Shown: positions 1 through 64,000 of the stretch, piece by piece | Layout: each line of letters opens with the position of its first letter | How positions within the stretch are numbered: the first letter of the stretch is position 1 | Origin: Polaribacter sp. | Lineage (GTDB): Bacteria > Bacteroidota > Bacteroidia > Flavobacteriales > Flavobacteriaceae | Assembly: GCA_023254055.1 (NCBI GenBank) | Contig: JALQYN010000022.1 | Span: forward strand, 15,263-79,262 | Reading direction: 5' to 3' | Length of the DNA stretch: 64,000 bases | The notes under the pieces: generated by a model | The model's database searches: none | What the model was told of the DNA's origin: nothing | The model's input: the letters and a program-made list of their open reading frames with translations, nothing else | Program-made: the position numbers and the translations under genes

Positions 1-2
1 AC

Positions 3-164
3 GGATTCAACGAAGTGCATTTATCAGCAACTATACAAACTAAAACCATTGAAAAACCTTTTGTTTCTATGAACAGTAGCAAACATTTTGATGAAACAAA
101 TTTGGCATTTTCTGATGTTCAAAAAATTAAAAACTGTTTAGCAATTATTTCGAATGAAACATAA
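3..164 (+). CDS. cutC: 3' end of probable copper homeostasis protein CutC (partial, runs off window start)
   Basis: Manual translation GFNEVHLSATIQTKTIEKPFVSMNSSKHFDETNLAFSDVQKIKNCLAIISNET*; EVHLSA resembles the CutC C-terminus; stop overlaps the next gene's start region. Confidence 0.55.
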   Translation, partial: GFNEVHLSATIQTKTIEKPFVSMNSSKHFDETNLAFSDVQKIKNCLAIISNET

Positions 165-2628
165 ATACCTTCTTTTTCTTTTAGTAATTTCTAGTCTTTA
201 TAGTTGTAAAAAAATGACTTCAGAATTACCAATTGCCTTTACTATTGATGAAAACTGGCAATTTAAATCGGTAGAAAGTACTGAATGGAAATCGGCCTCA
301 GTTCCTGGAAATGTTTTTACCGATTTATTAGATCATAAAATGATTCCTGATCCCTTTATAAAAACCAATGAAGAAAAAGTGCAATGGGTTTCTCAGAAAG
401 ACTGGGAATACCAAACTACATTTACAGTTGCTAAAGAAACATTAGAAAAAGAAAATATCAACATCACTTTTGATGGATTAGATACCTATGCTAAAATCTT
501 TCTTAACGATCAATTAATATTAACAACAGCAAATGCGTTTAGAACTTTTACTCTCGATGTAAAAAAGCACTTAAAACTTAGCAATTCGCTAAAAATAGTT
601 TTTTCTAATACTGACAGTATTGAAACGATAAAAGAGCGAAACAATCCTTATCAATTACCCGAAGGAAAAAGAATTTATACTCGTAAAGCACAGTTTCAAT
701 ATGGATGGGATTGGGGACCAAAAATTAACACTTCTGGAATTTGGAAAAACGTATCTATAAAAGCTTGGAACGACATCAAATTTGATGACATTTTTATCAA
801 ACAAAAAAACATTACAACAAACAATGCCAATTTAGAAATTGAAATTACACTTGAAAGTATTGAAGATAAAGACATTATGGTTGTCATATCTGCTGACAAA
901 CAAACTTATTCTAATCATTTAAAAGTTTCTAATGGAAAACACCGTTATAAAATTCCTTTTGATATTAAAAATCCACAGTTATGGTGGACTCATAATTTAG
1001 GAAAACCACACTTATATGATTTTAATTTTAAGCTAATTGAAAACAATAAAATAAAAGACGAAAAATCTATAAAAAAAGGAATTAGAAATATCAAATTGAT
1101 TGCTGAAAAAGATTCTATTGGAGAATCGTTTTATTTTGAACTGAATGGGAAACCTGTCTATATGAAAGGTGCCAATTATATTCCGCAAAATAGTTTTCAA
1201 AATAAAGTAACGGACAATCATTATCAAAAACTGCTCTCTGATGTGGTAGATTCTAATATGAATATGCTACGTGTTTGGGGTGGCGGAATTTATGAAAACG
1301 ATCTATTTTATGATTTGTGTGATGAAAAAGGAATTTTAGTTTGGCAAGATTTTATGTTTGCCTGCGCCATGTATCCTGGTGACACAGCTTTTTTAGCAAA
1401 CGTAAAGCAAGAAGCTGAAGAGCAGGTAAAAAGATTGAGAAATCATGCTTCTATTGCTCTTTGGGCAGGAAACAATGAAAACTCTGAAGGTTGGAAACGA
1501 TGGGGTTGGCAAGACGGTAGGACAGAAAAAGAAAAACAAGAAATTTGGAATGATTATTTAGCTGTTTTTGATACAATTTTACCAAATACTGTTGCAGAAT
1601 TTAGCGAAACAAGCTATTGGGAAAGTTCACCAAAATTTGGACGGGGAAATCCGAAATACGAATTTGAAGGCGATGCACACGATTGGTGGGTTTGGCATGA
1701 TGCCAGAACTTTTGAGCATTTTCAGAAACAAGTTCCTAGGTTTATGAGCGAGTTTGGTTTTCAATCTTTTCCGAGTTCTGAAACCATTAATTACATCAAC
1801 CAAAAAGAGGTAATTGATTTAAAAACGGATGCTATCAAATCGCATCAAAAACACATTCGTGGTTTTCAATTGATTGATGAATATATGAAACGTGATTATA
1901 AAACTCCTACAAACGATGAAGATTATGTTTATATAAGTCAGTTGTTACAAGCCAAAGGGATTGTCATGGGGATAGAAGCTCATAGAAGGGCAAAACCAAT
2001 CAATATGGGAACATTGTACTGGCAGTTAAACGATTGTTGGCCTTCAATTTCTTGGTCTAGTATTGATTATTTTGGCAACTGGAAAGCCTTGCAATACAAA
2101 GCAAAAAAAGCTTTTGAAAATGTGTTGATTTCGTATGAAGAAAATAAATTCAATATCAAAACATTTGTTATCAACGATACTTTTGATGAAGCACTTGGAG
2201 ATTTAAAAATGAGAATGATTGATTTTAAGGGAAATGAAATCTGGTCAAATTCAAGAGAAATACTAGTACAACCAAACTCGAGTCAAGAAGTATTTAGCAT
2301 CCCAAATGTTGATATTTACAGAACAAATTATATTTATATTACCGAATTCAACAATAAAAAATCGCTCTATTATTTTGAGAGTCCGAAGAATTTAAACTTA
2401 CCTAAAGGAGAAATTACAAAAGAAATTACAAAAACAACTACTGGTTTTTCAATCACATTAAAAAGTGCTGTCTTGCAAAAAGATGTGTTTTTATCTACTA
2501 AACAAAGAGGGCATTTTTCTGACAATTTCTTTGATCTCTTGCCTAACGAATCTGTTACCCTTGAGTTTAAAACAGATGCTATGACTTTGGATGATTTAAC
2601 CTTTAAAACATTGAATCAATTAAGATAA
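154..2628 (+). CDS. GH2 beta-mannosidase, probable lipoprotein
   Basis: WDWGP, RVWGGG, WQDFMFAC, GNNE, SEFGFQ and WQLNDCWP motifs; N-terminal LYSC lipobox. Confidence 0.92.
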   Translation: MKHKYLLFLLVISSLYSCKKMTSELPIAFTIDENWQFKSVESTEWKSASVPGNVFTDLLDHKMIPDPFIKTNEEKVQWVSQKDWEYQTTFTVAKETLEKENINITFDGLDTYAKIFLNDQLILTTANAFRTFTLDVKKHLKLSNSLKIVFSNTDSIETIKERNNPYQLPEGKRIYTRKAQFQYGWDWGPKINTSGIWKNVSIKAWNDIKFDDIFIKQKNITTNNANLEIEITLESIEDKDIMVVISADKQTYSNHLKVSNGKHRYKIPFDIKNPQLWWTHNLGKPHLYDFNFKLIENNKIKDEKSIKKGIRNIKLIAEKDSIGESFYFELNGKPVYMKGANYIPQNSFQNKVTDNHYQKLLSDVVDSNMNMLRVWGGGIYENDLFYDLCDEKGILVWQDFMFACAMYPGDTAFLANVKQEAEEQVKRLRNHASIALWAGNNENSEGWKRWGWQDGRTEKEKQEIWNDYLAVFDTILPNTVAEFSETSYWESSPKFGRGNPKYEFEGDAHDWWVWHDARTFEHFQKQVPRFMSEFGFQSFPSSETINYINQKEVIDLKTDAIKSHQKHIRGFQLIDEYMKRDYKTPTNDEDYVYISQLLQAKGIVMGIEAHRRAKPINMGTLYWQLNDCWPSISWSSIDYFGNWKALQYKAKKAFENVLISYEENKFNIKTFVINDTFDEALGDLKMRMIDFKGNEIWSNSREILVQPNSSQEVFSIPNVDIYRTNYIYITEFNNKKSLYYFESPKNLNLPKGEITKEITKTTTGFSITLKSAVLQKDVFLSTKQRGHFSDNFFDLLPNESVTLEFKTDAMTLDDLTFKTLNQLR

Positions 2629-2740
2629 TTGTCAGTTCGAGTAAAATTGAGAAGTATCAACAATTTTGTATAGAGAACTATTTAGAAGATATCTCGATAC
2701 AAATTTATTTTTCTCAAAATAAATTCACTCGATATGACAA
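2629..2740. repeat. Palindromic miniature (REP/RPE-like) element, GTCAGTTCGAG family
   Basis: Terminal IR TTGTCAGTTCGAGT / ACTCGATATGACAA (2 mismatches); inner IR AATTTTGTATAGAGA / TCTCGATACAAATTT; lies between convergent genes. Confidence 0.8.
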
Positions 2741-2758
2741 ACCTTTACTCTTTTTTAA

Positions 2759-2825
2759 TGTCATTCCAGTGAAGGCAGGAATCTATATGTAGTTTGTTTG
2801 GATTCCTGCTTTTGCAGGAGTGACA
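2759..2825. repeat. Palindromic miniature (REP/RPE-like) element, GTCATTCC family
   Basis: TGTCATTCCAGTGAAGGCAGGAATC ... GATTCCTGCTTTTGCAGGAGTGACA: two inverted REP-like hairpin units. Confidence 0.82.
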
Positions 2826-2827
2826 CA

Positions 2828-3784
2828 CTAATCTTTCTTTAAAAACTTCGATTCTAAAAACCCCAATCCATAACCAATATACTGTGTAAAGGAAGTAATG
2901 ATGCTTAAAAAAGCTACTATCAAGTTCTTACTTCGAAATAACGAATCAAGAAAAATTAACGTAAAATAGAATCCATAAAAGAAAAATAGTTGCCAATAAC
3001 CAAAAATAGCAGCAACACAACTGATGTCAAAACCAATGATAAATAATGAAGGGAACCAATAGGTCAGTTTAGCGGTTTCTGGATAGCGTTTATTCAATTT
3101 TGGCCTTGCGGTTCCAAAAGCAAAGGTTTGTTTAAAAAATTGTTTGATAGTACTTCTACGTTTGTGATATACAAATGCTTTTTCTAATAATTGAGTTTCA
3201 AAGCCATTTTCCCATAAACGAAATGTCAAATCAATATCTTCTCCAAATTTTAAATCCGAAAAACCGTTTGTCTTGCTAAATGCTGTCTGCGACAGCCCAA
3301 AATTAAAACTTCTTGGTTGAAATTTACCCACTGCATTTTTCTTCCCTCTGATACCTCCAGTGGTTAAAAAAGAAGTCATTGAATAATTAATTGCCTTTTG
3401 TAACGATGTAAAACTTTGATGTGCGGCATCTGGTCCACCAAAAGCATCCGTGTAGTTTGTAATCAAACCCTTAGAAACTTCTGTAAGATAATTTTTTGGC
3501 ACAATTACATCTGAATCTAAAATGAGAAAATAATTTCCGTTTGCATGGCTCATTCCGTAATTACGGCTTGCTCCTGCCCCACTATTTTCTTTAAAGAAGT
3601 ATTTTAAGTCTAACTGATTTTTATATTTCTCTACTAGGTGTTCGCTTTTGTCTGTAGAACCATCTTCTACAATCAACACTTCAAAATCATCAGAATAATC
3701 TTGCTTGGTAAGACTTTCCAATAATTCGTCTATTTCATTTGGACGATTATATACGGGAATTATGATTGAGAAGTTGATTTTCAA
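2828..3784 (-). CDS. GT2 family glycosyltransferase with C-terminal membrane segments
   Basis: SIIIPVYN, EDGSTD, LDSD and GEDIDL motifs. Confidence 0.9.
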   Translation of the reverse strand: MKINFSIIIPVYNRPNEIDELLESLTKQDYSDDFEVLIVEDGSTDKSEHLVEKYKNQLDLKYFFKENSGAGASRNYGMSHANGNYFLILDSDVIVPKNYLTEVSKGLITNYTDAFGGPDAAHQSFTSLQKAINYSMTSFLTTGGIRGKKNAVGKFQPRSFNFGLSQTAFSKTNGFSDLKFGEDIDLTFRLWENGFETQLLEKAFVYHKRRSTIKQFFKQTFAFGTARPKLNKRYPETAKLTYWFPSLFIIGFDISCVAAIFGYWQLFFFYGFYFTLIFLDSLFRSKNLIVAFLSIITSFTQYIGYGLGFLESKFLKKD

Positions 3785-3785
3785 A

Positions 3786-4148
3786 TTATACTGGGAGTTT
3801 AAAATACGGATTGTAAATCAATCCAATTACATTGTTCCAAGGATCTCTAACCGAAGCAACCATTAATTCGCCACCCACGTTGTTGGGTTTTTCGTGTTCT
3901 GTTGCTCCTAATTCTATCAATTTAGTATAGGTTTCATTAATCTTTTCAACACCCCAATAACTTAGCACATTGTCTGATTTATTAGCATTTCCTTCTTCAG
4001 GCAACAAACCTAATTCATATCCTTGAATCGAAAATCCAACATAAAACACTTCATCAAAATAAGCCTTTGTTTCAAAGGCTTTCGAGTACCATTTTTTTGC
4101 TTCCTGTAAATCTGAAACTTTGTAAATAGTAGTTCTGAGTCCTAACAT
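3786..4148 (-). CDS. VOC/glyoxalase family protein
   Basis: VSDLQEAKKWY and RDPWNN motifs; 120 aa. Confidence 0.85.
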   Translation of the reverse strand: MLGLRTTIYKVSDLQEAKKWYSKAFETKAYFDEVFYVGFSIQGYELGLLPEEGNANKSDNVLSYWGVEKINETYTKLIELGATEHEKPNNVGGELMVASVRDPWNNVIGLIYNPYFKLPV

Positions 4149-4172
4149 GAGTTTATTTATTTGATGAAACTT

Positions 4173-5825
4173 CTAATTCAATAATTCTTTTGCATGCGTA
4201 ATTGCAGATTCTGATATTTTTTTACCGCTTAGCATTTCTGCAATTTCAACAATACGTTCGTCTTCAGACAACTGCTTTAAATTGGTTGTAGTTACTCCAG
4301 CAACATCTTCTTTATACACCTTGTAATGTTGATTTCCTTTTGCAGCGATTTGAGGCAAATGGGTAATGGTAATTACTTGCATTTGTTGAGACATTTCTTG
4401 CATAATTTTTGCAATCTTATTAGAAATCTCTCCAGAAACTCCGGTGTCAATTTCATCAAAAATGATGGTAGGCAATTGTATGTTTTCAGATAAAATCTTT
4501 TTGATTGCCAACATAATTCGAGACAACTCCCCTCCAGACGCTACTTTTTTAAGTTCACCAAAACTTCCTCCTTTATTGGCAGAAAACAAAAAGCTTAATT
4601 TGTCTTTTCCGTTTGAAAGAAATGTGTCTGATGTTGATAGTTCTATAGAAAAACGGGCTTCTGGCATGCCTAAATCTGACAATAGATGTTCTAATTCTTT
4701 TTTTAAATTTGGAAGTATTTTTTTTCTTGTAGTAGAAATTTGATTTGCTACTTCATTTAGTTTCGTTGAAACTTCATCTATCTGTTTTAACTTTTGATTG
4801 ATGACTTGTTCAGCATTTTCTACCTGATCAACTTTTTCAGCTAATACTTTTTGGATCGCTAATAATTCTGCAACAGAATTCACATAATGCTTCTTTTGTA
4901 AATTGTAAAGCAATTGCAATCTGTCATTTAGTTGCTCTAACTCAACTGGATTGGAATCTATCGATTCGGTTGCATCTTCAAGTTCTGAAACAATATCATC
5001 TAACTCAATTTTTATACTGGTAATTCTATTAGAGATTTCTTCATATTCTTTAGAATAAGGCGCAATTTTTTGCAGTCTATTTTCTAAGGTATATAACAAG
5101 GTCTGAATTCCAATTTCATCTGTAGTCGCTAGATGAACTGCTTCTGAAAGATTCAATTGAATCTCTTCAACATTATTTAACTTCTCTAATTTTTCTTCAA
5201 GTTCTTCTTGTTCATCCACAATCAATTTAGCTTCATTCAACTCATTAAATAAGTGTAAGTTATAATCGTATTGTTGATTGGCTTCTCGTTGACTTGTTTC
5301 TAATTCTTGCAATTCTCTTTGATACACATGTAATTGCTTCAATCCTCGTTGATATGAAGCTAGCTTTACACTGTTCTTTGCTAAAGCATCTATGATGTGA
5401 AACTGAAAATTAGTATCCGACAACTCTAATGTTTGGTGCTGAGAATGTACATCTATCAATTTTGATTTCAATTCGTTTAATACCGAAAGCGTTACGGGTG
5501 TATCATTAACAAAAGCGCGTGATTTTCCTGAAGGTAAAATTTCGCGTCTCAAAATTGTTTGCGGTTCGTAATCTAAATCAACTGAGGTAAAAAAATCTTG
5601 TAAATGATAATTAGAAATTGCCAAGTGTGCTTCTACCACACATTTTTTAGAGGTATCTTTTAAGGTAGAAACATCTGCTCTATTTCCTAACACCAATCCT
5701 AAAGCACCTAATAAAATCGATTTCCCTGCACCCGTTTCTCCAGTAATAATAGACAATCCATCAGTAAAGTCAATAGACAACTGATTGATTAAGGCATAAT
5801 TTTGTATGGAGATTGATGCTAACAA
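4173..5825 (-). CDS. recN: DNA repair protein RecN
   Basis: GETGAGKS Walker A, coiled coil, SGGE signature, FDEID, ITHLPQ. Confidence 0.97.
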   Translation of the reverse strand: MLASISIQNYALINQLSIDFTDGLSIITGETGAGKSILLGALGLVLGNRADVSTLKDTSKKCVVEAHLAISNYHLQDFFTSVDLDYEPQTILRREILPSGKSRAFVNDTPVTLSVLNELKSKLIDVHSQHQTLELSDTNFQFHIIDALAKNSVKLASYQRGLKQLHVYQRELQELETSQREANQQYDYNLHLFNELNEAKLIVDEQEELEEKLEKLNNVEEIQLNLSEAVHLATTDEIGIQTLLYTLENRLQKIAPYSKEYEEISNRITSIKIELDDIVSELEDATESIDSNPVELEQLNDRLQLLYNLQKKHYVNSVAELLAIQKVLAEKVDQVENAEQVINQKLKQIDEVSTKLNEVANQISTTRKKILPNLKKELEHLLSDLGMPEARFSIELSTSDTFLSNGKDKLSFLFSANKGGSFGELKKVASGGELSRIMLAIKKILSENIQLPTIIFDEIDTGVSGEISNKIAKIMQEMSQQMQVITITHLPQIAAKGNQHYKVYKEDVAGVTTTNLKQLSEDERIVEIAEMLSGKKISESAITHAKELLN

Positions 5826-5849
5826 CTTAACTAATTTTAAAAGTTAAAA

Positions 5850-6743
5850 TTAGTTAATTTTTCGCCACTTATCATTATTTGTTGGAGAAATTCTTTGCAA
5901 AAGATTTTGCATTTTAGAAACATTATTTGTTCTCGGCCCATCAGAAAACATGGTGGCTATTTCATCTGCTTTGGCATCTAAGAAAAACCGAATAATAGGA
6001 TTTCCTATTACTTTATTGTACAACGGTTCTAATTGCAATACAGCATTTTCTATGGTTACTTTTGCTTTGTTTTTATCTTTAGAAAAAACATCCATACCTA
6101 GTCTATGATAGGTATATAGAATATTTTTAAACCCTGTTAATTCAGTAGAAGTCAAATTCTCTATTAAGCTAAAACGGTTTTGCTTACCCACTTCATTTGT
6201 CCATCCAGTACCTCCACTTTGTTGCGCTAATAAAAGCACATCTTTTGCTTTTTGATAGTATATATTACCTCCATTTAATTTAAATGTATCAGCATCTACT
6301 CCAAGTATTATATGAACATAATACACAAGTGTAGAAATCAAATTAGATTCGAAAATAGTTTCATTATAGTTTAAAGGCTGAAACTCATCGTATTTAAAAT
6401 TAAAATCTGAATCGTTAATATTTAAGATAGGTGTCATATAAGAAGTTCCGTAAACTGGTCTGGTAGCTTGAACTTGAATACTTGCTTCAAAACGATTAGA
6501 GCTTGGCTGTTTGTTAACGATAATGGTAAACGCACAATTAATTCTTTCTTGTGGTTTGTAACTATTTGTAGTCCATTTTTTTTGATTGATAAACTCAGTG
6601 AGTGAAGTTTGTAAGGTTGTAAAAACTTGTTTGTTTGATCCAGAAATTTTATCAGCATTTACAGTAACCAATGCATTCAATTCTTGTGCATTAACTGAGT
6701 TAAATGCTAAAAAAAGAGTAAAGAAAAGTACAAGTTTACGCAT
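5850..6743 (-). CDS. DUF4835 family exported protein (T9SS-associated PorD-like)
   Basis: Signal peptide followed by AQELNA, RPVY and DADTF motifs; typical position between coaBC and recN. Confidence 0.75.
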   Translation of the reverse strand: MRKLVLFFTLFLAFNSVNAQELNALVTVNADKISGSNKQVFTTLQTSLTEFINQKKWTTNSYKPQERINCAFTIIVNKQPSSNRFEASIQVQATRPVYGTSYMTPILNINDSDFNFKYDEFQPLNYNETIFESNLISTLVYYVHIILGVDADTFKLNGGNIYYQKAKDVLLLAQQSGGTGWTNEVGKQNRFSLIENLTSTELTGFKNILYTYHRLGMDVFSKDKNKAKVTIENAVLQLEPLYNKVIGNPIIRFFLDAKADEIATMFSDGPRTNNVSKMQNLLQRISPTNNDKWRKIN

Positions 6744-7947
6744 TGATTTTATTTAAAATATGATTGATAATATCATTAGCAACATCAGATTTTGACTTTA
6801 ATTCAAATGGTGTTTCATTTAAATCAGCATCAATAATAGTTACTTTATTTGTGTTTTTTGCAAATCCAGCACCTTTATCTTGTAATGAGTTTAAAACGAT
6901 CATGTCTAAATTTTTTCGCTGTAACTTGTCTTTTGCATTTTCAATTTCATTATTTGTCTCTAGTGCAAATCCAACTAAAAACTGTTTCTTTTTTGCCGTT
7001 CCTAAAGAAGCTAAAATATCTTTTGTAGGCTCTAACTGAATCTCTAACGAATTGGCTGCCTTTTTTATTTTCTGTATGGCAACATTTTTAGGTTTATAGT
7101 CTGCAACCGCAGCAGATAATATAGCAATATCTACGTGTGCGTATTCTCTTTGAACTGCTTCATACATCTCTAATGCAGTAGTAACATTTATTCTATTAAT
7201 GAATGAATGTTGAACTTGTTGACTTGTAGGTCCAGCTATTAAAATCACTTCAGATCCTAAATTTGCAGCTGACTTTGCAATTTCAAATCCCATTTTTCCC
7301 GTAGAATGATTTCCAATAAACCGAACTGGATCTATCGCTTCATAAGTTGGACCAGCAGTAATTAACACCTTTTTCCCTCTTAAAGGCAATTTAGAAAGGA
7401 TGTCTTTTTCTATGAAAGAAACAATATCTTCTGGTTCTGCCATTCTTCCTTCACCAACTAAACCGCTAGCTAATTCACCACTTGTAGCAGGAATTAAAAC
7501 ATTTCCAAAACTTTGTAACTTCTCTAATGAGTTTTTTGTTGATGGATGTTGATACATATCTAAATCCATTGCTGGCGCAAAATATACGGGACATTTAGCT
7601 GACAAATAGCTTGCCAATACAAGATTATCACAAGTGCCATTTGCCATTTTAGACAATGTATTTGCTGTTGCTGGTGCAACCAACATCATATCTGCCCAAA
7701 GTCCTAACTCTACATGATTATTCCACAATTCATTTTCATCTTCCTTGTCGTAAAAAGTAGATGATACTGGATTTTTTGAAAGTGTAGAAAGTGTAAGTGG
7801 AGTGATAAAATCTTTAGACGCAGGTGTCATTATAACTTTTACCTCTGCGCCAGATTTTATAAATAAACGAACCAAATTGGCCGTTTTATAAGCGGCAATA
7901 CCAGCACTAATGGCTAGTAAAACTTTTTTACCGCTTAAAATAGACAT
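6736..7947 (-). CDS. coaBC: Phosphopantothenoylcysteine decarboxylase/ligase
   Basis: GIAAYK, APATAN, PAMD, TAGPT, DPVRFI and GFALET motifs. Confidence 0.97.
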   Translation of the reverse strand: MSILSGKKVLLAISAGIAAYKTANLVRLFIKSGAEVKVIMTPASKDFITPLTLSTLSKNPVSSTFYDKEDENELWNNHVELGLWADMMLVAPATANTLSKMANGTCDNLVLASYLSAKCPVYFAPAMDLDMYQHPSTKNSLEKLQSFGNVLIPATSGELASGLVGEGRMAEPEDIVSFIEKDILSKLPLRGKKVLITAGPTYEAIDPVRFIGNHSTGKMGFEIAKSAANLGSEVILIAGPTSQQVQHSFINRINVTTALEMYEAVQREYAHVDIAILSAAVADYKPKNVAIQKIKKAANSLEIQLEPTKDILASLGTAKKKQFLVGFALETNNEIENAKDKLQRKNLDMIVLNSLQDKGAGFAKNTNKVTIIDADLNETPFELKSKSDVANDIINHILNKINA

Positions 7948-8267
7948 TACTCTGCTTCTGGAGTTCTATGGTAAACCTTATCGTTTAACCATTCTTCTAT
8001 TGCAATAGCAGTAGCTTTAGGTAGTTTTTCGTAGAATTTTGAAACTTCGATTTGCTCTTTGTTTTCAAAAACTTCTTCTAAACTATCGTTATAAGTAGCA
8101 AATTCATCTAACTTATCTAACAATTCTTTCTTTAAATCACTATTAATTTGAGTAGCTCTTTTTGCTATAATATTTATAGCTTCATAAATATTATGAGTTG
8201 GAGCTTCAATAGCATCTTTATTGTACGTAATTGTTGTTACAGGTGCATTCGTTTCTTTATAGTCCAT
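7947..8267 (-). CDS. rpoZ: RNA polymerase omega subunit (Bacteroidota type)
   Basis: NIYEAINIIAKRA and ENKEQIEVSKFYE; position between bamD and coaBC. Confidence 0.9.
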   Translation of the reverse strand: MDYKETNAPVTTITYNKDAIEAPTHNIYEAINIIAKRATQINSDLKKELLDKLDEFATYNDSLEEVFENKEQIEVSKFYEKLPKATAIAIEEWLNDKVYHRTPEAE

Positions 8268-8269
8268 TA

Positions 8270-9094
8270 TTAACTTTTTATTAATTGTTTTTGTTCTTTC
8301 TCTAAATTGGCTAACATGTTATTAGAATCTTCTAAATATTTAGTTTTAGGAAAGTTTCTTTTTAATTTTTCGTATGCTTTTATAGCATCTTTTATTCGTG
8401 TTTCTTTTCTTCTTGGAGTACTTCTTAAGGCTAAATCGTGTGACGCTTTAAGTCTGTAATACAATGCTTCTTCTTTAAAAACAGATCCTAAATAATCTTC
8501 CAATAAATTATCAAAAGCTACAATAGCAGCTTCATAATTTCTTGCAGGATCATAATCTGCAGTCGTATAATATACTTTTGCTATTTCAAAAGCTTTCTTT
8601 TGCAACTTATAGCTTATCTCTTGATAATATTTATTTGCTTCTGGAATTCTTTCTGAATCTGGATAATCTTCTATGAATTTTTGAAAAGCATCTAAGGCTT
8701 TGTTAGTGTCTGTTGGATCTAAACTAAAAGCTGGCGATGCAAGTTTGTAACTGTATGCAGATAAAAATGCTGCTTCTTCTTTCTTAGAACTCTTTGGGTA
8801 ATTTTGAGTAAATCTATTATAATAATAACCCGCTAAATCGTAGTTTTTTGTATTAAAATTAGATTGTGCTACCATAAATTGAATTCGCTCCATCTGTGGC
8901 TTACCTCTGTATGTTGGCGTAACCTTCTCAAATAAATCTAAAGCTTTGTTGTATTTTTTTGCTTCATACATCTTTGTAGCCATAGCATACTGTTGTTCTA
9001 CAGTACCTTTATTCAATACTTTTTGATACTCACTACACGATGTAAAGAGCAATCCTACAAAAGCAAAATATAATAAATTCTTCATTCTAAACAT
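8270..9094 (-). CDS. bamD: Outer membrane protein assembly factor BamD
   Basis: FTSC lipobox, TPR-like repeats, YPKS and YPDS motifs. Confidence 0.93.
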   Translation of the reverse strand: MFRMKNLLYFAFVGLLFTSCSEYQKVLNKGTVEQQYAMATKMYEAKKYNKALDLFEKVTPTYRGKPQMERIQFMVAQSNFNTKNYDLAGYYYNRFTQNYPKSSKKEEAAFLSAYSYKLASPAFSLDPTDTNKALDAFQKFIEDYPDSERIPEANKYYQEISYKLQKKAFEIAKVYYTTADYDPARNYEAAIVAFDNLLEDYLGSVFKEEALYYRLKASHDLALRSTPRRKETRIKDAIKAYEKLKRNFPKTKYLEDSNNMLANLEKEQKQLIKS

Positions 9095-9217
9095 TTGGCA
9101 AAATTAGTGATTAATTATGGATTATTAAAACGATTTTAACACAGTAAAATTGTAATGTGCAATTAACCATAAAAACCTTTAAATGATTCTTATAGTTTTA
9201 CTAAAAGTTTGTTAATG

Positions 9218-9730
9218 TTAAACCTGCTGATTTTGGGTATTTGTGATGAGTTGTTTGATGTCATTATCAAACAAATAAAAACCACTTTTATCATCACCAA
9301 TTAGGTTGATTTTGTCTAAAATGTTTCTTGCCAAAGCTTCTTCTTCAATTTGCTCAGAAACATACCATTGTAAAAAGTTATGAGTTGCATAATCTTTCTC
9401 TTGTAAAGAAACATCTACTAAATCATTGATAGCCTTAGAAACCATTACTTCGTGGTCAAATAGTGTTTGAAACATGTCCTTGAATGAACCAAATTCTGTT
9501 GGAGGTGCAGAAAGTTGAGATACTTTAGCATGACCACCACGTTCGTTGATAAATTTTATCAACTTTAGCATATGCTGCCTTTCTTCATCTGAGTGTGCAT
9601 ACATAAATTGAGAAACCCCTTCGAAACCAAGATTTTCTGCCCAAGATGCCATTGCTAAATAGACTTGAGACGATTCTGCTTCTACGGTTACTTGATTATT
9701 TAATGCTGTCTCTATCTTACTTGTTAACAT
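9218..9730 (-). CDS. ftnA: Non-heme ferritin
   Basis: EAESSQVY, EERQH, HE and FLQWYVSEQIEEE ferroxidase residues. Confidence 0.93.
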   Translation of the reverse strand: MLTSKIETALNNQVTVEAESSQVYLAMASWAENLGFEGVSQFMYAHSDEERQHMLKLIKFINERGGHAKVSQLSAPPTEFGSFKDMFQTLFDHEVMVSKAINDLVDVSLQEKDYATHNFLQWYVSEQIEEEALARNILDKINLIGDDKSGFYLFDNDIKQLITNTQNQQV

Positions 9731-9740
9731 ATTTATTGTA

Positions 9741-10616
9741 TTAAAAATTCGCTACAAAATTAGCGATTTCTTTTTGGATCTCACTCGTAGTTTTCACTAA
9801 AGGTAAACGAACTTCATCTGTGGTGATATTTAGCTCTTGTAAAACTGTTTTAATTCCTGCTGGATTATTTTCTGTAAAGATTAAATTTATAATCTCTATC
9901 AACTTAAATTGAAGAGCATACGCCTCTTTATTTTTACCCTCTAAGCCAAAATTTATTAGAGAAGAAAATTCTTTTGGAAATGCTTGACCAATCACAGAAA
10001 TAACTCCAGAAGCTCCCGCCAAAACTACTGGTAATGCCAAATCATCATCTCCAGAAATAATTAAAAAATTCTTAGGTTTATTTTTAATCAACTCTAAATA
10101 TTGCTGCATATTTCCGGCTGCCTCTTTAACTGCTATTACATTTTCAAAATCATTTGCCAAACGAATAATTGTTGATGGCTCCATGTTTTTTGATGTTCTA
10201 CCTGGAACATTGTATAAAATAATAGGTTTTGGACTTGCTAAAGAAATGGCTTTAAAGTGCTGATAAAAACCTTCTTGTGTTGGTTTACTATAATAAGGTG
10301 CTACAGATAAGATTGCATCAATTTCCGATAGGTCTGCAGTATGCAATTCTTTAATAACATTTGCAGTATTGTTACCACCAACACCCAAAACCAATGGAAC
10401 CCTCTTGTTATTTACACTAGCAATTACATTAATGATTTCCTTCTTTTCATCATTCGTAATTGTAGCACTTTCTCCTGTTGTTCCATTAATCACAAGATAA
10501 TCGATTCCGTTTTCAATAGTAAAAGTAACTAGTTTTTTAAGCGCATCAAAATCTAATGTCTTATCAGATTTAAATGGTGTAACTAATGCAACTCCAGTAC
10601 CAACAAACTTTTGCAT
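9741..10616 (-). CDS. dapA: 4-hydroxy-tetrahydrodipicolinate synthase
   Basis: [17 protein letters not shown] and VKEA motifs. Confidence 0.96.
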
Positions 10617-10746
10617 TTTTCTAAATTTTATAAATATTAAACAAATTTAAGGCATTGCTAAGAAAACTCAGTTGTTAATTAGTTATAAAATGCCTATTAA
10701 CAAGAAATATAACTAATTTCTATTGAGTTGTTAATTTTACAACTAA

Positions 10747-11268
10747 CTATTCTATTTTATGAAGTAATTCTAAGTACTTTTTTATAACTTCTATAAAGCT
10801 ATCTATGTTTTTTGGATCTTCTGAAACCACCAAATCATACAGCTTATCATTTACGTTTGCAAAACCAATTTTAAAAGTAGCCTTAGATTTTAAGGCACAA
10901 TATTCTAAGTATAAATTATGCACATCAAAATAACCGATTAACAAATCAAATGGATTGTCAATGAAGCTTTCTAAGCTTACATCTTTTACTTTTCCTGACC
11001 AATCAATATCTTTCTCTGTGAAATGTTTAAAATCTTTTGCATCAGATTTTCTAAATGCTTTAAAATAATAAACTTGCACACTTCTAATAGATTTTATATT
11101 GTAATGTATCAACTCAGCGATGTCTATTTCTTCAAATAGTTCTAGTGTTGTTAAAATTGCTACAGAATGAATTTGTTTAGAATTTGGCGTTCTAGTTTCC
11201 GGAGTTAAACTTAATTCTTTTTGAAACTTTTTTAGTAAAAATTGTTTTCTTAATTTTTCTAAAGCCAT
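10747..11268 (-). CDS. Conserved hypothetical protein (DUF6913-like)
   Basis: FDLLIGY and SKATFKIGF; usual neighbour upstream of dapA in Flavobacteria. Confidence 0.65.
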   Translation of the reverse strand: MALEKLRKQFLLKKFQKELSLTPETRTPNSKQIHSVAILTTLELFEEIDIAELIHYNIKSIRSVQVYYFKAFRKSDAKDFKHFTEKDIDWSGKVKDVSLESFIDNPFDLLIGYFDVHNLYLEYCALKSKATFKIGFANVNDKLYDLVVSEDPKNIDSFIEVIKKYLELLHKIE

Positions 11269-11398
11269 AAAATCTTAGGTTCTGAAAATTGTAATTCAAT
11301 TGCTTACAAATCTAACTAAAAAAACATTACCTCCTAAAGGAAAAAGATCTTAGTGTAAGGCGATTTTATAAGCTTCGTCTAAACATTTAAATTTTTAG

Positions 11399-11791
11399 AT
11401 GATGAAAAAAATCTTTCCCATTGTGTTAAAAGTAGTTGCAGCGTTTATAATGTTGCAAACCTTGTTTTTTAAATTTTCCGGAGCACAAGAAAGTATTCAT
11501 TTATTTACCGCAATAGCCGGAGACAATGAAGCAATTATGAGGATTGGAACCGGAACTCTAGAATTGATTGCAGCAATTCTATTTTTTGTTCCGAAGAAAA
11601 CTTGGCTAGGTGCTTTATTAACAATAGGATTAATGAGTGGAGCCATTTTATCACATATAACTATTCTAGGAATTGAATTTAACAATGATGGTGGAGCCTT
11701 ATTTATGAGCGCTATTGTAACACTCTTAGCAGGTATTATTTTATTAATTCAAAACAAAAAAGAGATTCCGTTTATAGGAAATACCCAGTAA
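11399..11791 (+). CDS. DoxX-like membrane protein
   Basis: LQTLFFKF, GAILSH; four hydrophobic segments. Confidence 0.75.
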   Translation: MMKKIFPIVLKVVAAFIMLQTLFFKFSGAQESIHLFTAIAGDNEAIMRIGTGTLELIAAILFFVPKKTWLGALLTIGLMSGAILSHITILGIEFNNDGGALFMSAIVTLLAGIILLIQNKKEIPFIGNTQ

Positions 11792-11847
11792 TATAAAATT
11801 AAGCTTTTTAATAAAGTAAAGGCGGTTTAAAATTAAAGTCGTTTTTT

Positions 11848-12516
11848 TTATTCAGTATAATTTGATTTTACAATCATTGCTTTACAAATTAAAAACTGTG
11901 CTAAAATATAGGTAATCATAATAGTTGCCCCATAAATTTCATTTGGCTGATAAAACTTATCCAACGCAATTAAACTATCAGATAAGATAAAGATAATTGC
12001 TCCAATAAACAACCATAGATTCTCTGTAGATTTTTCGCTTCTATAATTTAACAATGTTACAGATCCAAATGTAGAAATTGTAATTCCGTATATAACAACC
12101 GGAATTAACATCTCCCCTAAATTTGGGTAGATTAGAAACATTAAAACTCCGAAGAAAATCACAAATGGAAATGCAGACGATATCATCTTAACGGTTAAAT
12201 CTCTTTGCAAAAAATTGGAGGTTACTTTTATAAACACTACATGTGCCAATAAAAATGCTGAAAGCCCAAACATAAAAAAATTAGCACCATCAAACATTAG
12301 CAATACATCACCAACAAAGCATAAAAACATTCCGAAAACATACCAAAAAATTGGTTTTTTAGCGGACACTAAATAAACCATCGCTAACAATGTTAGTAGC
12401 ATTGGTTTTGCAACCGTTTGCAATGTTTCATTTGCTGTTATAATTCCCCATACATCTGCTATTGCAGCAATAAAAAATAAGGTAGTTGCGATGATAATTC
12501 TAATTTGTTTGGTCAT
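11848..12516 (-). CDS. YhhN/lysoplasmalogenase family membrane protein
   Basis: KP, GDVLL, FLLAH and FILSDSLIA motifs. Confidence 0.88.
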   Translation of the reverse strand: MTKQIRIIIATTLFFIAAIADVWGIITANETLQTVAKPMLLTLLAMVYLVSAKKPIFWYVFGMFLCFVGDVLLMFDGANFFMFGLSAFLLAHVVFIKVTSNFLQRDLTVKMISSAFPFVIFFGVLMFLIYPNLGEMLIPVVIYGITISTFGSVTLLNYRSEKSTENLWLFIGAIIFILSDSLIALDKFYQPNEIYGATIMITYILAQFLICKAMIVKSNYTE

Positions 12517-12527
12517 TTTAAAAATTT

Positions 12528-15263
<2,736 letters not shown>

Positions 15264-15279
15264 AATTTATTTACCTTTA

Positions 15280-15372
15280 TATTGTAACTATTACAATAAT
15301 GTAACATATGTTACACAGAGCTTTACACATGATATTTATCATGCTTACACTGTAAAAGCTTTGGTACTTTTG
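15280..15372 (+). promoter_or_regulatory. Promoter of the sqr operon with three palindromic operator candidates
   Basis: TATTGTAA-CTA-TTACAATA (15280-15298), TGTAACATATGTTACA (15300-15315), CATGATA-TT-TATCATG (15328-15343); -7 box TACTTTTG (15365-15372). Confidence 0.7.
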
Positions 15373-15392
15373 AACTATAAATAATTCATAAC

Positions 15393-16631
15393 ATGAAAAA
15401 TCTAGTAATATTAGGAGCAGGGACATCTGGAACAATGATGGCAAATCACTTAGTTTCTAAACTCCCTAAAGATGAATGGAAAATTACCATTGTAGATCAG
15501 TATAAAACACATTATTATCAACCAGGATTTTTATTTCTTCCTTTTGATATTTACACTACCAAACAAGTAAAAAAGAATGGTAAAAAATTCATTCCGAAAG
15601 GTGTAAATTATATTCAAGAAAAAATTGAACTCATCAAACCTGAAGAAAATAAAGTGTCGTTAGAAAATGGAGAAACTTTAAATTATGATATCTTAATTGT
15701 GGCTACGGGTACTAAAATTGCTCCAGACGAAACTGAAGGTATGGATGGACCAATGTGGCATAAAAACATTTTTGATTTCTACACCTACGAAGGCGCTAAA
15801 GCATTGCGAAACAAATTAAGAGAATGGGAAGGTGGAAAATTAGTAATTCACATTACAGAAATGCCAATTAAATGTCCGGTTGCTCCTTTAGAGTTTGCTT
15901 TCTTGGCTGATTCATTCTTTAAAAACAAAGGAATGAGAGATAAAGTAGATATTACCTTTGTAACTCCTTTAGATGGCGCTTTTACAAAACCAAAAGCAAC
16001 AGAAGCTTTGCATTATTTATTAGAGGAAAAAGGAATTAAAGAAGTGACAGATTTCAATATTGAGCGCGTAGATTATGAAAACAATAAAATAATAGATTAT
16101 GCAGATACAGAAGTTGACTATGATTTACTGGTTACAGTACCTACAAACATGGGAGATGCATTAATAGAACGTTCTGGATTAGGTGATGATTTAAATTACA
16201 TACCAACCAATAAAACAACACTACAAACAGAGGCTCATGAAAATATTTTTGCAATTGGTGACTGTACAAATTTACCGGCTTCTAAAGCGGGATCTGTAGC
16301 TCATTTTGAAGCAGAAATATTGACTGAAAATATTTTACGTTATATAGACGGTAGAGAGTTAAAAGAAGAATTTGACGGTCATGCAAACTGTTTTATAGAA
16401 ACAGGTAATGGAAAAGCGCTTTTAATTGATTTCAATTACACAACAGAACCGGTAGAAGGAACATTTCCTTTCCCTGGAGTTGGGCCTTTAAGTTTATTAA
16501 AAGAAAGCAGAACAAATCATATGGGAAAAATGGCTTTTAGATGGATTTATTGGAACATGCTTATTAAAGGAGTTCATATCCCTTTTGTTTCAGCTACAAT
16601 GAGTAAAAAAGGAAAAAAATTAGAGAATTAA
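15393..16631 (+). CDS. sqr: Sulfide:quinone oxidoreductase-like flavoprotein (type III/SqrC-like)
   Basis: GAGTSG FAD motif, YYQPG, KCPVAPLE and DGHANCFIE carrying the two catalytic Cys, IFAIGD. Confidence 0.85.
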   Translation: MKNLVILGAGTSGTMMANHLVSKLPKDEWKITIVDQYKTHYYQPGFLFLPFDIYTTKQVKKNGKKFIPKGVNYIQEKIELIKPEENKVSLENGETLNYDILIVATGTKIAPDETEGMDGPMWHKNIFDFYTYEGAKALRNKLREWEGGKLVIHITEMPIKCPVAPLEFAFLADSFFKNKGMRDKVDITFVTPLDGAFTKPKATEALHYLLEEKGIKEVTDFNIERVDYENNKIIDYADTEVDYDLLVTVPTNMGDALIERSGLGDDLNYIPTNKTTLQTEAHENIFAIGDCTNLPASKAGSVAHFEAEILTENILRYIDGRELKEEFDGHANCFIETGNGKALLIDFNYTTEPVEGTFPFPGVGPLSLLKESRTNHMGKMAFRWIYWNMLIKGVHIPFVSATMSKKGKKLEN

Positions 16632-16657
16632 TAAAAAATCAACTAAAAAATAATATC

Positions 16658-16966
16658 ATGGAAAAAACATATTTACAATCGATTATACAAATTAATGAAG
16701 AAGGTTATTTAACGGATTTTACACAATGGACAAAAGAAATTGGTGCCGAGATTGCTAAAGAGCAAGGTATTGAAATGACTGATAAACATTGGGAAGTTAT
16801 AGATTACATTCACGATAAATACAAAAATGAAGAGGCTTTATCGATTAGAGGAATTAAAAAAAGTGGAGTCATAAATATTAAAGAATTTTATGAATTATTT
16901 CCTGGAGGCCCTTTAAAGAAAGCTACCTTAATAGCAGGAATTCCGAAACCAAAAAGTTGTATCTAA
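16658..16966 (+). CDS. TusE/DsrC family sulfur relay protein (single C-terminal Cys)
   Basis: EEGYL, HWEVI, LFPGGP...AGIPKPKSCI; penultimate Cys kept, second DsrC Cys replaced by Thr. Confidence 0.9.
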   Translation: MEKTYLQSIIQINEEGYLTDFTQWTKEIGAEIAKEQGIEMTDKHWEVIDYIHDKYKNEEALSIRGIKKSGVINIKEFYELFPGGPLKKATLIAGIPKPKSCI

Positions 16967-16982
16967 TAAAAAACTAAACATC

Positions 16983-17459
16983 ATGGGAAATACAAAAGTT
17001 AGAAAAATGCTTTTCATCTTATCAAAAGCTACAATAGAAAATGTGTATGCAGCTTTTATTATGGCAAATGGAGCAAGAATGGAAGGAATTGAATCAGAAA
17101 TATTTTTTACTTTTTTTGGATTAGAAGCGATTCAAAAGAAAAAACTAGAACATTTACATGTGGCAACTGTTGGGAACCCAGCAATGCACATACCTACAAT
17201 GCTTGGAGGCCTTCCTGGAATGGAAGCATTGGCTACAAAAATGATGAAAAGTGAAATGGAAAAATTAGACATGCCACCAGTAAGTGAATTTTTAGAAATT
17301 CTTTCAGATTCTGGATGTAAACTTTGGGCTTGTAAATTAGCCGTTGAAATGTTCCATTTAGAAGAAAAAGATTTAATAGATGATTTAGACGGTATTTTAA
17401 CTATCGGCGATTTTTACAACAGAGCTGATCAAGAAAACACACATTTATTGTTTATCTAA
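16983..17459 (+). CDS. DsrE/DsrF/DrsH-like (DsrE2-type) protein
   Basis: IFFTFFGL and LWACKLAVEMF motifs; ends LLFI. Confidence 0.87.
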   Translation: MGNTKVRKMLFILSKATIENVYAAFIMANGARMEGIESEIFFTFFGLEAIQKKKLEHLHVATVGNPAMHIPTMLGGLPGMEALATKMMKSEMEKLDMPPVSEFLEILSDSGCKLWACKLAVEMFHLEEKDLIDDLDGILTIGDFYNRADQENTHLLFI

Positions 17460-17477
17460 ATTAAAATTCATAAAATG

Positions 17478-17510
17478 AAAAAGCCGAAACAAAATTGTTT
17501 CGGCTTTTTT
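17478..17510. terminator. Bidirectional intrinsic terminator
   Basis: AAAAAGCCGAAACAA-AA-TTGTTTCGGCTTTTTT between convergent genes. Confidence 0.85.
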
Positions 17511-17528
17511 ATGATCTATCTATTACTA

Positions 17529-18971
17529 CTAATAATATGTAAAACGTCTCACTTTTGCAATGTGTTTTGCCAAACGAATTACTTGATGAGAATATCCGTA
17601 TTCGTTATCATACCACACATAAATTACAATACTATTTCCGTCTGTAATTGTTGCTTTACTATCAAAAATTGATGGCGCAGAACATCCTACAATATCAGAA
17701 GATACCAACTCATTATCAACAGAATATTTAATTTGCTCTACTAAACTTCCTTCTAAGGCATATTTCTTCATAATTGCATTTACAGATTCTACAGTTACAT
17801 CAGAATGTAATTGTAAACTCAAGATTGCTAATGACCCGTTAGGAACAGGAACACGAATAGCGTTAGATGTTAATTTTCCTGCTAATGCTGGTAATGCCTT
17901 TGCTACTGCAGCTCCGGCTCCAGTTTCTGTAATTACCATGTTTAAAGCAGCTGCTCTACCTCTACGATATTTACTATGCATATTATCAACCAAATTTTGA
18001 TCGTTTGTATACGCATGTATGGTTTCTAAATGTCCTTTATTAATTCCGAAATTATCTTCCAAAACTTTTAATACTGGTGTAATTGCATTGGTTGTGCAAG
18101 AAGCTGCAGAAAAAATATCGATTTCATCTGGATTGTTTTCTTTATGATTTACACCATGTACTATATTTGGAACTCCTTTTCCTGGTGCCGTTAATAATAC
18201 TTTACTTGCTCCTTTTGCAACTAAATGTCTACTTAATGCTTCTTTATCTCTAAAAGCTCCCGTATTATCAATAATTAAGGCATTATCAATTCCGTATGCA
18301 GTATAATCAATATCTTCTGGCTGATTTGCAGAAATCATATAAACTGTCATACCGTTAATGATTAATGCATTATTTTCTACATCAACCTCAACTGTTCCTT
18401 TAAAATCTCCATGAACAGAATCAATACTTAATAACGATGCTCTTTTTTCTAAAACTGTTTGATCAATTTTACCACGAGTTACAACTGCTCTCAATCTAAG
18501 TTGAGAACCTTTACCCATTTTGTTCATTAACTCACGTGCTAACAAACGACCAATTCTACCAAATCCGTATAAAACAACGTCTTTTGGCTCGATAGCTCCG
18601 TTGTCTTTTGCTCCGCTTAGCTGTTTTTTTACAAAGGCTAATTTATCTTCACAATCACTTTCATTTAATTGGCATTCGTAGGCTAACTTTCCGATATCTA
18701 ATTTAGATGCTGGCAACTCTAATTCTTGAATTGCTCTTGCAATATCTAAGGCATCAAAAATTGTAATTGGTTTTGCTACAAACTCTTTTGCATAGTTGAT
18801 TAAATTTAAAACTTCGCTCGTATGTTTATCTATTAATTGATTTCTAAACAATACCAATTCTATAGATTTATCATACCACAAATCGTTTACGATATTGATA
18901 AAATCTACTGTAGCTCTACGAGTTTGTACCTGTGAAGATACTTGATCTTCATAATTTGTTGTTGTTGACAT
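17529..18971 (-). CDS. gap: Glyceraldehyde-3-phosphate dehydrogenase, long type with N-terminal extension
   Basis: GFGRIGR, ASCTTN and WYDNEYGY; roughly 130-aa extension; probable start MSTTT at 18971. Confidence 0.93.
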   Translation of the reverse strand: MSTTTNYEDQVSSQVQTRRATVDFINIVNDLWYDKSIELVLFRNQLIDKHTSEVLNLINYAKEFVAKPITIFDALDIARAIQELELPASKLDIGKLAYECQLNESDCEDKLAFVKKQLSGAKDNGAIEPKDVVLYGFGRIGRLLARELMNKMGKGSQLRLRAVVTRGKIDQTVLEKRASLLSIDSVHGDFKGTVEVDVENNALIINGMTVYMISANQPEDIDYTAYGIDNALIIDNTGAFRDKEALSRHLVAKGASKVLLTAPGKGVPNIVHGVNHKENNPDEIDIFSAASCTTNAITPVLKVLEDNFGINKGHLETIHAYTNDQNLVDNMHSKYRRGRAAALNMVITETGAGAAVAKALPALAGKLTSNAIRVPVPNGSLAILSLQLHSDVTVESVNAIMKKYALEGSLVEQIKYSVDNELVSSDIVGCSAPSIFDSKATITDGNSIVIYVWYDNEYGYSHQVIRLAKHIAKVRRFTYY

Positions 18972-19053
18972 AGTTGTGTTATATCTGTTGTTTTTCAAAT
19001 TTGGTGCAAAAATACTTATTTCTATCGATTTGATTACTATGTTTTATAAAATA

Positions 19054-19087
19054 AAAATCTCGCTTTTACTATCAAAAGCGAGATTTT
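19054..19087 (-). terminator. Intrinsic terminator after htrA
   Basis: AAAATCTCGCTTTT-N6-AAAAGCGAGATTTT. Confidence 0.75.
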
Positions 19088-19108
19088 AAAAAACTATAAT
19101 TAACCTAT

Positions 19109-20488
19109 CTATCTAAGGTAATATTTTACGATTTCTCCATCTAAATCAATCATTTCTATGGTAACAGAATATCTTTTCTGAGAATCTAAAAAGGTTGCTA
19201 ATTGTGCAGCACTAACTACTTTTTTATTATTAATCTTCGTAATTATAAATCCTTTAATACTCGAACCATCTGTTCGTTGAGAATAATCTTCTGCTATTTT
19301 TACACCATAAGAAATTCCTAATTTTTTCATTTCTGGTTTTGTCAAATCTTTTAAATCTAAACGATAATTCTCTGACCTGTAAACATCTTTTTTAGAAAGT
19401 TTTACCTTTTTATTTAACAAAGAACCATTTCTATCAATAGTAACATCTACAAAATCTCCAGGGCGTTTTGCTTTCAACTGTCCAGCTAAATCAGAAAACT
19501 TAGAAATCTTTACATTGTTTACTTTCCTAATAATATCACCAATTTTTAAACCTCCTTTTTTAGCACCACTATTCTCTGGTAATCCACCAATTCTTACACC
19601 TTCTTCAGAGTATGTTGCATCCACATTAATTCCTAAAACCGACTGTTGCACTCTTCCAAACTCCATTAAATCTTCAATTACTTTTTTAGCTATATTTGAA
19701 GGGACTGCAAAAGAATAACCAACAAAAGAACCTGTTTTAGATGTTATTGCTGTGTTAATTCCAACTAATTCTCCACGAGTATTTACCAAGGCACCTCCAC
19801 TATTTCCTGGATTTACAGCGGCATCTGTCTGAATAAACGAGTCTGTAACCCTCCCATTTCCTTTTAAATCTCTTCCTTTTGCACTTACAATTCCTGCTGT
19901 TACAGTAGAAGTTAAATTGTATGGATTTCCAACAGCCAATACCCATTCTCCAATTTTTAATGCGTCAGAATTTGCAAATGGAATATAAGGCAACTTCATA
20001 TCTGCATCTATTTTTAACAAAGCAATATCATTTTCTGGATCTGTTCCAATCAATTTAGCTTTATATTTCTTTTGATTATTTAAAGTTACTTCTAAATCAG
20101 ATGCTCCATCTATTACATGGTTATTTGTCACAATAAAACCATCTTCAGAGATAATCACTCCACTTCCTGTTCCAACTTGTTCATATTTTCTTGTCCCGCT
20201 TCCTCTACCATAAAACAATTCGGCCCAAGGATCAGATTGTGTTTTAATTGCTGTATTTTTTACATGTACAACAGAATGTATTGTTTTTTCTGCTGCTTCG
20301 GTAAAATTAGTTGGCGAATTTGTTGCCGGTAAATTTGTATTTGAAAAACTTGTTTTTACGACTTGTGCAGAAGGCTCAACCGTTCGTTCTATAACAACCT
20401 GTGGCTTTTCTATAAATACTTTATAACCGCCAAGAGTTAACATTCCCCCTAAAATTGCAATACTTAATAAACTTGCTGCTTTTTTCAT
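19109..20488 (-). CDS. htrA: HtrA/DegP/DegQ serine protease with PDZ domains
   Basis: TNNHV, DIALLK and GNSGG catalytic triad; C-terminal PDZ domains. Confidence 0.93.
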   Translation of the reverse strand: MKKAASLLSIAILGGMLTLGGYKVFIEKPQVVIERTVEPSAQVVKTSFSNTNLPATNSPTNFTEAAEKTIHSVVHVKNTAIKTQSDPWAELFYGRGSGTRKYEQVGTGSGVIISEDGFIVTNNHVIDGASDLEVTLNNQKKYKAKLIGTDPENDIALLKIDADMKLPYIPFANSDALKIGEWVLAVGNPYNLTSTVTAGIVSAKGRDLKGNGRVTDSFIQTDAAVNPGNSGGALVNTRGELVGINTAITSKTGSFVGYSFAVPSNIAKKVIEDLMEFGRVQQSVLGINVDATYSEEGVRIGGLPENSGAKKGGLKIGDIIRKVNNVKISKFSDLAGQLKAKRPGDFVDVTIDRNGSLLNKKVKLSKKDVYRSENYRLDLKDLTKPEMKKLGISYGVKIAEDYSQRTDGSSIKGFIITKINNKKVVSAAQLATFLDSQKRYSVTIEMIDLDGEIVKYYLR

Positions 20489-20513
20489 ATTATTATTATT
20501 TTTTAGAACTATT

Positions 20514-20619
20514 CAAATATACGATTTTAACATTTTACAAAAATTTGTTTTAACTGCATTTTAACGATTTTTAACCGAGCTTTAACAAACTTTATTCAGC
20601 AGATAAATTGCTATATTTG
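20514..20619. promoter_or_regulatory. Divergent htrA/dapF promoters with phased TTTAAC repeats
   Basis: TATATTTG on - strand (20514-20521) and + strand (20612-20619); TTTAAC at 20526, 20549, 20560, 20570 and 20581. Confidence 0.6.
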
Positions 20620-20625
20620 TTCCTT

Positions 20626-21399
20626 ATGAATATCACTTTTTATAAATACGAAGGAACTGGAAATGATTTTATCATGATTGATAATAGAGATACATTATTT
20701 CCTAAAGAGAACAGTCATTTAGTTCATAAATTGTGTGATCGTCATTTTGGTATAGGAGCTGACGGAATCATTTTGTTAGAAACGGATGTAGAGGCTGATT
20801 TTAAAATGGTGTACTACAATGCTGATGGTAATGAAGGAACGATGTGTGGAAATGGCGGAAGATGTATTGTCGCTTTTGCGAATAAACTAGATGTTATTTC
20901 TAACAAAACGACTTTCAACGCTGTTGATGGTATACATCATGCTACCATAGAAAATAAGTTAGTTTCACTACAAATGATTGATGTAAAAACAGTAGAAGTT
21001 CACAACAACTATGTTTTTACAAACACGGGATCACCTCATCATGTTCAATTGGTTGAGAATTTAACTGATTATGATGTAGTTACTAATGGCAAGAAAATAC
21101 GAGATAATTATGGAGATGAAGGAAGCAATGTTAATTTTGTACAACAACTAAATGATACCACTTTTAAAGTTAGAACTTACGAACGTGGTGTAGAAGACGA
21201 AACGTTGGCTTGCGGAACAGGTGTTACAGCTGTAGCAATAGCAATGCACAAAACAAATAAAACAAAAGCAACCAATATTAAATTGCCTGTTTTGGGAGGA
21301 GAATTAGAAGTTTCTTTCAACGTAGAGAACGAACACTATAAGAACGTGTTTTTAAAAGGTCCTGCAACTTTTGTTTTTAAAGGAATAATTGAAATTTAA
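20626..21399 (+). CDS. dapF: Diaminopimelate epimerase (probable start at 20626)
   Basis: GTGNDF, MCGNGGRC, GSPH and ERGVEDETLACGTG motifs. Confidence 0.96.
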   Translation: MNITFYKYEGTGNDFIMIDNRDTLFPKENSHLVHKLCDRHFGIGADGIILLETDVEADFKMVYYNADGNEGTMCGNGGRCIVAFANKLDVISNKTTFNAVDGIHHATIENKLVSLQMIDVKTVEVHNNYVFTNTGSPHHVQLVENLTDYDVVTNGKKIRDNYGDEGSNVNFVQQLNDTTFKVRTYERGVEDETLACGTGVTAVAIAMHKTNKTKATNIKLPVLGGELEVSFNVENEHYKNVFLKGPATFVFKGIIEI

Positions 21400-21923
21400 T
21401 GAATACTTTAAAAGGAAATAACATACGCTTAAGGGCCTTAGAACCTGAAGACCTTCAATTTTTGTTTGACACAGAAAACGATGAATCTTTTTGGGAAGTT
21501 AGCCATACACAAACTCCTTTTTCTAAATTTTTATTAAAACAATACTTAGAAAATGCTCATTTAGACATTTTTGAAGCCAAACAACTACGTTTAATCATTG
21601 AAGAGCAAAATACCCATCAACCTATTGGAATGATTGATCTTTTTGATTTTAACGCCCAACACAAAAGAGCCGGAATTGGAATTTTAATTCAGAAAGTGCA
21701 TCAACAAAAAGGTTTTGCTTCTGAAGCCTTAGGATTATTAATTCAGTATTGTTTTACACATTTAGGTTTGCATCAATTGTATGCAAATATCACATCAGAC
21801 AACAAGAAAAGTAGTTCGCTTTTTGCAAAACATCAATTTAAAGTAATTGGCACAAAAAAAGATTGGATTTTTTCGAATAATACATTTAAAGACGAGATTT
21901 TATACCAACTAATTCATGAATAA
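21399..21923 (+). CDS. GNAT (RimJ/RimL-like) acetyltransferase
   Basis: LRALEPED, QQKGFA and LHQLY motifs. Confidence 0.87.
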   Translation: MNTLKGNNIRLRALEPEDLQFLFDTENDESFWEVSHTQTPFSKFLLKQYLENAHLDIFEAKQLRLIIEEQNTHQPIGMIDLFDFNAQHKRAGIGILIQKVHQQKGFASEALGLLIQYCFTHLGLHQLYANITSDNKKSSSLFAKHQFKVIGTKKDWIFSNNTFKDEILYQLIHE

Positions 21924-22950
21924 AAAGAATCTGATTTTACTGATTTTAAGTCTTTTAATTATTACTGGTGGAGTTATAGCTTACAACATTTATGGTAAAA
22001 TTTACAAACCCAATGTTGTTAAAGATGGATTTATTTTTATAAAAACCAATAGTACTTTAACAGATGTAGAAAATGAAATTAGCCCCTTTTTAAAACAGGT
22101 AAAATCTTTTGCTTGGGTAGCAAAAAGAAAAAATTATCAAGAAGCAATTAAGCCTGGTAAATACAAAATAATAAAAGGTTTTTCAAATAATGATATCATT
22201 AATGTATTACGAAGCGGACAGCAAACACCAACACTAGTTGTATTTAATAATCAACATACTTTAGAAGATTTATCAGGCAGAGTTGCCGAGCAAATAGAAG
22301 CAGATTCAATTTCAATTTTGAATGCCATGACAGATGTTGTTTTTCTAGAAAAAAATCAATTTACTTTAAAATCTGCATTAGGAATGTACGTTCCAAACAG
22401 CTATGAGTTTTATTGGAATACAACCGCTGAACAATTTAGAGATAGAATGTTTATAGAGTACAATCGTTTTTGGAATGAAAAGAGAGAAAATGAAGCTAAA
22501 AAACTAAATTTAAGCAGAACAAAGGTTATTGCCTTGGCATCTATTGTGCAAAAAGAAACTGCAAAAATTTCTGAGAGGCCAATTGTTGCTGGATTATATC
22601 TAAACAGGTTAAAACGTGGTTGGCCATTACAAGCGGACCCAACAATAATTTATGCTTTAAAAGAAAAACATGGTAAAGATTTTATGGTCAAGCGTGTTTT
22701 GAAAAAAGATTTAAAAATAAACTCACCTTATAATACTTATAAGAACAGGGGAATTCCGCCTACCTTAATAGCAATGCCAGACATTTCTTCCATTGATGCA
22801 GTTTTGTTTTCAAAAAAACACAACTATTTTTACATGTGTGCTAGTGTTGAAAAAATTGGATACCATGAATTTGCAAATACGTTAAGTCAGCATAATAGAA
22901 ATGCCAGGAAATATCAACGCTGGATTAGCGACAAAGGGATTAATAGATAA
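21916..22950 (+). CDS. mltG: Endolytic transglycosylase MltG
   Basis: LASIVQKE, LQADPT and SPYNTY motifs; N-terminal TM helix. Confidence 0.95.
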   Translation: MNKKNLILLILSLLIITGGVIAYNIYGKIYKPNVVKDGFIFIKTNSTLTDVENEISPFLKQVKSFAWVAKRKNYQEAIKPGKYKIIKGFSNNDIINVLRSGQQTPTLVVFNNQHTLEDLSGRVAEQIEADSISILNAMTDVVFLEKNQFTLKSALGMYVPNSYEFYWNTTAEQFRDRMFIEYNRFWNEKRENEAKKLNLSRTKVIALASIVQKETAKISERPIVAGLYLNRLKRGWPLQADPTIIYALKEKHGKDFMVKRVLKKDLKINSPYNTYKNRGIPPTLIAMPDISSIDAVLFSKKHNYFYMCASVEKIGYHEFANTLSQHNRNARKYQRWISDKGINR

Positions 22951-22954
22951 TTTA

Positions 22955-23911
22955 ATGCTAAATTGTAAAGCGAAAAATAAAATATTGATATCATTCCCGA
23001 GAAATCGGGAATCTATATTTTATAAAATACTATTTATTGTTGTTTTCCTTATTACAACCAACCTTCAAGGACAAACTTCATCCTTCTATAAAAAGTCCGA
23101 TACCTTACATATTAAAAGAAGAAATGCCATAGCAATTACAGAAACCATTTTGGCAACATCTGCATTAATTGGATTGGATAAAATGTGGTATTCAGACTAT
23201 CCGCGTTCTAGTTTTCATTTTAAAAACGACAATAACCATTGGAAACAAATGGATAAAATTGGTCATGTTATGACTTCCTATTATGTTGGAAAAACAGGGA
23301 TGAATGTGTTAAATTGGGCTGGAGTTTCTAAAAAAAATCAATTAATTTATGGTGCAACATTAGGATTTACCTTCTTATCTGCAGTAGAAATTTTAGATGG
23401 TTTTTCAGAAAAATGGGGTGCGTCTTGGGGAGATATTTTAGCAAACGCAAGCGGAACTGGTTTATTGGTTGGACAAGAAATTCTTTGGAAAGAGCAACGA
23501 ATTATGCTAAAATATTCATTTAGTAAAACAGCATATGCAAAATTAAGACCAAATACTTTAGGTGGTAACTTTATTCAACAAGCTTTAAAAGATTACAACG
23601 GGCAAACCTATTGGTTGTCTGCCAATATCTGGTCTTTTAATAAAGAAAGTAATTTTCCTAAATGGTTGAATATTGCTTTTGGTTATGGTGCAGAAGGTAT
23701 GTTATATGGAGAATCGAACCCTAATAATCAGTTTACTCAAGACCCCTATAGACAATTTTATTTGAGCTTGGATGTAGATTTAACGAAGATAAAAACAAGG
23801 TCTAAATTCTTAAAAACACTTTTTTCAACTATCAATTTTATTAAAATCCCTGCTCCAACTTTAGAATACACAAGCAGAGGAGATTTTAAGTTTCACCTAT
23901 TGCATTTTTAA
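22955..23911 (+). CDS. DUF2279 (YfiM-like) domain protein; start uncertain
   Basis: MDKIGH, EILDGFS, WGASWGD and DYNGQTYW motifs. Confidence 0.75.
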   Translation: MLNCKAKNKILISFPRNRESIFYKILFIVVFLITTNLQGQTSSFYKKSDTLHIKRRNAIAITETILATSALIGLDKMWYSDYPRSSFHFKNDNNHWKQMDKIGHVMTSYYVGKTGMNVLNWAGVSKKNQLIYGATLGFTFLSAVEILDGFSEKWGASWGDILANASGTGLLVGQEILWKEQRIMLKYSFSKTAYAKLRPNTLGGNFIQQALKDYNGQTYWLSANIWSFNKESNFPKWLNIAFGYGAEGMLYGESNPNNQFTQDPYRQFYLSLDVDLTKIKTRSKFLKTLFSTINFIKIPAPTLEYTSRGDFKFHLLHF

Positions 23912-24618
23912 ACTCCTTTATGGATGATAAAAATTGCAGGTCTTTTGTGCAAATCTGGGTTTTCACTTTTCCAAGCTCTTACTTCTTTTGTCTTAATATA
24001 TTCTGTTGACAATGTAATATCTGCTGCAACACATAAAAGTGTGGTAGGTGTTAAAATTGTTTTTAAATCTGCTAATAATTTATCATTTCTGTAAGGTGTT
24101 TCAATAAAAATTTGCGATTGATTCTTCTCTTTAGATAATCGTTCTAATTCTTTTATTGCCTTTTTTCTATCCGATTTATCAATTGGTAAATATCCATTAA
24201 AAGCAAAACTTTGCCCGTTCATTCCAGAACTCATCATGGCCATTAAAATGGATGAAGGTCCAACCAACGGAACAACCTGAATTCCTTTATCATGCGCTAA
24301 TTTTACAATGGTTGCTCCAGGATCTGCAACTGCAGGAACACCCGCTTCTGATAATAATCCTACAGAAATTCCATCATTACAAACATCTAAATAACCTCTA
24401 GTTTCCAGTTCATCAGCATACTTATCTAACATCATAATTGTTAGTGATGGCTGCGATTTTTTTGGTGTAATTTTTTTTATAAAACGTCTCGCTGTTTTTT
24501 CATTTTCTACAATAAAATAATCTACTTGCTCAATAACTTTTTTTACAGAAATTGGCATGACTTCTAGCGGTTCATTATCTCCTAAAGTAGTTGGAATTAA
24601 ATATAACTTTCCTTTCAT
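23908..24618 (-). CDS. RsmI-like SAM-dependent (tetrapyrrole methylase family) methyltransferase
   Basis: LYLIPT, SEAGVPAVADPG, GPSS and FIETPYRN motifs. Confidence 0.87.
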   Translation of the reverse strand: MKGKLYLIPTTLGDNEPLEVMPISVKKVIEQVDYFIVENEKTARRFIKKITPKKSQPSLTIMMLDKYADELETRGYLDVCNDGISVGLLSEAGVPAVADPGATIVKLAHDKGIQVVPLVGPSSILMAMMSSGMNGQSFAFNGYLPIDKSDRKKAIKELERLSKEKNQSQIFIETPYRNDKLLADLKTILTPTTLLCVAADITLSTEYIKTKEVRAWKSENPDLHKRPAIFIIHKGV

Positions 24619-25067
24619 AACTCTTCAATTTTATTGGCAATAATTTGACAGGCTTCATCTAATAGTTGGTAAACATTTTCAAAACCGTTGCTTCCTCCAT
24701 AATAAGGATCTGGAACACTTTTATTTGAAATTAGGTCAACTTCATTTAAAATAAGTTTAACCTTTAGCTTATCTTCAGTATTTCTTGCCAATGTTAAAAT
24801 ATCCTGATAATTACTTTCATCCATTGCATAAATCAAATCGAAAGTATCAAAATCATTCACTGTAAATTTTCTTGCACGTTGATTTGTTAAATCGATTCCA
24901 TATTTCTTAGCTACAGCAATAGAGCGACTATCTGGCAACTCTCCTATATGATAAGCTGCTGTACCTGCTGAATCTACTTTTACATCTGCTGATACTTTTG
25001 ATTGCAAAATACCTTCTGCCAATGGAGAACGGCAAATATTCCCCAAGCAAACCATTAAAATTCTCAT
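24615..25067 (-). CDS. Low-molecular-weight protein-tyrosine phosphatase
   Basis: CLGNICRS P-loop and DPYY motif. Confidence 0.95.
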   Translation of the reverse strand: MRILMVCLGNICRSPLAEGILQSKVSADVKVDSAGTAAYHIGELPDSRSIAVAKKYGIDLTNQRARKFTVNDFDTFDLIYAMDESNYQDILTLARNTEDKLKVKLILNEVDLISNKSVPDPYYGGSNGFENVYQLLDEACQIIANKIEEL

Positions 25068-25077
25068 AATTTGAAGT

Positions 25078-26505
25078 TTAGAAAGTTAACTTCTTGGTTA
25101 AATCATCAACGTATTTTCTGAATTGTTTATCAGTTTCCGTTAAGTTATCTACTGTTTTACAAGCATGTAAAACGGTTGCATGATCTCTATGACCAATTTG
25201 TGAACCAATACTAGCTAAAGATGACTTGGTCATTCTTTTTGCGAAAAACATCGCTAATTGACGTGCTTGAACAATATGACGCTTTCTTGTTTTAGATTGT
25301 AGTGTTGCCACATCCATATCAAAGTATTTAGAAACTACTTTTTGAATGTAATCTATAGAAACTTCTTTTTTGGTGTTCTTTACAAACTTATCTACAATTT
25401 GTCTTGCTAATTCTAACGTATATTCTCTTCTATTAAATGATGCTTGAGCAATCATAGAAATAATAACACCTTCTAATTCACGAACATTAGACTTGATATT
25501 CTTTGCAATATATTCTACAATATCTTCTGGCATTTCTACTCCGTCTCTAAACAATTTGTTTTGAAGAATAGAAATTCTAGTTTCATAATCTGGCGCCTGT
25601 AGTTCAGCAGATAATCCCCATTTAAAACGAGATAATAAACGCTGTTCGATATCTTGCATATCTACAGGAGCTTTATCTGAAGTTAGAATTACTTGCTTTC
25701 CGTTTTGATGTAAATGATTAAATATATGGAAGAATACATCTTGAGTTCCAGTTTTACCCGATAAGAATTGTACATCATCAATAATCAGCACATCAATCAT
25801 TTGATAGAAATGAATAAAATCGTTTCTCGTATTTGACTTTACAGAATCTATAAACTGTTGTGTAAATTTTTCTGACGATATATACAATACCGTTTTATCT
25901 GGATATTTATCTTTGATATCTACTCCTATTGCATGTGCAATATGTGTTTTCCCTAATCCTACTCCACCATAAATCAACAACGGATTGAAAGAAGTTCCAC
26001 CAGGCTTGTTGGCAACTGCCATTCCTGCAGAACGTGCTAAACGATTTGAGTCTCCTTCAACAAAATTATTAAAATTGTAATTTGGATTTAGTTGAGATTC
26101 TATTTTTACTTTTTGCAATCCTGGAATTACAAATGGGTTTCTTAACTCTCTATCTTTCGTTTCTAAAGGAACCGTAACTCTTTGTGGTTTTAATGGATCT
26201 CTATTAGAGCTTGGTATTTTTACAGTCTGCGGACTATTACTGCTATACGTATTTTCCATACGTACATCGTAAATTAACTTTGCTTCTTTTCCTAACTCTC
26301 TCTGCAGAGAAACTCTAAGTAATTTAATGTAATGCTCTTCTAACCACTCATAAAAGAATTTACTAGGCACCTGAATTGTTAAAGCTTCGCCAGAAATTTT
26401 AATTGGTTTGATAGGTTCAAACCAAGTTTTATATGCTTGCGGTTTTATATTGTCTTTAATAAAAGAGAGGCACTCGTTCCAAACTGAGTCAGCAGTTTTT
26501 GTCAT
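25078..26505 (-). CDS. dnaA: Chromosomal replication initiator DnaA
   Basis: GGVGLGKTH, IDDVQF, RELEG and RDHATVLHA motifs. Confidence 0.98.
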   Translation of the reverse strand: MTKTADSVWNECLSFIKDNIKPQAYKTWFEPIKPIKISGEALTIQVPSKFFYEWLEEHYIKLLRVSLQRELGKEAKLIYDVRMENTYSSNSPQTVKIPSSNRDPLKPQRVTVPLETKDRELRNPFVIPGLQKVKIESQLNPNYNFNNFVEGDSNRLARSAGMAVANKPGGTSFNPLLIYGGVGLGKTHIAHAIGVDIKDKYPDKTVLYISSEKFTQQFIDSVKSNTRNDFIHFYQMIDVLIIDDVQFLSGKTGTQDVFFHIFNHLHQNGKQVILTSDKAPVDMQDIEQRLLSRFKWGLSAELQAPDYETRISILQNKLFRDGVEMPEDIVEYIAKNIKSNVRELEGVIISMIAQASFNRREYTLELARQIVDKFVKNTKKEVSIDYIQKVVSKYFDMDVATLQSKTRKRHIVQARQLAMFFAKRMTKSSLASIGSQIGHRDHATVLHACKTVDNLTETDKQFRKYVDDLTKKLTF

Positions 26506-26579
26506 TCTTATTATGCAGATAATTGGGTTAATTAATTTACTCTATATTTTGGTTTTTTTACCTTTTCAAAAGAGCCTTA

Positions 26580-26594
26580 CAAAAGTGTGAATAA
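26580..26594 (-). promoter_or_regulatory. DnaA box overlapping a -7-like element upstream of dnaA
   Basis: Minus strand reads TTATTCACA-CTTTTG: DnaA box TTATTCACA (26586-26594) overlapping CACTTTTG. Confidence 0.55.
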
Positions 26595-26675
26595 AATTCA
26601 GTATAAAAAAATGAAATTGCTATTGATTATTAACTTTTTTTTTCGTAAAATCAGAACCACAAAAAAATAAAATTC

Positions 26676-27071
26676 TTGTTTACACAATCTATCTCATTTA
26701 GAATACGTTACGGAGAAACAGACCAAATGGGTGTTGTTTATCACGGTAACTACGCACAGTTTTTTGAAATCGGAAGAATAGACTGGCTAAGGTCTTTCGG
26801 TATTTCTTATAAAAATATGGAAGAAAATAATGTGATGCTCCCTGTAGTATCTTTACAATGCAATTTTAAAAAATCTGCTGAGTTCGACGATGAAATTACG
26901 GTAAAAACTACATTAAAAAAAATTCCTACTGTTAAGATTGAGTTTGAGTACGAAATTTTTAATCAAAAAAATGAACTTTTGACAACCGGATACACAATGC
27001 TGGCTTTTATCAATATGAAAACAAATAAACCAATGCGTTGTCCGGATTATATTTTAGAAAAACTAATCTAA
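26676..27071 (+). CDS. Acyl-CoA thioesterase (YbgC/4HBT family)
   Basis: RYGETDQMGVVYHGNY motif. Confidence 0.92.
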   Translation: MFTQSISFRIRYGETDQMGVVYHGNYAQFFEIGRIDWLRSFGISYKNMEENNVMLPVVSLQCNFKKSAEFDDEITVKTTLKKIPTVKIEFEYEIFNQKNELLTTGYTMLAFINMKTNKPMRCPDYILEKLI

Positions 27072-27668
27072 TTTCTTAACTTCTACTTTATACAAGTTGG
27101 TAAATATTTCTAAAATTGCTTCAGCTTCTTTTTTACGAACTGAAATGATATATTGACAGTCTAATTCTAAAGTTTGAGAAATTATCGTTAATTGTTTTTC
27201 TTTGACAATACGCATTACCTTATTCATTACTTCATAACCAAAAGATAATTGAAATTGAACATCTATTGTTTTGATAATAATTTTCGAAGCTTCCAATGCT
27301 AATTGTGCAGAATTTTTATAAGCATTGATCAGTCCACCAACACCTAATTTTGTCCCTCCAAAATATCGCACAGAAACAATTAAAATGTTGGTAACATCAA
27401 AAGCCTGAATTTGCCCATAAATTGGCATGCCTGCTGAATTATTAGGTTCTCCATCATCATTTGCGCGATAAGAAATGGTTTCAACTCCCAATTGCCAAGC
27501 ATAACAAAAATGTCTTGCAGAATGATGTTTCTTTTTCAATTCTTCTAGCGCATTTTTAATATCCTCTTCATTTAAAACCGGAAAAGCATATCCAAAAAAC
27601 TTACTATTTCGATCTTTAAACAGTGTTTCTTCTGATGGTTCTTCTATAGTTTTATAGGTGTCTTGCAT
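27063..27668 (-). CDS. IMPACT/YigZ family protein
   Basis: SKF, ARHFCYA, DDGEP and RYFGGTKLGVGGL motifs. Confidence 0.93.
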   Translation of the reverse strand: MQDTYKTIEEPSEETLFKDRNSKFFGYAFPVLNEEDIKNALEELKKKHHSARHFCYAWQLGVETISYRANDDGEPNNSAGMPIYGQIQAFDVTNILIVSVRYFGGTKLGVGGLINAYKNSAQLALEASKIIIKTIDVQFQLSFGYEVMNKVMRIVKEKQLTIISQTLELDCQYIISVRKKEAEAILEIFTNLYKVEVKKLD

Positions 27669-28531
27669 TAGGCAATTGCAACTAAAATGATTCCGGTTAT
27701 TGCCAATGCAATTCCGATTTTATTTTTCAAACTAAACGACTCTTTAAAAAGCAACAAACCAATTAATGTAGAAACAACTACAATTCCGACATTATTAATG
27801 GTAAACAAGGTTGAACTTTCTAAGTTTTTATTTTGCAATGCTTTTATTAAAAATACAATTGAGTAGTAATTTGGAACCCCTAATACAATTCCTGCAATGA
27901 CATTTTTAATTCCAAATGCCTCTCTTTTTTGAATGGTTTTAAATCCTAAAATGAGCAATCCAAAAAGTGCAGCAAATCCAAATAAGCTTCCAGAAAAAAG
28001 TGAAACTTCATTTTCTTTTACATAATTAATTTCGATAAATTTCAAGATGGTATCAATGGCACCGGAACCTAAAAAAAGGATAGCTGGCAAAACCAATCCA
28101 GCTTTCTCATGCTTATTTAAATCTTCTTTTACCGATGCCAAATACACTGCAACGATAGCTAAAATAATTCCGATTATTTTTATAGCAGACAAGGACTCAT
28201 CATACAAAACGACTCCAAAAATTATTGGAATCACCACCGACATTTTTCCAGCTACCGAAACCACCGAAACTCCATTTCTTTGTGCGGTTAATGCCATTAC
28301 AAAAAAGATAGAAACAAATAACAAGCCCAACGTAATTGCTCCAAAAAACCAAGGCTGATAAGGCAACTCTTTTACAGAAAAATCAATTTCAGCAAGTACA
28401 AAACCTAAGATAAAAGCTACAATATAATTTACAATTATGGCTTTTAAAGTGTCTATTTTAAAAACATCAAAGTATTTAAAAATAACAAATATCAATGTTG
28501 AAAAAACAATACTTAATAGTAAATAAATCAC
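27668..28531 (-). CDS. DMT/EamA family transporter
   Basis: About 10 hydrophobic helices in two repeats. Confidence 0.82.
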   Translation of the reverse strand: MIYLLLSIVFSTLIFVIFKYFDVFKIDTLKAIIVNYIVAFILGFVLAEIDFSVKELPYQPWFFGAITLGLLFVSIFFVMALTAQRNGVSVVSVAGKMSVVIPIIFGVVLYDESLSAIKIIGIILAIVAVYLASVKEDLNKHEKAGLVLPAILFLGSGAIDTILKFIEINYVKENEVSLFSGSLFGFAALFGLLILGFKTIQKREAFGIKNVIAGIVLGVPNYYSIVFLIKALQNKNLESSTLFTINNVGIVVVSTLIGLLLFKESFSLKNKIGIALAITGIILVAIA

Positions 28532-29139
28532 GCTTTAAATTCCTTTTTGGTTACTAAATCTACAATATCTTCTTTACCTGGAACTAAATTCCAAGTTTGT
28601 ATTCCTAATTTCTTTGCTGTATCAGTATTTTCTTTGGTATCATCAATAAAAAAAGTTTCTGTAGCATTTAACTTATTTTCTTGCAATACAAACTCGAAAA
28701 TATCTGAATTGGGTTTTCTAAAATGTATTTCGTGTGACAAATAAAACTGTTCAAAACAATTTTTAAATTCAGTATACAACTCTTTTCCCCACTGATTTTG
28801 CACCCAAGAAATATGCAACTCATTGGTGTTACTCAATAAAAATAATCGATACTTTTTACTTTCAGCCAATTGTTTTAAAAATTGTAATCGATGGTTTGGA
28901 AAATCTAATAAAATTGCATTCCATGCAAAAACCAATTCTTCTTTAGAAATATCAAATGTATCATTAAAATAATTCACAAAATTATCTGTAGTAATTTCTC
29001 CTTTTTCATACTGATATGCAATCGACATCATTTCATCAGTAATTTCATTTACTCCTAATTTCTCTAGCACGACAAAAGTTGCATTTTTATCTAAATTGAG
29101 AAAAATATCCCCAAAATCAAAAATGATGTTTTTAATCAT
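28528..29139 (-). CDS. HAD family phosphatase (YihX-like)
   Basis: IIFDFG, LLSNTN, RKP and FIDD motifs. Confidence 0.88.
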   Translation of the reverse strand: MIKNIIFDFGDIFLNLDKNATFVVLEKLGVNEITDEMMSIAYQYEKGEITTDNFVNYFNDTFDISKEELVFAWNAILLDFPNHRLQFLKQLAESKKYRLFLLSNTNELHISWVQNQWGKELYTEFKNCFEQFYLSHEIHFRKPNSDIFEFVLQENKLNATETFFIDDTKENTDTAKKLGIQTWNLVPGKEDIVDLVTKKEFKA

Positions 29140-30184
29140 TCTTTACTATTTTTAAAATATCCCCTTTTATTGTGCATTCTGAAACTAATTTACCAGAAAC
29201 AAATGGAGCATTAATTCCGTCTACAAACTCCTTTTTACCAATAAAAATCCTAGCCTCATCCCACAAACCTGCCTCTATAAAAGTCTGTATTGTTTGTGTT
29301 CCTCCTTCAATAATTAAAGACTGAATTTGATGTTTATACAACACATCACAAATTTGTTGAGCAAGTTGTTTCGAAAAATCAATTATTTCAAAAATTAAAG
29401 ATTCTCTTGAGTCTTTATTCTCCATTCTTGTTTCTGTAAAAACAATTGTTTTTACGGACTCATCAAAAACAGAAGCAGTTTTCGGAATTCTTAAATTTCT
29501 ATCCAACACAATTCTAACCGGATTATTTCCACTCCAACTTCTCACAGTTAACTTCGGATTGTCTTGAATTACCGTATTTGTTCCAACTAAAATAGCATGC
29601 TCTTCACTTCTCCATTTGTGCACTAATTGTTGAGAATATTGATTTGAAATCCAAACCGGATTTTTATCATCTTTTTTTAAAGGAGCAATAAATCCATTTT
29701 TAGTTTCTGCCCACTTTAAAATAATATAGGGACGCTTTTTATTCTGAACTGTAAAAAAACGCTTATGATGCTCCAAACATTCAGTTTCTAAAACACCAAC
29801 CACCACATTAATTCCTGCTCCTTTTAAGCGCTCTATTCCTTTACCTGCAACTAAACTATTAGTGTCTACACAGCCAATAATTACATTCTTAAATTGATGC
29901 TTTACAATTAAATCTGCACAGGGCGGTGTTTTTCCAACATGAGCACAAGGTTCTAAAGTAACATAGATAGTAGCCTCATTTAATACTGTTTTATCCTTTA
30001 CTGCATTGATAGCATTTACCTCTGCATGACTTTCTCCGTATGCACTTGTATACCCTTCTCCAATAATTTCATCATTCAACACAACAACAGCGCCAACAGA
30101 CGGATTTGGACGTGTAGTTCCAATCCCATTTTTAGCGATTTGCAAACAACGTTGCATGTATTTTTCGTGTTTAGAAATGTGCAT
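29132..30184 (-). CDS. ribD: Riboflavin biosynthesis deaminase/reductase
   Basis: HAE, LEPCAH...PPC and IEGG motifs. Confidence 0.96.
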   Translation of the reverse strand: MHISKHEKYMQRCLQIAKNGIGTTRPNPSVGAVVVLNDEIIGEGYTSAYGESHAEVNAINAVKDKTVLNEATIYVTLEPCAHVGKTPPCADLIVKHQFKNVIIGCVDTNSLVAGKGIERLKGAGINVVVGVLETECLEHHKRFFTVQNKKRPYIILKWAETKNGFIAPLKKDDKNPVWISNQYSQQLVHKWRSEEHAILVGTNTVIQDNPKLTVRSWSGNNPVRIVLDRNLRIPKTASVFDESVKTIVFTETRMENKDSRESLIFEIIDFSKQLAQQICDVLYKHQIQSLIIEGGTQTIQTFIEAGLWDEARIFIGKKEFVDGINAPFVSGKLVSECTIKGDILKIVKND

Positions 30185-30233
30185 TATTTTAATTAAAAAT
30201 GATAACTTGCTCCTGCAAAAATAGTGTATTAAA

Positions 30234-30725
30234 GTGAAAACAAAACAACCGATAATTAGAGAGATTCAATCAAAAGACAATCAGCAGATTAAAAAAGTAA
30301 TCAGAGATGTTTTAATTGAATTTGGGGTACCAAAAGTTGGTACAGCATATGAGGACAAAGCATTAGATGATATGTTTGAAACCTACAACAAACCTACTTC
30401 CGCCTATTATGTAATTGACCTTGATGGAAAAATTATTGGCGGAGCTGGTGTAGCACAACTAGAAAAATATGAGGGTAATATTTGCGAATTTCAAAAAATG
30501 TATTTTCTGCCAGAAGCCAGGGGTTTAGGTTTAGGAAGCAAAATGATAACCGCTTGTTTACAAAAGGCAAAAGAATTTGGATTCGAAAAATGCTATTTAG
30601 AAACCATGCCTTACATGCATGCTGCAACGGCTTTGTATAAAAAAAATGGATTCATTTCTTTAGATAAACCTGTAGGAAACACCGGACATTATTCTTGTAA
30701 TGTTTGGATGTTAAAAGATTTGTAA
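30234..30725 (+). CDS. GNAT acetyltransferase
   Basis: QKMYF, ARGLGLG, YLET and LYKKNGF motifs. Confidence 0.88.
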   Translation: MKTKQPIIREIQSKDNQQIKKVIRDVLIEFGVPKVGTAYEDKALDDMFETYNKPTSAYYVIDLDGKIIGGAGVAQLEKYEGNICEFQKMYFLPEARGLGLGSKMITACLQKAKEFGFEKCYLETMPYMHAATALYKKNGFISLDKPVGNTGHYSCNVWMLKDL

Positions 30726-30726
30726 C

Positions 30727-31662
30727 ATGTTTTTAAAAGAATTCAGAAATCATTTTAATAAAGAATTATTAGGGGTTTTTCCTCAAACAGAAATTGATTC
30801 TTTCTTTTTTTTGTTGATAGAAAAAGAGCTTGGATTGCAACGAATCGATGTTGCTTTAAACAATCAAGTAAGCATTTCTGAAGACACATTTAAACACTTA
30901 TACAATTCATTGACACGTTTAAAAAATCAAGAACCAATTCAGTATATATTAGGAGAGACCGAGTTTTACGGATTACCTTTTAAAGTTACAAAAGACACTT
31001 TAATTCCAAGGCCAGAAACCGAAGAGTTGGTTAGATGGATTTTAGAAGAAGTTACAGAATTACAAAGTTGCAAAGTTGCAAAGTCTTTATCAATTTTAGA
31101 TATCGGAACAGGAACTGGATGTATTCCTATTGCTTTAGCTAAAAATTTACCAAACTCAGACATTACATCAATTGATATTTCATCAAAAGCAATCAAAATT
31201 GCAAAAGAAAATGCTGAATTAAATGATGTTCAAATTAATTTTATTGAGCAAGATATTTTAAGAGCAACCTCGCTAAACGTCATTGCGAATGCAATGAAGC
31301 AATCTCAAAATAGCAATGAGATTGCCACGTCGAAAACTCCTCGCAACGACAAACAGTTTGACATTATCGTTTCCAATCCACCTTATGTTAGAGTATTAGA
31401 AAAAACAGAAATCCAACCAAATGTACTAGAAAACGAGCCGCATATGGCATTATTTGTTGATGATGAAAACCCTTTAGTATTTTATAAAAAAATAGCTGAT
31501 TTAGCTAAAAATCATTTAAATGAAAACGGAATGTTATTCTTTGAAATCAATCAATATTTAGGAAAAGAAACTGTTAAAACACTTGCTAAAAAAGGATTTC
31601 AAACAGAATTAAGAAAAGATATTTTCGGAAACGATAGAATGACAAAATCTACAGTATTATGA
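30727..31662 (+). CDS. prmC: Release factor glutamine methyltransferase carrying an in-frame repeat insertion
   Basis: EPIQYI, LIPRPETEE, LDIGTGTG and SNPPY motifs; extra 24 aa before FDIIVSNPPY. Confidence 0.95.
   Translation: MFLKEFRNHFNKELLGVFPQTEIDSFFFLLIEKELGLQRIDVALNNQVSISEDTFKHLYNSLTRLKNQEPIQYILGETEFYGLPFKVTKDTLIPRPETEELVRWILEEVTELQSCKVAKSLSILDIGTGTGCIPIALAKNLPNSDITSIDISSKAIKIAKENAELNDVQINFIEQDILRATSLNVIANAMKQSQNSNEIATSKTPRNDKQFDIIVSNPPYVRVLEKTEIQPNVLENEPHMALFVDDENPLVFYKKIADLAKNHLNENGMLFFEINQYLGKETVKTLAKKGFQTELRKDIFGNDRMTKSTVL
31048..31084 (+). repeat. Degenerate octamer tandem (AAAGTTGC-like) inside prmC
   Basis: GAAGTTAC AGAATTAC AAAGTTGC AAAGTTGC AAAGT. Confidence 0.6.
31279..31350. 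mobile_element. 72-bp palindromic RPE/REP-like element inserted in frame in prmC
   Basis: GTCATTGCGA ... TCGCAACGAC terminal IR (1 mismatch); inner IR GCAATCTCA / TGAGATTGC; encodes VIANAMKQSQNSNEIATSKTPRND. Confidence 0.85.
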
Positions 31663-32180
31663 TAAAAAAAAATCTACTCCTATTTATACTATTTTCAGTT
31701 TCTTTTGTTGGGTTTACACAAACCAAAAACACTTCTTTCTCAAAAGAAGCATTGCTAAAAGCGGCAAAAGAAATCATAAATTCAACCGGAACATGTGCGT
31801 TAATTACACAAGATAAAAATGGAATTTCTAGAGTTCGAACCATGGATCCATTTCCTCCAGAAGAAAATTTAACTATTTGGTTTGGCACAAACCCAACAAG
31901 CAGAAAAGTGGCACAAATCAAACAAAATAAGTTGGTTACCATTTATTATAGAGACAAAGATGATTCTGGTTACGTAACTATTCACGGCAAAGCAATTTTA
32001 GTTGATAATCAACAAGAAAAAAACAAACATTGGAAAGAAAACTGGAAATCTTTTTATCCAAATAAAAAAGAAAGTTATCTATTGATAAAAGTTATTCCTA
32101 TTTGGTTGGAAATTGTTAGTCCGCCAAGAAATATTGTTGGAAGCGACAAAACTTGGGAACCGCCAACAGCATACTTTTAA
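31659..32180 (+). CDS. Pyridoxamine 5'-phosphate oxidase-like (general stress protein 26) FMN-binding protein, with signal peptide
   Basis: RVRTM, IWFGT...SRKV and YVTIHGKA motifs. Confidence 0.8.
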   Translation: MIKKNLLLFILFSVSFVGFTQTKNTSFSKEALLKAAKEIINSTGTCALITQDKNGISRVRTMDPFPPEENLTIWFGTNPTSRKVAQIKQNKLVTIYYRDKDDSGYVTIHGKAILVDNQQEKNKHWKENWKSFYPNKKESYLLIKVIPIWLEIVSPPRNIVGSDKTWEPPTAYF

Positions 32181-32254
32181 GTCTAAAAAAAATCAATTTT
32201 TATTTCTTTTAAATAATTTCTATCTTTCCAATTAATTTATCAAAAATTACTTGC

Positions 32255-33403
32255 ATGGAAAGTTCTAAAAGTAGAAGAGATTTTATCAAAAAAAGTATCG
32301 CAGCCGGAATTGCAATTCCGTTTTTAGGAACAAGTTTGTTAGCTTGTGATACTGAAGAAAGTAAAAAAATGAAAATCCTAATCTTAGGTGGAACCAGTTT
32401 TTTAGGACCGCATCAAATTAAATATGCTTTAGAAAGAGGACATTCAGTTTCAATTTTTACAAGAGGAAAAACAAAATCTACTGTGCATCCAGAAGTATTT
32501 GATAAAGTTGAACATTTAATTGGAGATAGAAATAACAATTTAAAAGCATTAGAAACTGGTGAATGGGATTTGGTAATCGACAACTCTGGACAAAATGTTA
32601 AATGGACTACAGATACAGCAGAACTATTAAAAGATAGAGTTAAATATTATTTATATACTTCATCAACTGGAGTTTATTATCCGTATTTAGGAGACCATAT
32701 TACCGAAGAAACTGTAACCTTAACAAAAGAACCTGAAACCTTAGATCATCCAGACGAAAAATTAGAATATTGGTATGGCGTAATGAAAACCAATTCAGAA
32801 AATGCAGCCATCAAAGCATTTGGAGTAGATAGAACGATTATTGCTAGACCCACCTATATGTTTGGTCCTGGGGATAAAACCAACCGATTTATTCATTGGC
32901 CAATTCGTTTAGCAAAAGGTGGTGATGTTTTGGTTCCTGGCAAAAAAGAAGATTTGGTACAATATGCAGATGTTAGAGATGTTGCTGAATTTATGATTAG
33001 ACTAGCTGAAAATAAACTTACTGGTAAATTTAATATAGTTGGGCCTACAAATCAACAAACCATGTTAGAGTTTGTTAATGAAGCCAAAGGAGCTTTTAAT
33101 GTTAATACAAATATTGTTGCCATTGATGATTATGATTTTTTAGAAAAAAATGGTATACAATATTTAGTCCCTTGGATTCCTCCTATCGGAAAAAATTATG
33201 GTTCATCTAGAGCTTCAAATAAAAAAGCAATAACAGCAGGGCTAACTTTTAGGGATTTAAAAACTTCGGTTAAAGAAATGCACGATTGGTGGTATTCTGA
33301 TGCAATTACCCAAGAAAAAAGAGATGTAGTTGAAAAGAACCCAAAAGGAGTTTTAATGAATGAAGAAGAGATTTTGAAGAAATGGAAAGCTTTAAAAAGT
33401 TAA
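32255..33403 (+). CDS. NAD-dependent epimerase/dehydratase (extended SDR) with Tat signal
   Basis: SRRDFIK twin-arginine motif, LLAC lipobox, ILGGTSFLG, YGVMK. Confidence 0.85.
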   Translation: MESSKSRRDFIKKSIAAGIAIPFLGTSLLACDTEESKKMKILILGGTSFLGPHQIKYALERGHSVSIFTRGKTKSTVHPEVFDKVEHLIGDRNNNLKALETGEWDLVIDNSGQNVKWTTDTAELLKDRVKYYLYTSSTGVYYPYLGDHITEETVTLTKEPETLDHPDEKLEYWYGVMKTNSENAAIKAFGVDRTIIARPTYMFGPGDKTNRFIHWPIRLAKGGDVLVPGKKEDLVQYADVRDVAEFMIRLAENKLTGKFNIVGPTNQQTMLEFVNEAKGAFNVNTNIVAIDDYDFLEKNGIQYLVPWIPPIGKNYGSSRASNKKAITAGLTFRDLKTSVKEMHDWWYSDAITQEKRDVVEKNPKGVLMNEEEILKKWKALKS

Positions 33404-33967
33404 TTTTACTCCATTTTTTTCAATTATACTTTTAGCGATATCCTTACCAATATATTTTCCAAAAAATGAAAAGGAAAAGGTAGCCAACACAATAGCGCCC
33501 ATAAACAACCAATTTGATTGAAATTTATAGATCGAGTCAAAAATCTCTTCTTTACTGAGCGATTGTAATACTGCGAATGGAAAATAAAAATACTCTTTTA
33601 AACCATCATTAAAGTTTTCGAAACCAAAGAATACATAAATAAAAGAAAAAACATTCCATGTTATTAGCGCTGTAAAATTTTTAAAAAACTTAGAAGAAGC
33701 CTTATTGTATTCAATACAAATAGCTTTTAAGTACTTAGAACTTGCTTCTTCACTTTTTGTTCTTTCTCTTATATCTTTTTTGTAGCCATTCATTCTAATA
33801 AAATTATCTACCATCGAATAGCATAAAATAATTGGAATTAACATCATCAAAATCGAAGCTGCCATAAAACAAATTAGAAGTATTAAATACTCAATATAAT
33901 CAAACACCATTTGAGATTGACTATTTTCAAAAATTTGAATTGTAAAAATAAAAGCTGCGTTTTTCAT
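33392..33967 (-). CDS. Hypothetical membrane protein
   Basis: 191 aa with three hydrophobic stretches; upstream TATATTTG box. Confidence 0.65.
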   Translation of the reverse strand: MKNAAFIFTIQIFENSQSQMVFDYIEYLILLICFMAASILMMLIPIILCYSMVDNFIRMNGYKKDIRERTKSEEASSKYLKAICIEYNKASSKFFKNFTALITWNVFSFIYVFFGFENFNDGLKEYFYFPFAVLQSLSKEEIFDSIYKFQSNWLFMGAIVLATFSFSFFGKYIGKDIAKSIIEKNGVKLTF

Positions 33968-34135
33968 TTTTGTTATTAATTGAGTTAAAAAACTGATTTG
34001 AGTTTTAGCTCTCTCAAATATAGTTAAAAAAATGTTAAAATATAGATAACTGTTTTTAAATCAGTCGTTTTTAATTTTAAAATTCTCAAAAAAACAACCA
34101 AGGTTTTACAAACTTAATTTCCTTATTTTTGCCAA

Positions 34136-35692
34136 ATGGTAAAAGAATTACAGCTTAGAATCCAATTAAAAGAAGAAAATGTTACAGGTATTCTGCTTAA
34201 AAAAGCGGCACACCATTTAAGCATTAAACCTTCTACTATTTCTAGCGTAAAAGTATTGCGAAAATCTATCGATGCTCGTAAACCTCAAATTTACTTTAAT
34301 TACAAAGTTGCTGTATATATTAATGAACCAATGCCAGAAACTTCTGCTTATCAATTTGATTATAAAGATGTTTCAAATGCGAAAGAGATTCACATCATTG
34401 GTTTTGGGCCAGCCGGAATGTATGCTGCACTGCGTTGTTTAGAATTAGGGTTTAAACCAATTGTGCTAGAACGCGGTAAAAATGTTCAAGACAGACGTAG
34501 AGATTTAAGAGCCATCAACCAAGAACATTTTGTAAACGAAGATTCTAACTATTGCTTTGGTGAAGGTGGTGCAGGTACCTATTCTGACGGAAAACTCTAT
34601 ACAAGAAGTTTAAAGCGTGGTGATGTACGAAAGATATTTGAAAACTTAGTTTTTCATGGAGCTTCTGAGCAAATCTTAATCGATGCACACCCTCATATTG
34701 GAACGAATAAACTACCAAAAATAATTCAGAATATTCGAGAAACAATTTTAAATCACGGTGGCGAAATTCATTTTGAAACACGAGTAATCAATTTTAAAAT
34801 TCAACACAATAAAATTAAAGCTATTCAATTACAAAACGGAACAGAAATGACTGCAAATGCTGTGATTTTAGCCACTGGGCATTCTGCTAGAGATATTTAT
34901 GAGTTACTCCATAAAAAAGAAATTGCTCTAAAAGCAAAATCTTTTGCCATGGGAGTTCGTGTAGAACATCCGCAACATATCATAGACTCTATACAATATC
35001 ATTGCGAAGGAAAACGTGATGAATTATTACCCGCTGCGGCTTATAGTTTAGTGCAGCAAGTAAATGAGAGAGGTGTGTATTCTTTCTGTATGTGTCCAGG
35101 TGGATTCATAGTTCCCGCTGCAACAGCAAATGGCGAAGTGGTTGTAAACGGAATGTCGCCAAGCAGGCGAAATAATTTGTATGCAAATTCTGGAATTGTT
35201 GTTGAGTTAAATATCGACAAAGATTTTGCTAAATATGAGAAATTCGGTCCTTTAAAAGGATTGGAATTTCAAAAAGATTTAGAGCGATTGGCATTTACTT
35301 CTGGAGGTAGAAGTCAAACTGCACCAGCACAACGTTTGACAGACTTTGTAGAAGGAAATTTATCTATAGATTTAAATCCTACATCTTATCAACCTGGATT
35401 AAAATCAGCTCCACTACACTCTTTATTGCCAAAAATAATTGGTGGAAGGTTGCGCAAAGGTTTTGAAGCATTTGGGCAAAAAATGCATGGTTACTATACG
35501 GCTGAAGCTAATGTTGTTGGTGTAGAATCTAGAACCTCATCTCCAGTTAACATCCCTAGAAAAGAGAATCTTGAACACCCAGTAATTGAAGGATTATTTC
35601 CTTGTGGTGAAGGCGGCGGTTATGCAGGCGGTATTGTTTCTGCAGCTATGGATGGAGAACGATGTGCAGAAGCTGCCATTGCTAAATTTTAA
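34136..35692 (+). CDS. Uncharacterised FAD-dependent oxidoreductase
   Basis: GFGPAG, FGEGGAGTYSDGKL, SFCMCPGG and GEGGGYAGGI motifs. Confidence 0.88.
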   Translation: MVKELQLRIQLKEENVTGILLKKAAHHLSIKPSTISSVKVLRKSIDARKPQIYFNYKVAVYINEPMPETSAYQFDYKDVSNAKEIHIIGFGPAGMYAALRCLELGFKPIVLERGKNVQDRRRDLRAINQEHFVNEDSNYCFGEGGAGTYSDGKLYTRSLKRGDVRKIFENLVFHGASEQILIDAHPHIGTNKLPKIIQNIRETILNHGGEIHFETRVINFKIQHNKIKAIQLQNGTEMTANAVILATGHSARDIYELLHKKEIALKAKSFAMGVRVEHPQHIIDSIQYHCEGKRDELLPAAAYSLVQQVNERGVYSFCMCPGGFIVPAATANGEVVVNGMSPSRRNNLYANSGIVVELNIDKDFAKYEKFGPLKGLEFQKDLERLAFTSGGRSQTAPAQRLTDFVEGNLSIDLNPTSYQPGLKSAPLHSLLPKIIGGRLRKGFEAFGQKMHGYYTAEANVVGVESRTSSPVNIPRKENLEHPVIEGLFPCGEGGGYAGGIVSAAMDGERCAEAAIAKF

Positions 35693-35790
35693 GCTATTAA
35701 TTTTTCGTTAAAACTGAAGGTATTATTCGTGTAAAATTGAATTATACTGTATATTCGCTGCTGCTAAAAAAGAAACTATCAAGCAACTAA

Positions 35791-36411
35791 ATGAGTAAAA
35801 GAAAAAGAGTTAGAAAAAAACCAAAACACCAATTATTACACCAGTATTATTCATATACTGGGTTTTATAAATTTATTGGGGTTAGCTTACGCAAGTCGAT
35901 TATTCCGATTGCGTTGGTAGTGGTTGGTTTATTGCTTTTTAATAAATATGTGTACAACATTAATGATGGTTTGCAACACATGACCGAAACTTTTTCTACC
36001 ATTGGAGTGCTGTCAGTTTTCTTTGTTTCAGAATCTATTTTAGGGTTAATTCCACCAGAAATATTTATTGCTTGGTCTAAAAAAACAAGTAATCCAGTAA
36101 TTACCCTTGCAATACTTGCTACCTTATCGTATTTAGGTGGAATCATTTCTTTTTTTATCGGAAAAACTGCATTGAAAATTGAAAAGGTTAAAAATTTCTT
36201 AGAAGTAAAAATGGCAAAACAATTAAAAAACACTAGTAAATGGGGTGGTTTTTTAATTGTAGTTGGCGCTTTATTACCAATACCATTTTCTATTACTTGT
36301 ATGGCTGGCGGACTGATAAAATACCCTTTAAAAGGCGTGATGCTTTTTGGCTTATTTCGTTTTGCTCGTTTTGCCGTATATGCTTTGGCTATTTTTCAAA
36401 TGGTAGATTAA
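35791..36411 (+). CDS. DedA/YqaA (VTT) family membrane protein
   Basis: SESILGLIPPE and ALLPIPFS motifs; hydrophobic. Confidence 0.75.
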   Translation: MSKRKRVRKKPKHQLLHQYYSYTGFYKFIGVSLRKSIIPIALVVVGLLLFNKYVYNINDGLQHMTETFSTIGVLSVFFVSESILGLIPPEIFIAWSKKTSNPVITLAILATLSYLGGIISFFIGKTALKIEKVKNFLEVKMAKQLKNTSKWGGFLIVVGALLPIPFSITCMAGGLIKYPLKGVMLFGLFRFARFAVYALAIFQMVD

Positions 36412-36493
36412 TATTTCCGTTTGAATTTCTAGCATTTTTTTCAATAACTTTGTTTACTCCTATTAATTGTTATTATTGATTTATAAAACATAA

Positions 36494-37001
36494 ATGAGCA
36501 AGAAAATCCAAAAGATATTAATTTTCACTGCATTTATCTTATCAATAGTTATTTACTTAAATCAATTTATATTATTTAAATTAAATCCAAAAAGTTTTGA
36601 AAACTGGTTTAATGACAGTTTGTTTTATTCTATTAATATACTTCTTTGGAGTGTTTTTTTCCCCTTACTTTATATTCTTATTAAAAGGTTCAAGAAAAAA
36701 AATATTTTATTATTCAAATATTAATCTTCAGTTTTATTGTTTCTGTCTTTCATCAAGTTTGGAGTAATTTAATTTTTTACATAAGAGTTTATTTTAAAAG
36801 CAACTATTTAGCAACGGGATCCTTCATTGTCTTTTTTAAAGAACTAATTCTTACAGGTATTTTTATCCGTGCTATTGAATCAATTGTAATAACATTTTTG
36901 TTTTATGTTTTATCTAACAATGAAAAGCAGATTAGAAATTTTGTTGCTTCACATTGGCCTAAATTATATAACTCCATCATAGATGAAAACAATTTTATTA
37001 A
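36494..37001 (+). pseudogene. Frameshifted, 3'-truncated membrane protein gene
   Basis: ORF 36494-36724 continues in the -1 frame from the A8 run at 36695-36702 (KYFIIQILIFSFIVSVFHQVW...RAIES...), stop-free to 37107. Confidence 0.6.
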
Positions 37002-37816
37002 AATAATAAAGCAGAAAAAACTACTCCTTCTACTTCTATTAAATCTAGTATGGACATGGATTCTAGATATAAAAACGCAGAAACGAAAAGAGTTATTGAG
37101 AAAATGATTGCTGCGCATGGGGGTTTAGAGAAATGGAAAAGTAAACCTAGCTTTAGCTATACACATACATACATTTATCCAAGTGACCCATCAGACCTTG
37201 GACTTCTGATGAAATAGTTGAAAACGGAAGAAGACGTGTATTTCAGAATTGGCCTTTAGACAAAGCTCAAGTTATTTATGATGGAAAAGGATATTATGGA
37301 GTTAATTGGATACGTGGAAATCCTCCAAAATTTACTGCACATTTAGCGTTCTATTTTTCAAATCTTCCATGGGTAACTCAAGACCCAGGCGTTATGCTAG
37401 GAGAGGTGAGAAAAAAGAAAATTCTTAACGAACCAAAAGAATATCTTGCTGTTAAAATGACTTTTGGAAGTGGAACTGGAGAATCTTCAGATGACTATTA
37501 TGATCTTTTAATAGATACAGAAACTTATACTCTAATGGGATATGAATATATCATGGCTTATGGAGCAATTTTAGATGCTTTTGAATTACCCAAAGATGTG
37601 AAATTCTTAGGTCCTTTTATAAAAAAAATGGTCGATTATGAAACCGTAGATGGTCTAAAAATGGATACTAAATTAATAACTTTTGGCCCTAAGGGAGAAG
37701 ATTATGGTTATCACACCTATAAAAATTGGAATTTCTCAAAAACCTTTGAAGATAAACTTGTTACTGTTCCAAGTAATGCTATTGAAGACAAATCTTCTTC
37801 AAAAAGAAAAGAATAA
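37002..37816 (+). pseudogene. 5'-truncated, frameshifted DUF6503-like exported protein gene
   Basis: Frame 3 reads ...IEKMIAAHGGLEKWK... and stops at 37217; frame 2 from about 37199 reads WTSDEIVE...NLPWVTQDPGV into ORF 37394-37816. Confidence 0.7.
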
Positions 37817-37839
37817 TCAAAAAGTAAATAGTAGATATT

Positions 37840-37873
37840 AAAAATGGTTAGCAAAATTGCTAACCATTTTTTT
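37840..37873 (+). terminator. Intrinsic terminator
   Basis: AAAAATGGTTAGCAA-AA-TTGCTAACCATTTTTTT. Confidence 0.8.
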
Positions 37874-37937
37874 ATTTAACTAAAGTTGTTTTATTTTTCT
37901 TTGGTAAAAAAAACATTAAAACTCGTACATTTGCTAT

Positions 37938-38228
37938 ATGGGATTAACAAACAACGATATTTTTAAAAAACTACGTGTTGCTCACAAGTTGAGAGATACA
38001 GATATCATTGAAATCTGCGCTTTGGTAGATTTTAAAGTTTCTAAAGGCGAATTAGGTGCTTTTTTTAGAAACGAAGAGCATCCAAAGTATATGGAATGTG
38101 GAGATCAAATTTTACGTAATTTTTTAAACGGGTTAATTATTCATTTACGAGGACCAATGCCTACTAAAGGAGAAAAACCTCAACAAAAAACCAAACCAAA
38201 TGACAACAAAAAAGAGTCTAAAAAGTAG
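37938..38228 (+). CDS. DUF1456 family protein
   Basis: TNNDIFKKLRVA and CGDQILRNFLNGL motifs. Confidence 0.88.
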   Translation: MGLTNNDIFKKLRVAHKLRDTDIIEICALVDFKVSKGELGAFFRNEEHPKYMECGDQILRNFLNGLIIHLRGPMPTKGEKPQQKTKPNDNKKESKK

Positions 38229-39366
38229 TTTTTTACTATTAGCGATAACATTACTAGTTTCCTGCAATCAAGAATCAAAAACACCCGCAGATTCCTTTAC
38301 TGTTAGTGGAAACATCAAAGGTTTAGATACTAAATATATGTCAAGAAGCGTGTATGATAGTTCTGGGAAAAGGGTTACAGATTCTATTTTCGTAAAAGAT
38401 GGTAAATTCACCTATACAGCTAAAATCAACAAAGCTGAACATATTATTTTTTGGCCAAATGTAGAACGCACCATTAAAAGATCTGGCAGAGGTTATTATC
38501 CTGCAAAATCTTCACAATTTGCTTTTATTGCAAAGCCTGGTGACCATATCGTGTTTGAAGGAGAAGTGACTGATTTTATCAATGCATATCCTACAGGTAC
38601 AAAAACAAATGATGATTTAACAAAAATTAACAGCAAGATATTTCCGTTGATGAATGCTTCTGTAAACTATTTATTAAAGAAAAATAAGTTAGAAAAAGAA
38701 GCCCCACGATTCAAAATCATTACAGATTCTATTGCCAAATTAGACGAAGAAGTAATTCGATTGAAGAGTGATTTTATAAAAAAGAATCCAACTTCAGAAG
38801 CTGCAGTTTGGTATTTATCTGACATGATGGTTAGAAGACAAATTTCTAATGAAGAAGCTGTTGCCATATTTAATAAATTTGATAAAAGCTTAGAGAATTT
38901 TACGTATTACAAAGAGCTAGCATCAAGAGTTAAAGGAATAGAATCTACATTAATTGGCAAAACTGTACCTGATTTTACTAGTAACAAAACAATAGATGGT
39001 TCAGATTTTACATTTAGCTCATTACGAGGAAAATATGTTTTGATTGATTTCTGGGGAGTATGGTGTGGCCCCTGTGTTGCAGAAATGCCTACAGTAAAGG
39101 AATATGCAGATAAATATGCCGACAAGCTGACTGTTTTAGGAATTAATAGTGGAGATTCTAAAGAAAAAATGGTTAATTTTCTGAAAGAAAAAGGATATGA
39201 TTGGCAACAAGTACAATCTGGAAAAGACACTGATAACTTGGTGTTAAAATTTAATGTCGCTGGTTTTCCAACAAAGTTTATTATTGATCCTGAAGGCAAA
39301 ATTATACAACGCTACTTAGGGAGTGGAGAAAAGGCATTCGAAAAACTTGACGAACTATTAAAATAA
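38200..39366 (+). CDS. TlpA-family disulfide reductase lipoprotein
   Basis: LVSC lipobox; DFWGVWCGPC; GFPT. Confidence 0.9.
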   Translation: MTTKKSLKSSFLLLAITLLVSCNQESKTPADSFTVSGNIKGLDTKYMSRSVYDSSGKRVTDSIFVKDGKFTYTAKINKAEHIIFWPNVERTIKRSGRGYYPAKSSQFAFIAKPGDHIVFEGEVTDFINAYPTGTKTNDDLTKINSKIFPLMNASVNYLLKKNKLEKEAPRFKIITDSIAKLDEEVIRLKSDFIKKNPTSEAAVWYLSDMMVRRQISNEEAVAIFNKFDKSLENFTYYKELASRVKGIESTLIGKTVPDFTSNKTIDGSDFTFSSLRGKYVLIDFWGVWCGPCVAEMPTVKEYADKYADKLTVLGINSGDSKEKMVNFLKEKGYDWQQVQSGKDTDNLVLKFNVAGFPTKFIIDPEGKIIQRYLGSGEKAFEKLDELLK

Positions 39367-39404
39367 TAGTAATTTAAAAACTATAAAAAACAAGCTATCA
39401 AAAC

Positions 39405-41513
39405 CTACTTTGGTAGCTTATTTTTTATCCCTAAAGGGGAATAAATTCGAACGGCATTTTTCAACACTTCACTTTTGTTTAATGTCATTTTTTTTAGTTG
39501 TTGATTTGCAAACAATTTCATTTCTGAGGTATAATACTTGCTAGTTGGTTTTTCTGAAGCACCGAAGGTGTTTACACTTTCTACCTCTACTCCATTTTTT
39601 CCAAAACGAACTAATTCTATATACGATTCCCCAGCAAAAGCTTTATAGGTACCATCGGTATGTTCTCTGCTATACATAGCAGCCAGCACATCTGGCATTC
39701 CTGCCATTGGCAAATTAACATCACCACGAATTAACCGTTGTACTTTTTTTAATGGCACTTTTAACGTTCCATATTTATTTAGTAGTTCTTTTTTTGCCTT
39801 TCTAATTCCCGCCACACAATCTTCTTCGGTAACTGTTCCGTAACGAACATTCCTTCCAGATTCAGTTCTAATGCGATCAATTTCTAACCAAGAAATAATA
39901 AATAATGCCGCAGTAGTATTTTCTAAATTAGACTTCCGATTCCAATTCGTTAACTGTGTAATTGCATCAGAAATATCTGGATATTTTGAAGTATCTAAAT
40001 GCATTAAATCTTCTAAATTGATGGCTTTTGGTGTTGTCATTTTAGAAGGATATTGATTGTCGTATTTAATGCGTTTAAAATCAGAATAAGACAAAGAATC
40101 GTATTGAGAAATCAATTCTAAAAATCGAGAACTTCTATTGTTTTCCAAACCTTTAGACTGATAACCCATAATTTTATTCAACGAAGTTTCTTTAAAATTA
40201 GATAAGGAATCTGTTGCAGAATACGGGGTATTGTTCGTGTTAAAAACCCATCCGCCTTTCGGATTTAAAACTTGTGGCAAACTATCTAAAGGAATTGTCT
40301 TTTTTCCCCATAATGTTTCAGAGGTATTTCCTGGTAATATTCCACTCCAATTGTATTTAGGATTTCGATACGGAAAACCACCATTACTTACAAAATAAAT
40401 ATTGTCTTCTCTATCTGCATACACAAAGTTTAGTGTAGAAATTCCACGTATTTCAAGTGCATTTTTAAACTCTTTAAAGTTGGTAGCTTTATTCATTTCG
40501 TACCACTGCTCTGCCATTTTTATTGAGCGCCCTACCACAAAATTCCAAGCAAAAACTCCTTTTTCAGTTTTAAAAGTGGGACCATATTTGCTTTCATAAA
40601 TTGTTCTACTTATTGGAAACTTTATGGGTCCAGCTAACTTAAACCAAGAAGTATATTTCTTTTCTTTCAACTCTAACCATTCTCCATCAAATTTATATTG
40701 ATTGTCGTTTTTTGGATTCATTTCTAATTGATACACATCCGAAAAATCTGCATGATTTACGGTGTGTGCCCAAGCTAAATTTTCGTTTGCTCCATGAAAA
40801 ATACAAATTCCGCCAGCAAAGGTACCACCCAAAATATTCATACCTTCTTCACTAATTAAATGTGCTTCATACCATGAATACCAACCTTCTAATGGTTGAT
40901 GTGAATTGATTGCTAAATAGGTTTTATCATCAGTAGTTTTTCTTTTTGAAATAGCAATTGCATTAGAGCCTTTTGGCACATCAGAATTCAACTCTTTTAA
41001 AATAGTTCCGTTTAAAATTTTTGCCAAATCTTTTCCTGCATGTGATACTTCTAGATTCCCTAATAAATAACCAACAATTACATCTTGACCCGTAATTGGA
41101 AACAAATCGTCTAAAACCACTTCTTCTGGATGTAATGTTGCATATGCATTAACACCTGCTACAAAACTTTCTAAATAGGTTTTAAATTTACCCTTGACAT
41201 CTCTTTTATAATTGGCTTTTGCAATTTCTTGTAAGCCCATAAATTTAATGCCGAAATCCGCAACCAATCCTTCTTTTCCTTTTATTTCACCCAACATGCC
41301 TTTACAGGCAGCCATTAATTCTTGTAAGGTGATAAATTGATCTTCGCATTGTGCCCAAGCCAAGCCGTAAGCAACTTCTGCATCTGTTTTTGCGATGATG
41401 TGAGGTACGCCATAAGTATCTCTTGCAATTTTAATGGCAGAAAATTCTATTGCTTCTGTTTTAGTGGAGCAACTTACAGACAGTAAGACTAGAAAAAAGA
41501 ATACAAATCTCAT
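39405..41513 (-). CDS. Penicillin acylase family (Ntn hydrolase) lipoprotein
   Basis: RDTYGVPHI, G|SNAIA beta-chain start, NSHQP, WYEAHL; SVSC lipobox. Confidence 0.9.
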   Translation of the reverse strand: MRFVFFFLVLLSVSCSTKTEAIEFSAIKIARDTYGVPHIIAKTDAEVAYGLAWAQCEDQFITLQELMAACKGMLGEIKGKEGLVADFGIKFMGLQEIAKANYKRDVKGKFKTYLESFVAGVNAYATLHPEEVVLDDLFPITGQDVIVGYLLGNLEVSHAGKDLAKILNGTILKELNSDVPKGSNAIAISKRKTTDDKTYLAINSHQPLEGWYSWYEAHLISEEGMNILGGTFAGGICIFHGANENLAWAHTVNHADFSDVYQLEMNPKNDNQYKFDGEWLELKEKKYTSWFKLAGPIKFPISRTIYESKYGPTFKTEKGVFAWNFVVGRSIKMAEQWYEMNKATNFKEFKNALEIRGISTLNFVYADREDNIYFVSNGGFPYRNPKYNWSGILPGNTSETLWGKKTIPLDSLPQVLNPKGGWVFNTNNTPYSATDSLSNFKETSLNKIMGYQSKGLENNRSSRFLELISQYDSLSYSDFKRIKYDNQYPSKMTTPKAINLEDLMHLDTSKYPDISDAITQLTNWNRKSNLENTTAALFIISWLEIDRIRTESGRNVRYGTVTEEDCVAGIRKAKKELLNKYGTLKVPLKKVQRLIRGDVNLPMAGMPDVLAAMYSREHTDGTYKAFAGESYIELVRFGKNGVEVESVNTFGASEKPTSKYYTSEMKLFANQQLKKMTLNKSEVLKNAVRIYSPLGIKNKLPK

Positions 41514-41625
41514 AAAAAATTATTTGTGTAAATATAAGGAGTTTGAAATAGTTAGTAATATTTCAATAGCATTTGATTTTAAAATTAAAATTAATAACTT
41601 AGCAACTAAACCTATATCCTTTTTT

Positions 41626-43302
41626 ATGGCTGACTTCTCCCAAACAAGAGTAAAATTAGTTTTTTCTCTTTCTATTTTAACAACAATAATTACACTTATT
41701 TGGTTTTTTATAGCGAGAGCTATTGATATGCCAGAATTGAGTAATTACTTAGGAATTACAGCAATTCTATTTGTTATCTCAGGTTTACTTTCTAAGTATG
41801 GAAATCTAACAATTGCTAGGGTAATTTATCTGATTGCCTTAAACTTAAGTGTTTCCTTAACTGCTTCTTTTATAGGTAAAGGTGGTAGTGTAGAATTTGT
41901 CTTAATGTTTGCTATTGGCTTACCTTTTTTATTCTTTTCTTACAGAAAAGAGAAGATTTATGTTGGCCTATTTTCTGTTTTACCTGGAATAATTTGGATT
42001 CTTTTACACAGTACAGATTTTAAACTTTTTACAGATACTCAAATGGATCGTGAATTGGCAATAAACACTGTTTATCCTGTTTCTGTAATCAGTACCATTG
42101 TTTTGGTAACCTTTCAATTGGTTTACTTTTCTTTTCTAAATGCACGTTATTATTCTAAAATTCACAATAAAAAAGACGAAGCTATAGAAGCGTCAAATGC
42201 AAAGTCGCAATTTTTAAGCACCATGAGTCATGAAATTAGGACACCTTTAAATGCAATTATAGGCTTGTCTTATATACTAAGTGAATCGAACCCTCGTCCA
42301 GATCAAAAAGAAAATATAGAAGCTTTAAATTATTCTGGTAAGATTTTACTAAACTTACTAAACAATGTTTTGGATTTTAGTAAAATGGAATCTAAAAGTA
42401 TTGAATTAGATCCAATACCTGCTGACATTTCAAACGTTGTAAAACAAATCAAAAAAATACACGAATCATCTTGTTTAAAGAAAGGGATTGAATTAAAATT
42501 AGAAATTGATGATGACATTCCTATTGTATTATTAGATGTTGTTCGTTTTAATCAAGTAATTAACAACCTTGTTTCTAATGCTATTAAGTTTACTGATAAA
42601 GGAAGTGTAACCTTATTAATTAAGAAAAAAACAGCAACAGATAAAAGTATCATTTTACACACAGAAGTTAGAGATACTGGTATTGGCTTAACGCAAAAAC
42701 AACAAGAGAAAATTTGGGAAGCATTTACACAAGCATCAAGTAGCACAAATCGATTATATGGTGGAACTGGTTTAGGACTTTCTATTGTGAAAGGGATTGT
42801 AACAGCCATGAATTCTAAAGTAATTATTGATAGTACTCTGAATGAAGGAAGTCGATTTTATTTTGATTTAGAATTGAACACCGTTTCAGATCATGAATTA
42901 GAAAAACAAAGCGAAAAGAAAGAATATGGTTTCAAAGGTAAAAAAGTTTTACTCGTAGAAGACAACCTTATCAACGTGATGGTTGGTAAACAAATATTGG
43001 AAAAAGCTGGTTTAGAAATATCTGTAGCGAACGATGGTAAACAAGCCGTAGATATGGTAAAAGAAAATCATTACGATACTGTTCTTATGGACATTCAAAT
43101 GCCTGTTATGGATGGGTATACCGCCTCTACTGAAATAAGAAAATTTAACACTAAAATTCCGATTTTAGCACTTTCAGCTTCTGTTTTTGTTGAAGTAAAA
43201 AACAAAATTCGTGATAGTGGTATGGATGGTTTTGTTTATAAACCATTTGACCCTAAAGACCTTCTTAATAAAATAGAAGAAATGATCAATATAAATTCTT
43301 AA
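41626..43302 (+). CDS. Membrane-bound hybrid histidine kinase/response regulator (probable start at 41626)
   Basis: SHEIRTPL, NLVSNAIKFT, DTGIG, GGTGLGL; receiver domain LMDIQMP. Confidence 0.92.
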   Translation: MADFSQTRVKLVFSLSILTTIITLIWFFIARAIDMPELSNYLGITAILFVISGLLSKYGNLTIARVIYLIALNLSVSLTASFIGKGGSVEFVLMFAIGLPFLFFSYRKEKIYVGLFSVLPGIIWILLHSTDFKLFTDTQMDRELAINTVYPVSVISTIVLVTFQLVYFSFLNARYYSKIHNKKDEAIEASNAKSQFLSTMSHEIRTPLNAIIGLSYILSESNPRPDQKENIEALNYSGKILLNLLNNVLDFSKMESKSIELDPIPADISNVVKQIKKIHESSCLKKGIELKLEIDDDIPIVLLDVVRFNQVINNLVSNAIKFTDKGSVTLLIKKKTATDKSIILHTEVRDTGIGLTQKQQEKIWEAFTQASSSTNRLYGGTGLGLSIVKGIVTAMNSKVIIDSTLNEGSRFYFDLELNTVSDHELEKQSEKKEYGFKGKKVLLVEDNLINVMVGKQILEKAGLEISVANDGKQAVDMVKENHYDTVLMDIQMPVMDGYTASTEIRKFNTKIPILALSASVFVEVKNKIRDSGMDGFVYKPFDPKDLLNKIEEMININS

Positions 43303-43325
43303 AAACTCTTATTCTCATCATTTAA

Positions 43326-43481
43326 ATGCCAAAAAAAGGAAAGGCAAAAAACACCGTTAACAAGGCAAAGCACACCAAATTAATGAATCGAAAAATTAAT
43401 AAGGTAAAGCAAGAAAAAATTGCACAACAAGAAAAATTAAAAGCAATTATTAGAAAAGCTAATGAAGAAAAAAACAAATAA
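43326..43481 (+). CDS. Small basic protein (51 aa), below the ORF track cutoff
   Basis: MPKKGKAKNTVNKAKHTKLMNRKINKVKQEKIAQQEKLKAIIRKANEEKNK*; fills the gap and is followed directly by a terminator. Confidence 0.65.
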   Translation: MPKKGKAKNTVNKAKHTKLMNRKINKVKQEKIAQQEKLKAIIRKANEEKNK

Positions 43482-43485
43482 ACAT

Positions 43486-43522
43486 AAAAAAATCCCGAGT
43501 TATTAAACTCGGGATTTTTTTT
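43486..43522. terminator. Bidirectional intrinsic terminator
   Basis: AAAAAAATCCCGAGTT...AACTCGGGATTTTTTT between convergent genes. Confidence 0.85.
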
Positions 43523-43538
43523 AATTTAGGTACTAAAA

Positions 43539-43796
43539 TTAAGTGTCTATAGAACCTAATACGCGTTTCATAAAAGCATTCAGCGCTTCTTTTTTCGGCA
43601 TACCTTCTTTGATCATTTTATCTACTTCTATAGCCCCATACATATTCGAAATAAGTTCTCCAATAACATCTAACTCTTCATCTTTTAAAGAAGGTACTTC
43701 TGTTAAAGCTTCTAAAGTTTCTATAGTTTCAATGACATAATCTTGATCGTTCTCTTCGATAAAATTAGCAAGGTGTTTTATAATAGGTAATTTCAT
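43539..43796 (-). CDS. Conserved small protein (DUF6952-like)
   Basis: MKLPIIK...GELISNMYGA...FMKRVLGSID; third gene of the ahpC-trx operon. Confidence 0.75.
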   Translation of the reverse strand: MKLPIIKHLANFIEENDQDYVIETIETLEALTEVPSLKDEELDVIGELISNMYGAIEVDKMIKEGMPKKEALNAFMKRVLGSIDT

Positions 43797-43798
43797 AA

Positions 43799-44107
43799 CT
43801 ATGCTATTTCGTTTACCAATTCTTTTAAAACTTCGAACTTGTTTGTTTGGGTTTGATTTACAAAAGCACCCTCTACAAAAGTTGCAAAAGTCGGCAAATT
43901 GCTTACATCTGCTAATTTTCTACTTTCAGGGAATTTTTCTGCATCTGCAATCACAAAAACCATGTTTTCATTTTCTGAAGCTAGCTTCTTAAATTTTGGT
44001 TTCATAATTCTACAGTTTCCACACCAAGTAGCTGCATATTGAACAACAACTGTTTTGTTATCTGCTATAATTTGCCCTAAGTTATCTTGATTTAATTCTT
44101 GTACCAT
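43799..44107 (-). CDS. Thioredoxin family protein (WCGNC)
   Basis: WCGNC active site and LPTF cis-Pro loop. Confidence 0.9.
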   Translation of the reverse strand: MVQELNQDNLGQIIADNKTVVVQYAATWCGNCRIMKPKFKKLASENENMVFVIADAEKFPESRKLADVSNLPTFATFVEGAFVNQTQTNKFEVLKELVNEIA

Positions 44108-44110
44108 AAT

Positions 44111-44172
44111 GATTATAAATTTAAAGTTATAAATTGAGAGTTTAAAACTCGTAATTCATAATTCGCAATTAA
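44111..44172. repeat. Head-to-head degenerate heptamer arrays
   Basis: GATTATA AATTTAA AGTTATA AATTGAG, then AAACTCG TAATTCA TAATTCG CAATTAA. Confidence 0.55.
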
Positions 44173-44176
44173 CTTT

Positions 44177-44818
44177 TTAGTGAGAAGCTAAATATTCTGC
44201 AGTTCCTTTAGCATTTGCTTTCATTGCATCTTTACCTTCTTCCCAGTTAGCTGGACAAACCTCTCCATGTGATTGCACATGAGCATAGGCATCAATTAAA
44301 CGTAAATATTCATTTACATTTCTACCTACTGGCATATGATTAATTCCTTCATGAAAAACAGTTCCTTCTTCGTCAATTAAATAAGTAGCTCTATAGGTTA
44401 CATTATCTCCTTCAACTTGAATCGTTTGTGAAGCCTCATCAAAAGTTTCGTTAGTAATGTCTAAAATACCCAAGATTGATGACAAATTTCTATTGCTATC
44501 TGCTAAAATTGGATAAGTTACACCTTCTATTCCTCCATTATCTTTTGCTGTACTCAACCAAGCAAAATGTACTTCTGGAGTATCACAAGAAGCTCCTATT
44601 ACAATAGTGTTTCTTTTTTCGAACTCACCAATTGCTGCTTGAAAAGCATGCAATTCTGTTGGACAAACGAATGTAAAATCTTTTGGGTACCAAAACAATA
44701 CAACTTTCTTTTTGTTGCTAACTGCCTCTTCAAATACATTTACTTTAAATGTATCTCCCATTTCATTCATTGCATCTACAAATAAATTTGGAAATTTTTT
44801 ACCTACTGCTGTAGCCAT
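44177..44818 (-). CDS. ahpC: 2-Cys peroxiredoxin (AhpC)
   Basis: DFTFVCPTE and GEVCPANW motifs. Confidence 0.95.
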   Translation of the reverse strand: MATAVGKKFPNLFVDAMNEMGDTFKVNVFEEAVSNKKKVVLFWYPKDFTFVCPTELHAFQAAIGEFEKRNTIVIGASCDTPEVHFAWLSTAKDNGGIEGVTYPILADSNRNLSSILGILDITNETFDEASQTIQVEGDNVTYRATYLIDEEGTVFHEGINHMPVGRNVNEYLRLIDAYAHVQSHGEVCPANWEEGKDAMKANAKGTAEYLASH

Positions 44819-44892
44819 TTTTTATCTTTTTTAAATGATTAATATTTCTTTTAACACTACAAATATACCAAGCATTTAGACTAAAAACAGAA

Positions 44893-44929
44893 AAAGTTGA
44901 TGCTAATTTTTTATATTAGCATCAACTTT
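44893..44929 (-). terminator. 15-bp inverted repeat; terminator of the upstream regulator and/or an ahpC operator
   Basis: AAAGTTGATGCTAAT-N7-ATTAGCATCAACTTT with a U-run on the minus strand; ahpC -7 box at 44860-44867. Confidence 0.6.
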
Positions 44930-44963
44930 ATTTATACTTTTTACTACAGTAAATAGACAAACC

Positions 44964-46127
44964 TTATTTGCTGGCAAACAAAGTAATGTCTCGTTGAGAA
45001 ACTTCTTTTTCTCCCAGAATAATTAAACGCTCTACAACATTTCGTAATTCTCTGATGTTCCCTGTCCAATCATATTCTTGTAATAATTGAATGGCTTCTT
45101 TAGAAAATGCTTTTTTAACCCCTCCTTGTTCTTCTGCTATTTTTTGTGAAAAGAACTCTACCAACAACGGAATATCTTCTCTACGGTCGTTTAAAGAAGG
45201 AACTTGTATTAAAATTACAGCCAATCTGTGGTATAGATCTTCTCTAAAACGCCCTTCAGAAATTTCTTCTTTTAAATCTTTATTGGTTGCTGCTACAACT
45301 CTAACATTTACTTTTATATCTTTATCTGAACCAACTCTAGATATTTTATTTTCTTGTAATGCTCTTAATACTTTTGCTTGTGCAGACAAACTCATATCTC
45401 CAATTTCATCCAAGAAAATAGTTCCTCCATTTGCGGCTTCAAACTTACCTGCCCTGTCTTTATTGGCACCCGTAAAAGAACCTTTTACATGGCCAAACAA
45501 CTCACTCTCTATTAATTCTGAAGGAATAGCCGCACAATTTACTTCTACCATTGTTGCATTAGAACGATCAGATTTTTCGTGGAGCCAATGTGCAACCAAT
45601 TCTTTTCCTGTTCCGTTTGGTCCAGTAATTAAGACACGCGCATCGGTTGCTGCTACTTTTTCAATGATGTCTTTAATATGAGAAATCGCTTTACTTTCTC
45701 CAACCATTTCATAGCTTTTGCTGACTTTTTTCTTTAATCGTTTATTCTCAACAACCAATTCTTTTCTATCCAAAGCATTTCGAACAGTGTTTAGCAAACG
45801 ATTTAAATCTGGTGGCTTAGAGATATAATCAAAAGCTCCCAAACGCATTGTATTTACGGCAGTTTCTAAATCTCCATGACCAGAAATCATTACAATCGGA
45901 ATTTCAGGTTTTATTTTTTTTGTTTTTTCTAGTACTTCAACACCGTCCATTTTTGGCATTTTAATATCACAAAAAACCAAATCATAATCGGTTTTCATAA
46001 TCATTTCTATGCCTTGCATGCCATCTTCTGCTTCTTCTACATTATATGCCTCATTTTCTTCAGAAATAATTTTTTTTAATACTCTTCTAATGGCTGCTTC
46101 GTCTTCTATAATTAAAATCTTTGGCAT
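44964..46127 (-). CDS. Sigma-54-type (NtrC/NtrX-like) response regulator without a C-terminal HTH
   Basis: Receiver DIKMP, GPNGTGKE, ESELFGHVKGSFTGA, FLDEIG, WTGNIREL. Confidence 0.9.
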   Translation of the reverse strand: MPKILIIEDEAAIRRVLKKIISEENEAYNVEEAEDGMQGIEMIMKTDYDLVFCDIKMPKMDGVEVLEKTKKIKPEIPIVMISGHGDLETAVNTMRLGAFDYISKPPDLNRLLNTVRNALDRKELVVENKRLKKKVSKSYEMVGESKAISHIKDIIEKVAATDARVLITGPNGTGKELVAHWLHEKSDRSNATMVEVNCAAIPSELIESELFGHVKGSFTGANKDRAGKFEAANGGTIFLDEIGDMSLSAQAKVLRALQENKISRVGSDKDIKVNVRVVAATNKDLKEEISEGRFREDLYHRLAVILIQVPSLNDRREDIPLLVEFFSQKIAEEQGGVKKAFSKEAIQLLQEYDWTGNIRELRNVVERLIILGEKEVSQRDITLFASK

Positions 46128-46135
46128 ATTTATTT

Positions 46136-46960
46136 TTATTTTTCTATAATATGAATATCTCTTTGTGGAAAAGGAATTTTAATATCGTTTTCTCTAAACA
46201 ATCTATCTATTTCAAAACGAATATCACTTTGAACAAAACGCACTTCGAAACTATTTTTGATGGTAAATGCAATTCTAAACTCTAAAGAACTATCTCCAAA
46301 ATTCATAAACAATACTTTTGGTTCTGGATACTTTAACACAGACGTGTTTCCTTTAGCCGCATCTAACAACAACTTTTCTACGAGTTTAACATCGCTCCCA
46401 TAAGCGACTCCAACATTTATTCCTTCTCTTGTTTCAACTCCGTTCTCTGTCCAATTATATAAACTATTTGTTAAATACAAATGATTAGGTATAACCAACA
46501 CTTTATTATCTACTGTAACTGCTCTGGTTGTTCTTAAATTTATTTCTTCTACTCTACCTACTTTTCCTTCTAACTCAATAATGTCACCAACGTGGACAGA
46601 TTGATCTATTAAAATAAAAATTCCAGAAATAATGTCTTGAAACAAGGTTTGCAATGCCAAACCAACACCAATTAATAATGCTGCTGATGCAGCAAATATT
46701 GCAGTAACATTTACTCCTGCGGTATGCATGGTTATTAAAAAAATAATAATATACACCAGCCATTTTAAGTAACTAAAAACAGAAACAAATTTTACTTTAT
46801 CGTTTTCTGGAAGTTTTCTAGTGATAAATTTCCGCAATACCTTTAATAGAAAAGCAGTAATTATAAAAGCTAGAATTAATATTATAATTGCCAAAACACT
46901 GATGTGTACTTTTTCACCAAAGGAAAACGTATAATTAAAAAGTTCTTTTATTTTTTCCAT
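46136..46960 (-). CDS. MscS family mechanosensitive channel
   Basis: GVGLALQ, GDIIE, IPN and IPFPQR motifs. Confidence 0.92.
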   Translation of the reverse strand: MEKIKELFNYTFSFGEKVHISVLAIIILILAFIITAFLLKVLRKFITRKLPENDKVKFVSVFSYLKWLVYIIIFLITMHTAGVNVTAIFAASAALLIGVGLALQTLFQDIISGIFILIDQSVHVGDIIELEGKVGRVEEINLRTTRAVTVDNKVLVIPNHLYLTNSLYNWTENGVETREGINVGVAYGSDVKLVEKLLLDAAKGNTSVLKYPEPKVLFMNFGDSSLEFRIAFTIKNSFEVRFVQSDIRFEIDRLFRENDIKIPFPQRDIHIIEK

Positions 46961-46976
46961 GTTTTAAAGATACATT

Positions 46977-48302
46977 TTATCCTTTATATTTTATCCATTT
47001 ATACAAATCTTTATAGGTTGGTTTTTTGCCATACATTAAAATACCTACTCTATATATTTTAGCTGCCATCCAAACCATAAACACAAAAGTGAACAATAAC
47101 AATGCCATAGAAATAGCAATTTCATACCACGGAACACCAAACGGAACACGCATTAACATTACAATAGGAGATGTAAATGGAATCATAGAGAAGATGGTAG
47201 AAATAGGTCCGTGAGGATCGTTAATAACCGTTGCAAAACCAACATAAACGCCTAAAATTAAGGGCAACATTATTGGCAACATAAACTGTTGAGTATCTGT
47301 TTCGCTATCAACTGCTGCACCAACTGCAGCAAATAAAGAACTGTACAAAAAGAAACCTCCTAAAAAGTAAAAAATAAATAATATAAAAATGGTTACTAAA
47401 GGCAATCTAAAAAATTCTTGTATAACCTTTTGCATTTCTCCATTTCCTGCGGCTGCTTTCATTGTTGCAATTTGTTCTGGCGATAATTTAGATGCTTGTA
47501 CTTCTGTCATATCTATTCCGAAAACATAGGATGAAACAAGACTAATTAATAACAAGATTATCCCCCAAATAAAGAATTGCAATAATCCGGCAGAAGCATT
47601 TCCAATAATTTTACCCAACATCAATTGAAAAGGTTTTACAGACGAAACAATGATTTCTATAATTCTACTTGTTTTTTCTTCGATAACACTTCGCATTACA
47701 GAAGTACCATAAATCATCACAAACATCATTAATAAATAACCTGCAATTGCTCCTACTCCAATCTTTAATCCATTAATTAATTTTGAAGATTGCTCTCCCG
47801 AAAAATTATACATTTTAATTCCTGCAGAAATCCTTGAGGCTTTAATTTTTTCTGAATCAATTCCTAATTGATCCAACTTTAAATGGCGTAATTTTGCTGC
47901 AACTTTACTTTCTAAATTTCCAATAACAGACATGCTTGGTGAATCTTTTGAGTAAAACTCAATAGAATTTGCCAAAATCTCTAAACTATCTTTTTTAGGA
48001 ATGTATAAAACCCCATAATAATCACCAGCTTCTACTTTCTTTTTAGTCTCTTCAATCCCTAATAAAGTGTAATCTGAATAATGAACCGATTTAGAATCTT
48101 CGAAATCGTCTTTAGAGAACAATTGATACTCATCTACGTAAACTATTTTCTTAACATTTTCATCATTCTTTTTACTTAAAAAGAATACTAAAAACCCAAT
48201 TCCAACCATCAATAACGGACTTAAAAAAGTCATCATTATAAAGGATCTATTTTTTATTTTTGCTAAGAATTCTCTTCTAATAATTAATTTTAACTTCTTC
48301 AT
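46977..48302 (-). CDS. ABC-2 transporter permease (NatB-like)
   Basis: EEKTSRIIE, GKIIG and IPFTSP motifs. Confidence 0.9.
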   Translation of the reverse strand: MKKLKLIIRREFLAKIKNRSFIMMTFLSPLLMVGIGFLVFFLSKKNDENVKKIVYVDEYQLFSKDDFEDSKSVHYSDYTLLGIEETKKKVEAGDYYGVLYIPKKDSLEILANSIEFYSKDSPSMSVIGNLESKVAAKLRHLKLDQLGIDSEKIKASRISAGIKMYNFSGEQSSKLINGLKIGVGAIAGYLLMMFVMIYGTSVMRSVIEEKTSRIIEIIVSSVKPFQLMLGKIIGNASAGLLQFFIWGIILLLISLVSSYVFGIDMTEVQASKLSPEQIATMKAAAGNGEMQKVIQEFFRLPLVTIFILFIFYFLGGFFLYSSLFAAVGAAVDSETDTQQFMLPIMLPLILGVYVGFATVINDPHGPISTIFSMIPFTSPIVMLMRVPFGVPWYEIAISMALLLFTFVFMVWMAAKIYRVGILMYGKKPTYKDLYKWIKYKG

Positions 48303-48305
48303 AAC

Positions 48306-49235
48306 TTAGCTGTTTTTATGTACTGCTTGAATAAAAATATCATTTGCACTCGGTACTAATTCTAAAAAATGTTGTAGCTCTCCATGTTTCATTAAAAGTG
48401 AAATTAATCCATTAGGAGATTCGTTTTCAGGAATTTTAACATTGGCTGTAAAACCTTCATTCAACATTCTATAATCTGTGGGGGATACTTCAAATTGTTG
48501 ATTTAAAACAGTTTCTATTTCTTTAGAATTAGATGTTTTCAATCCAATCTGAAAAGTATTACTCCTATATTGTCTTTTAATGTCATCTAATTTTCCGTCT
48601 ACAATTTTATTCGATTTATTTATCAAAGCTATATAATCACACATTTCCTCAACAGATTCCATCCGATGAGTAGAAAAAATAATGGTGGCTCCTTCATCTC
48701 TCAATTGTAAAATTTCCTTGGCAATTAATTGCGCATTAATTGGGTCAAATCCAGAGAATGGCTCGTCAAAAATCAATAATTTTGGTTGATGTAACACCGT
48801 TACAATAAATTGCACTTTTTGTGCCATTCCTTTTGAAAGTTCTTCAATTTTCTTGTCCCACCAAGCTCCAATTTCAAATTTATCGAACCAATATTTTAAA
48901 CGTTTTTTAGCTTCTGTTTTAGACAATCCTTTTAATTGGGCTAGATACAAAGCTTGTTCACCAACCTTCATGCTTTTATATAAACCACGTTCTTCTGGTA
49001 AATATCCTATTTGTTCAATATGGCTTGATTCTAATGACTCTCCATCTAACAAAATGGTTCCGCTATCAGGCAAAGTAATTTGGTTGATAATTCGAATTAA
49101 AGATGTTTTCCCTGCTCCATTTGGACCTAACAACCCAAAAACACTTCCTTTTGGAATATTTAAAGTCACATTATTCAAAGCCGTAAATTCTCCGTATTTT
49201 TTAGTTACATTATTTATTTCTAATAAGTTACTCAT
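48306..49235 (-). CDS. ABC transporter ATP-binding protein (NatA-like)
   Basis: GPNGAGKT, LSKGM and DEPFSG motifs. Confidence 0.93.
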   Translation of the reverse strand: MSNLLEINNVTKKYGEFTALNNVTLNIPKGSVFGLLGPNGAGKTSLIRIINQITLPDSGTILLDGESLESSHIEQIGYLPEERGLYKSMKVGEQALYLAQLKGLSKTEAKKRLKYWFDKFEIGAWWDKKIEELSKGMAQKVQFIVTVLHQPKLLIFDEPFSGFDPINAQLIAKEILQLRDEGATIIFSTHRMESVEEMCDYIALINKSNKIVDGKLDDIKRQYRSNTFQIGLKTSNSKEIETVLNQQFEVSPTDYRMLNEGFTANVKIPENESPNGLISLLMKHGELQHFLELVPSANDIFIQAVHKNS

Positions 49236-49364
49236 TGATTTATTTTAATAATTAAACTAATAATAGTGGTTTTTGATGTCAAACAAAATTAAGTAATATT
49301 CTTTTACTCCTATGCAATACTTTCTAATTGTTTGTCAATTATTTCACGTCTTAAAAATAAAAAA

Positions 49365-49427
49365 TACTATGCATGCATAATTTTTTCACAATTTACTATG
49401 CGTGCATAATATTTTTTTATACATTTG
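49365..49427 (+). promoter_or_regulatory. Tandem palindromic operators and -7 box of the marR-fad operon
   Basis: TACTATGCATGCATAAT (49365-49381), TACTATGCGTGCATAAT (49394-49410), TACATTTG (49420-49427). Confidence 0.75.
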
Positions 49428-49432
49428 TATAC

Positions 49433-49891
49433 ATGGATAAAACGTTTTCTATAGATCATCAATTAAGAGCAACCTGGCAAGCTGTTGCTAAATTGTACAA
49501 TGAGCAGGCAGCAAAGCATGATAGCACAATGGCAACCGCATTTGTATTATTAAATATTGATTATGAAAACGGAACACCATCAACAGCTTTGGGGCCTTTA
49601 ATGGGGATGGAACCAACAAGTCTTTCAAGGATATTAAAAAGCATGGAAGACAAAGGAGCCATTAGTAGAGAGAAGAATCCGGAAGATGGTCGTGGAGTTT
49701 TAATCAAATTAACAGCTTACGGAAAAGAAATGAGAGAAATCTCTAAAAACTCTGTATATCAATTTAACAATGTAGTTAGAGATCATGTTACAGAAGGAGA
49801 ATTAGAAAGCTTTTTTAAAGTAACTGAAACCATAAATAAATTAATAGCAGATAAAATGATTTACGAAAAATCAAAAACACCTGCTCAATAA
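49433..49891 (+). CDS. MarR family transcriptional regulator (probable start MDKTF)
   Basis: TSLSRILKSMEDKG and DGRGVLIKLT winged-HTH motifs. Confidence 0.92.
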   Translation: MDKTFSIDHQLRATWQAVAKLYNEQAAKHDSTMATAFVLLNIDYENGTPSTALGPLMGMEPTSLSRILKSMEDKGAISREKNPEDGRGVLIKLTAYGKEMREISKNSVYQFNNVVRDHVTEGELESFFKVTETINKLIADKMIYEKSKTPAQ

Positions 49892-49900
49892 ACTATACAA

Positions 49901-52306
49901 ATGACTAGAAGAATTAAAAAAGTTGCCATCATTGGTTCTGGGATTATGGGAAGCGGTATTGCTTGTCATTTTGCCAATATTGGTGTAGAAGTGCTTTTAT
50001 TAGACATCGTTCCTAGAGAATTAAACGACAAAGAAAAAGCAAAAGGATTGACTTTAGAAGATAAAATGGTTCGTAATCGTTTAGTAAACGATGCGTTAAT
50101 GACTTCATTAAAGTCGAAGCCATCACCTATATATTCTCAAAAATTTGCAGACAGGATTACTACTGGAAATATAGAGGATGATTTGCATTTGATAAAAGAG
50201 GTAGATTGGGTAATGGAAGTTGTTGTGGAGCGTTTAGACATCAAACAACAAGTCTTTGAAAAAATTGAAAAATTTAGAACTCCAGGAACCATTATTTCTT
50301 CTAATACTTCTGGTATTCCAATTCATTTTATGAATGAAGGAAGAAGTGATGATTTTCAACAGCATTTTGCTGTCACTCACTTTTTCAACCCACCCAGATA
50401 TTTAAAGCTTTTTGAAGTAGTTCCGGGTCCAAATTGCAAACCAGAAATTACAGATTTCTTAATGAATTACGGATCTAAATTTTTAGGTAAAACTTCGGTT
50501 TTAGCAAAAGACACTCCTGCTTTTATTGGAAATAGAATTGGAATTTTCGGAATCCAATCTTTATTTCATCAAGTAAAAGAATTAGGATTAACTGTTGAAG
50601 AAGTTGACAAATTAACGGGTCCGGTTATTGGTCGTCCAAAATCGGCAACCTTCAGAACTGTAGATGTTGTGGGTTTAGACACCTTAGTTCATGTTGCAAA
50701 TGGAATTTATGAAAACTGCCCTGAAGATGAAGCGCATGAATTATTCAAACTTCCAAGTTTCATCAAAACCATGATGGAAAATAAATGGCTAGGAAGTAAA
50801 ACTGGGCAAGGTTTTTATAAAAAATCTGTAGACGCTAATGGTAAAAAAGAAATCTTAACATTAGATTTAGATACCTTAGAATACAGAGCAAATAAAAGAG
50901 CAAAATTTGCAACCTTAGAGTTGACAAAAACAATCGATAAACCGATTGATAGATTTAAAGTATTGGTTAGTGGTAAGGACAAAGCTGGGGAGTTTTATAG
51001 AAAAAATTTCTCAGCAATGTTCGAATATGTTTCGAATCGAATTCCAGAAATTTCTGATGAAGTATACAGAATTGATGATGCCATGAAAGCTGGTTTTGGT
51101 TGGGAAAATGGACCTTTCGAAATTTGGGATGCTATTGGTGTAGAAAAAGGAATTGAAATTATGAAAGCAGAAGGTAAAACTCCTGCGCCTTGGGTATCAG
51201 ATATGTTATCAAATGGCTCAACATCTTTCTATTCTGTTAAAGATGGAGCAACCTATTATTATGACATCCCTGCTAAAACTCAAACTAAAAAACCTGGGCA
51301 AGATGCCTTTATCATTTTAGATAATATTCGTAAATCAAACGAAGTGTTTAAAAACTCTGGAGTTGTCATTGAAGATTTAGGAGACGGGATCTTAAACTGT
51401 GAATTCCAATCGAAAATGAATACCATTGGTGGTGATGTGTTGGCAGGAATCAATAAAGCAATAGATTTAGCTGAAAAAGATTTTCAAGGTTTAGTGATTG
51501 GAAATCAAGCAGCCAACTTCTCTGTTGGAGCCAATATTGGTATGATTTTTATGATGGCTGTTGAGCAAGAATATGATGAACTCAATATGGCTATCAAATA
51601 CTTCCAAGACACCATGATGCGTATGCGTTACTCTTCTATTCCTACTATATCTGCTCCTCATGGAATGGCTTTAGGTGGTGGATGTGAGTTATCTATGCAC
51701 GCAGATAAAGTAGTAGCAGCAGCAGAAACCTATATCGGATTGGTAGAATTTGGAGTTGGTGTAATCCCTGGTGGTGGTGGGTCTAAGGAAATGGCTTTAA
51801 GAGCTCAAGATTTATTTCACAAAGGAGATGTACAACTAAACGTTTTACAAGAACATTTCTTAACAATTGGAATGGCTAAAGTAGCCACTTCTGCTTATGA
51901 AGCTTTTGATTTGGGAATTTTGCAAAAAGGAAAAGATATTGTGGTAGTAAACAAAGACAGACAAATTGCTGAAGCTAAAAAGCATGCAGTATTAATGGCT
52001 GAAGCTGGTTATACACAACCTGTAAAACGTAAAGATGTATTGGTTTTAGGAAAACAAGCATTGGGAATGTTCTTAGTAGGTACTGACTCTATGGAGGCTA
52101 GTAACTATATCTCAGAACACGATCAGAAAATAGCCAACAAGTTGGCTTATGTTATGGCAGGTGGAGATTTATCTGAACCAACTAGAGTTTCTGAACAATA
52201 CTTATTAGATATTGAGCGCGAAGCTTTCTTAAGTCTATGTACAGAAAGAAAAACATTAGAACGAATTCAACACATGTTAAAAACTGGTAAACCATTGCGC
52301 AACTAA
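49901..52306 (+). CDS. 3-hydroxyacyl-CoA dehydrogenase/enoyl-CoA hydratase (FadN-like)
   Basis: GSGIMG, SNTSG, HFFNP; C-terminal crotonase GGGCE. Confidence 0.93.
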   Translation: MTRRIKKVAIIGSGIMGSGIACHFANIGVEVLLLDIVPRELNDKEKAKGLTLEDKMVRNRLVNDALMTSLKSKPSPIYSQKFADRITTGNIEDDLHLIKEVDWVMEVVVERLDIKQQVFEKIEKFRTPGTIISSNTSGIPIHFMNEGRSDDFQQHFAVTHFFNPPRYLKLFEVVPGPNCKPEITDFLMNYGSKFLGKTSVLAKDTPAFIGNRIGIFGIQSLFHQVKELGLTVEEVDKLTGPVIGRPKSATFRTVDVVGLDTLVHVANGIYENCPEDEAHELFKLPSFIKTMMENKWLGSKTGQGFYKKSVDANGKKEILTLDLDTLEYRANKRAKFATLELTKTIDKPIDRFKVLVSGKDKAGEFYRKNFSAMFEYVSNRIPEISDEVYRIDDAMKAGFGWENGPFEIWDAIGVEKGIEIMKAEGKTPAPWVSDMLSNGSTSFYSVKDGATYYYDIPAKTQTKKPGQDAFIILDNIRKSNEVFKNSGVVIEDLGDGILNCEFQSKMNTIGGDVLAGINKAIDLAEKDFQGLVIGNQAANFSVGANIGMIFMMAVEQEYDELNMAIKYFQDTMMRMRYSSIPTISAPHGMALGGGCELSMHADKVVAAAETYIGLVEFGVGVIPGGGGSKEMALRAQDLFHKGDVQLNVLQEHFLTIGMAKVATSAYEAFDLGILQKGKDIVVVNKDRQIAEAKKHAVLMAEAGYTQPVKRKDVLVLGKQALGMFLVGTDSMEASNYISEHDQKIANKLAYVMAGGDLSEPTRVSEQYLLDIEREAFLSLCTERKTLERIQHMLKTGKPLRN

Positions 52307-52380
52307 AGTTGCGAGTGTTTAATTATTAGTTTTTAGTTACGAGTAAAAACTCAAAACTTAAAACTAAGCACTAAAAACTA
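52306..52380. repeat. Head-to-head degenerate heptamer arrays
   Basis: AAGTTGC GAGTGTT TAATTAT TAGTTTT TAGTTAC, then AAAACTC AAAACTT AAAACTA AGCACTA AAAACTA (reverse complement of TAGTTTT). Confidence 0.7.
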
Positions 52381-52385
52381 AATTT

Positions 52386-53576
52386 ATGAAAACAGCATAT
52401 ATAGTAAAAGCATACAGAACAGCAGTTGGAAAAGCTCCTAAAGGTGTTTTCCGTTTTAAAAGAACAGACGAATTGGCTGCTGAGACCATTAAATACATGA
52501 TGGATGAATTGCCAAACTTTGACAAAACTCGTATTGATGATGTAATTGTTGGTAATGCAATGCCTGAAGGCTCTCAAGGATTAAACATGGGACGATTAAT
52601 CTCTTTAATGGGTTTAGACATCGTAGATGTTCCTGGTGTAACCGTAAATCGTTTTTGTTCTTCTGGATTAGAAACTATCGGAATGGCAACAGCTAAAATT
52701 CAGGCTGGTATGGCAGACTGTATCATTGCAGGTGGAGCAGAAAGTATGAGTGCAGTTCCGATGACTGGATTTAAACCAGAACTGAATTATGATCTCGTAA
52801 ATGCAGGTCATGAAGAATATTATTGGGGAATGGGAAATACTGCAGAAGCTGTTGCAAATCAATTTAAAGTTTCTAGAGAAGACCAAGATGAATTTGCATA
52901 CAATTCTCATATGAAAGCGTTAAAAGCGCAAGCAGAAAATCGCTTTCAAGATCAAATTGTCCCTATCAATGTTGAACAAACATTTATTGATACAAATGGC
53001 AAAAAAGCAACAAAATCGTATACTGTTACTAAAGATGAAGGGCCTAGAGCAGGAACAAGTAAAGAAGCGTTGGCTAAACTAAGAGCTGTGTTTGCTCAAG
53101 GTGGTAGCGTAACGGCTGGTAACTCTTCTCAAATGAGTGATGGAGCCGCTTTTGTTTTAATCATGAGTGAAGATATGGTGAAAGAGTTAAATCTAGAACC
53201 GATTGCTCGTATGGTAAATTATGCTGCAGCTGGTGTAGAACCTAGAATTATGGGAATCGGACCTGTAGCTGCAATTCCGAAAGTATTAAAACAAGCAGGG
53301 CTAAAACAAAACGATATTGAGTTGATTGAATTGAACGAAGCATTTGCTTCTCAATCGTTAGCTGTAATGCGTGAATTAAATTTGAATCAAGACATCGTTA
53401 ATGTAAACGGTGGTGCAATAGCGTTGGGTCATCCTTTAGGTTGTACTGGTGCGAAATTATCGGTGCAATTATTTGATGAAATGCGCAAAAGAAAAATGAC
53501 AGGGAAATACGGTATGGTTACCATGTGTGTTGGAACTGGGCAAGGTGCTGCAGGAATTTATGAATTTTTAAAGTAG
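52386..53576 (+). CDS. fadA: Acetyl-CoA C-acyltransferase (thiolase)
   Basis: NRFCSSG, NEAF, GHPLG and CVGTGQG motifs. Confidence 0.94.
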   Translation: MKTAYIVKAYRTAVGKAPKGVFRFKRTDELAAETIKYMMDELPNFDKTRIDDVIVGNAMPEGSQGLNMGRLISLMGLDIVDVPGVTVNRFCSSGLETIGMATAKIQAGMADCIIAGGAESMSAVPMTGFKPELNYDLVNAGHEEYYWGMGNTAEAVANQFKVSREDQDEFAYNSHMKALKAQAENRFQDQIVPINVEQTFIDTNGKKATKSYTVTKDEGPRAGTSKEALAKLRAVFAQGGSVTAGNSSQMSDGAAFVLIMSEDMVKELNLEPIARMVNYAAAGVEPRIMGIGPVAAIPKVLKQAGLKQNDIELIELNEAFASQSLAVMRELNLNQDIVNVNGGAIALGHPLGCTGAKLSVQLFDEMRKRKMTGKYGMVTMCVGTGQGAAGIYEFLK

Positions 53577-53580
53577 TTTA

Positions 53581-53704
53581 AGAGTAACAAAATATCAGGG
53601 TCACAAAGTGGCAAAGTCAAAAAATAAAAATAAAAAATGATTTCAAGAATTCGGTCAAGACAAAAAAGTACACGTCTTGGTTCTCGTTTCTTGTTTCTTA
53701 AATC
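53581..53704. repeat. Degenerate octamer array plus heptamer inverted array
   Basis: AGAGTAAC AAAATATC AGGGTCAC AAAGTGGC AAAGTC; then CAAGAAT..CAAGA facing TCTTGGT TCTCGTT TCTTGTT TCTTAAA. Confidence 0.55.
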
Positions 53705-53713
53705 AAAAAGATT

Positions 53714-55522
53714 ATGAGCACAGAAAAAAAAGAATTACTTAGAGGAGGTCAATTCCTCGTAAAAGAAACAAGTTGTGACGATGTGTTTACTCCAGAAGAT
53801 TTTTCTGAAGAACAAACCATGATGAAAGAAGCTGTGATGGAGTTTAATGATCGTGAGATCATTCCTCATAAAGCAAGATTCGAAGCAAAAGATTATGCCT
53901 TAACTGAAGAAGTGATGCGTAAAGCTGGTGAATTAGGATTTTTAGGGGTTGCTGTTCCAGAAGCTTATGGTGGATTGGGAATGGGCTTTGTTTCTACACT
54001 ATTAACCTGTGACTATATTTCTAGTGGAACAGGATCATTCAGTACAGCATTTGGAGCACATACTGGAATAGGAACATTACCAATTACCTTATACGGAACA
54101 GAAGAACAAAAACAAAAATATGTTCCAAAATTAGCTTCCGGTGAATGGTTTGGATCTTATTGTTTAACAGAGCCTGGAGCAGGTTCTGATGCTAATTCAG
54201 GTAAAACAACTGCAACCTTATCCGAAGATGGGAAAAGTTACAAAATCAACGGTCAAAAAATGTGGATTTCTAATGCAGGTTTTTGTCGTTTGATGATTGT
54301 TTTTGCTCGTATTGAAGATGATAAAAATATTACTGGATTCATTATCGAATTTGATAAAGAAAATCCAAACGGAATCACATTGGGTGAAGAAGAGCATAAA
54401 TTAGGAATTCGTGCAAGTTCTACCCGTCAAGTATTTTTTAACGACACTGTAGTTCCAATAGAAAATATGTTAGCAGGACGTGGTGAAGGATTTAAAATTG
54501 CCATGAATGCATTAAATGTTGGTCGTATTAAATTGGCTGGTGCTTGTTTAGATTCGCAACGTCGAATATTAACAACAGCTGTAAATTATGCCAATGAGCG
54601 TAAACAATTTAAAACTCCTATTTCAAATTTTGGTGCTATCAAAGTGAAACTAGCTGAAATGGCAACAAATGCATATGTTGGAGAATCTGCAACCTATAGA
54701 GCTGCTAAAGACATAGAAGACAGAATTGCTTTAAGAGTTGAAGCTGGAAACACGCACCAAGAAGCTGAGTTAAAAGGTGTTGAAGAATATGCAATAGAAT
54801 GTTCTATTCTAAAAGTTGCGGTTTCTGAAGATGTACAAAATTGTGCTGATGAAGGAATTCAGATTTTTGGAGGAATGGGATTCTCTGAAGAAACTCCGAT
54901 GGAAGCTGCCTGGAGAGATGCTAGAATTGCTCGTATTTATGAAGGAACCAATGAGATTAACAGAATGCTTTCTGTAGGAATGCTAGTTAAAAAAGCGATG
55001 AAAGGTCATGTAGATTTATTAGGTCCTGCAATGAAAGTTCAAGAAGATTTAATGGGAATTCCTTCTTTTGATACGCCTGATTATTCTGAACTATTTTCAG
55101 AAGAAAAAGAAATGATAGCAAAGATGAAAAAAACATTTTTGATGGTGGCAGGAGCTGCTGTTCAAAAATATGGACCAGATTTAGAGCAACATCAACAATT
55201 ATTAATTGCTGCTGCAGATATCTTAATTGAAATTTACATGGCAGAATCAGCTATTTTAAGAACAGAAAAGAATGCTAAGCGTTTCGGAGAAAAAGAACAA
55301 TCTGTGCAAATTGCGATGTCTAAATTGTACTTGTATCACGCAGTAGATATTATAGAAGAAAAAGGAAAAGAAAGTATTATTTCTTTTGCAGAAGGAGATG
55401 AACAACGTATGATGTTAATGGGATTAAAGCGTTTCACTAAATACGCTAATTACCCAGATATTGTTGATTTACGTAAAGAAATTTCTGAAAAAATAAAATC
55501 AGAAAACAAATATTGTTTTTAA
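53714..55522 (+). CDS. Acyl-CoA dehydrogenase
   Basis: LTEPGAGSD, NGQKMWISN, RKQF, QIFGGMG and IYEGTNEI motifs. Confidence 0.95.
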   Translation: MSTEKKELLRGGQFLVKETSCDDVFTPEDFSEEQTMMKEAVMEFNDREIIPHKARFEAKDYALTEEVMRKAGELGFLGVAVPEAYGGLGMGFVSTLLTCDYISSGTGSFSTAFGAHTGIGTLPITLYGTEEQKQKYVPKLASGEWFGSYCLTEPGAGSDANSGKTTATLSEDGKSYKINGQKMWISNAGFCRLMIVFARIEDDKNITGFIIEFDKENPNGITLGEEEHKLGIRASSTRQVFFNDTVVPIENMLAGRGEGFKIAMNALNVGRIKLAGACLDSQRRILTTAVNYANERKQFKTPISNFGAIKVKLAEMATNAYVGESATYRAAKDIEDRIALRVEAGNTHQEAELKGVEEYAIECSILKVAVSEDVQNCADEGIQIFGGMGFSEETPMEAAWRDARIARIYEGTNEINRMLSVGMLVKKAMKGHVDLLGPAMKVQEDLMGIPSFDTPDYSELFSEEKEMIAKMKKTFLMVAGAAVQKYGPDLEQHQQLLIAAADILIEIYMAESAILRTEKNAKRFGEKEQSVQIAMSKLYLYHAVDIIEEKGKESIISFAEGDEQRMMLMGLKRFTKYANYPDIVDLRKEISEKIKSENKYCF

Positions 55523-55629
55523 AATTAAGAAGGTGAATAGTCTTTTCTAATAAACACTCAAGAAAGAGATTACGACACTTTAATAAGAGCTTCTTAAACT
55601 ATATAAGTTTTAGAATTTAGTTGTTTGTT

Positions 55630-55659
55630 AAAATGGCGCTATTTTTAGCGTCATTTTTT
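55630..55659 (+). terminator. Intrinsic terminator of the fad operon
   Basis: AAAATGGCGCTA-TTTT-TAGCGTCATTTTTT. Confidence 0.75.
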
Positions 55660-55813
55660 ATACACAAAAGTATCTGACTTATAAATATAGATCCTCATTA
55701 ATTGCAATGACATTTAACTACTAAGGGTAATTTTTTGTATTATTGTTATACTAATTTACTGTTTTTCAACAGTAAATAAATGATGTATTTAATTTCTATA
55801 GTTTAATTACAAA

Positions 55814-57580
55814 ATGATAAGAAAACCTTTATTCTATCTATTTTTAGTCCTTTTAGCAGCGCTATTATACTTTAATCCTAATCTTAAAACCATTTTAGCA
55901 GGGGTTGCTGTATTGCTTTTTGGTATGATAATGTTAGAAGAAGGATTTAAGGTTTTTACAAAAGGCCCACTTCAAAATGTTTTAAAAAAAGCAACCAACA
56001 AGTTATACAAAAGTATTTCTATAGGAGCTTTTGTTACTGCATTGATTCAATCTAGCTCATTAGTTTCTGTAATTACAATCTCTTTTATTAGTGCTGGATT
56101 GATTAGCCTCTCTGGGGGAATTGGATTAATCTTCGGAGCTAACATAGGAACAACTGCTACAGCCTGGCTTGTTGCAGGTTTCGGATTAAAAATTAAAATT
56201 TCTGCTCTTGCATTACCCATGTTGGTTTTTGGAATTGTTTTTTCATTTCAAAAGAAAATCGAGTTAAAAGGAATTGGAAATGTGCTTGCTGGGTTAGGTT
56301 TTTTCTTTTTAGGTATTCATTACATGAAAGAAGGTTTTGATGTTTTTAAAGAATTTATCGATTTAAAACAATATGCAATGTCTGGATTCTTAGGTGTTGT
56401 TGTGTATACAGGTATTGGAATTTTCATCACCACCATACTACAATCAAGTAGTGCCACAATGGCTTTAATTTTAACAGCGTTATCTGCTGGGCAAATTGAA
56501 TATGAAAATGCACTTGCATTGGCTATTGGGGCCAATATAGGAACGACAATTACTGCAGTTTTAGGCTCTTTAAGCTCTAATATTGCTGGCAAAAGATTAG
56601 CAGCTGCCCATTTAATATTTAATGTTGTTACGGGGGTTGTTGCTTTATTAGGAATTTATTTACTATCTGACTTAGTTAATATTATCTCAGATTTTGTTCA
56701 CATCGCTAAAAATGATTACGCACTAAAACTAGCTGTTTTCCATACAATATTTAATGTTCTAGGTGTTTTAATAATGATTCCTTTCATAGCAAAACTTGAG
56801 AAGTTTTTAATTAGAACATTTAAAGAACGAACAAATAAAGGCGTTGAAGAACCTAAATATCTTAATGAAGCGGTGTTAGAATTTCCGGGCTCTGTGATCT
56901 CTGCTTTAATTAATGAATCTAAATATCTATATAAAAATGCTATTTTCGAAATTGTTGCTCATGCTTTAAATATTCATAGAGAAGACATAAAATCAACAGA
57001 AGAAATTACAGAGATTGTTAAAAAATCTACTAAAGATTTAAATATTAATGTAGATGAACTTTACTATACAAAAGTAAAAACTATTTATGGAGAGATAATT
57101 AAATATGCTGCTACTGCCCAAAGTAAATTAACTCTTAATAAAACAGAAAATAAATCTATTTCAGACATTAAAATTGCCAATCGTAAAATGATTGAAATCA
57201 TTAAAGATGTTAAAGAGTTAAATAGAAATATAACATCAACTGCTAATTTTAATAATCCTTATTTAAAAGAAGAGTATGATGGGTTTAGACAAAAATTAAC
57301 AAAAGTACTGCGCACTATTTATTGGTTTAGAAAAGAAGAAGACAATGTAAAATACGCAGAAATTCTTTCGAAATTAAAAACAGAAGCTAAACATAATTAT
57401 AGACACACCAGTAAATCTATAGATAACTTAATTCGAAAAGATTTAATTACTGCAGAAAATGCATCTTCGTTGTTTAACGACTATTCAAATGTAAATGACA
57501 TCACTAAAAAATTAATTAATGTTGCAGAACTATTATATGGTAAAACAGATACGTTGTTAGAAGATGACATAGAGAAATAA
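55814..57580 (+). CDS. Na/Pi cotransporter family protein with PhoU-like C-terminus
   Basis: Two QSSS motifs and two GANIGTT motifs. Confidence 0.92.
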   Translation: MIRKPLFYLFLVLLAALLYFNPNLKTILAGVAVLLFGMIMLEEGFKVFTKGPLQNVLKKATNKLYKSISIGAFVTALIQSSSLVSVITISFISAGLISLSGGIGLIFGANIGTTATAWLVAGFGLKIKISALALPMLVFGIVFSFQKKIELKGIGNVLAGLGFFFLGIHYMKEGFDVFKEFIDLKQYAMSGFLGVVVYTGIGIFITTILQSSSATMALILTALSAGQIEYENALALAIGANIGTTITAVLGSLSSNIAGKRLAAAHLIFNVVTGVVALLGIYLLSDLVNIISDFVHIAKNDYALKLAVFHTIFNVLGVLIMIPFIAKLEKFLIRTFKERTNKGVEEPKYLNEAVLEFPGSVISALINESKYLYKNAIFEIVAHALNIHREDIKSTEEITEIVKKSTKDLNINVDELYYTKVKTIYGEIIKYAATAQSKLTLNKTENKSISDIKIANRKMIEIIKDVKELNRNITSTANFNNPYLKEEYDGFRQKLTKVLRTIYWFRKEEDNVKYAEILSKLKTEAKHNYRHTSKSIDNLIRKDLITAENASSLFNDYSNVNDITKKLINVAELLYGKTDTLLEDDIEK

Positions 57581-57608
57581 AAAAAGAGGTTGTAAAACAA
57601 CCTCTTTA
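57581..57608. terminator. Terminator between convergent genes
   Basis: AAAGAGGTTGT-AAA-ACAACCTCTTT. Confidence 0.75.
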
Positions 57609-57629
57609 TATTATAAGACTTTCTTTTTG

Positions 57630-58568
57630 TTATTCTAAAGCTCCTAAATAGCGTTCTGCATCTAAAGCAGCCATACAGCCAGTTCCTGCAGCAGTTACAG
57701 CTTGCCTGTATTCTTTATCTTGCACATCTCCTGCAGCAAAAACTCCAGGTAAATTTGTCTTAGTAGATTTTCCTTTGGTAATTAAATATCCGGTCTCGTC
57801 CATATCTAAAATCCCTTTAAAGATATCTGTATTGGGTTTGTGACCAATCGCAATGAAAACTCCTGTTACAGGAATATCAGTTTTTTCTCCTGTTTTATTA
57901 TTTACAGCTCTAACCCCTTCAACTACATTGTCTCCTAATACTTCATCAATTTCAGAGTTATATAGCACTTCAATGTTTTTAGTTTTATGAACTCTATGCT
58001 GCATTGCTTTTGAAGCTCTCATAAAATCTTTACGAACTAGCATTGTTACTTTACTACAAATATTTGCTAGATAAGTTGCTTCCTCTGCTGCAGTATCTCC
58101 TGCTCCTACTACAACAACCTCTTGTCCTTTGTAAAAGAAACCATCACAAGTTGCACATGCAGAAACTCCTCCTCCAATTAAACGCTGTTCACTTTCTATT
58201 CCCAAATATTTTGCTGTAGCTCCTGTAGATATAATTACAGTTTCTGCCTCAATCTCAATAGATTCATCCACAATAACTTTATGTATTCCGCCTACTTCAG
58301 TATTAAAATCTACTTTAGTTACCATTCCAAAACGTACTTCCGTACCAAAACGTTCCGCCTGTTTTTGCAAATCGTTCATCATTGCAGTTCCATCTGTCCC
58401 ATTAGGATATCCTGGAAAATTATCTACTTCTGTCGTTGTAGTCAATTGACCTCCCATTTGCATTCCGGTATACATAACTGGTTTCATATCTGCTCTTGCC
58501 GCATAAATAGCTGCTGAATATCCAGCAGGCCCAGAACCAATTATTAAACATTTTATTTTTTCTGCCAT
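57630..58568 (-). CDS. trxB: Thioredoxin reductase
   Basis: GSGPAG, CATCDG, GAGDTA and FAAGD motifs. Confidence 0.97.
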   Translation of the reverse strand: MAEKIKCLIIGSGPAGYSAAIYAARADMKPVMYTGMQMGGQLTTTTEVDNFPGYPNGTDGTAMMNDLQKQAERFGTEVRFGMVTKVDFNTEVGGIHKVIVDESIEIEAETVIISTGATAKYLGIESEQRLIGGGVSACATCDGFFYKGQEVVVVGAGDTAAEEATYLANICSKVTMLVRKDFMRASKAMQHRVHKTKNIEVLYNSEIDEVLGDNVVEGVRAVNNKTGEKTDIPVTGVFIAIGHKPNTDIFKGILDMDETGYLITKGKSTKTNLPGVFAAGDVQDKEYRQAVTAAGTGCMAALDAERYLGALE

Positions 58569-58675
58569 TAGTATAAATTTTGTGAGTACAAATGTATTTT
58601 TTTTAAACCGTTTTTTGAAAGATATTATATGATAAATTAAAATAGTTTTATAACAAAAGTCAATAGTGGTGTTGA

Positions 58676-59788
58676 TTAATTTTTTGGAAGTATTCTTACA
58701 ATTCCTAAATTTTCAATGCCTGCATATAAGTAACCGTCATTTCCTTGTTCAATAGAGCGAACTCTACCCAAACCTTTTAGCATTTTTTCTTCTTTGACCA
58801 CTTTACCGTTTTTTAAAGTACAATACGATATGTATTGAAATTTTAAAGAACCTACTAATAAATTCCTTTTCCAACCTGGATATTTATCAGAATTTACAAA
58901 AGCCATTCCGCTTGGAGCTATAGAAGGAGTCCATTGATGTAAAGGTTGTTCCATTCCTGGTAAAGCTGTTTTATCAGTAAACTTAGTTCCACTATAATTG
59001 ATTCCGTAACTTATTGTTGGCCAACCATAATTTTTCCCTTTTCTAATGATATTTATCTCATCCCCTCCTCTTGGTCCATGCTCATGAGTCCAAATATCAC
59101 CTGTAAATGGATTGATTTCCATTCCTTGTGGATTTCTATGGCCGTAACTATAAATTGCTTTTTTAGCATTTTTTACATTTACAAACGGATTGTCTTTTGG
59201 AATTTTCCCATCATCGTGTAATCGATAAATTTTACCACAGTCTTTTGTAATATCTTGTGGATTTACATCTCTATTACCTCTATCACCTACACTGAAATAG
59301 AGATATCCTTTTTTATCAAAAGCAATTCTAGAACCAAAATGCTGTCCTCTTTTAGAATTTGGACTTGCTTTATACAAAACCTCATGATTGATTAATTTAG
59401 TGTTATTTAGTCTTGCTCTCATCAGTGTTGTATTTGCTCCCTCTCCTGCCCCTGTAGCAGATGCATATGTAAAATAGATCCATCCATTTTTCTCATAATT
59501 TGGATGTAATTCTATATCCATTAACCCTCCTTGACCTTGTACTTTTATTTTAGGTAGCCCGGTTATATTAATCTTTTTACCATTTTTAAAATGGGTTAAC
59601 TTCCCTTCTTTTTCGGTAATTAACATCGATTTATCCGGTAAAAAAGTAAAACCCCACGGAATCGTTAAATCAGAAACAACCAATTCATATTCTTTATTTT
59701 CTTGAGGCACATCTTTAATTTGTTTGATAAAACTAAGTAGTAAAACACACATTAAAAATACTCCAAAAATTAGTCTTAAATTTCTCAT
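58676..59788 (-). CDS. PQQ-dependent sugar dehydrogenase (soluble aldose dehydrogenase family)
   Basis: GQGGLMD, HFGSR, YGHRNPQG, EHGPRGGDE and IAPSG motifs. Confidence 0.9.
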   Translation of the reverse strand: MRNLRLIFGVFLMCVLLLSFIKQIKDVPQENKEYELVVSDLTIPWGFTFLPDKSMLITEKEGKLTHFKNGKKINITGLPKIKVQGQGGLMDIELHPNYEKNGWIYFTYASATGAGEGANTTLMRARLNNTKLINHEVLYKASPNSKRGQHFGSRIAFDKKGYLYFSVGDRGNRDVNPQDITKDCGKIYRLHDDGKIPKDNPFVNVKNAKKAIYSYGHRNPQGMEINPFTGDIWTHEHGPRGGDEINIIRKGKNYGWPTISYGINYSGTKFTDKTALPGMEQPLHQWTPSIAPSGMAFVNSDKYPGWKRNLLVGSLKFQYISYCTLKNGKVVKEEKMLKGLGRVRSIEQGNDGYLYAGIENLGIVRILPKN

Positions 59789-59917
59789 ATCATTGATTGT
59801 TTTTAAACTGAAAATGTTTTACAATATAGAAATAATATAGTATGTTTGCAATCCGAATATTTGGGGTGTAGTCTCTCTACTTTTTTCGAGATAAACTACT
59901 CAACAATTATACATCTT

Positions 59918-59992
59918 CGGGGTGTAGCGTAGCCCGGTCATCGCGCCTCGTTTGGGACGAGGAGGTCGCAGGTTCGAATCCTGCCACCCCGA
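59918..59992 (+). tRNA. tRNA-Pro(TGG), CCA not encoded
   Basis: Acceptor CGGGGTG/CACCCCG; anticodon arm CCTCG-TTTGGGA-CGAGG; T-arm GCAGG-TTCGAAT-CCTGC; upstream -7 box TATGTTTG (59841-59848). Confidence 0.96.
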
Positions 59993-60004
59993 CATAGAAA
60001 CAAT

Positions 60005-60033
60005 AGCCTTGTACGAAAGTATAGGGCTTTTTT
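60005..60033 (+). terminator. Terminator after tRNA-Pro
   Basis: AGCCTTGTAC-GAAA-GTATAGGGCT-TTTTT. Confidence 0.7.
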
Positions 60034-60153
60034 TAGTTTATGTGTAGAACTTGTTTTTAAGCAATAAACTAAAAAAGACCTTTTGAGCAAAGCGAAATAA
60101 GGTAATTTTCTATGAATCACACCCATAATTAGGATCACCGACTAAAAGAAGGT

Positions 60154-60170
60154 AATCCTGCCACCCCGAC
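60154..60170 (+). repeat. 17-bp direct repeat of the tRNA-Pro 3' end (att core)
   Basis: AATCCTGCCACCCCGAC identical to 59977-59993. Confidence 0.9.
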
Positions 60171-60386
60171 GAACCTAGAAATAGGAAATATTAAAACACT
60201 GTTAACTGTATGGTTTTCAGTGTTTTTTATTTTTTATGATATCAATTGAAATCATCTAACATCATAAAAAAGGTGTGCAATCAGGTGTGCATTTTCTTCA
60301 CTAAATTATTGTAATTTTAAAGAGCTTTTAAGAGCAATTTGACTTTCGTCTTTACAAGAATATTTGTTTAACTAAAGACGTGTAAC

Positions 60387-61637
60387 ATGCAGACAAACAA
60401 CACTTTTTCGATTATTTTCTTCACAAGAAAATCTCGTAATGCTAAAAACCAATTATCTATTTATGTTAGAATAACCATTAATAAGCAACGCTCTGAAATT
60501 AGCCTAAAACGAAACGTATCTTTCAAACAATGGGATAACAATAAGAATCGTGGACGAGGAACTTCAGCAAAAATTAGGATTCTAAACAACTATCTTGATT
60601 ATGTCTATAATAAACTATTAGATTCCCATAAACAGTTATTAGAAGAAGATAAAATCATTTCTGCATCTACAGTAAAAGATCGCTATCTTGGTAAAGATGA
60701 TAATCAAAAAACACTAAAAGAGCTTATTGATTATCATAACTCCAATATGGTTACTGTATTGAAATATGGTACAATGAAGAACTATTATACTACCGAAAAG
60801 TATTTAGTCAAATATTTGATTAAAAAATTAAAAGTACATGATATTTATCTAAAGCAACTAAACTATAGATTCATCATTGATTTTGAACAATATTTAAGAA
60901 CCTATAAGAATTCTAAAAAACAATTAGTTTTAGCCAATAATGGAGTAATGAAACATTTAGAGCGTTTTAAAAAAATGATTAACCTCGCTATTAAATTAGA
61001 ATGGATGGTTAAGAACCCTTTCAGTCAATTTCAATTAAAGTTTAATAAATATGATAGACAATATCTTTCGGAAAGAGAATTAGAACTTATAGAAAGTACT
61101 CAATATACCAACGAGCGATTAGAAAAGATTAAGGATTGCTTCATTTTTGCTTGTTATACAGGACTATCTTATATAGATGTAAAAGAACTTACCTTAAATC
61201 AAATTACTAAAGGAATAGATAACAATTACTGGATAATTACCAAACGAGAGAAAACCAATGAAACAGTTAAAATTCCTATTCTCCCAAAAGCCTTGGACAT
61301 TATTAATAAGTATAAGAGTACTTCAAAAAACACTTCTAACAAAACCTTATTACCGCTTTGTTCTAATCAAAAGACAAATGCTTATTTAAAAGAAATAGCT
61401 AAGGATTGTGATATTCATAAGAATATAACATTTCATGTTGCTCGACATACGTTTGCAACTACTTTGATGTTGTCTAACGGAGTTCCTATGGAAACTGTTT
61501 CTAAATTATTAGGACATACTAAACTTTCTACTACTCAAATTTATGCTAGAGTAATTGAATCCAAAATTAGTGAAGATATTCAAAATTTACTCAAACGTTT
61601 TGAAGCAAAAAAGCAGAAACAATTATCTGCTATATAG
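60387..61637 (+). CDS. Tyrosine recombinase/integrase (Bacteroidota IntN1/IntDOT-like)
   Basis: N-terminal arm-binding IYVRITIN; YTGLSY (Ser at the first catalytic Arg position), HVARHTFAT, LGH, TQIYA. Confidence 0.93.
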   Translation: MQTNNTFSIIFFTRKSRNAKNQLSIYVRITINKQRSEISLKRNVSFKQWDNNKNRGRGTSAKIRILNNYLDYVYNKLLDSHKQLLEEDKIISASTVKDRYLGKDDNQKTLKELIDYHNSNMVTVLKYGTMKNYYTTEKYLVKYLIKKLKVHDIYLKQLNYRFIIDFEQYLRTYKNSKKQLVLANNGVMKHLERFKKMINLAIKLEWMVKNPFSQFQLKFNKYDRQYLSERELELIESTQYTNERLEKIKDCFIFACYTGLSYIDVKELTLNQITKGIDNNYWIITKREKTNETVKIPILPKALDIINKYKSTSKNTSNKTLLPLCSNQKTNAYLKEIAKDCDIHKNITFHVARHTFATTLMLSNGVPMETVSKLLGHTKLSTTQIYARVIESKISEDIQNLLKRFEAKKQKQLSAI

Positions 61638-61659
61638 CATTTATCATTAAGAAAATCCG

Positions 61660-61749
61660 TTTTTAAAGTGATGGATTCAGGGGCTGGGTATAATTGATAT
61701 CTTTCCATTAATTCTAAGTTAGCGCGAGGAGAATCCATCACTTTAAAAA
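61660..61749. repeat. Perfect 19-bp inverted repeat with 52-bp spacer
   Basis: TTTTTAAAGTGATGGATTC (61660-61678) / GAATCCATCACTTTAAAAA (61731-61749). Confidence 0.85.
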
Positions 61750-61811
61750 TGCAATAAACGAGCCTTAAAGCGAGTGCGTTAGCTATTCACTATGGGGACT
61801 AAATAAAACTA

Positions 61812-62345
61812 TTAGAGAAAGTTTGATTTTAACTCTTCAATTTTTTCTTTTGACATATCTAGTCGGTAATAACTTTTTCCAAATGTATTTTTGATATGAG
61901 ACAGCTTATTTAAGAGGTAGCTAAATTCATTCTTTGTGTCATATAGTTCCTTTCTATATTTATCTAATTCTTTAGCATAGGAATCTAATAATTTTTCAGT
62001 TTCTGTTTTAGAAGCTTCAATCTCTTCTTGAGTTCTTTCAAAATATACAGGTTCTTCTTTTTCTACTTCTTCAAATAAAGACTCTAACATTTCACGAGTT
62101 GGTATCAACTGAGTTTTCTCAATATTTCTTAAAATGTCAATTACTGCTTTTGCTCTCTTATTTAAAGCCCTAGTATAAGACAAAATAGGATTACGCATTG
62201 TATCATAAGGAGACAGTCCAGTATCTTCAAAAAATGCAATCATATAATCCAATGTTTCAGAGTAACTTGGACTAGTCTTTTTTGAATATTCCTTGAATTT
62301 CTCAATGATCTTTTTCTTTAATCGAATCGTATTAAAATCATCCAT
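61812..62345 (-). CDS. BfmA/BtgA family mobilization protein
   Basis: SETLDYMIAFFEDTGLSPY and ILRNIEKTQLIPT motifs; lies next to the integrase. Confidence 0.7.
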   Translation of the reverse strand: MDDFNTIRLKKKIIEKFKEYSKKTSPSYSETLDYMIAFFEDTGLSPYDTMRNPILSYTRALNKRAKAVIDILRNIEKTQLIPTREMLESLFEEVEKEEPVYFERTQEEIEASKTETEKLLDSYAKELDKYRKELYDTKNEFSYLLNKLSHIKNTFGKSYYRLDMSKEKIEELKSNFL

Positions 62346-62473
62346 ATTTTTTTGAATTGTTACAATGAATCCTTGGTTTTACTGGGCTAATTTTCGTTTT
62401 TGATGTAAACTTACTAAAATACAAAATTCCAAAATAGATATATTTAACTGATTTTCAGTTAAATAAACAAAAA

Positions 62474-62504
62474 GTAACATCGCGTAGCGTGTTACCCTCT
62501 TGCT
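62474..62504. other. Putative oriT-like site
   Basis: GTAACA-TCGCGTAGCG-TGTTAC hairpin followed by CCTCTTGCT, upstream of the mobilization gene. Confidence 0.45.
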
Positions 62505-62664
62505 TCACAAAACTTCGTCTTGTAGACTCACTTATCATAAATGAATTTTTATGATACTTAGCGATAAAAATTGGTATACATTACTTAAAAAAATTGGAAC
62601 GTCATATTTCATAAAATCTTAAATAAATTTGTTTGTAACACACCACAACAAAACTGAATTCAAT

Positions 62665-63564
62665 ATGAAAACCATTCAAAAACTATTTTTTATCATCTTA
62701 TTAACAACAACTACTATGGTGCAAGCTCAGAACAAAAAATTAAAAATCTACATTTCTGCCGATATGGAAGGTGTGGTCGGAGCAGTAACAGGCGAACAAT
62801 TGGGTCCCGGAGGGTTTGAATACGAGCGCTTCCGCAAGTTCATGACTGCCGAAGTAAATGCTTGTATAAAAGCAGCTCGTGAAGCAGGAGCAGATGAGAT
62901 TTTGGTTAGTGATTCGCATGGAAACGGGCAGAATATTCTTATTGAGAAACTCCCTGATGATGTGATGATTGTTAGATCTTGGCCACGTATGTTGGGGATG
63001 ATGGAAGGTATTGACGATTCTTTTGATGGAGCTATATTTTTGGGCTATCACGCCAGTACTAATAGTAAAGAAGGAGTTAGAGCACACACCATGTCGAGTG
63101 CCAATATTACCTCTGTTAAAATCAACAATATTGTAATGCCGGAGGCAGGTATTAATGCACTAATTGCTGGGCATTTCAATGTTCCGATCATCCTAATTAC
63201 CGGAGACGATATTGCTGTGAAAGAAACACAAAACCTGCTGGGAGATACAGAAGGTGCCATAGTAAAGTGGGCAAATAGCTTTCATTCGGCAAAAACCCTT
63301 ACTCCGAATGCTGCCTATGAAGTAATCGGCAACAAAACAAAAGCAGCCATCAAAAGAATTAAAGAGTTTAAACCTTACAAACTAAAAGGGCCGTTAACGC
63401 TTGACCTTAGCCTGAAAAACTATCGTCCTGTAGAACTTTTACAACATTACCCAGGAGCAAAACGAATTGATTCGCATACCATTCGTTTCGTTGGGAAAGA
63501 TATTATTGAAATATCTACATTCCTGCGATTTGTAACTGGATATAATATTGCTTTAAAACCCTAA
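62665..63564 (+). CDS. M55 family D-aminopeptidase (DppA-like) with signal peptide
   Basis: ISADMEG, DSHG, GYHA, AHT and TGDD motifs; probable start MKTIQK. Confidence 0.92.
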   Translation: MKTIQKLFFIILLTTTTMVQAQNKKLKIYISADMEGVVGAVTGEQLGPGGFEYERFRKFMTAEVNACIKAAREAGADEILVSDSHGNGQNILIEKLPDDVMIVRSWPRMLGMMEGIDDSFDGAIFLGYHASTNSKEGVRAHTMSSANITSVKINNIVMPEAGINALIAGHFNVPIILITGDDIAVKETQNLLGDTEGAIVKWANSFHSAKTLTPNAAYEVIGNKTKAAIKRIKEFKPYKLKGPLTLDLSLKNYRPVELLQHYPGAKRIDSHTIRFVGKDIIEISTFLRFVTGYNIALKP

Positions 63565-63569
63565 TTAGC

Positions 63570-64000
63570 ATGAAAAAAACAGCGATTGTAATAACAGGAG
63601 GAGATTTACATACCAATTTTGCAAAAACAACCCATGGATTGATTAGAGGGTCAGATCGTTTTAAGTTATTAGCCGTTGTAGATCACAATCATGCAGGTTC
63701 GGATGCAGGAGAAATTCTGGACGGTAAAAAGAGGAATATTCCAGTTATTGGTTCTATAGATGAAGCTACAAAACAATTAAATAATATCGATTGTCTTATC
63801 GTAGGAGTAGCTACCAAAGGTGGAGTTCTATCTGAGATCTTATTAAAAACTATTCGTAAAGCCATTACCTATAAAATCAATATTATAAATGGGTTACATC
63901 ATTTATTGTGCGAACAACAAGATATTGTAAAACTGGCTGAAGAATATGGCGTAGAGTTAATAGATATCCGTAAGCCAAAATCTATCAAAGAGCTGCATTT
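63570..64000 (+). CDS. DUF1611 domain protein (partial, runs off window end)
   Basis: Manual translation MKKTAIVITGG...AKTTHGLIRGSDRF...GVATKGG...INGLH...DIRKP. Confidence 0.8.
   Translation, partial: MKKTAIVITGGDLHTNFAKTTHGLIRGSDRFKLLAVVDHNHAGSDAGEILDGKKRNIPVIGSIDEATKQLNNIDCLIVGVATKGGVLSEILLKTIRKAITYKINIINGLHHLLCEQQDIVKLAEEYGVELIDIRKPKSIKELH

What the first reader, a model, noticed from the sequence alone, without database searches (positions are those of the whole stretch)
31279..31350. Palindromic miniature element inserted in frame in prmC, adding 24 amino acids
Seen: a 72-bp element with terminal IR GTCATTGCGA/TCGCAACGAC and inner IR GCAATCTCA/TGAGATTGC starts exactly on a codon boundary. 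Removing it gives QDILRATSLN-KQFDIIVSNPPY, which looks like the normal PrmC spacing. AAAC flanks both sides, but a 4-bp duplication would total 76 bp and shift the frame, so it is not a simple target-site duplication. Established: Rickettsia palindromic elements insert in frame in housekeeping genes and create new peptide segments. Inference: the same process operates in a flavobacterium, with the insert tolerated in a loop just before the catalytic NPPY motif.
Basis: partly seen in the sequence, partly recalled or inferred. Interest (0 to 1): 0.72.

Follow-up and report, generated by a model that had tools for sequence, protein, structure and literature searches.

The report
In-frame palindromic repeat inside prmC
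A 72-base hairpin-forming repeat that is scattered through this marine flavobacterial (Polaribacter-like) genome sits in frame inside the essential-type enzyme gene prmC and adds 24 amino acids to a surface loop, a known kind of "selfish DNA read as protein" that turns out to be common in this bacterial family.

Summary
Window 31279-31350 is a 72-bp palindromic element starting on codon 185 of prmC (30727-31662). It adds 24 residues just before NPPY.

It is one copy of a dispersed family: 34 places in this 2.25-Mb genome, matches in 101 of 149 other genomes of the genus and in 42 of 149 other Flavobacteriaceae genera. The closest PrmC orthologues without it differ by exactly 24 residues. AlphaFold puts the insert in a low-confidence loop.

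The behaviour is general. In 267 genomes of the genus, 71 of the 77 best peptide matches lie in long reading frames: PrmC, topoisomerase, PurL, GltX, LeuS and others. All use one orientation and frame. The reverse-orientation control gave 0 of 80.

The prmC copy is old. Three other lineages share it, and it has diverged about as much as its flanks. The same codon position carries other elements in other species.

Intergenic copies hug gene 3' ends. No target duplication and no linked transposase were found.

The closest known class is the CGTC/TGTC-tagged REP dimer (Di Nocera 2013), which includes some Rickettsia RPEs and lists a flavobacterium as host. Verdict: real, first reading supported, a new member of a known kind. 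Translation is inferred, not shown.

The parts
30727..31662 (+). prmC (release-factor N5-glutamine methyltransferase) reading frame, 311 aa, intact
   Evidence: ORF list. TIGR03534 scores 242 bits against a cut-off of 199. Pfam finds MTS and PrmC_N. The fold matches 2b3t_A with TM 0.90.
31279..31350 (+). 72-bp palindromic repeat copy, in frame, encoding residues 185-208 (VIANAMKQSQNSNEIATSKTPRND)
   Evidence: Family model R1 scores it 74.4 bits, E 2.2e-12. It is absent from the nearest orthologues.
31279..31288 (+). left terminal arm GTCATTGCGA; with the preceding C it reads CGTC
   Evidence: The outer tetranucleotide is CGTC or TGTC at 57 of 68 element ends in this genome.
31341..31350 (+). 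right terminal arm TCGCAACGAC (one mismatch to the left arm)
31299..31325 (+). central hairpin: arms GCAATCTCA (31299-31307) and TGAGATTGC (31317-31325), with a 9-nt loop
31280..31297 (+). left-half hairpin TCATTGC/GCAATGA predicted in this copy
   Evidence: Folds. The family-wide half-unit pairing ATTGC..GCAAT covaries.
31275..31278 (+). AAAC flank, repeated at 31351-31354; not a target duplication
   Evidence: The net insert is exactly 72 bp. All filled prmC genes have (T/C)TA AA(C/T) before GTC. Unexplained.
31375..31386 (+). NPPY catalytic motif codons, 8 codons after the insert

Best explanation
The 72 bp are a copy of a dispersed, non-coding palindromic repeat family of Flavobacteriaceae. 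The family is built as two inverted half-units, each a small hairpin module that starts with (C/T)GTC-ATTGC. In architecture it is a head-to-head REP dimer. The copy landed in, or was copied into, the prmC coding sequence, and it survives there for three reasons. (i) Its length is a multiple of three. (ii) It lies in the one orientation and frame that has no stop codon and reads as a hydrophilic peptide (VIAN-x-x-KQS-xxxx-EITSSQTPRND). (iii) The site is a surface loop between the strand after the D-I-L motif and the strand that carries NPPY. The enzyme is therefore most likely made with 24 extra residues and still works. The insertion is not recent: three other species-level lineages share it. 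Outside genes the same elements sit directly after gene 3' ends, where they could act as RNA or DNA hairpins or simply do no harm. Shown here: family membership, the gap in orthologues, the frame and orientation filter, the loop position in a model, and persistence in many public samples. Inferred: translation, retained enzyme activity, and how copies spread. No target duplication and no linked transposase were found. Chimeric elements, and different families at the same site, fit copy-to-copy conversion as well as they fit repeated insertion.
For: Family. The two terminal decamers occur 14 and 10 times in the genome against about 1 expected each. Model R1 finds 34 distinct places in the own genome (61 strand matches). 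It also matches 101 of 149 other genomes of the genus and 42 of 149 other genera of the family.

Gap. The three nearest orthologues without the insert (73, 71 and 66% identity) lack exactly 24 residues. E. coli PrmC aligns to query residues 29-176 and 209-306.

Filter. The peptide profile found 77 matches at E<=1e-5 in 267 genomes, and 71 of them lie in frames of 271 aa or more. The reverse-orientation profile found 80 matches at E<=1e-5, and none lies in a frame above 108 aa. Of 59 distinct genic copies held, 54 are 72 nt, 2 are 69 nt and 3 are 66 nt. Intergenic copies range from 61 to 103 nt and show no orientation bias, 13 against 12 by my tally.

Hosts. PrmC, topoisomerase (three sites), PurL, GltX, LeuS, a TPP enzyme, a HemN-like radical SAM protein and restriction-modification subunits, mostly at domain borders. 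In this genome there are also a copy in topoisomerase III and a half copy in a 971-aa oxidase, both in the same frame.

Loop. The AF2 model has mean pLDDT 89.9. Block pLDDT is 77, 56 and 63 for residues 181-210, which lie between strands 171-174 and 211-216.

Age. Identity to L069, L077 and L105 is 0.81-0.99 in the insert and 0.77-0.96 in the flanks, and the loops are alike at 0.67-1.00.

Not an artefact. Sixteen DNA runs from 8 studies hold all sampled words. One contig of an RNA library bridges 31138-31519 without a gap.
Against: There is no protein or ribosome evidence. An RNA-library contig can derive from DNA, and it came from a 94%-identical strain. Activity of the enlarged enzyme is untested. 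Every filled prmC has Asn (AAC/AAT) in front of the insert, where empty genes have Pro or Ser, and a varied residue after it. A plain 72-bp insertion does not explain this. The quick PrmC tree scatters filled and empty genes and is poorly resolved, with 22 of 49 inner branches left open, so gains and losses cannot be counted. At topoisomerase site C the arms are more alike (0.92) than the flanking coding DNA (0.52 and 0.67) across 13 species. That hints at a constraint or homogenisation beyond mere tolerance.
Confidence: 0.85

Rival explanations
1. The in-gene copies are not merely tolerated. They are kept by selection on the nucleic-acid structure or on the peptide. Examples would be a hairpin that slows transcription or translation at domain borders, or a domesticated flexible linker. 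Alternatively, they are continually re-homogenised by gene conversion from other copies.
For: At topoisomerase site C in 13 species the arms are 0.92 identical, against 0.52 upstream, 0.67 downstream (median 0.79) and 0.64 for the loop. In 53 scored genic copies the right-half pair is A-T in 42, G-C in 8 and mismatched in 3. The CGT/CGC change involved is synonymous. Half-unit pairing covaries in intergenic copies: 96% paired, 16 double-change cells, 0 of 500 shuffles reach the observed score. The long hairpin does not covary. PurL carries the element at one position in Polaribacter and in 4 other genera. Inserts sit at domain borders.
Against: The same pattern arises if different family members, each internally paired, inserted repeatedly at permissive sites. 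In prmC the shared insert diverges like its flanks. It also decays in some lineages: L099 has an internal 21-nt deletion, L116 has eroded arms, and other lineages carry short relic-like segments. Copies are related, so the counts overstate independence.
Confidence: 0.2
2. The recurrence at the prmC codon reflects one ancient insertion followed by in-place turnover, that is, conversion by other repeat copies and decay. It does not reflect independent hits on a hot spot.
For: All filled genes share the Asn codon before the element. G020 carries a chimera, with the left half from this family and the right half from another. G001 carries a sister family at the same codon. Two intergenic sites likewise hold different families in different species. 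Half-units mix as modules.
Against: Against L092 and L093 the arms are 0.85-0.90 identical but the loops only 0.33-0.42, with flanks at 0.67-0.73. Empty genes with the outgroup-like L(P/S)QQFD are interleaved with filled ones on the PrmC tree, although that tree is weak. G117 has two tandem copies.
Confidence: 0.35
3. The insert disables prmC or is not part of the protein: a pseudogene, or a segment removed from the RNA or the protein.
For: None direct. The hairpin is stable (-22.3 kcal/mol as RNA) and lies 8 codons before the catalytic motif.
Against: The frame is intact over 311 codons with all motifs. The insert stays in frame in lineages whose flanks have diverged to 77-83% identity. An RNA-library contig runs through it without a gap. 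Only one prmC match exists in the genome. No intein or intron features are present in 72 nt.
Confidence: 0.04
4. Chance palindrome in an ancestral lineage-specific loop, or an assembly artefact.
For: The loop is variable in length among relatives.
Against: There are 34 family places in the genome, and shuffles never reach the observed fold or motif count. Sixteen DNA runs from 8 studies carry the identical sequence. A related genome carries the same insert (L069).
Confidence: 0.01

Closest known systems
CGTC-tagged REP dimers (Di Nocera, De Gregorio and Rocco 2013, BMC Genomics 14:522, PMC3733652; passages and supplementary tables read, figures not held)
   Same: The outer tag is CGTC, often TGTC, and the stem starts with AT. 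Two inverted units form one larger palindrome. Copies lie within about 20 bp of gene 3' ends, between unidirectional or convergent genes. There is no dedicated transposase, and tyrosine-transposase genes are not flanked by the repeats. Intragenic dimers encode 20-30 aa in unrelated, often DNA-metabolism, proteins. Their CGTC-3 dimers read VIAGLDPAI...DARVKPAHD, the same GTC-ATT-GC frame and ...xxD end as VIAN..KQS...TPRND here. The paper lists Bacteroidetes, with Gramella forsetii KT0803, among CGTC hosts.
   Different: Their units have 8-9 bp stems and 4-5 nt loops. Here only a 5-bp stem covaries, across 9-19 nt. I could not see their consensus figure, so identity with the Gramella family is untested. 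Their table of intragenic REPs has no flavobacterial entry. They do not report the single-frame rule, the spread over a whole bacterial family, or the re-use of one codon position by several families.
Rickettsia palindromic elements (RPE; Ogata et al. 2000 and 2002, as summarised in PMC10969869 and PMC2229807; passages read)
   Same: Palindromic repeats found both between genes and in frame inside many unrelated housekeeping genes. They encode a conserved peptide, with target duplication uncertain and the transposase unknown. Copies decay in some lineages.
   Different: RPEs are 105-150 bp, occur in obligate intracellular alphaproteobacteria, and are unrelated in sequence. This element is 72 bp and sits in free-living marine Bacteroidota. 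For RPEs, translation and enzyme activity were shown for one host protein (gmk); nothing of that kind exists here.
REPIN/RAYT systems and IS200/IS605-type hairpin-end elements
   Same: Inverted pairs of small hairpin units, with no target duplication.
   Different: Y1 transposase (PF01797) was not found in this genome. It does not co-occur with the repeat across the genus. It is not flanked by the repeat at the 12 loci examined.
Classical MITEs (Correia, ERIC, RUP; PMC2229807)
   Same: Small, non-autonomous, with terminal inverted repeats; sometimes fused in frame to genes.
   Different: Those make target duplications and often have TA ends. Here one empty-versus-filled comparison shows 84 extra nt, with no duplication, around a 66-nt core.

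Membership tests
PrmC / HemK release-factor glutamine methyltransferase (host gene) | Match to the equivalog model above its cut-off; NPPY motif; PrmC fold | tested here: met
   TIGR03534 scores 242.1 bits against a cut-off of 199.1. NPPY is at residues 217-220. The best fold match is 2b3t_A, TM 0.90.
CGTC-tagged REP (Di Nocera 2013) | Tetranucleotide CGTC (or TGTC) at the outer end of the unit | tested here: met
   Of 68 ends from 34 copies, 35 read TGTC and 22 read CGTC. The genome-wide base before GTC is T 0.42 and C 0.16.
CGTC-tagged REP (Di Nocera 2013) | Stem of 8-9 bp starting with A-T pairs, loop of 4-5 nt, short tail | tested here: inconclusive
   The stem starts AT (ATTGC/GCAAT), but only 5 pairs covary and they span 19 alignment columns. 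This copy folds as a 7-bp stem with a 4-nt loop. Their consensus figure could not be read.
CGTC-tagged REP (Di Nocera 2013) | Units mostly paired head to head into dimers | tested here: met
   Twenty full copies align as two inverted halves. Single halves also occur.
CGTC-tagged REP (Di Nocera 2013) | Location just downstream of coding regions | tested here: met
   Of 31 non-genic copies, 25 lie within 41 nt or less of the 3' end of a mechanical ORF of 100 aa or more.
CGTC-tagged REP (Di Nocera 2013) | No associated transposase gene | tested here: met
   for Y1 transposase only. Other transposase classes were not examined.
Rickettsia palindromic elements (RPE) | Sequence relationship to an RPE family | not tested
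   No RPE sequence was compared. Rfam has no matching family.
Rickettsia palindromic elements (RPE) | In-frame insertion in many unrelated conserved genes, encoding a conserved peptide | tested here: met
Rickettsia palindromic elements (RPE) | Insert-bearing protein is made and active | not testable with these tools
   The only evidence is an RNA-library contig across the insert.
MITE | Target-site duplication and an IS with matching terminal repeats | tested here: not met
   The net gain in prmC is exactly 72 bp. One intergenic empty site shows no duplication. No parent IS was sought beyond Y1 transposase.

The most novel reading that the evidence does not exclude
The in-gene copies are live structured elements, not decaying relics. 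Their two half-hairpins are preserved inside coding sequence through synonymous compensatory changes and across genera, for example at one PurL position in five genera and at one topoisomerase linker in 13 species. The same codon positions are re-used by several repeat families. This would mean either a site-specific, hairpin-guided insertion or conversion mechanism that lacks any known transposase, or selection for a nucleic-acid hairpin at protein domain borders.
Probability: 0.2. Interest if true: 0.8.

Novelty: new member of a known kind. Interest (0 to 1): 0.5.

Why it matters
Palindromic repeats read as protein are usually presented as a peculiarity of Rickettsia and a few other bacteria. 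Here the same behaviour runs through a large family of free-living, ecologically important marine bacteria. It affects release-factor methylation, tRNA charging, purine synthesis and DNA topology enzymes, under a clean rule: one frame, one orientation, a length divisible by three, and loops or domain borders as sites. That offers a large natural data set on where proteins tolerate 24-residue insertions. It is also a warning for gene annotation and for alignment-based phylogeny in Flavobacteriaceae. Finally, it is a tractable case for asking how transposase-less REP-type repeats spread, because cultivable Polaribacter strains carry the inserts.

Tried and rejected
Rfam. No family matched at gathering score over the window (only a tRNA). 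None matched at E<=10 over 31200-31430 beyond two noise hits.

Y1/RAYT transposase as mobiliser. PF01797 gave 0 matches in this 85.5%-complete genome. It is present in 123 of 267 genomes of the genus but is uncoupled from the repeat. G149, G099 and G173 are 99% complete and repeat-rich yet have no match. G017 and G078 have 8 and 4 matches but no repeat. At 12 transposase loci only one weak R1 hit appeared, at E 0.62.

Phage carriage. There was no blastn match of the 72-mer in 50,697 phage records.

Long single hairpin as the conserved structure. It is 84.5% paired, and its covariation falls below all 500 shuffles, so I rejected it in favour of half-unit pairing.

Target duplication. AAAC x2 would give 76 bp, and no duplication is seen at one intergenic empty site.

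Empty prmC allele in sequencing runs. None appeared among the contigs of the four runs laid. Contigs drop rare variants, so this says little.

PrmC tree to count gains. It is too weakly resolved.

Literature. Searches found no paper on in-frame palindromic elements in Flavobacteriaceae or Polaribacter. The large MITE census PMC11602168 mentions Flavobacterium MITE counts, but 'in-frame' and 'coding region' do not occur in its main text, and its supplement could not be read. PMC186582 (Ogata 2002) is not held.

Earlier notes of this scan for this genome: none.

Full report
**What is there.**
Window 30727-31662 (+) is an intact 311-codon frame. It matches the PrmC equivalog model TIGR03534 at 242 bits against a cut-off of 199. 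Its predicted structure (mean pLDDT 89.9) is most like E. coli PrmC in complex with RF1 (2b3t_A, TM 0.90).

- The terminal arms GTCATTGCGA and TCGCAACGAC are complementary at 9 of 10 positions.
- The inner arms at 31299-31307 and 31317-31325 are complementary at 9 of 9.
- The stretch begins on codon 185.
- AAAC flanks it on both sides.

The terminal decamer pattern occurs only at the two ends of the element in 64 kb, against 0.04 expected. The stretch folds far better than shuffles, as DNA (z -4.1) and as RNA (-22.3 kcal/mol, z -4.15).

**It is one copy of a repeat family.**
The window holds no second copy, but the 2.25-Mb genome does (99 contigs, 85.5% complete).
- The two decamers occur 14 and 10 times, against about 1 expected each.
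- I aligned 20 full copies and built a covariance model from them (R1).
- R1 finds 61 strand matches, which I count as 34 distinct places.
- It matches 42 of 149 other genera of the family, one genome each.

Record titles of the nearest PrmC relatives name Polaribacter. Rfam has nothing like the element.

**The orthologue test.**
I examined 29 relatives first. The three nearest without the insert (73, 71 and 66% identity) lack exactly residues 185-208. At DNA level, removing 72 bp restores their length. This also rules out a 4-bp duplication of AAAC. E. coli PrmC aligns to query residues 29-176 and 209-306. In the model the insert is a short helix plus coil. Block pLDDT is 77, 56 and 63 for residues 181-210, between strands 171-174 and 211-216. 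NPPY follows at 217-220.

**The behaviour is general and follows a rule.**
A second 72-bp copy sits in frame in a 796-aa topoisomerase III-like gene of this genome and reads VIASKTKQSVNQNMITSSNTPRNN. That is the same frame and orientation as in prmC. A half copy sits in a 971-aa FAD/Fe-S oxidase, again in that frame.

I searched a profile of the two peptides in six frames over 267 genomes of the genus.
- Forward profile: 77 matches at E<=1e-5, of which 71 lie in open frames of 271 aa or more (my count of the table).
- Reverse-orientation control: 80 matches at E<=1e-5. They are essentially the antisense of the same places, and none lies in a frame longer than 108 aa.

The forward profile was built from genic copies, so it favours them. 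The control shows that genes do not carry the other orientation.

Of 59 distinct genic copies that I hold, 54 are 72 nt, 2 are 69 nt and 3 are 66 nt. Intergenic copies in this genome range from 61 to 103 nt.

Host genes identified by Pfam:
- PrmC;
- a type IA topoisomerase, with three separate sites and up to three copies in one gene;
- PurL, between the AIRS_C and GATase domains;
- GltX, between the catalytic and anticodon-binding domains;
- LeuS, at the edge of the editing domain;
- a TPP enzyme, between its N-terminal and middle domains;
- a HemN-like radical SAM protein;
- two restriction-modification proteins.

Outside the genus, 28 of 33 matches at E<=0.001 lie in frames of 395 aa or more, in 20 genera. 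PurL carries the element at the same position in four other genera that I inspected.

**Intergenic copies.**
Of the 31 non-genic places, 25 lie within 41 nt or less of the 3' end of a mechanical ORF of 100 aa or more. Their orientation relative to that ORF is 13 same against 12 opposite by my tally.

**History of the prmC copy.**
The same insert, with the same loop, is present in L069/L098, L077/L104 and L105. Its identity to ours is 0.81-0.99, against 0.77-0.96 for the flanks, and the loops are 0.67-1.00 alike. This points to one old insertion that has been inherited.

Other species differ at the same codon.
- L092 and L093 have family copies whose arms resemble ours (0.85-0.90), while their loops do not (0.33-0.42).
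- G117 has two tandem copies.
- L099 has an internally deleted copy.
- L116 has an eroded copy.
- G020 has a chimera of this family with another.
- G001 has a sister family.
- Nine loci have short segments that may be relics.

The quick PrmC tree interleaves filled and empty genes but is weak. So the site is either a hot spot or the seat of in-place turnover, and I cannot decide between these.

One oddity remains. Every filled gene has an Asn codon before the element, where empty genes have Pro or Ser.

**Structure of the element.**
Across 20 copies the long hairpin is 84.5% paired, and its covariation is lower than in every shuffle. The two half-unit stems (ATTGC..GCAAT within each half) are 96% paired, with G-C, A-U and C-G alternatives. 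They show 16 double-change cells, and 0 of 500 shuffles reach the observed score. These copies are related, so this is suggestive only.

In genic copies the right-half pair is A-T in 42, G-C in 8 and mismatched in 3 of the 53 scored. The CGT/CGC change involved is synonymous. At topoisomerase site C the arms are 0.92 identical across 13 species, against 0.52 and 0.67 for the flanks. Either different internally paired copies keep arriving, or something preserves or homogenises the hairpins.

**How it moves is open.**
There is no target duplication in prmC. At one intergenic site the element is filled in G000 and G254 and empty in G033 and G024. There the extra DNA is 84 nt around a 66-nt core, without duplication. 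Two other intergenic sites hold this family in some species and a sister family in others.

Y1 transposase does not look like the mobiliser.
- It was not found in this genome.
- It is uncoupled from the repeat across the genus.
- It is not flanked by the repeat at 12 loci.

No phage record carries the 72-mer.

**Is it real DNA, and is it expressed?**
Sixteen DNA runs from 8 studies hold all sampled words of 30900-31700. Among contigs of metatranscriptome libraries, one bridges 31138-31519 without a gap at 94% identity. Another covers 31125-31340. Such libraries can contain DNA, so this fits retention in the mRNA but does not prove it. No empty allele was seen in the four runs laid.

**Comparison with what is known.**
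Reviews describe RPEs as the extreme case of in-frame palindromic repeats. They mention Wolbachia, Neisseria, enterobacteria and Yersinia as further cases (PMC10969869; PMC2229807; passages read).

I read passages and supplementary tables of that paper, PMC3733652. It defines CGTC-tagged REPs as follows.
- The tag is often TGTC, and stems start with AT.
- Units are mostly head-to-head dimers.
- Copies lie within about 20 bp of gene 3' ends.
- There is no dedicated transposase.
- Intragenic dimers encode 20-30 aa.
- R. conorii RPE-4 and RPE-6 belong to the class.
- Gramella forsetii is listed among the hosts.

Their CGTC-3 dimers read VIAGLDPAI...DARVKPAHD, the same GTC-ATT-GC frame as here. 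In this genome 57 of 68 element ends read TGTC or CGTC.

I therefore file the element as an AT-rich member of that superfamily, with two reservations. Its covarying stem is shorter than theirs. I also could not see their consensus figure.

My searches found no paper describing in-frame copies in Flavobacteriaceae. The supplement of the MITE census PMC11602168 could not be read and may list the family.

**Verdict.**
It is a genuine, old, in-frame copy of a REP-dimer-type palindromic repeat in prmC. It is part of a family-wide pattern with a strict frame and orientation filter. In kind it is known; for this bacterial family it appears undescribed in the library I searched. Translation and retained enzyme activity are inferred.

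Noticed in passing
window 31055-31085: A second variable loop of PrmC (ELQSCKVAKS) is encoded by a tandem CAAAGTTG-type repeat. In relatives this loop varies from 0 to about 20 extra residues (for example LKLKIQSCTSTKNENN and GSWKFEAGSEMLEVGNDK), so it may be another repeat-insertion spot.
   Followed up: no
window 2631-2738: Copy of a sister palindromic family (TGTCAGTTCGAGT...TATAGAGAAC...TCTCGATACA...ACTCGATATGACA, 108 nt). About ten copies are seen elsewhere in the genome. The same family fills the prmC site in G001.
   Followed up: partly
G000:C91:21919-21990 (- strand; outside the window): Second in-frame 72-bp copy of the family, between zinc-ribbon repeats of a 796-aa topoisomerase III-like gene. 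In other species the same gene holds up to three copies at three sites.
   Followed up: yes
G000:C23:43562-43615 (outside the window): Half copy (left arm only) in frame in a 971-aa FAD/Fe-S oxidase-like frame; it reads VIANTVKQSQKK.
   Followed up: partly
L211 5300-5430 (G000:C82:7100-7229): A family copy lies between a sequence that looks like a TPP riboswitch (name recalled, not tested) and its downstream gene. G033 has the sister family at the same spot. G024 has a further small hairpin nested inside the element.
   Followed up: partly
G000:C44:4016-4118, C55:6058-6142, C59:17663-17752, C62:7085-7173: A hairpin of about 20 nt (CCTGCC.GTCGGCAGACAGG type) is nested at the same position in the arm of four family copies. 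G254 lacks it at the C59 site. This suggests an even smaller element, or a subfamily variant.
   Followed up: no
L210 2650-2780 and 4170-4300 (G000:C20): Other short intergenic hairpin repeats (AAGAC...GTCTT type) occupy spacers where the close relative G254 has 400-800 nt of different sequence. Intergenic spacers turn over fast in this lineage.
   Followed up: no
all filled prmC genes: The codon before the element is always AAC or AAT (Asn), and one copy (L092) ends ...AAT GAC GTT. This makes an 78-nt palindrome, AAYGTCATT...AATGACGTT. In the own genome, 8 of 34 copies have AAC on the left and 5 of 34 have GTT on the right. Whether these three bases belong to the element or to a target is unexplained.
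   Followed up: partly
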